A stretch of DNA of 34,044 nt from positions 1 to 34,044 of the forward strand of contig JBGSHK010000014.1 in the NCBI GenBank assembly GCA_041752275.1, in the 5' to 3' direction. The notes under the pieces are model-generated. The model was not told the DNA's origin, did no database searches, and was given only the letters and a program-made list of their open reading frames with translations. This DNA is from Minisyncoccia bacterium (GTDB lineage Bacteria > Patescibacteriota > Minisyncoccia > Phycocordibacterales > CAIZLB01). This document shows positions 1-34,044 of the stretch, piece by piece; positions within the stretch are counted from its first letter, which is position 1, and the number at the start of each line of letters is the position of its first letter. Position numbers and translations under genes: made by a program.

Positions 1-177
1 AAAAATGGTTATATAGTATCCACAACAGGTTCAGGATCTATTGGTAATGAAACAACATATTTTGGTCCCGCAACTCAAGCTGCTTTGATAAAGTTTCAAA
101 AAGCTAATAACATATCACCGGCAGTTGGTTATTTTGGCCCTATAACAAAAGAACTTGTAGAAAGTTTAAGTAGATAG
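1..177 (+). CDS. C-terminal fragment of a peptidoglycan-binding-domain protein (runs in from outside the window)
   Basis: Frame 1 reads KNGYIVSTTGSGSIGNETTYFGPATQAALIKFQKANNISPAVGYFGPITKELVESLSR* (TAG 175-177). FGPATxxALxxFQ...GYFGPxT is the PG_binding_1 pattern, also seen in the 11430..15206 protein. Confidence 0.85.
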   Translation, partial: KNGYIVSTTGSGSIGNETTYFGPATQAALIKFQKANNISPAVGYFGPITKELVESLSR

Positions 178-180
178 AGG

Positions 181-906
181 TTATAAACTTATACCGTCTT
201 TTCTCAACCTCTCCATCGCATAACTATAAGTTATCTTGCTCATTTTTCCCTTATTTTCCCTTATAAAACTAACCAGATCCAACTCACTACATCTTTTACC
301 TGACTCTCTTAGCATCCACCCTACCGCCTTATGCATAAGATGGTGTTTATCGCCCAGCAACTTTTTGGCTATATAAAATATCTCTTTGTTGTCATGTTGT
401 TTTATTTTGTAAAATGTAGCAACAACTATCATACGTCTCATCCACAAATCTTTATGTGACATACACAGGTCTGTAAAATCTTTTAACTCTTTCTTAGAAA
501 GATGATTGTAAATATAATCCCCACCTATCTTGTACGCCGATGTATCTATAAGGTCCCAGTTATTTATACCCTTGCCAAAACCTATGTTGTCAATATATAT
601 GTCAAATATTTTTTTCTTATCTTCTTTTGTTTTTGATTTTTTATATAAATATTCTAAGAAAAATAAAGCTAGCAATCTTTCTTCATGAAATTTACTTTTC
701 AATAGTGTTTGAACCTCCTTTAAAGTTATATCATTTTTATACTTTACACATATAACCCTCGTGTCAGGTACCGTTACACCCATAAAAATATCACCTTCTC
801 CGTAACCACCTTTGTGGGTTTGGAAAAATGATTGACAGATGTCTTTGCGGGGTTTGGTGGAGAGCGATTTTAAGGATTTGTTTATAAGGGTGAGAGTGTT
901 TGGCAT
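181..906 (-). CDS. DNA alkylation repair protein (AlkD-like HEAT-repeat family)
   Basis: Family-typical motifs FFxTxKGxYGEGDxFxGVTVP, INNWDLIDTSA, LWMRR, HKAVGWMLRESGKR. Confidence 0.85.
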   Translation of the reverse strand: MPNTLTLINKSLKSLSTKPRKDICQSFFQTHKGGYGEGDIFMGVTVPDTRVICVKYKNDITLKEVQTLLKSKFHEERLLALFFLEYLYKKSKTKEDKKKIFDIYIDNIGFGKGINNWDLIDTSAYKIGGDYIYNHLSKKELKDFTDLCMSHKDLWMRRMIVVATFYKIKQHDNKEIFYIAKKLLGDKHHLMHKAVGWMLRESGKRCSELDLVSFIRENKGKMSKITYSYAMERLRKDGISL

Positions 907-924
907 AGATATATTATATCAAAT

Positions 925-960
925 AAAAAACCCGTTGATATGGTGGCATCGCGGGGATTT
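925..960 (-). terminator. Possible intrinsic terminator of the 988..1548 gene
   Basis: Minus strand CCCG-CGAT...ATC-AACGGG imperfect stem followed by TTTTTT. Confidence 0.45.
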
Positions 961-987
961 GTTTTTTTTGCAAAGAGTTTACATCTC

Positions 988-1548
988 TCATTGAATATTT
1001 GGGACTATATCAAGAACGGTGTTGTCAACACTATCAGAGATCTTACTATCTCTGTTCAACACAGCCAGAAAGGTAAAATAATCCGCACTTGTTAGTTTAG
1101 GGCTTCCTAACGCCCAATTTTTAAACCATTCTCCAAACTTTGCTCTGAAATCGACACTAAATCCAGGAATCTTAGACAAAGAGCTACCTAAACTTTCTAT
1201 TGTTTTTTCTGGTATTTTTTTTGTTGACAATAAATCGAACAAGGCGATTAATTGCCAAACTTTTAAAATGTTGAGTTTTTTAATCTTTTTGAGAACCGCC
1301 TCTGAAATGTTTAAAGTTTCAATGGACTGAATCATGAATACTCGAAGGTTTTTAGGGTTGTTTAAACCTCCTTGATCAACGTCGAAAAGACTGAACTCGG
1401 TCTGAACATTTTCCGTACGGCACAATACTACTTTATTTATAACCATGAGTTCGCCTGAGGTTGTAAAAAACTGGATTTCTGTATCGGAGGATAAGCCGAA
1501 TTCACGAAATAGCAATGATTGTATGACTTCTAGTGAAAGTGTAATCAT
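988..1548 (-). CDS. Hypothetical protein with a possible RNA polymerase alpha-CTD-like domain
   Basis: 186-aa ORF. SIETLNISEAVLKKIKKLNILKVWQLI...PEKTIESLGSSL resembles the alpha-CTD pattern IEELxLSxRxxNxLKxxxIxTVxDL...GxKSxxEIxxxL. Confidence 0.5.
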   Translation of the reverse strand: MITLSLEVIQSLLFREFGLSSDTEIQFFTTSGELMVINKVVLCRTENVQTEFSLFDVDQGGLNNPKNLRVFMIQSIETLNISEAVLKKIKKLNILKVWQLIALFDLLSTKKIPEKTIESLGSSLSKIPGFSVDFRAKFGEWFKNWALGSPKLTSADYFTFLAVLNRDSKISDSVDNTVLDIVPNIQ

Positions 1549-1642
1549 AATATTAATGTTTTACATAAACAGGTTATAACCAAAAACCTTTGGTGTCAAT
1601 CTTTACCTCTATATATAAAACCTTCATGCTATAATATATCTA

Positions 1643-3910
1643 ATGCTTCAAAAACCATTAACCGAAATCATCAAAAACATCAGTAAACCACATCTTTTAG
1701 CGTTGGATAAACTACGTATAAAAACAGTATCGGACCTGTTATACCATTTCCCTGTTCGCTATGGTGATGCTTTTAAAGCTGGATATATACGAGACATCGA
1801 AGCTGATCAAAGTGTTGTTCTTTATGGGGAAATACAAAACATAGAAGCAAATCAAAGTTTTAGAACTAAGATGATGATAGTTGAAGCGGTACTCAGAGAC
1901 GACACAGGTTCCATAAAACTCTCTTGGTACAATCAGATATACATAAGTAAAATGTTCAAAGAGGGTGATATAGTAAAAGTTTCTGGAACTGTAAAAGAAA
2001 GTAAAGGTAAATTTTCTATCGTAAATCCAACCATAGAAAAAACCAAAGCTGATCCTTTAAACCAAGGTATGAATCTTTTCGGACAAAAAGAAGAAGTTTT
2101 ATTTCAGCCTATATATAGAGAAAGTAAAAACATTTCTTCAAAATATATACACACACTTATAGAAAAGATCTTTTTAAACCCAGAGTTTAAAAACATGCAA
2201 GACAATATTCCGGAAGATGTGCGAAAAAAATATTCGCTACCCTCTTTTCAAGATGCACTAATATATATACATAGTCCTAGGGTTGAAAAAGATACAGAGA
2301 TAGCCAAAAAAAGATTTGCCTTTGAAGAAGTTTTTTATATACAACTTAAAAATGCAAAAAATAGAAAAGATGCACAAGAGTCACTTTCATATTCTTTTGT
2401 TGGATTGGACGAAGCGTTGGACAACTTTAGAAAACATTTATCTTTCGACTTGACCGAGGCTCAAGAGAAATCAATAAACGCCATCTTGAACGATTTCAAA
2501 AAGACTCATCCGATGTCTCGCCTACTTGAAGGAGATGTTGGTTCTGGAAAGACCGCAGTGGCTGCAGCTGCATCATACGCCATCATTGCATCACGTGTAA
2601 AAAGCATGAGAGACATGGATCAGAAAAATGCTCGCTTACAGGTGGCTTACATGGCACCGACGGAGATACTTGCTAAGCAACATTATGAATCGTTTACACA
2701 GTTGTTTGCAAAACTACCTATAAACATAGGGCTTTTGACTGGTTCAGGGTGCAAAAAGTTTCCTTCAAAATCATCTCTTCTTACCAACAAGCAAGGGACT
2801 GATATTTCCAAAAATCAAATACTCAAATGGATTGCCTCAGGTGACATATCTATAGTTATAGGAACACATGCGCTTATACAAAAATCAGTTGTCTTTCGTG
2901 ATCTTGCTTTTGTTATCATAGATGAGCAACATAGGTTTGGGACCAAGCAAAGACAAAAACTTGCAAACAAACATTTGGTTGACGAAGAAACCAAAAACAA
3001 GTTAAAGAAAAAAGATACACTTAGGGTAAATAAAAAATCATATATTGATAATAAAAATAATTATACAGGTCCAAAAATAATACAAACACCTCACCTACTA
3101 TCAATGACCGCTACACCTATTCCCCGTACACTTGCTCTAACCGTGTTTGGTGATCTTGATCTTTCTATAGTTGATCAAATGCCTTCAGGGCGAAAACCTA
3201 TAATCACTGAAATCATAGGTGAAGATAAAAGAGAAAATATGTATGAGCATGTTCATACACAGTTAAAAGAAGGCAGGCAAGCTTATGTTATATGTGCTCG
3301 TATACAAGATCCTGATCCAGATTTGATGAGTAGACTAAATGTTAAATCAGTACAAGAAGAGGCGCTGAGGTTGGCCAAAAATGATTTTAAAGAATACAGT
3401 ATTGGAGTACTTCATGGAAAAATTAAAACTGCAGAGAAAGATAAAACTATGAAAGATTTTTTGGATGGAAAAATAGATATCTTGGTTGCAACATCTGTAA
3501 TAGAAGTTGGGGTAAATGTACCGAATGCAACAGTGATCATGATCGAAGGATCTGACAGGTTTGGGCTTTCACAAATACACCAGCTCCGAGGTCGTGTTAT
3601 ACGTGGAAATCATCAAGCCTATTGTTATCTTTGTACATCAACCGTCAATGCAAAAACTATCGAGAGACTTGAGGCTTTGAAGAAAGCTAAAAATGGTTTT
3701 GAGTTGGCTGAACTTGATCTGAAAATGCGTGGTGCCGGAGAGTTATATGGTGATAAACAATGGGGTTTGAGTGATATAGGTATGGAGGCTATAAAGAATC
3801 TAAAGATGGTTGAGGCAGCAAGGGAAGTGGCTAACGAGTTGGTTGAGAAAGGGTTGAGTGATGAGTTGTTGAAGCTAGTTGAGGAGAGTGAGGGGTTGCA
3901 TATGGAGTAG
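1643..3910 (+). CDS. recG: ATP-dependent DNA helicase RecG
   Basis: N-terminal DLLYHFPVRY and OB wedge domain; LLEGDVGSGKT, MAPTEILAKQH, DEQHRFG, MTATPIPRTL, QLRGRV, GFELAELDLKMRGAGE. Confidence 0.97.
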   Translation: MLQKPLTEIIKNISKPHLLALDKLRIKTVSDLLYHFPVRYGDAFKAGYIRDIEADQSVVLYGEIQNIEANQSFRTKMMIVEAVLRDDTGSIKLSWYNQIYISKMFKEGDIVKVSGTVKESKGKFSIVNPTIEKTKADPLNQGMNLFGQKEEVLFQPIYRESKNISSKYIHTLIEKIFLNPEFKNMQDNIPEDVRKKYSLPSFQDALIYIHSPRVEKDTEIAKKRFAFEEVFYIQLKNAKNRKDAQESLSYSFVGLDEALDNFRKHLSFDLTEAQEKSINAILNDFKKTHPMSRLLEGDVGSGKTAVAAAASYAIIASRVKSMRDMDQKNARLQVAYMAPTEILAKQHYESFTQLFAKLPINIGLLTGSGCKKFPSKSSLLTNKQGTDISKNQILKWIASGDISIVIGTHALIQKSVVFRDLAFVIIDEQHRFGTKQRQKLANKHLVDEETKNKLKKKDTLRVNKKSYIDNKNNYTGPKIIQTPHLLSMTATPIPRTLALTVFGDLDLSIVDQMPSGRKPIITEIIGEDKRENMYEHVHTQLKEGRQAYVICARIQDPDPDLMSRLNVKSVQEEALRLAKNDFKEYSIGVLHGKIKTAEKDKTMKDFLDGKIDILVATSVIEVGVNVPNATVIMIEGSDRFGLSQIHQLRGRVIRGNHQAYCYLCTSTVNAKTIERLEALKKAKNGFELAELDLKMRGAGELYGDKQWGLSDIGMEAIKNLKMVEAAREVANELVEKGLSDELLKLVEESEGLHME

Positions 3911-3913
3911 AGT

Positions 3914-3941
3914 AAAAAAAACACCCCAAAGGGTGTTTTTT
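3914..3941. terminator. Bidirectional intrinsic terminator between recG and tRNA-Ile
   Basis: AAAAAAAACACCC-CAAA-GGGTGTTTTTT hairpin with A/T tracts on both sides, between convergent genes. Confidence 0.85.
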
Positions 3942-3942
3942 A

Positions 3943-4018
3943 TGGTGCAAGCACTAGGATTCGAACCTAGGACCGGTCGTGTATAAGACGACTGCTCTAC
4001 CAACTGAGCTATGCTTGC
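3943..4018 (-). tRNA. tRNA-Ile with anticodon UAU (76 nt, CCA encoded)
   Basis: Reverse complement GCAAGCA TA GCTC AGTTGGTA GAGC A GTCGT CTTATAC ACGAC CGGTC CTAGG TTCGAAT CCTAG TGCTTGC ACCA folds into a full cloverleaf; anticodon TAT at 3985-3983. Confidence 0.93.
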
Positions 4019-4028
4019 GCTTTGTTGT

Positions 4029-4057
4029 ATCATATCAAAGTTTTACTATACCGTCAA
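4029..4057 (-). promoter_or_regulatory. Sigma70-type promoter of tRNA-Ile
   Basis: Minus strand TTGACG-17 bp-TATGAT with extended TGn, ending 10 nt before the tRNA. Confidence 0.7.
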
Positions 4058-4075
4058 AGATAGTATAATCATATT

Positions 4076-4753
4076 ATGCATAACGAATTTTTTAAACATT
4101 ATACAGAAAATCTATCAACTATAGAAAAAATATCTTTTTTATTTAGAGAAAAATTGCCTAAAATAAACATGGATATAGAAAGTTATGAAAAAAAATGTGA
4201 GGAAGATGAAGTCTTTAAAGAACTTTTTGAAGATGTTTTAAATACAAGTTATAGATACACTGTTGATGTTGCTAACATGGAAAAGTTTGCAAGAGAAGAT
4301 AAAAATAACTCTGAAGAAGATTTTCTTGAAGCGGATCAAAAAAGAAGTGCAACCCATAACTCCATGATAGCAGCCTTAAATATAATGGCTAGATATATAG
4401 AAACAAAAGAATTAGATTTAGATTTAGAATGGTTTAATTGGCAAACAGAAAATAGAGCAGCTTATGGAAAGTTTGCAATATTATTAACTTTGAATGTTTT
4501 CAAACAAGATATAATATTACACAAAATAGAAGAGATGGATATCGATGAAATTAAAAAAGATTTAGATGAGGTTGAGTTAATGGTTATAGATTATGTTTTA
4601 ATATTATCAAAAATATACGAAGATCGCAGAGAGCCTGTAGAATCAGAGTTAGAAAAACTAAATAAAATATCAGCAGAGTTGGGTAAAGATTCTGAAAATA
4701 TTTTATCTGCTTTTTATGAGATTTATAAGAAGAGATATATGAAGGGTAAATAA
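4076..4753 (+). CDS. Hypothetical acidic helical protein
   Basis: 225-aa ORF with TATAAT 6 nt before the ATG. DQKRSATHNSMIAALNIMAR recalls the DUF3232 DxxRxxxHN motif (from memory, unverified). Confidence 0.7.
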   Translation: MHNEFFKHYTENLSTIEKISFLFREKLPKINMDIESYEKKCEEDEVFKELFEDVLNTSYRYTVDVANMEKFAREDKNNSEEDFLEADQKRSATHNSMIAALNIMARYIETKELDLDLEWFNWQTENRAAYGKFAILLTLNVFKQDIILHKIEEMDIDEIKKDLDEVELMVIDYVLILSKIYEDRREPVESELEKLNKISAELGKDSENILSAFYEIYKKRYMKGK

Positions 4754-5569
4754 TTATTTTTTACCACCCTTACCTAAAAACTTCCTTTTCGACACAATAG
4801 ACCTCCCCAACTCCTTTTCCAACTGCTTTCTTGCACCTCCAGCTATGTCTCCTCCTCTTTTAGCATCCACCTTCAGCTTTTTTACTCCTTTCGAGTCCTC
4901 GTTTTTATGTATCTCAGTAGTCGACTTTTCACCAAGCATATTGAAAATGAGCTCAAAGTCATCCATATGATCTCTTAAGTTTTCTTTCTTTAAACCTTTG
5001 AGTTTTTTGTATTCTGATGGAGTTACACCGAAAGTTGCTTTTGATATCTCAGAAGTTAAAAGTTCATAATCTCTATTTTCTCTAGCACCTCTGTTTTTCC
5101 ATTCATCTGTAAGTTCTTCACGTATCGCTATACCTCGTATTCTTTTTTCTATCCAACCATCACTATATCCTTTTAATTTGTATAACATCCTTGTTCTTTT
5201 AGTTGCTAGCTCTGGATCTTGTATCTCCTGTACACGCTCAAAACCCACTTTTGCAAGCCAGCGTTTAAAAGGCTCAGCTTTGGGTGACGGTATAGATTGT
5301 ATGATACGAAATATTCCTTCTGTATTGGAGCAGTCTGTTAGATACCGCTTACCATCAGAAGATTATAGTTTCAGTTGTACCCAAAATGGGAACGACTCAG
5401 TCATAGAAGTATCCCTTTCTTTAAGTTTTTCCCAGTAAGTCTTAGGGTGAGGACTATCTGTTAAAGCTTCAATAACATCAAGTATAGAAAACCACCATTC
5501 ATTTTTATGAAGTACTTTACGAATCTTTTTGTTTTTAAATATTGATATTTGTGTTGGTATTTTATCCAT
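4754..5569 (-). pseudogene. Bro-N domain (phage antirepressor-like) gene interrupted by one in-frame TAA
   Basis: ORFs 5363..5569 and 4754..5248 share a frame. Read-through gives ...EWWFSILDVIEALTDS...QLKL*SSDGKRYLTDCSNTEGIFRIIQSIPSPKAEPFKRWLAKVGFER..., a Bro-N family sequence; the stop is at 5363-5365. Confidence 0.85.
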
Positions 5570-5679
5570 AAAAATATTATATCAGAGACAAAAATCAAGT
5601 GTTGTGTTGTAAAAACTTTATCTTTTCTTTATGTTAAAAATAACCGTACGAAAAAATCGTACAGTCATTTTACAAAAAC

Positions 5680-7554
5680 CTACTCCTTCTCAACCTTTAT
5701 CCCAAAACCTCTTATAATATCCTCATACTCACCTTGCTCCAAAGTCTCCTTCTCAACTAAAGATTTTGATATTGCATCTAAACACTCACGGTTTTGATTT
5801 ATAATAGTCAAAACTCGCTCATATGCTTCATTCATTATTTTTGAAACTTCACTATCTATAAACTCATTTGTTTTTTCACTATAGTTTTTACTTTCAACAC
5901 TGTTACCAAACATAGCGCGGCCGCCGGCAGGCTCTAAAGCAACAGGCCCTACAGCATCACTCATACCATACTTTGTAACCATGTCACGTGCCAAAGATGA
6001 GGCAACCTGAAGATCGTTAGATGATCCAGTAGTCAAATCACCAAAGATGGTTTTTTCTACAACATAACCTCCAAGTGAAACTGCTATATCATCCAAAAAC
6101 TCGAGCTTACTTTGCATTTTTTTATCTTCATTGGGTAGTTTAAGTGTGTAACCTGCGGCGCGACCACGAGAGATGATAGAAACTTTGTGTATAGGATCAG
6201 CATATGGAAGTACAGATGCAACTATTGCATGACCTGCTTCATGATAAGCTGTGAGTTCTTTTTCTTTTTTACCCATAACATGAGTTTGACGTATCGGTCC
6301 AAGCATAACTTTTTCTATGGATACTATTAGATCATTTTGTACTATCTCTTTTTTATCATGACGTGCAGCGAGTATGGCAGCTTCGTTCATAATAGAGTGT
6401 AGTTCTGCCCCAGAAAAACCAGGTGTTCTTTCTGCCACTGTTTCAAGTCTTATATCTTTTTCTAGGGGCTTATTTTTGGCATGTATTTTAAGTATTTCCA
6501 GTCTATCTTTTCTATCCGGAAGTTCTACATTTACCCTTCTATCAAAACGTCCTGGACGCAAAAGCGCAGGATCTAAAACATCAGGTCTGTTTGTTGCAGC
6601 CATGATGATAACTGAGTCTGATGGTTCAAAACCATCCATCTCTACAAGTATTTGGTTCAATGTCTGTTCTCTTTCATCATTTCCACCACCCATACCCACA
6701 CCTCTTACACGCCCTACAGCATCTATCTCGTCTATAAATATAATTGCAGGTTGTGAAGCACGAGCAACTTTAAACATATCACGCACACGTGAAGCACCAA
6801 CACCAACAAACAGTTCCACAAACTCTGATCCTGATATGGAGAAAAATGTTACACCCGCCTCACCTGCTACAGCACGAGCGAGTAAAGTTTTTCCTGTACC
6901 TGGTGCACCCATTAAAAGTATTCCTCGAGGAATACGTGCACCTATAGATGAAAACTTTTTAGGATTTTTTAAAAAATCAACAACCTCTTCGAGTTCATGC
7001 TTAGCCTCTTTTACCCCTGCCACGTCTGCAAAAGTTATCTTTTCTTTTTGACCATCAGATGACATAAGTTTTGCACGAGTTGAACCGAAAGAAAAAGCTT
7101 GTCCACCTGCACCCTTCATACCGCGAGAAAAAAACCAAATTATGAGCAAGAAAAGTATTATAGGAAATAAGAAAGGAAAAACACTAGCGGCAATATATCC
7201 AGCACTTTTATCATCTTTTATCTCTACAGATGTTAAGGCTAGTTTTGTCTTATCAACACCTAAATTAGACAGTGTTTCAGTTAAAGATGATTGACCTTCT
7301 TTTTTAGAAGTTTTTTCTGTTCCATCTTTATATACAATATTTATCTTTTCATTTATATTTTGTATAGAAGTTATTTTTTCTGTATTTATATCATTAACAA
7401 GTTCGGTTAGAGTTATGTTCTGATCTACTTTTTTATCTTCTTGTAAATAACCAGATAGTGTAAAAATTATAATAAAAAATACTATTATTCCAAAAGTATT
7501 CTTGATCAATATAGTTTTTAAACCATTTTTAGTCTCTTTTTTGTTTTTTGCCAT
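5680..7554 (-). CDS. ftsH: ATP-dependent zinc metalloprotease FtsH
   Basis: Two N-terminal TM segments, [46 protein letters not shown] zinc motif. Confidence 0.98.
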
Positions 7555-7664
7555 TGTTCTGATATTAGCATTTATTTAGGGGTATTAATAGGTTTGAAAC
7601 TTTGGTTTTTATTTAGCATTTCTTTATCAGAACTTTATGCTATATCAGTATAATAGAGGGGATG

Positions 7665-7700
7665 AATAATAAAAATCACCCAAATTGAGTGATGTTTATT
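7665..7700 (-). terminator. Intrinsic terminator downstream of the small RNA candidate
   Basis: Minus strand ATCACTCA-ATT-TGGGTGAT (one G-U pair) followed by TTTTATT. Confidence 0.7.
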
Positions 7701-7768
7701 GTGCTCTATTCCCTATCCTTAATTCTTTTTAAGGAAAGCGGCCCATCCGGACTCAGTTCAAGAACACA
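7700..7768 (-). ncRNA. Unidentified ~70-nt structured RNA candidate
   Basis: Closing stem TGTGTTCT/AGAGCACA, hairpins GTCC-GGAT-GGGC and TCCTTAA-AAAGAA-TTAAGGA; upstream TGATATTAT extended -10; terminator directly downstream. Confidence 0.5.
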
Positions 7769-7834
7769 GACTTATATAATATCAATTTTTTTTACTTGTC
7801 AAATATACTTTATTTCTATACTATAAATACAAAG

Positions 7835-8278
7835 ATGGCTATAATACAAAACAAAAAAGCATATCACAACTATGAAATACAGGAAAAAATAGAGTCCGGT
7901 ATAGTGCTTTTTGGGTTTGAGGTTAAGGGTGTTCGTGCGGCTCACATGTCACTTGATGGATCTTATGTGATCATAGACAAAGCTAGTAAAGTTCAGCTCC
8001 TTGGTGCCAATATAAAACCTCTACAGCCTGAAAATGTTCCCGACTCATATGTAGAGACAAGACCTAGAGAGTTGTTGTTAAAGAAGAAACAAGTTAAAGA
8101 GTTGATTGAAAAGTTAGAGCAGGTTGGACATACCATCATTCCCCTTTCTGTTTATAGTAAAGAAGGTTTGATCAAGGTTGAGATAGCACTCGTTAAAGGT
8201 AAGAAAAAGTTCGATAAACGTGAGACTTTGAAAAAGAAAGATGCTCAGAGGGAGATGGATAGGGTTTATAAGAGATAG
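7835..8278 (+). CDS. smpB: SsrA-binding protein SmpB (start moved to ATG 7835)
   Basis: NKKAYHNYEIQEKIESGIVLFGFEVKGVR, RPRELLL, LVKGKKKFDKRETLKKKD; TTGTCA-17-TACTAT promoter just before ATG 7835. Confidence 0.96.
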   Translation: MAIIQNKKAYHNYEIQEKIESGIVLFGFEVKGVRAAHMSLDGSYVIIDKASKVQLLGANIKPLQPENVPDSYVETRPRELLLKKKQVKELIEKLEQVGHTIIPLSVYSKEGLIKVEIALVKGKKKFDKRETLKKKDAQREMDRVYKR

Positions 8279-8299
8279 ATTTTATGTAATACTGAGGTA

Positions 8300-8899
8300 A
8301 TGAATAGCGAAAAGTTACCATCACAATCTACTAGTTGGGCTACATATTACGAAAAAACCAAAGATTTGGAGGTTCCTGAATTATTAAGCAGAGGGATTGA
8401 GTATGTTAAAGATAAAAATGAGGCTATAGATATAGGAGCAGGATCTTTAAGGGATACAAAATTTTTAATAGAAGAAGGTTTTACTGTTACCGCATTGGAC
8501 AGCAGCCCCTTACTTATCAAGCAGGCTGAGGGATTACCTGAAGATAAACTTAATTTGGTTAATTCTTCATATGAAGATTTTAATTTTCCAAAAAACAAAT
8601 ATGATTTTGTGTATTCTTTGCATTCATTGTTTTTTATAAAACCTGAAAATTTTAATATTATTTTTGATAAAATTAAAAACTCTCTCAAAACTGATGGTAT
8701 ACTTTGTATAAGTCTTTCTGGTGAAAAAAGTACAGTAGCAAATGCAAATCAAGGATCAATTCACACAAAAGAAGGTGTTAAAAATTTATTATCCGATATG
8801 GAAATCATAGACCTTACTGAAACATTAACTGATGAATTATTAGTAAGTGGTTATCCGGCCAAAAAACACAATTTTTTAGTCATTGCCAAAAAACTTTAA
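8300..8899 (+). CDS. Class I SAM-dependent methyltransferase (TehB-like)
   Basis: AIDIGAGSLRDT motif I, VTALDSS motif II, YDFVYS, LKTDGILC. Confidence 0.85.
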   Translation: MNSEKLPSQSTSWATYYEKTKDLEVPELLSRGIEYVKDKNEAIDIGAGSLRDTKFLIEEGFTVTALDSSPLLIKQAEGLPEDKLNLVNSSYEDFNFPKNKYDFVYSLHSLFFIKPENFNIIFDKIKNSLKTDGILCISLSGEKSTVANANQGSIHTKEGVKNLLSDMEIIDLTETLTDELLVSGYPAKKHNFLVIAKKL

Positions 8900-8938
8900 T
8901 ATGTAATAATAACCCTGGTAGCGCGTCTACATATATAC

Positions 8939-9329
8939 GGGGATGACCGGATTCGATATATAGATCTTTAACACATATGCGTAACCGAGTACCCTCAAAT
9001 CTCGTTAAACTTTGAGGAACTCTATGTGCTAAAACACAAAAAGCTGTTGCATCCTCTTTTGGATTCAACACTTTCGCCTTTGCTAGAGCGTAAGCTCTCC
9101 CTTAGGTGACATCTTACTTTTATCTACTTTGTGTAAAGGTTAGGGTGTAATATAGCAGAGTAAGGTTAAGGTGGTAATCTTGAACCTCAACCGAGATTAA
9201 AGACAAGTTTATATGATGTTTGGATATGTATTTATAATCATATAAATGAAGTTTGAAAACATATCTATGTTACGTAGATGTATGTGTTATACCTATATAG
9301 ACGAGGGTTCAACTCCCTCCATCTCCACC
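8939..9329 (+). ncRNA. ssrA: tmRNA (one-piece)
   Basis: 5' GGGGATG...GGATTCGA pairs with 3' CATCTCC-ACC including the G3-U70 Ala identity pair; T-arm GAGGG-TTCAACT-CCCTC; tag ORF with stop in AGAGC-GTAA-GCTCT hairpin; smpB nearby. Confidence 0.95.
9028..9093 (+). other. tmRNA tag reading frame AKTQKAVASSFGFNTFAFARA*
   Basis: GCT resume codon after PK1-like region, open to TAA 9091-9093 in a hairpin loop; the exact resume codon is inferred. Confidence 0.7.
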
Positions 9330-9378
9330 GATTAAAATACCAGATATGAAAATTTTCATGTCATGGTATTATTAAAGA

Positions 9379-10065
9379 ATGAAAATTATTCTATATATAG
9401 TAATCGCATTATTTGTGTTTCTTGGAATTAAAATAATATTCGATGCACCAGACAGTTTCACTGAATCTGGAATACAAACTGTTGGTACAGGTCAAGATAT
9501 CGAAAAATTATCTATGGCCGCAATCACACAAGGCAATATATCAATCTGTAAAAACTTCAAGATTGCAGCTATTAATATTCCACAATATGGTGAAAATGAA
9601 ATATTGAATAGATGTGAGGAATCATACAACAAAGCCACAGAAGATAAGACTAATGAGAATATCAGTTTTAGAGCTTACACATTAGTTTCCGGAGCGGGAA
9701 CCTCATACAGCCTACCAAAAAATTGGGGTTCATATGTAAACAGAAATGATTATAGTTGCCTTAATGTTTATAAACCATACCCACTCTACAAAGAGGATAA
9801 TTTGTTTTTGCTAATATGTGCGAAGTCAGAAAAAAGTGTTGAGGATTATATATCCAAAACATCAATTAAAGGCATCGAAAGAAATGTGGTCTCGGGTAGT
9901 ACAACCGTTAAAATATTTGATCTTTCTAACGGCGACAAACAATATGTGACCATAAAAGATGGAAAGTTATATGATTTTCAGTACACATACAAACCCCTTG
10001 TTTATAGTGATTTTGATGAAAAAAGAATATTAGAAATAATTAACCGAATCGAAGTAAAAAAGTAA
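9379..10065 (+). CDS. Membrane-anchored exported hypothetical protein
   Basis: N-terminal hydrophobic helix, two Cys pairs; C-terminal YSLPKNW...KDGKLYDFQY...ILEIINRIE resembles PsbP-like folds (inference). Confidence 0.75.
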   Translation: MKIILYIVIALFVFLGIKIIFDAPDSFTESGIQTVGTGQDIEKLSMAAITQGNISICKNFKIAAINIPQYGENEILNRCEESYNKATEDKTNENISFRAYTLVSGAGTSYSLPKNWGSYVNRNDYSCLNVYKPYPLYKEDNLFLLICAKSEKSVEDYISKTSIKGIERNVVSGSTTVKIFDLSNGDKQYVTIKDGKLYDFQYTYKPLVYSDFDEKRILEIINRIEVKK

Positions 10066-10108
10066 AAACCTCACCAAACTGATTTGATAAATTTGTCCTC
10101 ATCTCCAC
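10065..10108 (+). repeat. att-like repeat, copy 1
   Basis: AAAACCTCACCAAACTGATTTGATAAATTTGTCC + TCATCTCCAC (CATCTCCAC is identical to tmRNA 9320-9328). Confidence 0.85.
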
Positions 10109-10116
10109 TTTTTATG

Positions 10117-10144
10117 AAATAGCCTTGTTTTGCAAGGTTGTTTT
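10117..10144 (+). terminator. Intrinsic terminator just after att-like copy 1
   Basis: AAATAGCCTTG-TTTTG-CAAGGTTGTTTT. Confidence 0.7.
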
Positions 10145-10243
10145 GTGTACTGATCATACTACAGCTTAAATTCATTTTTGTAAGATATCATACTGGTGGT
10201 ATTTTTTTTGGAACAATATGAACTTTTCATATATAATTAAAAT

Positions 10244-11257
10244 ATGGAAAAAACACCTAATAATGATGAAGGACTAGCAAATCCAACAAAACAAAATTTC
10301 GATCATGAAACAGTAAACGAAAAACCTTTTATACCTCTAAATAATTTCAAAATGAGGCTTGAAGAAGAAATTAGTCCTGAAGATAAACCATTGACGTTTG
10401 GTGGATTTAACTTAGAGAGTGCAAAAGAACTATCTGAAGGTCTAGGTGCACTTTATGATAAATCATTAGCTATTTTTAAAAAATACCAACAAGAAGAAAT
10501 ATGGTCAAAAGGTAACAAATTTCACGATACTGATACACCAATATCTGGATATCCAGACAGAATTAGAAGATATATTTATGGACAAAATAGCGGTATAACA
10601 TTTGGTGATTTACATGGAGACATCGAAGTCAAAGAACGTTTCTATGAAAGCATTAGTGAAGCATTTGAATTATTTGCCTGCATTAAATATCTAAAGCCAG
10701 ACTCAATAGTAGCTTTGGTAAATGGTGCAAGTAGACTGGGTGCAATTTGTGAAGCAATGGATTTCAAAGTAAACAAACTATCTATTCATAAAAAAGCTGG
10801 GCTAGAGGCTGAAAAAGGTAGCTACAGACATGAACTTTCTAATGAAATTGACTATATTGGGGGTGAAATAAAACAAGGGTCAAAAGTTTTATTATTAGAA
10901 GACACTTCTAGTTTAGGAGAAGAAAGAACCTATCGAGATGCTAGAAAATGGTTATTAGATCGAGGTGTTAGTGATGCGCCTGTATTTATGCAGAGAATGG
11001 TAAGTTTTAGTAGTTTAATATACCGTCAACAACCTAGTGTGGATGAGCTTATTGATATCCAAAAGCATTTGGACAGTGAACAATGTTTTCTATCTTTATC
11101 TGTATTTAAGCCAAGTAAAACTTCTGATTACTGGAAAAGAACAAAAGGTAAATTAACAAAAGTTATAGAAGAAAGACCTGAATTATATTCTGAGTTTTTT
11201 GGTTTGATTAGAAAATTAGGTCACGAACAAGATATTATAAATACACCTCAAACCTAA
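10244..11257 (+). CDS. Hypothetical protein with a type I phosphoribosyltransferase-like domain
   Basis: KPDSIVALVNGASRLGAICEAM and GSKVLLLEDTSSLG resemble the PRTase cis-peptide loop and PRPP-binding loop. Confidence 0.6.
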   Translation: MEKTPNNDEGLANPTKQNFDHETVNEKPFIPLNNFKMRLEEEISPEDKPLTFGGFNLESAKELSEGLGALYDKSLAIFKKYQQEEIWSKGNKFHDTDTPISGYPDRIRRYIYGQNSGITFGDLHGDIEVKERFYESISEAFELFACIKYLKPDSIVALVNGASRLGAICEAMDFKVNKLSIHKKAGLEAEKGSYRHELSNEIDYIGGEIKQGSKVLLLEDTSSLGEERTYRDARKWLLDRGVSDAPVFMQRMVSFSSLIYRQQPSVDELIDIQKHLDSEQCFLSLSVFKPSKTSDYWKRTKGKLTKVIEERPELYSEFFGLIRKLGHEQDIINTPQT

Positions 11258-11268
11258 CCACAAACTCC

Positions 11269-11312
11269 AAAACCTCACCAAAATGATTTGATAAATTTGT
11301 CCATGTGTCCAC
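11269..11312 (+). repeat. att-like repeat, copy 2
   Basis: AAAACCTCACCAAAATGATTTGATAAATTTGTCC (33/34 identical to copy 1) + ATGTGTCCAC. Confidence 0.85.
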
Positions 11313-11317
11313 AAAAC

Positions 11318-11342
11318 AAAAACAACCCTGAGGGTTGTTTTT
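11318..11342. terminator. Bidirectional intrinsic terminator
   Basis: AAAAACAACCC-TGA-GGGTTGTTTTT. Confidence 0.85.
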
Positions 11343-11429
11343 AGTATTTTAGATTCTAGTATTTACTTAACTTAATTCGTCTGATTTGGTGAAAAAAATT
11401 ATAAATCTTGAAAGAATAATAATATTTTT

Positions 11430-14400
11430 CTACTCCCAAGTTACTGATGTTTCTGGGTGGATGATGAATGATTGACCCTCTGAAGTTATTCCAATATAGT
11501 GCAGATATGCTGAAGATAAGGTTACAGTGTCGGTTCTATCAATCTGTCCAGTTCCTGTAAGATCAAAGATTGTGGTACTTGCTGTCATTCCAGTTAAATC
11601 GTCACTAGACCTAAGTATAATTCGACTTGCATTGTTATATGAAAGTTTTGTTCTTATCATAGATTGTTTACCTGACGGAGCGCCCCTAAAGAGTGTTCGA
11701 CCGTTTGTGTCTCCTGCAGATGTTGTAACAACCACATCGCCATTAGTTTGAACAGCTGGAACACCTTGGGAAAACGAATTTCCTGAACTAAGGAAGAAAG
11801 GTGTTTGTGTCCGAGTTGCGGTCCAAGGACCAAGTGTTGCTCCACCTGCCACAACATTTACATTTGCTGGCATAGAAGAACCGGTGAAGTCATACTCTTT
11901 ATCAGGGTTAGGTCCATTATAATTTTCACCATTTTCCAAAAACGATTGATAACGATCCTGTACCTGCTCTCTTGTCAATTCAACACCATTCCATGCCGCA
12001 ACATTATACGCTCGACCTGACACACCAATGTTACCCAAAGTGGCCGTAGCTCCAGAAAGGAGAGTTGTTGTCTTATTGACACCTGTTCCTCCATTGACAC
12101 GGTTGCCATAAGTCGCCTGATTTAAATTAAGGTTGTAATCCTTAACTTTTTTTCCATTAACATATATCTGCCAATGCCCGATACCATTGTGGGTTACTAA
12201 AATATGTATATCTTTACCTAAGGGTATTGTAACACCTGTATTTAGGTTGTAGTAGTTGATTGACCCTTCAGTACGATCCAAACTTAGATAACTGCTATGA
12301 ATAATTCTTAGTACAGGACCAAGCCATCCATTACTGTCAGGGTCAGTACTATATAGATAAATACCGCCGTTATATGTATTATTTTGTGATGAACGAGTAC
12401 CAGGAGGGGCTGAACCTAGCATAACAAGTGGTATATATCTATCCCCTAAACCATGCTGCGGTCGTCCGAAAAACTCTAATGTACTGGTACCAGAAAGTGC
12501 TGGAAAACTATTGAGTGTTACAGTGCTTCCGTTATTAATTAAACCATTATCGGATACAGATAGATTAAAAGATTCCTCATCTGCAATATTAGTAGTTTTA
12601 TTTTTAAAGGCAAGAATCGCATACTTACGACCCAATACATTGTAGTCTGAATTTGCAAGCCTAACACCATCAGATCGCAAACCACCAATAGCAGAACTCA
12701 CCATATCCGTGGCTCCAAACGGTTTACCTTCACCTTCTGTCATAGTATCAGTAATAAACACATTGTGTTTAGTGTCAGCAGTATTGTCGTTTACACCATC
12801 AAGAATCATTGCTGCATTTGGCTCAAAACCAGTCGAGATAAGACGATTACTGGTTCCGTCACCAATATAGGTCACAAGTTTACTAGTAGGTCCGTCATAA
12901 AAACCAACACCCTCAATACCCTCCCCTAAAGCGGTATTTGAGTTTTGATTTACTGTTACAGCATCAGTAACCGTAACACCGTCATTATCAATAGACATAA
13001 AAGATGTTGTCGCGCCATCTTGGAATTTTCCGGAAACTGCAATGTCTGCATCTTTCCATCGGAAAATTGCCGGACGGCTTGAATCTCGCTTGATGAACAT
13101 TAAATCTGCAGCTCCTTCCGTGAACTTTACACTTCTTGGGTTTATAGCATTTCCAACCCACGAGGATGACTGATCTGAGCCTGAGTAGTTATCGTTGAAA
13201 GCTATCCAGTGATATACAACTCCTGATTTATTAGCATTACCAGTAGATGTAAAACCTGCTCCATCAAATTCTTCCCAGACCTTACCATTTCTAGATCCAA
13301 TAGCATATGCACTTGGTAGGTCTGTTAGGTACTGTGTACGACCATGCCAAACAGTACGATTACGCCACATGATAGGATCTGTATTAGCTGGCATAACAAA
13401 TACCATGCCTGGTTTGAAGGAAGAATCAATATTTTTTGTCAACGTATCGCCAGTACCTATATACGAACCGGTTTCTACAAGCATAGCCACAGCACTTTCA
13501 GCAGTAGTAAATGTCTCGTCACTTGATGTAGCCGTATTCCCTTGTGCATCCACAGACTGTACCCGGAAATGATACGTCGTTCCAGGAGAAAGATCAGTTA
13601 AAGTAATGGAATTACTTGTTACCAGTGCCGCAGAGGTTGAGGCGAGACCGTAAGCAGTGTCTGTACCGTAATCTACCCTTGAGCTAGAAACCTCGTTTGT
13701 AGTCCAAGTAATTGTTACATCAGTATTGCCAGGGGTACCTGAAGAGATAGAAGAAATTACAGGGGCAGTGTTGTCAACTATCACAGTAATAACACTCGAC
13801 GTAGCATAGTTTCCACTTCCATCCCTTGCGACCGCGATAAGAGTATGGGAACCATCTGCAACAGAGGTACTGTCCCAGGTAACACCGTATGGAGAAGTGG
13901 TGTCTTCTGCTCCGATATTTGTATTGGTATCAAGTTTGAACTGTACACCTGAAACTGATACATCATCACTTGCATCCGCAGTAAGAGATACAGAAGATCC
14001 AGAAACTGTGGCATTGTTGAGCGGTGTATCAAGTGAAATAGTTGGTGATACAGTATCAGCAGCAACGGTAAAAGAAATTGTATAATCGTCTGTATTCGTA
14101 TTTGCTGAAGTGTCACGACATTTGACATAGTACACGTAGGAACCACTATTTGAAAGCCCTGAAACTAACGAGGAGTGCGAGGTGTTTCCGGTAGTATTAA
14201 AAACAGTCATAGAGTTGTATGTGGTGTTTGGTGATGTGGAATAGGCACAGGACGCATTCTTGTCAGTTGTAACTGATATAGTAGTGCTTGTACTGTTGAA
14301 TGCTAGTGTACCAGAAGGAGATCCATTGGATAAGACAGGTGGTGTGGATGAGGTAGGTGATGAAGATTGGACAGGTGCTAACACATTTGATTGAGGGGAC

Positions 14401-15206
14401 GGAGCACCTCCACCTCCGAAAGAATAATAAATAGGAAAATTAGCTGTAACTAATTTGTTAGCCATAACATTGTTATCTATTCTCGGAATAATTTGTTCAC
14501 TATTAATATAACTCCTGGTACTAACCTGAAAATTACCAGCTTCATTAAGTGAAATTTTTAATTTGTTGACCTGAAATCTTTTTAGAGCGTTTTGGGTGAG
14601 TGTTCCAAAAAAAGTAGTTTCTTTACCTTTAGATCCAATACCCGTTTCCGCTAAAGGAAAACTATTGTTATTTAAATATTTTTGTAGTTCCTTTACATCA
14701 TTACCTGTCATGCCAAGTTTAAGATCTTTTGTAAATTTAAATTTTACACAACCAAAATAATCTCTAGTAGCTGAGTCAAAAACACCATGAATAGTTGAGA
14801 TATTGTTGGCTTTTTGAAATCTACTAACAGCTGACTGAGTTAAGGTTCCAAAAAAAATAGTTTCTTTACCTTTAGATCCAATACCAGTTTCCGCTAAAGG
14901 AAAACTATTGTTATTTAAATATTTTTGTAACTCCTTTACATCATTACCTGTCATGCCAAGTTTAAGATCTTTTGTAATATCACAAAGTGACGTTGCGGTT
15001 TGCACACTCTCTGCTTGAGTTTGTTTTATTGAATAACCGTAAAAACTGAGTACTAGAAAAAGAAAACAATACGTTGCAATATACAAATTTTGACGTATTG
15101 CTATAAATTTTAAAAAACAATACCTTAATCTTACAAGGAAAACTTTTTGATATTTTTTAAAGACATCATTCTCTATTTTGATTTGTTCTAAAATTTTATT
15201 CTTCAT
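11430..15206 (-). CDS. Large multidomain surface protein: 2x PG-binding, Ig-like/FN3 domains, GxYxGxG repeats, LamG-like domain
   Basis: N-terminal TM; duplicated DLKLGMTGNDVKELQKYLN...FFGTLTQ; DTVSPTISLDTP...WDSTSVADGSHTL (Big); VTITWTTNE...TTYHFRVQSVD (FN3); HILVTHNG...IYVNGKKV (LamG-like). Confidence 0.85.
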   Translation of the reverse strand: MKNKILEQIKIENDVFKKYQKVFLVRLRYCFLKFIAIRQNLYIATYCFLFLVLSFYGYSIKQTQAESVQTATSLCDITKDLKLGMTGNDVKELQKYLNNNSFPLAETGIGSKGKETIFFGTLTQSAVSRFQKANNISTIHGVFDSATRDYFGCVKFKFTKDLKLGMTGNDVKELQKYLNNNSFPLAETGIGSKGKETTFFGTLTQNALKRFQVNKLKISLNEAGNFQVSTRSYINSEQIIPRIDNNVMANKLVTANFPIYYSFGGGGAPSPQSNVLAPVQSSSPTSSTPPVLSNGSPSGTLAFNSTSTTISVTTDKNASCAYSTSPNTTYNSMTVFNTTGNTSHSSLVSGLSNSGSYVYYVKCRDTSANTNTDDYTISFTVAADTVSPTISLDTPLNNATVSGSSVSLTADASDDVSVSGVQFKLDTNTNIGAEDTTSPYGVTWDSTSVADGSHTLIAVARDGSGNYATSSVITVIVDNTAPVISSISSGTPGNTDVTITWTTNEVSSSRVDYGTDTAYGLASTSAALVTSNSITLTDLSPGTTYHFRVQSVDAQGNTATSSDETFTTAESAVAMLVETGSYIGTGDTLTKNIDSSFKPGMVFVMPANTDPIMWRNRTVWHGRTQYLTDLPSAYAIGSRNGKVWEEFDGAGFTSTGNANKSGVVYHWIAFNDNYSGSDQSSSWVGNAINPRSVKFTEGAADLMFIKRDSSRPAIFRWKDADIAVSGKFQDGATTSFMSIDNDGVTVTDAVTVNQNSNTALGEGIEGVGFYDGPTSKLVTYIGDGTSNRLISTGFEPNAAMILDGVNDNTADTKHNVFITDTMTEGEGKPFGATDMVSSAIGGLRSDGVRLANSDYNVLGRKYAILAFKNKTTNIADEESFNLSVSDNGLINNGSTVTLNSFPALSGTSTLEFFGRPQHGLGDRYIPLVMLGSAPPGTRSSQNNTYNGGIYLYSTDPDSNGWLGPVLRIIHSSYLSLDRTEGSINYYNLNTGVTIPLGKDIHILVTHNGIGHWQIYVNGKKVKDYNLNLNQATYGNRVNGGTGVNKTTTLLSGATATLGNIGVSGRAYNVAAWNGVELTREQVQDRYQSFLENGENYNGPNPDKEYDFTGSSMPANVNVVAGGATLGPWTATRTQTPFFLSSGNSFSQGVPAVQTNGDVVVTTSAGDTNGRTLFRGAPSGKQSMIRTKLSYNNASRIILRSSDDLTGMTASTTIFDLTGTGQIDRTDTVTLSSAYLHYIGITSEGQSFIIHPETSVTWE
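14602..14977. repeat. 133-bp direct repeat (14602-14734 and 14845-14977) encoding the two PG-binding domains
   Basis: 4 mismatches in 133 bp by manual alignment; offset 243 bp (in frame). Confidence 0.9.
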
Positions 15207-15339
15207 AGTGCTATATTATATTATATAATTAATATATCACAAATTATAGTGTGATACATAATAAATAGTGCAAGGTTATATATAAACCAGTTAATGATTA
15301 ATCAGACAGGTTTTACAGATTTAGGGTTTAAAAATTTTA

Positions 15340-18300
15340 TTAATTCTCTCTAATCTCAGGGTTTATACGACAAGTAACAGATTCTGAAAGGTTTACACTT
15401 GGACCAGTACAATTAACTGTTATTTTTTGATTTGAGTTTAAGGGATCAACACTTACAGCTCCAAAACCTGATCCTTCGTCATTTAAAACAATTGACGGAT
15501 TTGCGGGTGATAATGTGTTTTCACCTACAGATACAACAGTACAACTTGTCCCTGTGGGCATATTTTGTATATCCCAACTTATATTACACACACCACCTTT
15601 ATTAACGGTCAGTTTAGGTCTTTTTATTAAAGTTATTGAAGTTGATGCTGAGGTAGTTGTAGCTTGGTTTATGGATACAATATCATTTATTCCAGGTATG
15701 TTACATGTTGCATCTGCTCTTCTAACAGTGGTTAACTCTCTTCTGTTATCAATTATATAAACAGGTACAGTTTGTTGTGATTCTGTTTTGTTTATTGTAA
15801 ATAAGTTACTTGATAATTTTTGATTGTCTTTATAATAATCTATATTCGCACCATTTAAAGGACTTGCTATTAATCTTACATCAGACACTGAAGGGTCAGA
15901 ACTATTGGAAACTAAACAAGTTAAGGACAGGCTACATTGTGGACTATCATATTCATTGCTAATAAAGGTATCTGTTGTTCTGTTGTAACAAATCATATTC
16001 TGATTAGTACATCCGCAAGATATATCATCAGTGGTAGATGTTGAGGTTACAGTTGTAGAAGTCGCAGTGTTATCAACACATTGACCTTGTGAGTTTTTCG
16101 TATAGTTTGTATCAATATAATCACCACCTAATGTTTGCTTTCTTATTGTACTTCCGAATTCAATAAAATTACCTTCAAGATTTGGACAAACCAAAGCACT
16201 TTCACCAGGACAAACTCCTGCACCTGCAACACATACCTCTTGTGAATATATTCTAAAGGTTGAAGTGTTACCTCTAGCTTGATTTTGTAACATTATATAA
16301 AACCTGTGTTTTCCTGGAGTTGTAGGCATTTTATATGTACCTGCAGTTATATTATAATTACTACTTCTTTCATGACCTCCAGCATTGTAATAACCATTAC
16401 CCCAAGATCCAGTACTCCACAAATATTTACCTCCTTTACCTTGAACGTTGTTATTCATAAAACCACTAACTGATGTACCTAAAAAATTATTAACACCTAC
16501 AGGATGTCTTTGAACACCACCTATTGAACCCGAACCTGTCCAAAAAGATGCAAGTCTAGGTAAAACACGGGGTCCCCACGTATCACCATAATAAAACAAA
16601 ACATTAAACCATTGAATTACAGTTTGACGTGGTCCTCTAAAGCGTTGCTTGTTGGTTCCTTGTTGCCAATCGGCTGCTTCATATATACCATTTAGGTTAA
16701 AATTCCACCAATCATCACTAGGACCAAACAGATTGTTATTAAATCCAGCATTGTCACAAGCAACATAAGATGCATTTACTTGTAAAGTAAAATCTTCACC
16801 AGGTTGATACATTTTTACACCAGTAGGTTGAGGTGATATAAAAGAATTTAATTTAAAATTTTGTGAAGAATTAGCCGATGGTGCAAACTCTGTCGTAAAC
16901 GCCTCCGCTTTTTGAGAAATCAAAAGTAAAGGAGTTAATGCGATTAAAAATAGTAAAGTGGTGGTAGACACTTTTTTGTTTATTTTTTTTCTGTAAAACA
17001 TAATTATGAAAATAAATATTATTGGTAAAAACGCAATTAAAATCATATATATTAAGTCTATATCTTTATTTTTAGAATAAACATTTTTCAACTCTTTTTC
17101 TGAGGGTAAATTAGTTTCATATTTTGATAAAACATTACCTTCTTCATCAACCATCTCAGCTTTAACAATAAAACCACTTACTGTTTTTGATATGTCAACA
17201 TCAACAGCGGTAGTACTCGCTTCCGATAGATTTATTTGTGTCTGACCTTCACCTATAAGATTATTTTTTCTATCAAAAATAGATAATTTTATTGTTGCGG
17301 TTTTTTTCACAGCAACATTTTGCGTGTTGCTAGCATTTCCTGTTGAATCTTTTTCTATTTGATCATAAAAAAACTTAGCAACTTCCTCAGAAGACATACT
17401 CGATATATCAACGCCTTCAGGTACACTTGTATCAAAATCAACAGGTTGATCATTTATAGAATTAAAGTCAAAAGCTTCTTCATTTGTTATGTTTAAAGGC
17501 ATTCCAGCATATTCAATATTAACTTTAATTTTTTCACCTTTCTTTGCATCCAGAGAAGATGTGTTTATGTTCAATATCGTACCTATACTACCTTCTAATA
17601 TATATCTAAAATAAGAAGATGGTATATAGTATTCAGCATTTTCAAATGTTAAAACTCCAGCATAAACAAGAGGGTTTATATTTGTTGGTAATTTCAATCT
17701 ATACTCCTTGTTTGAATCCAATACAATTACAATGTCATCCAACATAATAGTTTCTACAGGTTTGTTATTAAAAGTTGTTCTATTGTACAACTCTATTTTA
17801 GGTTTAACACTAAGACCTTTAATACCCACTTTATCTATTTTAAAATTAATAAAAATGTCACCATCTTTTTTTACAGTTGGACCTTGCTGTGGAAAAAAGT
17901 TTTTACCATCAACTTCAATATTAAAATTATTTAAAGTTAATATTTTTTTATTTTTTTCACTTTTTATGTTTATAGGTTTTTGTATCTGATTTAAAAAAGT
18001 TCCATCTTTTGAATAAACAACAACAACAAGATCTGCCTTTGTGTTTAATTCAGTATTTAAAACATGCTCAAAATTAAAAACATTATTAGATTTAGATTCT
18101 AAATAAATATTTTTTCCATATTGGAAATCACTTTCTATTGTTTGATTATCTAAACTTGTCGATATAAAAGTTTGTATATAAACATCTGACTCTCTTGAAT
18201 CTGAATTATTAAATATTCTAACAGAACCTTTAATAATTTCTTTTTCATTATATTCTGTTTTATCTAAAAATAAATCATTTACATAAACACCTTCACCTTG

Positions 18301-18369
18301 AGCTAAAATTGTATTTTTATTATTTAAAATACAAAAAATAAATAAAGCAATTAAAAATATTTTTTTCAT
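15340..18369 (-). CDS. Large exported/membrane protein with internal TM plus signal-peptide-like segment and Cys-rich C-terminal half
   Basis: N-terminal signal peptide; internal IYMILIAFLPIIFIFIIMFY-RKKINKK-VSTTTLLFLIALTPLLLISQKAEA; beta-rich domains; about 15 Cys in the C-terminal half. Confidence 0.85.
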   Translation of the reverse strand: MKKIFLIALFIFCILNNKNTILAQGEGVYVNDLFLDKTEYNEKEIIKGSVRIFNNSDSRESDVYIQTFISTSLDNQTIESDFQYGKNIYLESKSNNVFNFEHVLNTELNTKADLVVVVYSKDGTFLNQIQKPINIKSEKNKKILTLNNFNIEVDGKNFFPQQGPTVKKDGDIFINFKIDKVGIKGLSVKPKIELYNRTTFNNKPVETIMLDDIVIVLDSNKEYRLKLPTNINPLVYAGVLTFENAEYYIPSSYFRYILEGSIGTILNINTSSLDAKKGEKIKVNIEYAGMPLNITNEEAFDFNSINDQPVDFDTSVPEGVDISSMSSEEVAKFFYDQIEKDSTGNASNTQNVAVKKTATIKLSIFDRKNNLIGEGQTQINLSEASTTAVDVDISKTVSGFIVKAEMVDEEGNVLSKYETNLPSEKELKNVYSKNKDIDLIYMILIAFLPIIFIFIIMFYRKKINKKVSTTTLLFLIALTPLLLISQKAEAFTTEFAPSANSSQNFKLNSFISPQPTGVKMYQPGEDFTLQVNASYVACDNAGFNNNLFGPSDDWWNFNLNGIYEAADWQQGTNKQRFRGPRQTVIQWFNVLFYYGDTWGPRVLPRLASFWTGSGSIGGVQRHPVGVNNFLGTSVSGFMNNNVQGKGGKYLWSTGSWGNGYYNAGGHERSSNYNITAGTYKMPTTPGKHRFYIMLQNQARGNTSTFRIYSQEVCVAGAGVCPGESALVCPNLEGNFIEFGSTIRKQTLGGDYIDTNYTKNSQGQCVDNTATSTTVTSTSTTDDISCGCTNQNMICYNRTTDTFISNEYDSPQCSLSLTCLVSNSSDPSVSDVRLIASPLNGANIDYYKDNQKLSSNLFTINKTESQQTVPVYIIDNRRELTTVRRADATCNIPGINDIVSINQATTTSASTSITLIKRPKLTVNKGGVCNISWDIQNMPTGTSCTVVSVGENTLSPANPSIVLNDEGSGFGAVSVDPLNSNQKITVNCTGPSVNLSESVTCRINPEIREN

Positions 18370-18417
18370 ATATTATATTATAACCTTTTTTATTAAAAAA
18401 ACTACCCATTCAAGTGT

Positions 18418-18834
18418 TTATTCAATAATTATTTTTCTTTCATTTTCATTATTCTCAACATGTTTAAATTTTACAACAAGATCAACTTTAATATTATTGT
18501 CTTTGATGATTTCAGGCCATTCTATGAATATTAAATTATCTTTATTTTTTAAATAATCATCAAACTTTATTTTTAACAAATCTTGATAAGAATTTAACCT
18601 ATAGGCATCTATGTGTATTAAATTTTTAAAACCCAAAACATCAAAATCATACTTTTTTAAAATGGTAAAAGTTGGACTTGTGATATCTATATTCAAATCA
18701 AGGTGTTTACACAGGTTTTTGGTAAAAGTTGTTTTTCCTGAACCTAAATCCCCTTGCAAATACACAACAGTTGCTCTAGCTTTGTTTTTAAAAGTCTTTG
18801 TTTTTTTTACGAAATCATCATATATATTATCCAT
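18418..18834 (-). CDS. tsaE: tRNA t6A biosynthesis ATPase TsaE
   Basis: LQGDLGSGKTTF, TSPTFTILKKY, HIDAYRL, FIEWPE. Confidence 0.95.
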   Translation of the reverse strand: MDNIYDDFVKKTKTFKNKARATVVYLQGDLGSGKTTFTKNLCKHLDLNIDITSPTFTILKKYDFDVLGFKNLIHIDAYRLNSYQDLLKIKFDDYLKNKDNLIFIEWPEIIKDNNIKVDLVVKFKHVENNENERKIIIE

Positions 18835-18845
18835 ATATATACAAT

Positions 18846-18883
18846 AAACAAAAACACCTTTGTTAACAAGGGTGTTTTTGTTT
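18846..18883. terminator. Intrinsic terminator after the LPXTG gene
   Basis: AAACAAAAACACCTTTG-TTAA-CAAGGGTGTTTTTGTTT. Confidence 0.8.
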
Positions 18884-18918
18884 TTAATATAATATTTACT
18901 CTATTATATACAATCTTA

Positions 18919-20151
18919 TTACATATTTTCTTCGATCAATCTTTTTCTTGCTTGATATACAAAAGTAGATACAAGGGCAAGTATTATGACCATAAAACCA
19001 ATCATATAGTTAATAAAACTAAGAGATAAACCGGTGTTAGGTAAGTCACCTAAGAATACTCCGGATACAGGTGTTCCTGTTGTTATGTTAGGAGTTAAGT
19101 TCACAGATGAACCACCTACAAAAGATGTACCTGAAACACCGTTAACATTTGTTGAACAACTAGCTGTTACGGTTCTACCATTTGAAGAAACTGTTACAAA
19201 GGCGTTTTTTATACCACCGTAAGTGTACTGTTTACCTACAAATTGATTATAACCATTTAAACTATCTGTACCTGACCAGTTATATGTGTAAGCACCATTT
19301 CCTCCACCAATATTAACTGACCATGTTACAACTTGATTTATGTTTGCATTCGTAGGGTTTGCAAAACAATTAGCATATAAATCATTGTTATTGTTTTGAT
19401 TATCATTCACAAAAACAACATCACATGATTTTGTAATAACCTCTTGACCAGATCTAACTGTTACAGTTATGTTTTTTGTACCAGTTGTATAAGAAGTAAA
19501 CACGGTTGAAGCACCTGATGCTGAAGGTATGTCACCTCCCCATGTATATGTATAGTTACCTGTTCCACCTGTAGCATAAGCTGTTGCAGTTACAGTTTGA
19601 CCTATTCTAGGATTTGAAGGTGTTATCACACAATATACATTTATATATTGATGTTGAGGATTATATGTAACAGCATTTCCTGTAGGAGTTGTATAAACAT
19701 ACACATTGTTTGTGTTGTTGTTTATAGCTGTAGCAGAAGATGATGATGTAGAGTTTGAACTAGATGTGTTAGTGTTTGTATTCGTGCTTGTGTTAGTGTT
19801 TTTATTTTCTATATATCCAGAACCAGAACTAGGTATAGATGACCCACTGTATGACAAACCACTGTATATAGGTAAACCACTGTATCCAGTATAACCTGAT
19901 CCACTGTATGACGGAGTGTATGAAGGGGTGTATGAAGATCCTCCATATGATGGAGTATAACTTGAATAGTTTGGAGTATATGAATAGTCATATGTTGGTG
20001 CATAACCTCCAAAATCAGACATACCTGATCCACTCCATGAGTCTTCACCAGAATAACCTGATGATCCTGCTGAAGCCAGGTTTGGTATAGTAAATATTGC
20101 AAATAATGCAACAAGAACTACTTTTTTGATTTGTTTGTTTGTATTTAACAT
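18919..20151 (-). CDS. Secreted surface protein with Y/S-rich repeats, two PKD/Ig-like domains and LPNTG sorting signal (start moved to 20151)
   Basis: Signal peptide ending ASA; YTPS repeats; two GGxGxYTYxW domains; LPNTG + hydrophobic helix + RKR tail; TTGACT-17-TATTAT promoter just before ATG 20151. Confidence 0.85.
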   Translation of the reverse strand: MLNTNKQIKKVVLVALFAIFTIPNLASAGSSGYSGEDSWSGSGMSDFGGYAPTYDYSYTPNYSSYTPSYGGSSYTPSYTPSYSGSGYTGYSGLPIYSGLSYSGSSIPSSGSGYIENKNTNTSTNTNTNTSSSNSTSSSSATAINNNTNNVYVYTTPTGNAVTYNPQHQYINVYCVITPSNPRIGQTVTATAYATGGTGNYTYTWGGDIPSASGASTVFTSYTTGTKNITVTVRSGQEVITKSCDVVFVNDNQNNNNDLYANCFANPTNANINQVVTWSVNIGGGNGAYTYNWSGTDSLNGYNQFVGKQYTYGGIKNAFVTVSSNGRTVTASCSTNVNGVSGTSFVGGSSVNLTPNITTGTPVSGVFLGDLPNTGLSLSFINYMIGFMVIILALVSTFVYQARKRLIEENM

Positions 20152-20228
20152 AATGTATATATAATAGCATACTTGAATATAAAAGTCAAGCATTTTACCC
20201 GCCTTTATCTATGTGTATATATAAATAT

Positions 20229-20255
20229 ATCCCCCTGGCGATTTGCCAGAGGGAT
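20229..20255 (-). terminator. Hairpin, probable terminator of the 20295..20954 gene
   Basis: Minus strand ATCCCTCTGGC-AAATC-GCCAGGGGGAT; weak U tract. Confidence 0.55.
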
Positions 20256-20294
20256 TGGGTTTATTTTGAAATATCCTTATTAATAAAGGTTTTT

Positions 20295-20954
20295 TCAAGG
20301 TTCGTGGATGACTTTGACCGGAATACCGACCCTCAACAAGGAGAAAAGGGTCTTTGCCACAGGTTTTGAAAGGCGAATACAACCAGCAGCAAGGCTTGAT
20401 ATATCACCTTGATGGATGTAAATCTTTCTTATATCATCCAGTAGTAACGAGAAGGGCATTTTGGCACCCGGAAACTCTGTGGAAACATACATTTCTTTCT
20501 TCCCAAGCACGTTATAGTTCCCAGCAGCAAGTTGAGAATACTTACCTTCTCTTTTACCTGCTGTTTGGCAATTCGCCCTGCCAACTAAGGTTCCTTTTGA
20601 ATATAAGCTAATCTTACCTGAGCCTTTTGAGTTAAAACTCAAGACAACATTGGTGATTTTTACTCCACCAACAATGTAACTTGAGCCTGACTTTTCGGCT
20701 TCAGTAACCAGATCTGGCGTTATTTTCCAAAGGAATTCGACGTGATTCTTGTTACCGACTTCGGCCTGAATGGCAAAAGGGTGAACCTTGCCCCAGTTTT
20801 TTTTAAGGTAAACCTTGACAACAGGTCCGGAAACTTCTCCGGCTTGTGGGTTGTTTCCAAACCAACCCCAGTGGGCCCATTCTCCGTTAAAGGTTGTGAT
20901 TTCAGCTGTTAAGGCAGTAATCATAAAAAAAAACAGTATTGTGATCGTTTTCAT
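20295..20954 (-). CDS. Exported L,D-transpeptidase (YkuD)-like protein
   Basis: Signal peptide; GNYNVLGK...MPFSL...IYIHQG...GCIRLSKPVAKTLFSLLRVGIPVKV is YkuD-domain architecture with catalytic His and Cys. Confidence 0.8.
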   Translation of the reverse strand: MKTITILFFFMITALTAEITTFNGEWAHWGWFGNNPQAGEVSGPVVKVYLKKNWGKVHPFAIQAEVGNKNHVEFLWKITPDLVTEAEKSGSSYIVGGVKITNVVLSFNSKGSGKISLYSKGTLVGRANCQTAGKREGKYSQLAAGNYNVLGKKEMYVSTEFPGAKMPFSLLLDDIRKIYIHQGDISSLAAGCIRLSKPVAKTLFSLLRVGIPVKVIHEP

Positions 20955-21061
20955 ATTGTATAAAGTTCAAGATTGTTTTGTTTACTTACATATACTATCA
21001 TAGTTTACACATAAAGTCAATATAAATTAATCTAATGGTCACAAAATAGCCTTATAATATA

Positions 21062-21091
21062 AAGAAAAAGCCACACCTTGGAAGATGTGAC
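21062..21091 (-). terminator. Intrinsic terminator of the lipoprotein gene
   Basis: Minus strand GTCACATCTT-CC-AAGGTGTGGC followed by TTTTTCTTT. Confidence 0.7.
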
Positions 21092-21120
21092 ATGTTTTTA
21101 GGTGCATTACCACCCCAGGA

Positions 21121-21570
21121 TTAGAACCTGGCCAGAATCTCTGGAGGGAGTTCATTTGGACGAACCCTGACGGTTTTTACCACCCTATCAGGAGTGTCAA
21201 TCCATTTGACAATACACCTGAAGCCGAAGTGTTGACTGACCGCTTCGTTTGAGGGCAGACGACCATTTTTAGTCTTATAGGCTGCCGCAAACTCTGCCAC
21301 TTCCTGCCTACGGTTTTCATGTCCGGTTTGAACACTGGCGACACAATAGCCGGTTTGGTTCTTGTGGACACTGACCGACTCGAGTTTCTTGCGAACCCTG
21401 GTCTGAACCCGTCCACCACCTTGAGGATGTCCACCCGCCATTTGCGGAAGATACCCACCACCTTGCCTCCCTAAAGGCTGCCCGGTTCTGGCATCCACAA
21501 ACCGTGGAACACACGATGTGACAAAGGATGCGAGGATTAAGGCTACGACTAACATTTTGATTGTTTTCAT
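21121..21570 (-). CDS. Hypothetical basic lipoprotein-like protein (start moved to 21570)
   Basis: MKTIKMLVVALILASFVTSC lipobox-like signal; higher GC than neighbours; own TTGACT-17-TAATAT promoter. Confidence 0.7.
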   Translation of the reverse strand: MKTIKMLVVALILASFVTSCVPRFVDARTGQPLGRQGGGYLPQMAGGHPQGGGRVQTRVRKKLESVSVHKNQTGYCVASVQTGHENRRQEVAEFAAAYKTKNGRLPSNEAVSQHFGFRCIVKWIDTPDRVVKTVRVRPNELPPEILARF

Positions 21571-21745
21571 GATTTTCTGGAGTTGTTGGTTGTGTGTTTG
21601 ATTCTGGTCAAAGGTACTTTGCCGATGACTTACATGTATATATATTAGCACAATACAACACAAAAGTCAAGTCTTTACAACACCCTACACAAAACACCTG
21701 CCCCCACCCCTAGCACAAAAACATATAAACATTTACAATACATCT

Positions 21746-23428
21746 ATGACAATAATCTTTGATGAAGATAAGAAAAATCAACAACTAAGACAAATGAGAC
21801 AAGAAGAGGATGAAAGGCTTGTTATGATGTTATCCGATCGACATTCTATACCATATATAAACCTGTCTACTGTTTCAATAAACACAGATGCACTTAGGCT
21901 GTTGGAGCAAGAAACAGCAAAGTCTTCGGAGTCAGTTATTTTTGATATTGTTGGAAAAAAAATAAGCTTAGCAATATACAATCCGCAAAATCCAAAACTT
22001 GAAACCGTTGTTGATGATTTAAAAAGAAAGGGTTATGAAATAATTTTTTATATAACATCTGTATATAGTTTAGAAAAGGCATTTGCTTTATATAAAGATC
22101 TTTCTTTTGCTGTTGAAACGGAGTCTGGTTCTTTAGATATATCAGATGTTGAAATAGAAAACCTTATAAATAAAACAGAAAATTTAAATGATATAAAAAC
22201 CTTTATATCAGAAGCTTTACAAGAAAAAAAGAGTCATAAGTTGTCAAAACTTTTAGCTATTATAATGGCTGGTGGTCTCGCTATAAAAGCATCCGATATA
22301 CATATAGAGGCAGAAGAGTCTTATTCAAAACTAAGATATCGTATAGATGGTGTTCTTATAGATGTTTGTCAATTTGACACAGAAACATATCATTCCCTTT
22401 TATCTCGTTTAAAACTTTTATCTGGACTTAAAATAAATATAAAAGAAAATGCACAGGATGGAAGATTTACTATAAAAATATATACGTCAGATATAGAAAT
22501 ACGTGTGTCTACTATACCAGGATCATATGGTGAGTCTATAGTTATGCGTATATTAAATCCAAAATCAATATCTTCCGGTCTTGAAGACCTTGGTATGTCA
22601 AAAAAACTATATGATGTTGTTATAAGAGAAATAAGTAGACCAAACGGTTTAATACTTTTAACCGGACCAACAGGTTCAGGAAAAACAACAACATTGTATG
22701 CTTTTCTTAAAAAGACCATGTCGCCTGAATATAAAATAATAACAATAGAAGATCCTGTTGAATATCATTTACCTGGCATAGTTCAAACACAAGTTGAAGA
22801 GCATAAAGGTTATACATTTGCAGATGGTTTAAAGTCAATACTCAGACAAGATCCTGACATAATACTTGTAGGAGAAATACGTGATAGCGAAACAGCAGCA
22901 ACTGCAATACAAGCATCACTTACAGGTCATTTGGTTTTTTCAACACTACATACAAACAATGCAGCAGGAACATTTACAAGACTAATAGATCTTGGTGCAG
23001 ACCCAAAAACATTAACATCATCACTACATCTGGCTGTGGCACAAAGACTAGTGAGAACACTGTGTCCTGTATGTAAAAAACTTTTTGATTTGAATGAAAA
23101 AGAAAAAGAGATAATAGAAAAAATAATAAATTCACTCGAGGGGTATGAAGAAAAAAATGAAATAAAAGAATTTCCAAAACAAATACATAAAGCTGTTGGT
23201 TGTGAAAAGTGTAATAACACTGGCTACAAAGGCCGTATAGGAATACATGAAGGTATACTTTCAACAGAAAAAATAGAAAACATAATAGCAACAGGTCCAA
23301 GTGAAAGAGAAATAATAGAAGCTGCGTCGGATCAAAAACTAATAAACATGAAACAAGATGGAGTTTTAAAAGTTTTAAGAGGAATAACTTCCTTGGATGA
23401 AATAGAACGTGTTGTTGATATGTATTAA
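21746..23428 (+). CDS. GspE/PilB family type IV pilus assembly ATPase
   Basis: ASDIHIE, QDGRF, TGPTGSGKTTT, TIEDPVEY, LRQDPDIILVGEIRD, TGHLVFSTLHTN, CPVC...CEKC zinc motif. Confidence 0.95.
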   Translation: MTIIFDEDKKNQQLRQMRQEEDERLVMMLSDRHSIPYINLSTVSINTDALRLLEQETAKSSESVIFDIVGKKISLAIYNPQNPKLETVVDDLKRKGYEIIFYITSVYSLEKAFALYKDLSFAVETESGSLDISDVEIENLINKTENLNDIKTFISEALQEKKSHKLSKLLAIIMAGGLAIKASDIHIEAEESYSKLRYRIDGVLIDVCQFDTETYHSLLSRLKLLSGLKINIKENAQDGRFTIKIYTSDIEIRVSTIPGSYGESIVMRILNPKSISSGLEDLGMSKKLYDVVIREISRPNGLILLTGPTGSGKTTTLYAFLKKTMSPEYKIITIEDPVEYHLPGIVQTQVEEHKGYTFADGLKSILRQDPDIILVGEIRDSETAATAIQASLTGHLVFSTLHTNNAAGTFTRLIDLGADPKTLTSSLHLAVAQRLVRTLCPVCKKLFDLNEKEKEIIEKIINSLEGYEEKNEIKEFPKQIHKAVGCEKCNNTGYKGRIGIHEGILSTEKIENIIATGPSEREIIEAASDQKLINMKQDGVLKVLRGITSLDEIERVVDMY

Positions 23429-23434
23429 AAAAAA

Positions 23435-23456
23435 TTATTAGTCAATTGACTAATAA
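23435..23456. terminator. Perfect 22-bp palindrome, probable minus-strand terminator or operator
   Basis: TTATTAGTCAA-TTGACTAATAA flanked by A tracts (U tract on the minus strand). Confidence 0.5.
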
Positions 23457-23482
23457 AAAATAAAAACATATTATAAAAAAAG

Positions 23483-23642
23483 AATGACCCTTTGAATCTC
23501 CAAGCAAAACTTTTTTCGTTAAGAAAAAAGCTCAATATGTTTTCAAGGATAGCCTCAGGAATATAGCAAGCTATACACCAAAGCGTCCTCTAACTCATAC
23601 CAAATCCCGGAGGGATATTGCTTGGAGACTCAAAAAGTCATT
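23483..23642 (-). ncRNA. 160-nt structured RNA candidate (possibly divergent 6S RNA)
   Basis: 25-bp closing stem fully paired on the minus strand (3 G-U), two short hairpins and a long irregular arm, followed by a U tract. Confidence 0.7.
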
Positions 23643-23689
23643 AACAATTTATAATTCAACTATAAAAAGTATAGCATATTGCTATCACC

Positions 23690-24700
23690 ATGTCAAGCGA
23701 CTTAAAAAACAACAAAAAAGCACCTGAAGATAAGGTTTTAGATCAAACTCTTAGGCCTGATTCTTTTGATCAATACATAGGGCAGGAAAATATAAAAAAT
23801 AATCTAAATATTCTTTTAAAAGCAGCTAAAGGTCGCAATCACAGTCCTGAGCATATATTGTTTTATGGGTCTCCAGGTCTCGGAAAGACCACTTTGGCAT
23901 ACCTCATAGCAAAAGAGATAGGTGCCCAGATGAAAGTCACGTCAGGGCCGGCCATAGAGCGTGTAGGAGACCTTGCTTCTATACTTACAAACCTTTCACC
24001 TGGTGATATTTTGTTTATAGATGAAATACACAGACTTAACAAATCAGTTGAAGAAATACTTTATCCAGCAATGGAGTCTGGTCAAATGGATATTATAGTA
24101 GGAAAAGGTCCGGCAGCCAGAACTATACAGTTGGACCTTCCCCCTTTTACCCTTATAGCAGCAACAACACGTGTAGCAATGATATCATCACCTTTGCGCT
24201 CACGTTTTTCTGGCGGTGTTTTTAAGCTTGAGTTTTATACAGATGAAGAAATAGATTTTATAGTTAAAAGATCAGCAAAAATACTTGATATAAAGTTAGA
24301 TAAAAAAGCTTCTGTATATATAGCAGAGAGAAGTAGAAAAACACCAAGAACTGCAAACTATCTTTTAAAGAGATGTCGTGATCTTGCACAGGTTTATGAA
24401 AAAGATTTAGATGAAGATATAGTTATAGAAGCATTAAACATGATAGGTACAGATAAAATGGGTTTAAATAAATCAGATATAGATTTATTGGAGACAATTA
24501 TAAATAAATATAAAGGTGGACCTGTTGGTTTATCAACCATAGCTGCCTCACTTTCTGAAGATGAAGCGACTATAGAAGATTTTAATGAACCTTATCTTAT
24601 ACAGCTAGGTTTTTTAAATAGAACACCAAGAGGTAGAGTGGTTACAGAACTAGCATATAATCACTTAAATATACCTTATACAAAAAATGAAATCTCTTAG
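23690..24700 (+). CDS. ruvB: Holliday junction branch migration helicase RuvB
   Basis: LRPDSFDQYIGQ, GSPGLGKTTLA, TSGP, FIDEIHRL, EEILYPAME, EPYLIQLGFLNRTPRGR. Confidence 0.97.
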   Translation: MSSDLKNNKKAPEDKVLDQTLRPDSFDQYIGQENIKNNLNILLKAAKGRNHSPEHILFYGSPGLGKTTLAYLIAKEIGAQMKVTSGPAIERVGDLASILTNLSPGDILFIDEIHRLNKSVEEILYPAMESGQMDIIVGKGPAARTIQLDLPPFTLIAATTRVAMISSPLRSRFSGGVFKLEFYTDEEIDFIVKRSAKILDIKLDKKASVYIAERSRKTPRTANYLLKRCRDLAQVYEKDLDEDIVIEALNMIGTDKMGLNKSDIDLLETIINKYKGGPVGLSTIAASLSEDEATIEDFNEPYLIQLGFLNRTPRGRVVTELAYNHLNIPYTKNEIS

Positions 24701-25193
24701 TAATAAAATTATTATATCAATAGATCCTGGTTATGAGAGACTTGGTGTATGTATTTTAAAAAAAGAAATAAAAACAAATAAGATAAGTATTTTACATTCT
24801 GAATGTTTTAAAACTGATAAAAATATATTGTTTCAAGACAGACTTTTAATAATAGGAAAACATATAGAAAATCAAATAAAAAAATATAAACCTTCCAACA
24901 TGTCCATAGAAAGTTTGTTTATGGGTAAAAATCAAAAAACAGCCTTTAAAGTAAATGAGGTTAAAGGTATGTTGATATATATCTCTAAGAAAAATAACTT
25001 AAAAGTATTTGAATATACACCTTTACAAATAAAATCAGCGGTTACAGGTTCAGGTAAAGGTGATAAAAATTCTATACAAAAAATGCTTTTTTTACTTTTA
25101 CCTGAACTAAAACAAACAGTAAAAAAAATAGATGATGAGTATGATGCTATAGCCTGTGGATTAACACACTTTGCATTCGAAAGAGGTATGTGA
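24687..25193 (+). CDS. ruvC: Holliday junction resolvase RuvC
   Basis: SIDPGYERLG, SIESLF, EYTPLQIKSAVTGSGKGDK, DDEYDAIA. Confidence 0.93.
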   Translation: MKSLSNKIIISIDPGYERLGVCILKKEIKTNKISILHSECFKTDKNILFQDRLLIIGKHIENQIKKYKPSNMSIESLFMGKNQKTAFKVNEVKGMLIYISKKNNLKVFEYTPLQIKSAVTGSGKGDKNSIQKMLFLLLPELKQTVKKIDDEYDAIACGLTHFAFERGM

Positions 25194-25208
25194 TTTAATA
25201 TCAACAAT

Positions 25209-25484
25209 ATGAATAAAAACATTTTAAATAGTAATGACGAGGATTTGATTTTAAATAAAGAAATTTTACCTGATGTGGATATAACTATAGATATAGGTGT
25301 TGATGATTTACTTATAACAACAGAAGAGACTTTAACTGTTATTATAGAGGATGATGAAAACTTACTGGAAGATGAAGAGTTTCTTTTGGGTACAAATAAG
25401 ACAAAAAAGAAGAAAAACACCAATGAAGACAATGAGGATGAGGATGTTGAAGATTTTGATAGTTATTTTTTTCAAGAGGAATAG
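25209..25484 (+). CDS. Small highly acidic hypothetical protein
   Basis: 91-aa D/E-rich ORF filling the ruvC-PBP gap, with a central KTKKKK tract. Confidence 0.65.
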   Translation: MNKNILNSNDEDLILNKEILPDVDITIDIGVDDLLITTEETLTVIIEDDENLLEDEEFLLGTNKTKKKKNTNEDNEDEDVEDFDSYFFQEE

Positions 25485-25499
25485 GTTATAATATATAAT

Positions 25500-27746
25500 A
25501 TGTTTAAGTCTCTAAAGAAGTTTTTTTATAAACTTGAAGATTTTATAATTTTCACTGTTAAAAACATTATAAAATTATTTAGAAAGTTTATAAAAAATAA
25601 AAAAAATAATAAAGTATATAAAAAAATTTTATTTATTTTAATAATTTTTTTTATGATTCTATCATCTTTCTTTATGATATGGTTTTCTACACTTAAAACC
25701 CCTGATATAAATGTTTTTGATGATAAACTTTTAGGTCAATCAGCTAAGATATATGATAGAACAGGAACTGTTTTATTATATGATTTAAGTCAAAAAGTTA
25801 GAAGATCTGTTGTTCCGCTTGATCAAATATCACCGTATCTTAAAAATGCCAGTATAGCTATAGAAGATAATGATTTTTATCAGCATGGTGGTATAAAAAT
25901 AAAATCCTTAATAAGAGCTGTTTTTGCAAACATAACTGAAGGTGGATATAGTCAAGGTGGATCAACTATAACTCAGCAGGTTGTAAAAAATTCTCTTTTA
26001 ACAAGGGATAAAAAAATAACAAGAAAAATAAAGGAAATATTTTTAGCAATAAAAATAGAAAGAAACCTGACCAAAGACGAAATCTTAACACTTTATTTAA
26101 ATAATTCACCTTATGGTGGAAATATATATGGTGTAGAGGAAGCCTCTCAACTATTTTTTGATAAAAAAGCCTCAGATATAACACTTGCAGAAGCAGCTAT
26201 AATAGCATCACTTCCCCAAGCTCCATCAACATATAATCCTTATAGTGGTAAAAAAGATCTTCTTCTTGATAGAAAAAACCTTGTTCTTTCTAATATGTAT
26301 AAATTAAAAATGATAACAAAAGAAGAGTATGATACAGCTGTGAATGAAACTGTTGTTTTTCAACCAAGAAATTTAGGTTCAATAAAAGCACCACATTTTG
26401 TTATGTATATAAAAAATCAACTTGAAAAAAAATATGGTACTGAAAAACTTTTAGAGGGAGGTTTTAAAATAATAAGTACTATTGATTATGATATACAAAA
26501 AAAGGGTGAGGATATAGTTTTTGAATATATATCAAAAAATAAAAAAAGATTTAACGCTGAAAATGGAGCTATGGTTGCAATAGATCCTAAAACTGGTCAA
26601 ATATTATCAATGATAGGTTCAAGAAATTATTTTGATACAGAAATAGATGGTAATTACAATGTAGCAACAGCTTACAGACAACCAGGTTCAGCTTTTAAAA
26701 CATTTGTTTATGCAGCAGGTTTTAATAAAGGTTTTTTACCTGAAACTGTTTTTTTTGACACAGAAACAGAATTTTCTTCAAGTTGTACTCCGTCAGGTTT
26801 ACCAAAATCAGAGGGTGTTATATGTTATAAACCACAAAACTATGAAGGAGGTTTTAATGGTCCTATAACACTACGTAGAGCTTTAGGGGCTTCAAGAAAC
26901 ATACCTGCAGTTAAACTACTTTATCTTGTTGGTGTTCAACCTGTTTTAAATACTGCAAAAAATCTAGGTTTAACTAACCTGGATTCAGCTTCAAAATATG
27001 GACTTTCATTAGCCTTAGGTTCAGCAGAGGTTTCTGTTTTGGATATGACGGGTGCATATGGTGTTTTTGCAAATGATGGTATAAAAAACAACATTGTAGG
27101 TATATTGAGGATAGAGAACACTAAAGGTGAAGTGTTAGAAGAATATTCACCTCAACCTAAAAAAGTTATCAGTGAGCAAGTTTCCCGCCTTATAAACGAT
27201 GTTTTATCTGATGTGGGTGCACGTAACAGTATCTTTGTGAGAAGTTATTTTAAAGATCATGTAGTTGCAATAAAGACAGGTACAACAAACAACTCTCGTG
27301 ATGCTTGGACTATTGGATATACACCCTCAGTATCAGTTGGTGCCTGGATAGGAAATAATGATAATAGACCCATGTCCCAAATAGCTTCAGCTTTAATTGT
27401 TTCACCTATGTGGAAGGAATATATTGATTATATACTAACAAAAGTAAATAAAGAGGAATTTATAAAACCTGAAGGTTTAAGTAGTGATACAAAACCTTTC
27501 TTAAGAGGTGTTTATACAACAAATGACGGAGTTGCACGTAGTGAGTTGTTTTGGATTGATAAAGATGATGTTACAGGTCCACAACCTTCAAACCCTGAGA
27601 AAGATCCATTATTTTACAACTGGGAATCATCTATTTATATAAAAAAAGAAGAGGTTATTATAAGTACAACAACAGAAAACACAATCATTGAAAATATTTT
27701 TCCGGAAAATAACTTAAATAACAGTGATGTAATTCAAGGTTTTTAA
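25500..27746 (+). CDS. Class A penicillin-binding protein (transglycosylase/transpeptidase)
   Basis: TM anchor; EDNDFYQHGG, GGSTITQQVVKN, RKIKE; SAFK, SRN and KTGT transpeptidase motifs. Confidence 0.96.
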   Translation: MFKSLKKFFYKLEDFIIFTVKNIIKLFRKFIKNKKNNKVYKKILFILIIFFMILSSFFMIWFSTLKTPDINVFDDKLLGQSAKIYDRTGTVLLYDLSQKVRRSVVPLDQISPYLKNASIAIEDNDFYQHGGIKIKSLIRAVFANITEGGYSQGGSTITQQVVKNSLLTRDKKITRKIKEIFLAIKIERNLTKDEILTLYLNNSPYGGNIYGVEEASQLFFDKKASDITLAEAAIIASLPQAPSTYNPYSGKKDLLLDRKNLVLSNMYKLKMITKEEYDTAVNETVVFQPRNLGSIKAPHFVMYIKNQLEKKYGTEKLLEGGFKIISTIDYDIQKKGEDIVFEYISKNKKRFNAENGAMVAIDPKTGQILSMIGSRNYFDTEIDGNYNVATAYRQPGSAFKTFVYAAGFNKGFLPETVFFDTETEFSSSCTPSGLPKSEGVICYKPQNYEGGFNGPITLRRALGASRNIPAVKLLYLVGVQPVLNTAKNLGLTNLDSASKYGLSLALGSAEVSVLDMTGAYGVFANDGIKNNIVGILRIENTKGEVLEEYSPQPKKVISEQVSRLINDVLSDVGARNSIFVRSYFKDHVVAIKTGTTNNSRDAWTIGYTPSVSVGAWIGNNDNRPMSQIASALIVSPMWKEYIDYILTKVNKEEFIKPEGLSSDTKPFLRGVYTTNDGVARSELFWIDKDDVTGPQPSNPEKDPLFYNWESSIYIKKEEVIISTTTENTIIENIFPENNLNNSDVIQGF

Positions 27747-27968
27747 TTTATTATTTATTTTTAATAAATTTAGATAAATTAAGAATTTATTATTTGAAGA
27801 TGTTTTTATTTTTAAAACATTATTACTTAAAATAATGTTTTCTTCTTTGATTAATATATTAAAATCCTGTTTAAATAACATAACAATATTTTTTTTTATA
27901 TTATCAAAATCTTTTTTTTGATCTAATATTTTTATTATATCGTCAATATTGTTTGTTTTTTTTAGCAT
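27714..27968 (-). CDS. Small hypothetical protein, possibly DciA/DUF721-like
   Basis: 84-aa ORF directly downstream of dnaN; NNVLKIKTSS...LIYLNLLKINNKL resembles the DciA KH-like core. Confidence 0.5.
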   Translation of the reverse strand: MLKKTNNIDDIIKILDQKKDFDNIKKNIVMLFKQDFNILIKEENIILSNNVLKIKTSSNNKFLIYLNLLKINNKLKTLNYITVI

Positions 27969-27997
27969 TTTTAATGTTAATTTTTTAATATAAAAAA

Positions 27998-29125
27998 CTA
28001 TTTATTCATAGGCATAACCATATAAACATAACTATTATCACCCTTAGGTCTTATAACAGTAGGTGTTGTTTTACCACTTATTTCTAAAATGATTTTTTCT
28101 GAGTTTATTTTATTTATAAAATCAGAAAGATATTTATGATTATAGTTTTGTATTATATTTTCACCTTTTTTGTATATGTTTTTTTTAGCAAAACTTTCAC
28201 CTTTTTTACTATTTTTTGAATAAAAATTTATAGAATCTTCATTTATATCTATTTTTACATAATTAAAATCATCAGAAAATATATTTGAAGCTTTTAAAGA
28301 TGATATAATATCATTAGTATCTATTTCAACTTCTATTATAAAATCTTTAGGTATAATTGATTTATAATTTGGATAAAGACCTGATATAGTTCTTACACAA
28401 AGTAAACTATCTGATGTTTTTACACAAAAAAGACCTTTATCTAAAAAAACTGATACAGTTATATTTGAATATAAAACCTTAGTTAAATCATTTAATATTT
28501 TTGCAGGTATTAAAATTTGCTTAAAATCATCTATATTTTTAATATCATCTTTATTTATTATTTTCTTTTTTTCAACAAGTCTAAAACCATCAGTTGCAAC
28601 AAAATTAAAAACTTCATCTTCGTAAGACATAAGAACACAAGAAAGTTCAGGTTTAATACTTGAAATAGCCGCTGCAAATGACACTGACTGTATACCGTCT
28701 ATTAAAATATCTGAATTTATATTTAAAGCATTATCTTTTTTATCTATATTAAAGACTTTTGTATCAGGATAAGTTGATGTTGAAAAAGTCTGTATTATTG
28801 ATTCTTGATTTTTTATAGAAATATTTAAGGTATTTTCTGAAAATTCAATTAAAACATTTTCATTTTTATCAAAAAGATTTAAATAACTAAGTAAAATATA
28901 AGGATTTATACATGTTTTGTTAAACTTTCCAACATTTTTTGTTTTAATGAAAATATCTTGAGTGTAAAATATATCTAAATTGTAAGCAGTAATTCTTAAA
29001 GTTGATTCATCTACAGTCTCGATTATTATATTTTCAAGTATAGGTTGATTTGGATTTTTACTTGTTATTTTAGATGCTTTACTGACAACATCTATAAAAA
29101 GTTCATTTATTGTCTCTATTTTCAT
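27998..29125 (-). CDS. dnaN: DNA polymerase III beta sliding clamp (start moved to 29125)
   Basis: PILENI, VATDGFRL, GLYPNYKSIIP, YVYMVMPM C-terminus; follows dnaA. Confidence 0.95.
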   Translation of the reverse strand: MKIETINELFIDVVSKASKITSKNPNQPILENIIIETVDESTLRITAYNLDIFYTQDIFIKTKNVGKFNKTCINPYILLSYLNLFDKNENVLIEFSENTLNISIKNQESIIQTFSTSTYPDTKVFNIDKKDNALNINSDILIDGIQSVSFAAAISSIKPELSCVLMSYEDEVFNFVATDGFRLVEKKKIINKDDIKNIDDFKQILIPAKILNDLTKVLYSNITVSVFLDKGLFCVKTSDSLLCVRTISGLYPNYKSIIPKDFIIEVEIDTNDIISSLKASNIFSDDFNYVKIDINEDSINFYSKNSKKGESFAKKNIYKKGENIIQNYNHKYLSDFINKINSEKIILEISGKTTPTVIRPKGDNSYVYMVMPMNK

Positions 29126-29149
29126 ATTTATTTTAATTATACACAATAA

Positions 29150-29370
29150 TACATATTATGTATGTTGATATCTTGATAAGTGTAATATGTATATATTTTA
29201 CAACCTTTTTCTGTGTTTTTTAATGTTAATAACTTTGTGGATATATGTGGATAATTATTATATTTATTGGTCTATGTTGATAAGTCTTATTTATTAACAT
29301 AAATATACAGTGCTTATACAATATTACTAACATGATACCAACATAGATATAAACAGTTTTATCCACAATA
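29150..29370. promoter_or_regulatory. Replication origin oriC (dnaA-dnaN intergenic)
   Basis: Perfect DnaA boxes at 29246-29254 and 29359-29367; one-mismatch boxes at 29236-29244 and 29275-29283; weaker boxes at 29163, 29224 and 29291; AT-rich. Confidence 0.85.
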
Positions 29371-29377
29371 TATTGTG

Positions 29378-30742
29378 TTATACCCTAAGCATTGATTTTA
29401 TTTGTTTTATTTCCTCAAATAACTCTTGATTTGAAGAAAGTTCCTGTTTTACTTTGTCATATGCATGTATAACTGTTGTATGATCTCTACCACCTAGTTT
29501 TTGACCTATATTTGATAAGGAATAATTAAAATACTCTCTTAATATATACATAAGAACCTGTCGAGGTTTAACTATCTCTTGTTTTCTGTTTTTTTCAACT
29601 ATAGATTTTTCATCTATTTTATAAAAAGAAGAAACAGCCTTCAGTATATCTTTTAATGATGTGTTTTCTGATGTTTTAACTATATTTTTTGTTAATGATT
29701 TGATTTCATCTAAGGTTAAAACCCTGTTTTTTAACTGTGATTGTATTGATATGTTGTTTATAATACCCTCTATTTCTCTTATACTACCCTCTAAACCCTC
29801 TGCTAAGTATTGTATGGTCCCATTATCAAGTTTTGTACCACTGTTTTCTAACTTTGAATTTATAATAGCTATTTTTGACTCTGTATCTATACGAGGTATA
29901 TCTATAATCATACCTTGAGAAAACCTTGATTTTAAACGACTTTCTAGGTTTTGTAGATAGTTTGGGTGTTGATCTGATGAAAAAATAATTTGTCTTTGAT
30001 TGTCATATAAAAAGTTGAATAAGTGAAATAATTCCTCCTGTGTCATTTCTTTATTTGATAAAAACTGTATATCATCCATAATTAAAAGGTCATATTTCTT
30101 ATATTTTTCCTTAAAAAGATTGGTTTTATTGTTACGTAGGGATGATATATAGTCGTTAGTAAAGCGCTCCGATGTTACATAAAAAACCTTCTTTTCAAGG
30201 ATATTTTTATAATAATTTCCTACAGCTTGCATAAGATGAGTCTTCCCTACCCCTGTACTACCATAAAAAAATAAAGGGTTATAAAAACCAGGTTTTTTAA
30301 TAATAGCTTGAGCTGAGGCGTAAGCCAATTCATTGAAAGATCCTACAACAAAAGAGTCAAATATGTATTTTGGATTTAAATTATCATTTAAATCTATATA
30401 ACTATCCTTTAAAGGTAATTCATTTTTAACAGTATCTTTCTTTATTTCGTTTTTTTCTATATGGTTTTTAATTTCCTTGTCTTTTTTAACCTCTGTTTTT
30501 GTTACTATAAATTCAACATTTTTAATATTATTGTTTTTATTTCTAAGGTTGTTGAGTATTTTTGTATAACATTTACTCTTAATCCAATCTATTGCAAAAG
30601 AGTTTTGTACTAAAATCTTTAAAACATGATCCTTATAAGAATCTACTTTTGCGTTTTTTAACCAAGAATTGAATCCTGCAGGGGTTAAATCAGGTTTAAC
30701 TTCTTCCAGTGTTTTTTTCCATATATTATTTATTTCATCCAT
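29378..30742 (-). CDS. dnaA: Chromosomal replication initiator DnaA
   Basis: LNPKYIFDSFVVG, YNPLFFYGSTGVGKTHL, DDIQFL, RLKSRF, GGRDHTTVIHA. Confidence 0.98.
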   Translation of the reverse strand: MDEINNIWKKTLEEVKPDLTPAGFNSWLKNAKVDSYKDHVLKILVQNSFAIDWIKSKCYTKILNNLRNKNNNIKNVEFIVTKTEVKKDKEIKNHIEKNEIKKDTVKNELPLKDSYIDLNDNLNPKYIFDSFVVGSFNELAYASAQAIIKKPGFYNPLFFYGSTGVGKTHLMQAVGNYYKNILEKKVFYVTSERFTNDYISSLRNNKTNLFKEKYKKYDLLIMDDIQFLSNKEMTQEELFHLFNFLYDNQRQIIFSSDQHPNYLQNLESRLKSRFSQGMIIDIPRIDTESKIAIINSKLENSGTKLDNGTIQYLAEGLEGSIREIEGIINNISIQSQLKNRVLTLDEIKSLTKNIVKTSENTSLKDILKAVSSFYKIDEKSIVEKNRKQEIVKPRQVLMYILREYFNYSLSNIGQKLGGRDHTTVIHAYDKVKQELSSNQELFEEIKQIKSMLRV

Positions 30743-30769
30743 GTGGATAAATTATACTCTTGTGGATAA
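30742..30769 (-). promoter_or_regulatory. dnaA -10 element flanked by two perfect DnaA boxes
   Basis: Minus strand TTATCCACA-AGAG-TATAAT-TTATCCAC(A)TG; boxes at 30761-30769 and 30742-30750. Confidence 0.85.
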
Positions 30770-30818
30770 CTTTTTTTACCTTGTTTTTTCTGTAAAATAA
30801 TGTATATTGTTAACTATT

Positions 30819-30962
30819 ATGTCATTTACTTATAATCCAAAGAAAAAGAAAAGAGCAACAACTCATGGTTTTTTAGCTAGATCTAAAACACATGGTGGAC
30901 GTCGTGTATTACAAGCAAGAAGAAGAAAAGGTAGAAAAAACCTTTCAACTGTTGGTTCATAA
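30819..30962 (+). CDS. rpmH: 50S ribosomal protein L34 (absent from the ORF track)
   Basis: [47 protein letters not shown]; divergent from dnaA. Confidence 0.95.
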
Positions 30963-30980
30963 TCCTTTATCATATATAAT

Positions 30981-31271
30981 ATGAGTATGATTTACTCAGT
31001 AAAAACAATAAACCAGAAAGAAAAACCTGGTTTTTTTGTTTATTTTGTAGCAAAAAAGAAGATTTTTAAAAAAGCTGTTGTTAGAAATAAAGCCAAAAGA
31101 ATAGCTAGGCATGCTTTTTTTCAAGCTAAAAAACAAACTTTAAATACAGAAAATCCCCCACTTTTAAATAAACAGGTTATTTTTTTCTTAGAAAATGGTA
31201 TTATTCAGGAATCTTTTGAATCAATTGTTGAATTATTTAAAAATGATCTTATAAAAATAAATAAAAAATAA
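30981..31271 (+). CDS. rnpA: Ribonuclease P protein component (short, divergent)
   Basis: VAKKKIFKKAVVRNKAKRIAR matches the RNR-motif helix; conserved rpmH-rnpA-yidC position. Confidence 0.8.
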   Translation: MSMIYSVKTINQKEKPGFFVYFVAKKKIFKKAVVRNKAKRIARHAFFQAKKQTLNTENPPLLNKQVIFFLENGIIQESFESIVELFKNDLIKINKK

Positions 31272-31275
31272 AAAA

Positions 31276-32004
31276 ATGTTCCACGAAATATTCTATAAAC
31301 CTATATACAATGCTTTGATATTTATACTTGATATATTACCAAATCATAGTGTTGCTATAGCGGTTATTATATTAACTATAATAATAAAACTTATATTGTT
31401 ACCTTTGTCATATAAAATGTTTAAAACTCAGATAATACAGAGAAAAATACAACCCCTTATATCTAAACTTCAGGAAGAATACAAAGACAACAAACAGGTG
31501 TTGGGTATGAAAATGCTTGAAATGTATAAAGAACATAAACTTAACCCCTTCTCTTCTATACTATTGATGATTATTCAAATACCTATAGTTTTTGCACTAT
31601 ATTTTGTTTTTGCTAATGGTGGTTTACCTGACATAGTAAACGCAGATTTATATAGTTTTATTTCAAAAGTTAATAATATAAATCCTTTTCTTTTCGGTAT
31701 AGATTTTACAAAATCAAATTTTATTGTAGGTGTTTTAGCTGGTGTTTCTCAATATATACAAATAAGATTATCTTTACAAAATATGCCTGCAGTGTCAGAT
31801 AAACCTTTATCTGAAATGAAGCCTGAGGAAATGATGCAAAAACAAATGAGTTTTATGATGAAATATTTCATACCTATAATAATTTTCATAGCTTCATTAA
31901 ATGTATCCGCATCCGTTGCATTATATTGGATAGTCTCCTCTTTGTTTATGATTAGCCAAGAATTATATTTTAGAGGTAAACATAAAGAGGATTTTGTTAA
32001 ATAA
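31276..32004 (+). CDS. yidC: Membrane protein insertase YidC (short form)
   Basis: AVIILTIIIKLILLPL, MLEMYKEHKLNPFS, IQIPIVFALY, ALYWIVSSLFMISQE. Confidence 0.95.
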   Translation: MFHEIFYKPIYNALIFILDILPNHSVAIAVIILTIIIKLILLPLSYKMFKTQIIQRKIQPLISKLQEEYKDNKQVLGMKMLEMYKEHKLNPFSSILLMIIQIPIVFALYFVFANGGLPDIVNADLYSFISKVNNINPFLFGIDFTKSNFIVGVLAGVSQYIQIRLSLQNMPAVSDKPLSEMKPEEMMQKQMSFMMKYFIPIIIFIASLNVSASVALYWIVSSLFMISQELYFRGKHKEDFVK

Positions 32005-32011
32005 TAACCTC

Positions 32012-32059
32012 GTAATAAAAAAAACACCATCCAAGAAATGATGGTGTTTTTTTTATTAC
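32012..32059. terminator. Bidirectional intrinsic terminator
   Basis: GTAATAAAAAAAACACCATC-CAAGAAAT-GATGGTGTTTTTTTTATTAC between convergent genes. Confidence 0.9.
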
Positions 32060-32076
32060 TCGGTTTATAAGAGTTT

Positions 32077-33411
32077 CTAATCTAGGATTAGTTGGTATTT
32101 CCATAAAGTCAAAGTATTTTTATCTTGAAATAAAAGATATTTTTTATTTTTTGATGTTTGTATTTTGTACACATCTACAGGTGTCGCTATTTGATCCTGT
32201 AAAGGTATTATTAGTTCAAAAAGTCCTGTATCGGCATTTATTGACCATATGTTGTCAGAAAAAGATATATCATTTTTATACCAAGCGTCAGGATAAGGTG
32301 CTTCAGATAGTTTTTGAGGTATACCACAAAAAATTTCTTCTGAATCTTGTGACCACACACATTTATCTACTATTGTTGCTTGTGATAAATATGTTAATGA
32401 TTTTGATTTTATGTCATATATAAAAGTTTCTAGTGAATTATTTAATATTTCATTGTATATAACCTTGTTTCCATCAGGTGATACTAAGGTATTAAATCCA
32501 TATTTTTCACCTATAATATATGTGTTTCTACCACCACCGTCTGTTCTAAGGGTAAATAAATATCCCTTAAAATAAGCTGAGGGTTTTGTTGTTAATGCTA
32601 CTATGTCTTTGTTTACATATTGTGGTAAAAATTCAGATAAAGGTGTGTTTATAATGTTTGTTTTTACTACACCATCAGGACTAGATAATATTCCCCTACC
32701 TGTTCCTTTCAAAAAATAAAATATTTTTTTAAAATCTGCTGAAAAAGCTATATTTTGAGAATCTATATTTGTGTTTTTAATATCTGAAGTAAAAATATTT
32801 GTTGTTGTAGATAAATCTCTTGAAAGTTTTGTGTAGAAAGTTTCTATTGTTTCATTATCATTTTTTAAAATTCTTAATATAAGTGAAGAATTGTCTACAA
32901 AAAACACTTCCTCTGCTTCAGGTAAGGTATAGTTCGAAAACTTAGCTATATCTGTTGTAGAGGCTAAATTTTCATAAATATGACCTGTTTTACGGTCCCA
33001 TAGATATATAAATTCTTGATTTTTTAAAACTTTTTTATTTTGTATTGATTTTATTATAGATGTCGTTGAATTGTCTGTGCTTGTTGATATTATGTCTATA
33101 TCTTTACTAACAAAACCAAAACCAGAAACAGGCTCTTTCCATAGTTGTAAAAGTCTAGGCTTTGTTACACCAGTGCTTGTTGATATTTCTGGGTTTAATA
33201 TGTTGTTGTTTTCTGTGTTTGTATTAAAATCTGTTGATGTTGAAACTCTGGTTTGAAAAGGTGTTCTTTCTGGATTTGTGTTTGTTATATCACCACTGTT
33301 TGGTTGTTGTATTTTTTTTGTATTTTGATAAAAAATAACCCCAAAAAATATACCACCCAAAATGATTACGGTTGTTAATATTATTATGATTTTTTTTATA
33401 GTGTTTTGCAT
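32077..33411 (-). CDS. Membrane-anchored exported protein with TolB-like beta-propeller repeats (start moved to 33411)
   Basis: N-terminal TM IIIILTTVIILGGIFFGVIFY; repeats FSADFKKIFY, SSPDG, VSPDGNKVIY, WSQDSEEIF. Confidence 0.75.
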   Translation of the reverse strand: MQNTIKKIIIILTTVIILGGIFFGVIFYQNTKKIQQPNSGDITNTNPERTPFQTRVSTSTDFNTNTENNNILNPEISTSTGVTKPRLLQLWKEPVSGFGFVSKDIDIISTSTDNSTTSIIKSIQNKKVLKNQEFIYLWDRKTGHIYENLASTTDIAKFSNYTLPEAEEVFFVDNSSLILRILKNDNETIETFYTKLSRDLSTTTNIFTSDIKNTNIDSQNIAFSADFKKIFYFLKGTGRGILSSPDGVVKTNIINTPLSEFLPQYVNKDIVALTTKPSAYFKGYLFTLRTDGGGRNTYIIGEKYGFNTLVSPDGNKVIYNEILNNSLETFIYDIKSKSLTYLSQATIVDKCVWSQDSEEIFCGIPQKLSEAPYPDAWYKNDISFSDNIWSINADTGLFELIIPLQDQIATPVDVYKIQTSKNKKYLLFQDKNTLTLWKYQLILD

Positions 33412-33431
33412 TGTTTTTATATCTGATTTTA

Positions 33432-34043
33432 TTAAGGGTTTGATATCTGTGCTCTTTTGTTTGGTCCAAATGATATACTCCACTGCCCTCCAGGTATGTT
33501 TTTTAAGTAACTACCTCCTAAGCTTCCATTTTCATCATAAATATCAATTGTATTGTTGAAAACAACACCGTTATATATACTTGCTGTTGCATCTTCATAA
33601 AAACCAACAGATAAACCGTTTATAAATATTTCTTCACCTGTTTGAGGTTTGTATTTGGAAATAAGGTCAGGAGAAAGTGCGATTGAACCTTCTCTAAGTA
33701 AATTATTTCTATTTCCTCTTCTTTGTGCTGTGTTTGTGTCTGTTATAGAGTCTTTTGTTGCACTATAAATAGTTACAACCAGTCTACCGTCGGTTGATCT
33801 TTGTCCGTTTTTTAAACTTCTAACCCAGTTTTCAACAGTTCTTTCATCCCAACTACCTGTTCTGTTAAAAGTATCCAAAAAAGAATCAGAACTCCCACCT
33901 CCTACAAACGGCACACCCCCCGCCCCACCTTGTTGACCACCATAAAAACCTCCAACACCAACAGCTTCGTTTATTGTAGTTGAAAACCCACCTATTTGAG
34001 CCACATTGGCACTTTCAACACCTTTACCAACACCATTGTCTAT
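33432..34043 (-). CDS. C-terminal part of a protein with a 3D (MltA/RlpA-like) domain; frame is open to the window edge
   Basis: VTIYS...GSIALSPDL...GEEIFINGL...YEDAT...TIDIY fits the 3D-domain pattern; no stop upstream of GTG 34004. Confidence 0.65.
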   Translation of the reverse strand: MDNGVGKGVESANVAQIGGFSTTINEAVGVGGFYGGQQGGAGGVPFVGGGSSDSFLDTFNRTGSWDERTVENWVRSLKNGQRSTDGRLVVTIYSATKDSITDTNTAQRRGNRNNLLREGSIALSPDLISKYKPQTGEEIFINGLSVGFYEDATASIYNGVVFNNTIDIYDENGSLGGSYLKNIPGGQWSISFGPNKRAQISNP

Positions 34044-34044
34044 A

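Follow-up and report, generated by a model that had tools for sequence, protein, structure and literature searches.

What are the two single-gene units that follow the tmRNA gene in this Patescibacteria genome, and what could have placed them there? In the window, i.e., the whole stretch of 34,044 nucleotides of Minisyncoccia DNA analyzed here, each of the two units carries a hairpin, one gene and a copy of the same 34-bp site. An earlier interpretation made from the letters only (hereafter, the sequence-only reading) had taken them for cassettes inserted by a recombinase encoded elsewhere. Our best explanation, to which we give slightly better than even credence, is that they are miniature integrative elements (cassettes) that have no integrase of their own, form a stack at the tmRNA 3′ end and are moved in trans by a large serine recombinase (LSR) specific for tmRNA.

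Anatomy of the locus behind the tmRNA gene

The genome carrying the window (G000) amounts to 734 kb in 36 contigs, and its assembly is 95% complete. The tmRNA gene was located at 8939-9329 on the plus strand by ARAGORN and Rfam (RF00023, 116.6 bits), and its terminal bases, ..GGTTCAAC-TCCCTCCATCTCCAC(C), were aligned with the tmRNA 3′ ends of relatives; this tail would constitute a B-type (attB-like) left half-site, with the insertion boundary lying after CCAC (9328). Unit 1 (9329-10108, 780 bp), which is on the plus strand as are unit 2 and all the parts of both units, is composed of a hairpin immediately 3′ of the tmRNA (9336-9370; −15.9 kcal/mol, z = −5.24 against shuffles), ORF1 encoding 228 aa with a hydrophobic N-terminus (9379-10065) and site copy 1, a putative P-type half-site with the arrangement AAAACCTCACCAAACT-GATTTGAT-20 nt and the end CATCTCCAC (10065-10108). 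Unit 2 (10109-11312, 1204 bp) then opens with another hairpin (10113-10147; −15.8 kcal/mol, z = −6.02), continues with a promoter-like TTGGAA-18-TATAAT (10208-10237; 10/12, a consensus match only) placed 7 nt upstream of the start of ORF2 (337 aa; 10244-11257), and closes with site copy 2, the second putative P-type half-site, which ends in GTGTCCAC (11269-11312). The opening hairpin of unit 2 is 88% identical to a stretch of another genome (G016:C33:143-192), where it comes after a copy of the tmRNA end. Both units thus possess one long ORF each, and the two-unit array contains no recombinase gene.

Beyond unit 2, positions 11313-11345 hold an A-rich run and a hairpin that the fold and the terminator-like scan describe as a two-way terminator (11316-11345, z = −3.75; core stem-loop, 11318-11342). 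A similar sequence lies immediately 3′ of tmRNA in G015 and G008, two genomes with an empty site, and the stretch is presumed to be the ancestral downstream flank (B′) of the tmRNA gene. Our repeat, ORF and fold analyses therefore agree with the sequence-only reading in its anatomy of two units and in its placing of a hairpin after each TCCAC. Its proposal that each gene has its own −10 box does not hold up: a −35/−10 pair was scored before ORF2 only, none was scored before ORF1, and promoter-like matches in the region are not enriched (14 observed versus 15.2 expected). Also, a “partial site” (CTGATTTGGTGA, 11381-11392, plus strand) was rejected as a part of the system, since the window contains 12 matches of equal quality versus 8.8 ± 3.4 expected, i.e., the chance level.

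Neither ORF matched any Pfam or NCBIfam family. The sole relative of ORF1 is a 225-aa protein with 53% identity in the array of the family member G005, and ORF2 is a near-orphan with relatives at 90% and 41% identity. In a search with PADLOC, ORF2 gave no match and ORF1 gave one sub-threshold row (PDC-M49B, E = 0.0096) with no stretch passing alone. The Atlas offered weak leads for both, including a Pribosyltran-bearing cluster at rank 4 (score 0.88) for ORF2. The AlphaFold model of ORF2 has a mean pLDDT of 57, and none of its 1279 rows in Foldseek against the PDB reached E ≤ 0.001; aminotransferases and phosphoribosyltransferases are mixed among the weak rows, and a phosphoribosyltransferase-like nature of ORF2 is a weak lead. 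An order-wide search of 301 genomes for each ORF returned a match in G000 only, which says little because just four genomes of the sample belong to its own family.

The 34-bp site and its resemblance to the tmRNA tail

The two sites form a direct repeat of 44 nt with 39 identical positions, of which a 34-bp core matches at 33 of 34, and a repeat match of this quality was equalled in none of 100 shuffles. Both copies end in TCCAC. When all 36 contigs of G000 were searched for the 33-mer with up to eight substitutions, these two copies alone were recovered; the 34-mer is accordingly not a genome-wide repeat, an outcome that the sequence-only reading had named as contrary to its proposal. An imperfect palindrome had also been described in the site, which nonetheless folds no better than shuffled sequences (z = +0.58 and +1.59 for the two copies). 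These z-scores rule out attC-like folding and bear out the statement that the sites do not resemble attC.

The distal copy had been regarded as more decayed. In other genomes, however, members of the site family end most often in TGTCCAC, and GTGTCCAC at the end of the distal copy is hence not a decayed form of the tmRNA end. The resemblance to the tmRNA also extends further than the last 10 nt that had been put in register with it: TCCAC is indeed common to both, but in our alignments the entire 34-bp site reads as a look-alike of the tmRNA 3′ end with a 5-nt insertion. A T-loop-like motif, GRTTYRAY, is positioned 15 nt upstream of the end of CCAC in 9/9 tmRNAs and 20 nt upstream in the nine sites that were obtained from the repeat search alone (two in G000, four in G005 and three in G017). 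The other nine aligned sites were retrieved with a fixed-spacing pattern, and their spacing is thus not independent evidence.

In passages of Rutherford et al. (2013; PMC3783163), the attB site of LSRs is described as having its ZD motif 5 bp nearer the centre than in attP. By analogy, the offset between 20 and 15 nt would match this rule, with GRTTYRAY corresponding to the ZD motif, the site to attP and the tmRNA tail to attB. LSR att sites are imperfectly dyad-symmetric, with the two half-sites arranged about a central dinucleotide; by eye, no convincing inverted right half-site (P′) common to all units was seen in the flanks. A genome-wide test of the +5 spacing over the 35 tRNA/tmRNA genes of G000 was also attempted with a loose pattern, which was noisy; no spacing stood out in the counts, which matched those of an upstream control, and the spacing was hence dropped as a genome-wide statistic. 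That test exposed tandem elements behind tRNA-Arg, and a previously undescribed structured element of ~100 nt was seen trailing many tRNA genes.

Site-bounded inserts among relatives

Fifty genomes of the family were searched for the site with a sequence model (R1, E ≤ 0.01), in which the two copies of G000 scored E = 1.6e-5 (copy 1) and 2.2e-6 (copy 2). Sixteen matches were found in 10 of the genomes, and 14 of them are situated 0.8-10 kb downstream of the tmRNA on the same strand and contig (two in G000, four in G005, three in G017 and one each in G003, G006, G028, G035 and G062). As for the remaining two, the contig of the match in G007 starts with a copy of the tmRNA end, and the match in G061 is weak and 248 kb away from the tmRNA. 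The arrays behind the tmRNA contain one to four copies, some of which are degenerate (the G001 site; G005 sites 3 and 4, 75% identity to the reference copy).

Outside this bacterial family, we recognized no member of the site family in three scans of public genome, metagenome and viral contigs. Three records of the genome contigs have the G000-type site pattern, namely two candidate-phyla MAGs (L043 and L045) and one Clostridia with unrelated flanks. Six pattern matches in the metagenome contigs all have unrelated flanks and are without tmRNA, and the viral contigs gave no match for one pattern and one chance match for the other.

The locus is variable between conserved flanks, with smpB and the tmRNA gene on one side and a large surface-protein gene on the other. 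The distance from the tmRNA to the conserved flank is 41-182 nt in G015, G008, G013 and G012, and 0.6-10 kb in others. Near-identical sites in G000 (both copies), G003 and G001 are preceded by four different contents; the counterpart of site copy 2 in G003 is 86% identical with the flank included. Furthermore, a unit homologous to the ORF1 unit from the end of CCAC through the site is present in G005 (L027:6857-7614), where it is not beside the tmRNA as in G000 but 5 kb downstream between two sites. Aligned across relatives, as the sequence-only reading had suggested, the ssrA loci thus reveal empty sites, other genes before the same site and the ORF1 cassette at another array position; the gene content varies, and an identical gene order, the second outcome that would have spoken against mobility, was not observed.

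Assembled contigs of four metagenome runs (X1-X4) were also compared, with uncovered stretches carrying no evidence. The probable source sample (X1) contains one form of the locus only, X2 has short identical pieces of ORF1 and ORF2, and X3 has the tmRNA only. In X4, a 151-nt contig has the tmRNA end (9253-9328, no differences) fused directly to the 30 nt that come after the site of G003; as judged from this junction, the contig, single and of depth 5, is the empty-site form of the G003 type. The predicted kind of empty junction was therefore found, although no junction of an excised circle was seen among the assembled contigs.

Fourteen site-bounded intervals range from 450 to 1886 bp, with the longest ORF occupying 41-89% of each. 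The ORF and hairpins are intact in every one of these 14 small units, in which no recombinase fragments were seen. The alignments hence support the view that the units are discrete inserts bounded exactly at the end of CCAC.

Alternatively, the 34-mer might act in regulation or in the 3′ UTR, as an operator or as a terminator-associated motif, and have been retained in otherwise unrelated genes by selection for expression. A −35-like TTGACA/TTGACT directly after some sites in G017 and G005 and a conserved terminator upstream of the site in G017, G005, G003 and G001 would be in line with such a role. We nonetheless consider it very improbable: the sites occur only behind tmRNA or, in the tRNA-Asn-specific version described below, only behind tRNA-Asn, they copy the tail of the adjoining RNA gene, and the boundaries of presence and absence fall exactly at the site ends.

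Serine recombinases at RNA-gene ends

In one site-bearing relative (G006), an LSR of 534 aa abuts the tmRNA and overlaps its 3′ end convergently. The site in which its island terminates, at +7589, and a cassette site of the same array are homologous over ~60 nt. Four homologs of this LSR with at least 40% identity were found, three of which (G024:C50, G031 and G062) also overlap the tmRNA 3′ end convergently, and one of which (G024:C12) is elsewhere; in G024 and G031, a scan of the LSR islands with model R1 identified no additional sites. The tmRNA-linked LSR has weak matches to XisF and CcrB in NCBIfam, both below the cut-off, and a single-sequence query detected no relatives of it in viral contigs. 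Defence genes (CBASS, Shedu and NERD) are among the neighbours in relatives. The sequence-only reading had called for a recombinase that co-occurs with the site, and an LSR clade is indeed present at the tmRNA 3′ end in four relatives, but only two of the nine genomes with tmRNA-linked sites (G006 and G062) have it. In G000 itself, the clade gave no matches at E ≤ 1e-20, and the three LSRs of this genome show 22-25% identity to it or no match. The notion of single-gene cassettes served by an enzyme encoded elsewhere is hence upheld as to discrete inserts with no recombinase in the array, while the tmRNA-linked LSR clade is missing from G000.

One LSR of G000 (LSR_C8) overlaps the 3′ end of tRNA-Asn. 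Its island of ~17 kb ends in a site at +16949, and behind it come three units, which measure 674, 1051 and 450 bp; the units are bounded by four sites that mimic tRNA-Asn, with a spacing of +5 in three and +4 in one. Arrays of tRNA-Asn-type sites are likewise found behind tRNA-Asn in relatives, and LSR_C15 of G000 overlaps tRNA-Ser.

It might then be supposed that the sites are attR scars of full-size LSR islands, which have been whittled by deletion to one useful gene, and that the units never moved singly. Large LSR islands ending in the same site type behind both tmRNA and tRNA-Asn would be expected on this account, as would the enzyme missing from most array-bearing genomes, the source sample without variation and the degenerate copies in G001 and G005. 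We regard it as rather unlikely, given the 14 small units with intact ORF and hairpins but no recombinase fragment, the identical bounding of the ORF1 unit in two genomes with different neighbours, and the clean junction at the end of CCAC in the X4 contig. The two sites of G000 are, moreover, identical to each other at 33 of 34 positions, as compared with 20/34 matching site columns for the counterpart of site 1 in G005 (hand count, alignment A3).

A tyrosine integrase is the classical enzyme for islands at tRNA and tmRNA genes, and IS200/IS605 elements have hairpin-bearing ends, in which subterminal hairpins guide cleavage by a Y1 HUH transposase. The units might accordingly be moved by a tyrosine integrase, by Xer of the host or by an enzyme acting on single strands (HUH or IntI-like). 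Every unit begins 3′ of the same pentanucleotide with a hairpin first, which recalls the IS200/IS605 ends, and, according to two sources (PMC4383910; bioRxiv 10.1101/2020.12.28.424599), tyrosine integrases typically stack elements in tandem at tRNA/tmRNA genes. Such enzymes nonetheless appear improbable. The sole tyrosine recombinase of G000 (one PF00589 match, contig C6) is Xer-like, with 230.7 bits on a XerA-type model (cut-off, 220) and 126.5 on an integron-integrase model (cut-off, 265), and a Pfam scan of 36 distinct ORFs from the variable regions of relatives detected no Phage_integrase domain. G000 has neither a Y1 HUH (PF01797) nor an IS110-type transposase, the right-end site does not fold, and the 5-bp offset has no role in tyrosine, Xer or single-strand mechanisms. 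The recombinase moving the units is thus likely to be an LSR and not a tyrosine recombinase.

In the favoured explanation of cassettes moved in trans, the left end of each unit would supply a terminator hairpin to the tmRNA or to the preceding cassette; one gene would follow, and then a right-end attP-type (P) half-site of ~34-45 bp. The P site would mimic the tmRNA tail, i.e., the B half-site, with the T-loop-like motif displaced 5 bp outward, and strand exchange would most likely occur at TCCAC, which is common to both sites. Insertion and loss would be catalyzed by a tmRNA-specific LSR that G000 does not encode; the junction of the tmRNA with whatever follows it would act like attI of an integron and every P site like attC. 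The anatomy, the confinement of the sites to this locus, the gain, loss and reshuffling at the CCAC boundaries among relatives and the connection of LSR islands with this type of site are observed; which enzyme acts, where crossover occurs, in what order the units were inserted and whether they are active today is what we infer here. According to passages of PMC3783163, canonical LSRs recombine attP with attB only, and stacking a second unit on the occupied site would therefore require relaxed recognition of the right half.

Precedents and significance

The arrangement has known precedents, the closest of which are the ssrA islands of Dehalococcoides and the SCC arrays. SCCmec arrays have a protein-coding target, large elements, two cooperating recombinases and no RNA-gene mimicry, unlike the units here. 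Integron arrays and CALINs consist of single-gene units, each with a recombination site on the 3′ side, that are stacked at one entry site, and the integrase may be missing. The units described here are similar in all these respects, whereas they have no IntI, their sites are unfolded and without the R′/R″ boxes of attC, they bring hairpins of their own and, here and there, a promoter-like sequence, and their entry site is the end of an RNA gene.

As described in passages of McMurdie et al. (2011; PMC3146451), Dehalococcoides ssrA islands are in tandem with a 540-aa serine integrase (DsiB) on the reverse strand beside attL, and 15 of 31 islands are without an integrase. As far as those passages go, the tmRNA gene, present in one copy, is likewise targeted at its 3′ end, tandem units, some without integrase, are likewise placed between the tmRNA and repeats of its end, and a reverse-strand LSR abuts the tmRNA in G006 (534 aa, as compared with ~540 aa there), G024, G031 and G062, but not in G000. 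Our LSRs are likened to DsiB by position and size. In the same passages, in contrast, the islands are many kb long with operons and the repeat is a direct 20-bp copy of ssrA, whereas the units here are of 0.45-1.9 kb with one gene and the site imitates the tmRNA end in diverged form, with 5 bp inserted and only TCCAC strictly common; no DsiA-like second recombinase was seen here, and the host phylum also differs. SCCmec/pseudo-SCC arrays (rlmH, CcrAB), as far as that source portrays them, similarly have serine-recombinase elements lined up in tandem where a single essential gene ends (3′ side), and some of these elements are without recombinase genes and bounded by short repeated integration-site sequences. 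Att-flanked elements without recombination genes are known, furthermore, as the cis-mobilizable elements mentioned together with accretion in PMC3146451 and as tycheposons (bioRxiv 10.1101/2020.12.28.424599). In the parts of the latter source concerned, islands grow as each new arrival displaces the earlier elements from the tRNA, and the joints are marked by partial tRNA copies; tycheposons are kb-sized, with tyrosine integrases in 910 of 937, and their partial tRNAs are true copies, unlike the mimics here. The attP/attB pairs in the passages of PMC3783163 share with our sites, by analogy, a distal motif that is placed 5 bp further out from the crossover in the element than in the host, whereas here no symmetric right half-site was identified and the canonical enzymes are inactive on occupied sites.

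More tentatively, and with less than even confidence, we suggest that LSRs in this group of Patescibacteria run an integron-like gene capture at tRNA and tmRNA 3′ ends. The tail of the RNA gene would be the entry site for single-gene cassettes, each with a mimic of that tail that is one-sided and shifted by 5 bp. Any junction behind a tail would stay receptive and so allow stacking, shuffling and loss, and the enzyme would visit as a passenger of larger defence islands. The ~100-nt structured element may also have a part in this exchange, perhaps serving as a landing pad or a guide.

A single enzyme and a pair of short DNA substrates would suffice to test the claim, and the 5-bp rule provides a simple sequence test for such sites beside any tRNA gene. 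If true, it would imply a family of serine integrases that tolerate occupied sites and recognize one-sided att sites, which is relevant to integrase engineering. If the units are working cassettes, genomes of ~0.7 Mb that are otherwise poor in mobile elements would possess a compact means of exchanging genes one by one at the ends of their RNA genes.

The tmRNA locus and its array

The genome under study comprises 734 kb in 36 contigs, one of which (C14; 34,044 bp) is the complete window, and its tmRNA was located at 8939-9329 (ARAGORN; 116.6 bits with Rfam) with smpB and a methyltransferase gene upstream. Repeat, ORF, and fold analyses bore out the anatomy described in the sequence-only reading; namely, two units (unit 1, 9329-10108; unit 2, 10109-11312) follow tmRNA, each consisting of a hairpin, one gene, and a repeated site. 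Indeed, the repeat search gave a direct repeat of 44 nt (10065-10108 and 11269-11312; 39/44 identical), and the 33-mer core of the site is present in copies with 0 and 1 mismatch, a match reached in 0 of 100 shuffles. Each unit has one long ORF (ORF1 of 228 aa in unit 1 and ORF2 of 337 aa in unit 2), and the hairpins behind the three TCCAC boundaries gave fold z-scores of -5.2, -6.0, and -3.75. The site is not a genome-wide repeat, the 33-mer being found at only two places in this genome with up to 8 substitutions. Finer details of that reading were not upheld: the imperfect palindrome proposed within the site has no more fold stability than shuffled sequence, the stretch at 11381-11392 read as a partial site is at chance level (12 matches found vs 8.8 ± 3.4 expected), and promoter-like matches are not enriched in the region, where each unit had been given its own -10 box.

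We compared the region with 60 relatives and fetched the tmRNA loci of 16 same-genus genomes, oriented on tmRNA. In an all-against-all ORF comparison, a fixed backbone was found to flank a variable stretch; one side has smpB and tmRNA, plus a methyltransferase gene in some genomes, and the other has a large surface-protein gene and three more genes. The conserved flank starts 41 nt past tmRNA in two genomes (G015 and G008), 76 nt in G013, and 182 nt in G012; in the remaining genomes, the interval is 0.6 to ~10 kb with differing gene content, and the fixed gene order that would speak against inserted cassettes was not seen at these loci. An A-rich run and hairpin past the distal site (11313-11345) resembles the sequence directly 3' of tmRNA in the empty genomes and is therefore the original tmRNA flank, pushed away by an insertion of 1983 bp in total. 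Another relative, G003, carries this site together with the sequence flanking it (86% identity across window positions 11252-11341), but the gene ahead of it differs (439 aa, opposite strand), and G001 has a degenerate copy of the site behind a tiny ORF.

We also noticed an ORF of 1258 aa (11430-15206, minus strand) between the array and the conserved surface-protein gene. None of the other 16 loci has a counterpart of it, and it forms its own family in the ORF comparison. We saw no site at either border; the ORF may represent another insertion. Near smpB/tmRNA, the DUF3800-IX RNA model gives matches below its threshold (27 and 28.8 bits vs a gathering score of 36.8) both in this genome (7699-7770, minus strand) and in G011 (L035:3523-3589, minus strand). 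Furthermore, 17 short contigs of this genome (C20-C36; 1.5-3.7 kb, 40-60% G+C vs ~32% elsewhere) appear to be contamination of the bin.

The units show the behavior of cassettes. A search of 5.8 billion proteins gave a single relative of ORF1, a 225-aa protein (53% identity) in G005 whose gene is placed precisely between a pair of sites at 5 kb from tmRNA. The G005 unit and unit 1 can be aligned over their length, starting just past CCAC, covering the gene, and ending with the site. G016 also has the hairpin found at the left end of unit 2, there behind a copy of the tmRNA end and ahead of a different gene. Fourteen site-bounded intervals measure 450-1886 bp, with the longest ORF covering 41-89%; the tmRNA-proximal intervals of G005, G006, and G062 and the proximal interval of a tRNA-Asn locus measure 5-17 kb. 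The empty site predicted in the sequence-only reading was looked for in assembled contigs of 4 of the 21 listed metagenome runs. The probable source run (X1) has a single form of the locus. In another run (X4), one short contig (151 nt, depth 5) agrees at every position with the final 76 nt of tmRNA and continues with 30 nt identical to the sequence 3' of the G003 site. This is the junction expected with the cassette absent and the boundary exactly after CCAC, and we take it as supporting evidence, not proof.

The site as a shifted mimic of the tmRNA tail

By repeat search, a related site of 32 nt was found four times in G005 (spacing 758, 724, and 716 bp) and three times in G017 (808 and 578 bp); right-aligned at CCAC, these copies and those of the window have AAA-N-GRTTYGATAAA-N12-TCCAC in common. 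A sequence-only model built from 11 sites was then run over 50 whole genomes of the family (E<=0.01), and the tmRNAs of two further genera were located before distances were assigned. Sixteen matches were obtained in 10 of the 50 genomes, 14 of which share strand and contig with tmRNA and lie 0.8-10 kb downstream of it, the two further genera included; one more is on a G007 contig starting with a copy of the tmRNA end, and the last, a weak match 248 kb from tmRNA in G061, looks spurious. The site family is therefore tied to the tmRNA locus. That the site serves some role other than recombination is, in our estimate, very improbable.

The site resembles the tmRNA tail over its full length: the tail is GGTTCGAT-TCCCTCCATCTCCAC, the site GGTTCGAT-AAAAT-CCCTAYCCTGTCCAC, and the variant in the window GATTTGAT-AAATT-TGTCC..TCCAC. 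A T-loop-like octamer stands 20 nt before the CCAC boundary in the sites vs 15 nt in 9/9 aligned tmRNAs, the 20-nt spacing being independent for only the nine sites from the repeat search, since the other nine came from a fixed-spacing pattern. In attB of serine integrases, the ZD motif is described as lying 5 bp nearer the center than in attP (Rutherford et al. 2013, PMC3783163), and by this analogy the cassette site may be read as a P-type and the tmRNA tail as a B-type left half-site. Strand exchange would occur within or just past the common TCCAC; with exchange at another position, sites ending in ..TGTCCAC would probably damage the tmRNA acceptor stem. No right half-site common to all units could be defined.

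Serine recombinases and arrays at tRNA genes

A candidate enzyme is found in G006, where a 534-aa protein with Resolvase and Zn_ribbon_recom domains is encoded on the opposite strand, its 3' end overlapping that of tmRNA. Its island carries a CBASS pair (SMODS and SAVED; L029:3226-5324), and the site in which the island ends shares ~60 nt of homology with a cassette site farther along that array. This large serine recombinase (LSR) has four homologs of >=40% identity in the family (two in G024 and one each in G031 and G062), three of which overlap tmRNA convergently like the query; the second G024 copy (contig C12) lies elsewhere. In G062, a site of the type in the window is also present, 8.7 kb downstream. 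Other features were noted at such loci: a NERD-domain protein, a weakly PIN_12-like protein, and a Shedu SduA_C protein in the variable stretch of G005 (L027:2282-5603), and, on the G024 contig with the tmRNA-adjacent recombinase, a LOOT RNA (RF03000; L057:10494-10614, minus strand; 66.2 bits vs a gathering score of 46.4) ~9 kb downstream of tmRNA.

The genome under study has no member of this tmRNA-linked clade, its three LSRs being 22-25% identical to the G006 protein or without a match. Its one tyrosine recombinase is Xer-like, HUH and IS110-type transposases are absent from it, and we consider it improbable that an enzyme other than an LSR moves the units. An integron was also considered and rejected, as the features of attC and IntI are absent (the site has no fold, and the recombinase is Xer-like). 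Most array-bearing genomes lack the tmRNA-linked enzyme. This fits either action in trans by visiting islands or arrays that are fossil scars, a reading we hold to be less likely.

Two of the LSRs nonetheless overlap tRNA 3' ends. At tRNA-Asn (C8:54866-74062, L064), a 573-aa LSR opens an island of ~17 kb with ORFs of 1005, 395, 816, and 581 aa, followed by units of 674, 1051, and 450 bp, and both island and units are bounded by sites copying the tRNA-Asn tail. The octamer-to-end distance is 20 nt in three of these sites, 19 nt in one, and 15 nt in the tRNA. In G010, G015, and G005, DNA of these sites is present several times behind tRNA-Asn without the part of the island that holds the LSR; in G010, at least 5 segments lie within 5 kb. 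This locus is an independent replicate of the anatomy, with an LSR in cis. At tRNA-Ser, the LSR has 489 aa (C15:108167-114930), and a structured element matching tRNA-Ser was seen 6.6 kb downstream, which therefore places an island between the two.

The usual arrangement behind tmRNA in relatives is a terminator hairpin and such a ~100-nt element, in which a reverse-complement copy of the gene's T-loop region pairs with a direct copy as the outer helix, together with a long hairpin, a conserved GTACTG, and a short hairpin (5 bp, GTA loop). With 9 copies, RNAalifold gave 31 pairs, 17 with compensatory changes; Rfam gave no match, and the element is undescribed. A covariance model found 1-19 copies in 33 of 40 related genomes (e.g., L037:20-120 and L028:1539-1639). 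In the genome under study (C15:120164-120480, L063:665-981, and nine more), 10 of the 11 copies are placed 45-217 nt past a tRNA gene on the same strand whose T-loop they match, two of them in tandem behind tRNA-Arg, and the 11th is parted from tRNA-Ser by the LSR island. Cassettes and LSR islands sit between RNA gene and element in G003, G006, and G062.

Cargo, precedents, and mobility

Neither ORF1, which has a hydrophobic N-terminus, nor ORF2 matched any family; for ORF2, two relatives (90% and 41% identity) were obtained, its structure model is of low confidence, and fold and feature searches gave nothing stronger than weak phosphoribosyltransferase-like rows.

The nearest known parallel is the set of ssrA-specific islands of Dehalococcoides, described as tandem, with tmRNA and repeats of its 3' end as their borders, a 540-aa serine recombinase on the reverse strand beside attL, and no integration module in 15 of 31 islands; a relation to SCCmec and cis-mobilizable elements is drawn in the same paper (PMC3146451). 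Tycheposons, in which newcomers are reported to push older elements outward at tRNA/tmRNA genes (bioRxiv 10.1101/2020.12.28.424599), follow the same logic but mostly use tyrosine integrases. Canonical serine integrases are described as acting only on attP x attB (PMC3783163), and stacking therefore needs an enzyme accepting a tail joined to anything as its target, which the arrays suggest but do not prove. On balance, we lean toward an LSR moving cassettes that are, or until recently were, functional. What is new here is that the units are cut to single genes, that the site imitates the tail with divergence and a 5-bp shift instead of simply duplicating it, and that this is a candidate-phyla lineage in which serine, not tyrosine, integrases occupy the ends of tRNA and tmRNA genes.

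Follow-up and report, generated by a model that had tools for sequence, protein, structure and literature searches.

The spacer between pilB and ruvB in the window (the whole stretch of DNA that was analysed, 34,044 nucleotides) is, judged from its sequence and that of its homologues, a real gene for a structured small RNA of a new class that is absent from Rfam. The reading that we prefer, to which we assign a probability of about one half, is that this is a stand-alone gene of the new class, transcribed head-on to ruvB, and that its product is probably an abundant protein-binding RNA. The predicted size of this RNA is about 165–185 bases.

The gene lies between a pilB-like type II/IV secretion ATPase gene (21746–23428, plus strand; PF00437, E = 1.5e-118), which converges on its 3′ end, and ruvB (23690–24700, plus strand; RuvB_N, AAA_lid_4 and RuvB_C domains), from which it diverges; ruvC (24687–25193, plus strand; RuvC domain) follows ruvB. 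The segment 23483–23642 is the longest inverted repeat of the window. Manual pairing of minus-strand positions 23642–23618 with 23507–23483 gives 25 contiguous pairs (22 Watson-Crick and three G-U), and the minimum free energy (MFE) fold of the minus strand, at −70.7 kcal/mol (z −8.20; equalled by none of 200 shuffles), contains the same stem. This fold has a four-armed architecture, that is, the closing stem and three inner arms, with neighbouring helices separated by at most one unpaired base at the junction. Read along the minus strand, the 5′ strand of the closing stem (23618–23642; MFE fold and covariation) is followed by hairpin 1 (AUCCC-UCC-GGGAU, 23604–23616; MFE fold), a long bulged arm with a CUUG apex (23532–23603; MFE fold, covariation and alignment), hairpin 3 (AGCUUUUUU(C)-UUAAC-GAAAAAAGU(U), 23509–23531; MFE fold) and the 3′ strand of the closing stem (23483–23507; sequence, MFE fold and covariation). 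The preliminary description of this DNA had drawn both the 25-pair stem with its three G-U pairs and these inner arms, and the pairing and the MFE fold confirm them.

The preliminary description had also suggested that homologues be collected and examined for covariation, and most of the fold does covary. The first 54 homologues were found with the core of the long arm as the search pattern, so the invariance of that core among them is partly imposed by the way they were selected; the core reappears, with changes, in loci found by a covariance model alone. In the pattern-found set, 96.0% of the cells pair and 30 of 47 pairs vary on both sides (covariation score 0.491, vs 0.201 in shuffles), and in the 67 model-found homologues 93.2% of the cells pair and 43 of 49 pairs vary on both sides (score 0.604, vs 0.207 in shuffles, with 0 of 500 reaching it, and at most 0.147 when the partners are slid by 1–3 columns); the counts in both sets are over related sequences, and the shuffle controls overstate significance.

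Conservation is distributed unevenly over the arms: in the homologue alignment the terminal loops vary and the junction-proximal sequence is fixed. The inner ~16 bp of the closing stem (AAUCUCUAAGCAA type) are nearly invariant in sequence class-wide; 23 of the 24 modelled closing-stem pairs vary on both sides somewhere among the 67 sequences, and the inner pairs are identical in 49–67 of the 67. In the long arm, the core AGGAC-G..UGG-UG / UUCC-U-G..C-UA-UCCU is conserved, its G-U pairs and bulges being fixed, and the apex is variable (CUUG, UUCG, UUUA and others across homologues). Hairpin 3 has a stem of 9–10 bp of the type CUUUU.../...AAAAG, all six modelled pairs of which vary on both sides, and a variable loop that in other genomes is mostly of 4 nt (UUAG, CUAG, UCCG, CCCA). 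Hairpin 1 varies in both sequence and length among homologues; in 64 of 67 homologues its segment folds into a hairpin with three or more base pairs, and the mean energy is −3.7 kcal/mol vs −1.0 kcal/mol in shuffles. Exactly three arms are found inside the closing stem in 60 of 67 homologue folds; hairpin 1 is missing from homologue L101 and seemingly also from the distant form in genome G230.

The RNA is predicted to be read from the minus strand because the minus-strand alignment of the pattern-found set has many fixed G-U pairs and few A-C combinations, and because the sense model beats the antisense model at every locus listed (148.4 vs 41.7 bits in G000, the window's own genome). The three G-U pairs of the closing stem become A-C mismatches when the plus strand is read; this asymmetry had been put forward in the preliminary description as the mark of the RNA strand, and the alignment and the model scores bear it out. 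We consider it very improbable that the segment is instead a plus-strand element, acting as a leader or riboswitch in the ruvB mRNA. It does lie directly upstream of ruvB, a promoter-like site is present on the plus strand (23446–23474), and the plus strand folds too (−52.9 kcal/mol, z −7.6, with the closing stem interrupted); however, the fixed G-U pairs become A-C on that strand, the antisense model scores ~100 bits lower at every locus listed, and the RNA gene's promoter and U-tract are on the minus strand.

The predicted promoter of the RNA gene (23668–23696, minus strand), of the sigma-70 type, consists of TTGACA at 23696–23691, a 17-nt spacer and a TG-extended −10 element, TGcTATACT, at 23676–23668; in the promoter scan it has 11 of 12 consensus matches and the TG. 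Its −35 hexamer closes with bases complementary to the ruvB start codon (ATG, 23690–23692); among the homologues, 35 of 65 loci have an in-frame ruvB start codon at offset +4 of this hexamer, and 5 more have an inner start there. Of the 67 homologues, 51 have a comparable promoter (a score of at least 10 on our own scale) in the 120 nt upstream, vs 4 of 67 in the opposite-strand control; 47 of these 51 strong sites have TTGACA and 48 are TG-extended. When the upstream window is widened to 330 nt, a promoter site is found in all 67. From the −10 spacing we assume a start near 23661–23660, which would give a 5′ leader at 23643–23661; in the homologues the −10 element and the stem are anywhere from 3 to 89 nt apart, so that this leader is not conserved.

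At the other end, the closing stem is followed by C and a U7 tract (23475–23482, with the U-tract at 23481–23475), and stem and tract together form what is, by sequence, an intrinsic-terminator-like 3′ end. Most homologues also have a U-rich tail after the stem. This 3′ end escaped the simple terminator scan because that scan was restricted to loops of 3–8 nt. The U-tract that the preliminary description had placed after the stem is present, and a predicted promoter lies upstream. The primary transcript would probably be ~185 nt, running on the minus strand from roughly 23661 to 23475, with a core of ~160 nt. Contigs of 155–262 nt from RNA or RNA-labelled libraries (four runs) cover parts of 23396–23718 at a depth of 2–3.2; at this length and depth they are uninformative as to strand, ends and transcription, and one library (X15) is probably DNA. 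The features by which we recognise a stand-alone small RNA gene are found together at this locus: its own predicted promoter, its own predicted terminator and a covarying fold on the predicted transcribed strand.

The gene is widespread among the relatives of the window's organism and nearly always in the same place. Of the 17 other genomes in the genus, 16 have a homologue. At E ≤0.001 with strict filters, homologues are present in 129 of 151 genomes sampled order-wide (22 without a match), usually at one locus per genome, and in 34 of 151 in the class-wide sample (117 without a match). A broader model recovers G112 and G230, class members that the strict filters missed, at the pilB–ruvB locus. 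In the phylum sample 4 of 151 genomes match, and three of these (G000, G112 and G230) have the match in the pilB–ruvB setting. The fourth, G430, is the sole match outside the class (30.2 bits) and was treated as chance, having no ruvB or pilB nearby and a weak fold; L084, a Sphingomonadales record, was likewise discarded as a chance pattern match. In one set of 55 loci, 54 have a ruvB-type ORF immediately upstream and 52 a pilB-type ORF downstream; in a second set of 29 loci, RuvB and PilB are each the neighbour at 28, and in a third set of 28 loci the counts are 26 and 27, respectively. In 8 loci the RNA ends at, or runs into, the pilB stop codon (gap −11 to +4 nt).

Two genomes, G054 and G169, bear an extra copy apart from pilB and ruvB (scores of 59.5 and 67.8 bits). 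The copy in G054 is surrounded by GAF, YqeY, RmuC and Mur ligase genes and that in G169 by genes for PLD, PAP2, and a histidine kinase with a response regulator, without a theme common to both. The extra copy in G169 may be decaying because it has no obvious promoter or U-tract. In the window's own genome the element is single-copy: a BLAST search of the whole 734,256-base assembly returned, besides the locus, only short matches with E of ~0.2 or higher. The preliminary description had named many genomic copies, as in a MITE, as an observation that would speak against an RNA, and this was not what the assembly contained. A mobile element of this kind, or an inverted repeat or cruciform acting at the DNA level with no role for RNA, would account for the 25-bp terminal inverted repeats; there is, however, one copy per genome at a fixed orthologous position, the changes are compensatory with a G-U asymmetry, and the core pattern has 0 matches in viral contigs, so that we give this explanation next to no probability and, with one copy in 734,256 bases, regard a MITE as ruled out.

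Comparison with Rfam, which the preliminary description had proposed with 6S RNA included, found no family at the locus. The Rfam 15 scan of the window at gathering thresholds returned only tmRNA and one tRNA, both elsewhere; permissive settings yielded, at the locus, three chance-level matches (E 0.15–6.8) far below the gathering scores; and 20 distant homologue loci, when scanned, had no match (for 6S, none at E ≤0.1). A tRNA-like or tmRNA identity was rejected: ARAGORN finds 0 genes in 23350–23800, and the window's tmRNA and tRNA are located elsewhere. Our full-text literature search, which did not extend to most subscription journals, returned nothing in print on a pilB–ruvB RNA.

The most obvious known relative would be 6S RNA (SsrS; RF00013), and the preliminary description had left the choice between a divergent 6S RNA and a new class of CPR noncoding RNA. 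As a divergent 6S RNA, the transcript would bind the sigma-70 RNA polymerase holoenzyme. The two are alike in size (~165 nt), in combining a long closing stem with a long apical arm, in a strong promoter of their own, in being single-copy and widespread within the lineage, and plausibly in acting as a protein-binding decoy; in addition, RF00013 finds no match across G000 at E ≤1. However, the central bubble of 6S RNA is absent, two covarying hairpins occupying its place and making a tight four-way junction; unlike 6S RNA, the transcript has a perfect closing stem whose sequence is conserved; and neither RF00013 nor another 6S family matches the locus at E ≤10. The position is also unlike that of 6S RNA, since the pilB–ruvB RNA is fixed beside ruvB and 0 of 22 RF00013 matches across the CPR phylum adjoin ruvB or pilB.

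The window's own genome moreover has a separate RNA with a 6S outline at C15:13679–13832, made up of a closing stem, a 5′ bubble strand of ~18 nt, an apical stem of the form GGGAG...CACCCACC and a 3′ bubble hairpin. A model built from 13 CPR matches to RF00013, with G000 excluded, has this RNA as its single best match genome-wide, and of five genus genomes searched four keep it, with compensatory changes. A 6S-type match is found in 70 order genomes, 63 of which bear the pilB–ruvB RNA at another locus, as do all 20 of those with a match at E ≤1e-5; the 6S label in G000 and in the order genomes rests on our own model (R2), the common motif and the fold, RF00013 itself giving no match at E ≤1 on the C15 locus or on six of the order 6S-type loci. 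In G228 and G230 an RF00013 match (25 and 35.9 bits, respectively) and the pilB–ruvB RNA are both present. With the tight junction that lacks an open bubble, the RF00013 non-match and the separate 6S-type gene, we consider 6S RNA ruled out, at an extremely small remaining probability. Of the two proposals in the preliminary description, divergent 6S RNA is therefore given up, and the new CPR class stands on the covarying, single-copy element with its predicted promoter and terminator and no Rfam match.

A divergent signal recognition particle (SRP, 4.5S) RNA could be suggested by a role that may appear open: no genome matches RF00169 (0 of 61) or RF01854 (0 of 31), and neither family matches the locus. 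The protein partners are missing too, however. Neither PF02978 (SRP_SPB) nor an SRP54-type GTPase is found in G000, where a motif scan of all ORFs of at least 150 aa for such a GTPase was also negative; PF00448 matches 1 of 61 order genomes (a P-loop match that is partial, covering 41 positions within a frame of 941 aa), 0 of 151 in the class and 0 of 101 in the phylum; and no Ffh or FtsY was found. A passage in Moreira et al. (2021; PMC8080830) describes two SRP subunits as absent from many CPR bacteria. The apical loops are variable among the homologues, with no conserved GNAR loop. Having no family match, no Ffh partner and no such loop, SRP RNA was ruled out, and we attach a negligible probability to it. 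The separate 6S-type RNA and the lack of an SRP remove two obvious identities.

The pilB–ruvB RNA also resembles the bacterial Y RNA YrlA in its long terminal stem and multi-arm module with a cloverleaf-like topology; unlike YrlA, which has Ro/Rsr, it occurs in a genome (G000) with no TROVE/Ro protein (PF05731), it has no Rfam match and no ARAGORN tRNA-like gene, and its terminal stem is without a conserved bulge. A Y RNA of a Ro ribonucleoprotein was rejected, PF05731 being absent in G000 and no Rfam family matching. Orphan noncoding RNA classes discovered through comparative genomics, such as raiA, OLE and ROOL, all in Rfam, are lineage-restricted and had no known function at discovery. Like them, the pilB–ruvB RNA is defined by covariation and conservation and is lineage-restricted; unlike them, it occupies one genomic position and is much smaller than OLE or ROOL, and it has no match to any of these classes in sequence or structure.

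The invariant position raises the possibility, which we judge real though clearly unlikely, that the gene is a cis-acting module in which the RNA, or mere transcription, regulates the neighbours and the fold serves only stability and processing. This could occur by head-on collision with ruvB–ruvC transcription, by pairing with the ruvB leader or the pilB 3′ end, or by use of the closing stem as a two-way terminator or insulator. In addition to the class-wide position, such a module would be in keeping with a −35 element that overlaps the ruvB start codon in 35–40 of 65 loci, with an RNA 3′ end that reaches or overlaps the pilB stop codon in several loci, and with a strong ruvB-strand promoter within 120 nt upstream of the RNA in only 4 of 67. 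In G000 and its family there is also a promoter-like site on the ruvB strand (23440–23474, plus strand: TTGACT at 23446–23451, 17 nt, TATTAT at 23469–23474; 10 of 12 matches), which faces the RNA gene and lies within a 12-bp palindrome, AGTCAATTGACT (23440–23451), that is kept in 17 of 17 genus sequences; if the site at 23446–23474 is used, the ruvB leader would be the full and exact complement of the RNA.

Several observations argue against this module. An antisense RNA needs no conserved sequence, since both strands change together, yet the inner stem and the internal loops are nearly invariant; selection acts on the minus-strand fold, as seen in the G-U pairs and in the ~100 bits between the strands; extra copies exist apart from ruvB; and in G000 the ribosome-binding region of ruvB is not covered by the RNA. 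A ruvB-strand promoter downstream of the RNA is not general, because TTGAC[TAGC]-16..18-TAnnnT is present on that strand in only 13 of 67 loci and a score of 10 is reached in 5 of 67, vs 3 of 67 in the control. CopA and RNA I, the cis-encoded antisense RNAs of plasmid copy control, make first contact through their loops. The pilB–ruvB RNA is like them in its strong promoter facing a neighbour, its high degree of structure and, in G000, its possible complementarity to the neighbour's leader; it is unlike them in that its loops are unconserved and its helices conserved, and in being chromosomal and class-wide, with a facing promoter in those 13 of 67 loci.

Another explanation that starts from the neighbours, and that we regard as improbable, is that the fully paired four-way RNA junction imitates a Holliday junction, in the way that 6S RNA imitates an open promoter, and would bind or titrate RuvA, RuvB or RuvC, the proteins of branch migration and resolution. 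The junction has at most one unpaired base between helices, the four-way topology is found in 60 of 67 homologues, the sequence adjoining the junction is invariant, the gene is linked to ruvB class-wide, and ruvA, ruvB and ruvC are all encoded in G000. Several points weigh against this mimicry, however: RuvA and RuvC recognise B-form DNA junctions, and the geometry of A-form RNA arms differs; the linkage to ruvB is also explained by the overlap of promoter and start codon; and hairpin 1 is missing in L101 and seemingly in G230. If it were true, the RNA would serve recombination as 6S RNA serves transcription. A bold but less specific alternative is that the transcript might be the RNA subunit of a housekeeping ribonucleoprotein particular to Paceibacteria.

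According to the stand-alone reading that we prefer, the RNA would be abundant because of its near-consensus promoter, might be trimmed within the perfect 25-bp stem by RNase III (which is encoded in G000), and would act as a protein-binding scaffold or decoy. Its functional surface would be the invariant region around the junction, i.e., the inner closing stem, the AGGAC/UAUCCU-UGG/CUG core and the stem of hairpin 3, and all terminal loops would be free to vary. Because the −35 element overlaps the ruvB start codon and the genes are head-on, RNA polymerase bound at the RNA promoter, or initiating from it, would oppose transcription of ruvB–ruvC; the same overlap would account for the constant adjacency of the three genes. 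A purely cis-acting element would likewise be tied this strictly to ruvB and pilB, and the linkage counts to that extent against the reading that we prefer.

The Paceibacteria (Parcubacteria) are among the largest groups of uncultivated ultra-small bacteria, with genomes of ~0.5–1 Mb. That most of the sampled order genomes keep this RNA in such reduced genomes suggests that it has an important role, and the promoter built into the ruvB start codon would provide a testable link between the RNA and the expression of ruvB and ruvC.

The pilB-ruvB RNA, a four-armed RNA encoded on the minus strand (23483-23642), lies in the spacer between a pilB-like T2SSE ATPase gene (21746-23428, plus strand) and ruvB (23690-24700, plus strand), the latter being followed by ruvC. 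In the ViennaRNA fold, a closing stem of 25 contiguous pairs (23642-23618 with 23507-23483) encloses three arms: hairpin 1 (23616-23604), a long bulged arm (23603-23532), and hairpin 3 (23531-23509); a C and a U7 tract (23482-23475) follow the stem in the sequence. The minus strand of 23650-23475 folds at -70.7 kcal/mol (z -8.2), a value reached by none of 200 shuffled sequences; the plus-strand fold is 18 kcal/mol poorer, with the stem broken at the A-C positions. The pairing and the folds of both strands thus agree with the preliminary description, in which the stem has three G-U pairs on the minus strand that are A-C on the plus strand. The element occurs once in the assembly of this genome (734,256 bases, 36 contigs, 95% complete), that is, not in the many copies that would have marked it as a MITE.

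By BLAST, 16 of the 17 other genomes of the genus carry the element (75-94% identity), and three other genera give weak matches. A degenerate pattern taken from the core of the long arm, searched against one genome per species (185,579 species), identifies 55 places, of which 53 read as homologues, one as chance (L084), and one runs off its contig (L065). The MAGs that carry the homologues have labels such as Paceibacterota, Parcubacteria, and Nomurabacteria; JAMPXW010000001.1, a 276,871-base contig filed under Burkholderiales, also has a pilB-RNA-ruvB locus of the typical Paceibacteria kind, and this record may be mislabelled or mis-binned. RNAalifold on the 53 homologues and the window's sequence gives 47 pairs, with both sides changed in 30, 96.0% of cells paired, and a covariation score of 0.491 (0.201 when shuffled). 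Because the search pattern had fixed part of the long arm, we built a covariance model (R1) and gathered its hits independently. In the resulting 67 sense-strand sequences from the order and class samples, both sides have changed in 43 of 49 pairs and 93.2% of cells are paired; the covariation score is 0.604 (0.207 in shuffles, reached by 0 of 500), and it falls to at most 0.147 when partners are slid by 1-3 columns. The alignment is model-fitted and the sequences are related, so these controls overstate significance; the per-pair tables nevertheless contain many independent pair types despite kinship. When folded individually, 60 of the 67 homologues have exactly three arms within the closing stem, and in 64 the hairpin-1 segment, which is unpaired in the model, folds into a hairpin of 3 bp or more. 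The covariation proposed as a check on the fold is found, above the shuffled controls.

The same sequences identify the strand. Among the 53 homologues and the window's sequence, several pairs are fixed or frequent G-U and A-C is rare; sense outscores antisense in every locus listed (148.4 vs 41.7 bits in the window's genome); and the promoter and U-tract share the minus strand with the favoured sense. The minus strand thus encodes the pilB-ruvB RNA, which runs opposite to the pilB-like gene and ruvB, and the earlier suggestion that G-U on one strand and A-C on the other mark the RNA strand is upheld by the pair tables and model scores.

R1 identifies the RNA in 129 of 151 genomes in the evenly sampled order set (118 families) and in 34 of 151 in the class-wide set. 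R3, a broader model, matches 4 of 151 phylum-wide genomes: the window's own, two class members missed by R1 (G112 and G230, both with the RNA between ruvB and pilB), and a weak match outside the class without this synteny (G430). Within the reach of these models, the RNA is confined to the class. In the 55 pattern loci, a ruvB-type ORF is directly upstream and divergent in 54 and a pilB-type ORF is downstream and convergent in 52. Of the exceptional loci, two have a different gene on the downstream side and two end with their contigs (L064 and L065). RuvB and PilB are each found in 28 of 29 order loci, and in 26 and 27, respectively, of 28 class-sample loci. One genome (G085) has two tandem copies in a single pilB-ruvB spacer (C1:65111-65491, or 3012-3392 in locus L210; 83.7 and 62 bits). 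Second, diverged copies stand away from pilB and ruvB, in unrelated surroundings, in G054 (C9:70801-70961, L208; 59.5 bits; beside GAF, YqeY, and RmuC genes) and in G169 (C42:2964-3141, L209; 67.8 bits; beside PLD, PAP2, and two-component genes); the sequence of the G169 copy has no evident promoter or U-tract.

In a gathering-threshold scan of the window with Rfam 15, only a tmRNA (8939-9330, plus strand, 116.6 bits) and a tRNA (3946-4018, minus strand, 73.2 bits) are found, with nothing on the pilB-ruvB RNA; a permissive scan of its locus gives chance-level matches only, and ARAGORN finds no gene there. The RNA therefore matches no Rfam family, 6S included. Ro/Y RNA is excluded (no TROVE protein in the genome), as are RNase P RNA and 5S rRNA, the genes for which are on contigs C8 and C4, respectively.

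A divergent 6S RNA had been one of the two identities first proposed. RF00013 identifies 6S-type RNAs in 22 of 151 phylum-sample genomes (7 above the Rfam cut-off), none of the 22 near ruvB or pilB, and in 7 of 151 class-sample genomes; one of these seven, G228, has the pilB-ruvB RNA as well (104.7 bits), and G230 likewise has both RNAs. A model built from 13 of the RF00013 hits with the window's genome left out (R2) has a single match in that genome, an unannotated 6S-type RNA gene outside the window (C15:13679-13832, minus strand, L177:1501-1654; 32.1 bits, E 0.005) that a motif search located independently. This RNA folds with a closing stem, a 5' bubble strand of ~18 nt, a GGGAG...CACCCACC apical stem, and a 3'-bubble hairpin; a TATAAT box is upstream, and the RNA is conserved in four of five genus genomes searched, with compensatory closing-stem changes. 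R2 is positive in 70 of 151 order genomes; 63 of these, including all 20 at E <=1e-5, have an R1 match at another locus too, and 31 R2-found order sequences share one 6S outline when folded. RF00013 gives no match at E <=1 on the C15 locus or on six order loci tested, and we infer the 6S label for these RNAs from R2, a shared motif, and the fold. With a separate 6S-type RNA elsewhere in the same genomes, the pilB-ruvB RNA is rejected as 6S.

It is also rejected as SRP RNA, which is undetectable (RF00169, 0 of 61 genomes; RF01854, 0 of 31) and the proteins of which are missing as well. The window's genome has no SRP_SPB domain or SRP54-type GTPase, and none of its ORFs of at least 150 aa has what we take to be the SRP GTPase motifs. 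No credible Ffh or FtsY is found in this genome or in the order (61), class (151), and phylum (101) genomes searched: PF00448 is positive in all 14 control genomes, in 0 of the class and phylum genomes, and in one order genome, where the match (41 model positions in a 941-aa frame) is read as a stray P-loop. This absence agrees with a published remark that many CPR bacteria lack two SRP subunits (PMC8080830).

A literature search, with few subscription journals in its coverage, returned nothing on the pilB-ruvB RNA. Its covarying fold, its fixed synteny, and the lack of an Rfam match favour the other identity first proposed, a new class of CPR ncRNA; we judge it to be a real, new RNA gene with a probability of about 95%.

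The promoter of the RNA has a perfect -35 hexamer (TTGACA, 23696-23691, minus strand), a 17-nt spacer, and an extended -10 (TGcTATACT, 23676-23668), and the final bases of the hexamer are complementary to the ruvB ATG (23690-23692). A strong promoter-like site is found within 120 nt upstream in 51 of the 67 loci (4 of 67 in the opposite-strand control), with a perfect TTGACA in 47 and a TG-extended -10 in 48 of the 51; within 330 nt, every locus has a promoter-like site. Of 65 loci with a ruvB ORF, 35 have the first in-frame ruvB start at offset +4 of the -35 (TTGA-CAT, giving Met-Ser) and 5 more have an inner start at this offset, the starts being predicted by the longest-ORF rule and not mapped. 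In the window, GCTTGACAT read backwards is ATG TCA AGC (23690-23698), and the N-terminus of RuvB is Met-Ser-Ser in many species; here and in homologous loci, the RNA promoter appears to dictate this N-terminus. The overlap suffices as a neutral explanation of why the RNA gene and ruvB are never separated, and it leads one to expect that the two transcription units interfere with each other.

In the window's genome and its family, a plus-strand promoter-like site (23446-23474) is located in a conserved palindrome, AGTCAATTGACT; if used, it would give ruvB a leader complementary to the whole RNA. Only 13 of 67 loci show a site of this kind. The palindrome, a perfect 12-bp one (23440-23451) just past the pilB stop, holds the -35-like TTGACT of this site and is kept in 17 of 17 genus sequences, and in 10 of 67 loci its core (TCAATTGA) is found no more than 130 nt downstream of the RNA. 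The palindrome is a possible operator. In a subgroup (e.g., L034, L053, L059, and L080), a small extra hairpin followed by a U-run lies between promoter and closing stem, some 30-60 nt ahead of the RNA core; it is a possible 5' addition or attenuator. A purely cis-acting role, for which the promoter overlap and the synteny would speak, is in our judgement unlikely but a serious alternative. The RNA itself is conserved in specific parts.

In the 67-homologue comparison, these parts are ~16 inner closing-stem pairs, the long-arm core (fixed G-U pairs, a bulged U, and a C/YA internal loop), and the hairpin 3 stem; the terminal loops of all three arms are variable and often stable tetraloops. A conserved junction-proximal core with variable loops is the pattern of an RNA recognised at its core, most simply, to judge from these alignments, by a protein. 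Mimicry, in which the neighbouring Ruv proteins would take the paired four-way junction for a Holliday junction, is very improbable; the gene for RuvA is elsewhere in the genome. The near-consensus promoter suggests an abundant RNA, and the perfect 25-bp stem, a 5' leader that varies from 3 to 89 nt among homologues, and an encoded RNase III suggest that it is processed. Contigs of 155-262 nt (depth 2-3.2) from public runs, three RNA libraries and one doubtful library, cover parts of 23396-23718; they show that sequence near-identical to the locus is present in such libraries and give no indication of strand, ends, or level. The reading that we put at even odds is that the pilB-ruvB RNA is a trans-acting, protein-binding RNA, the gene for which would also interfere with ruvB transcription.
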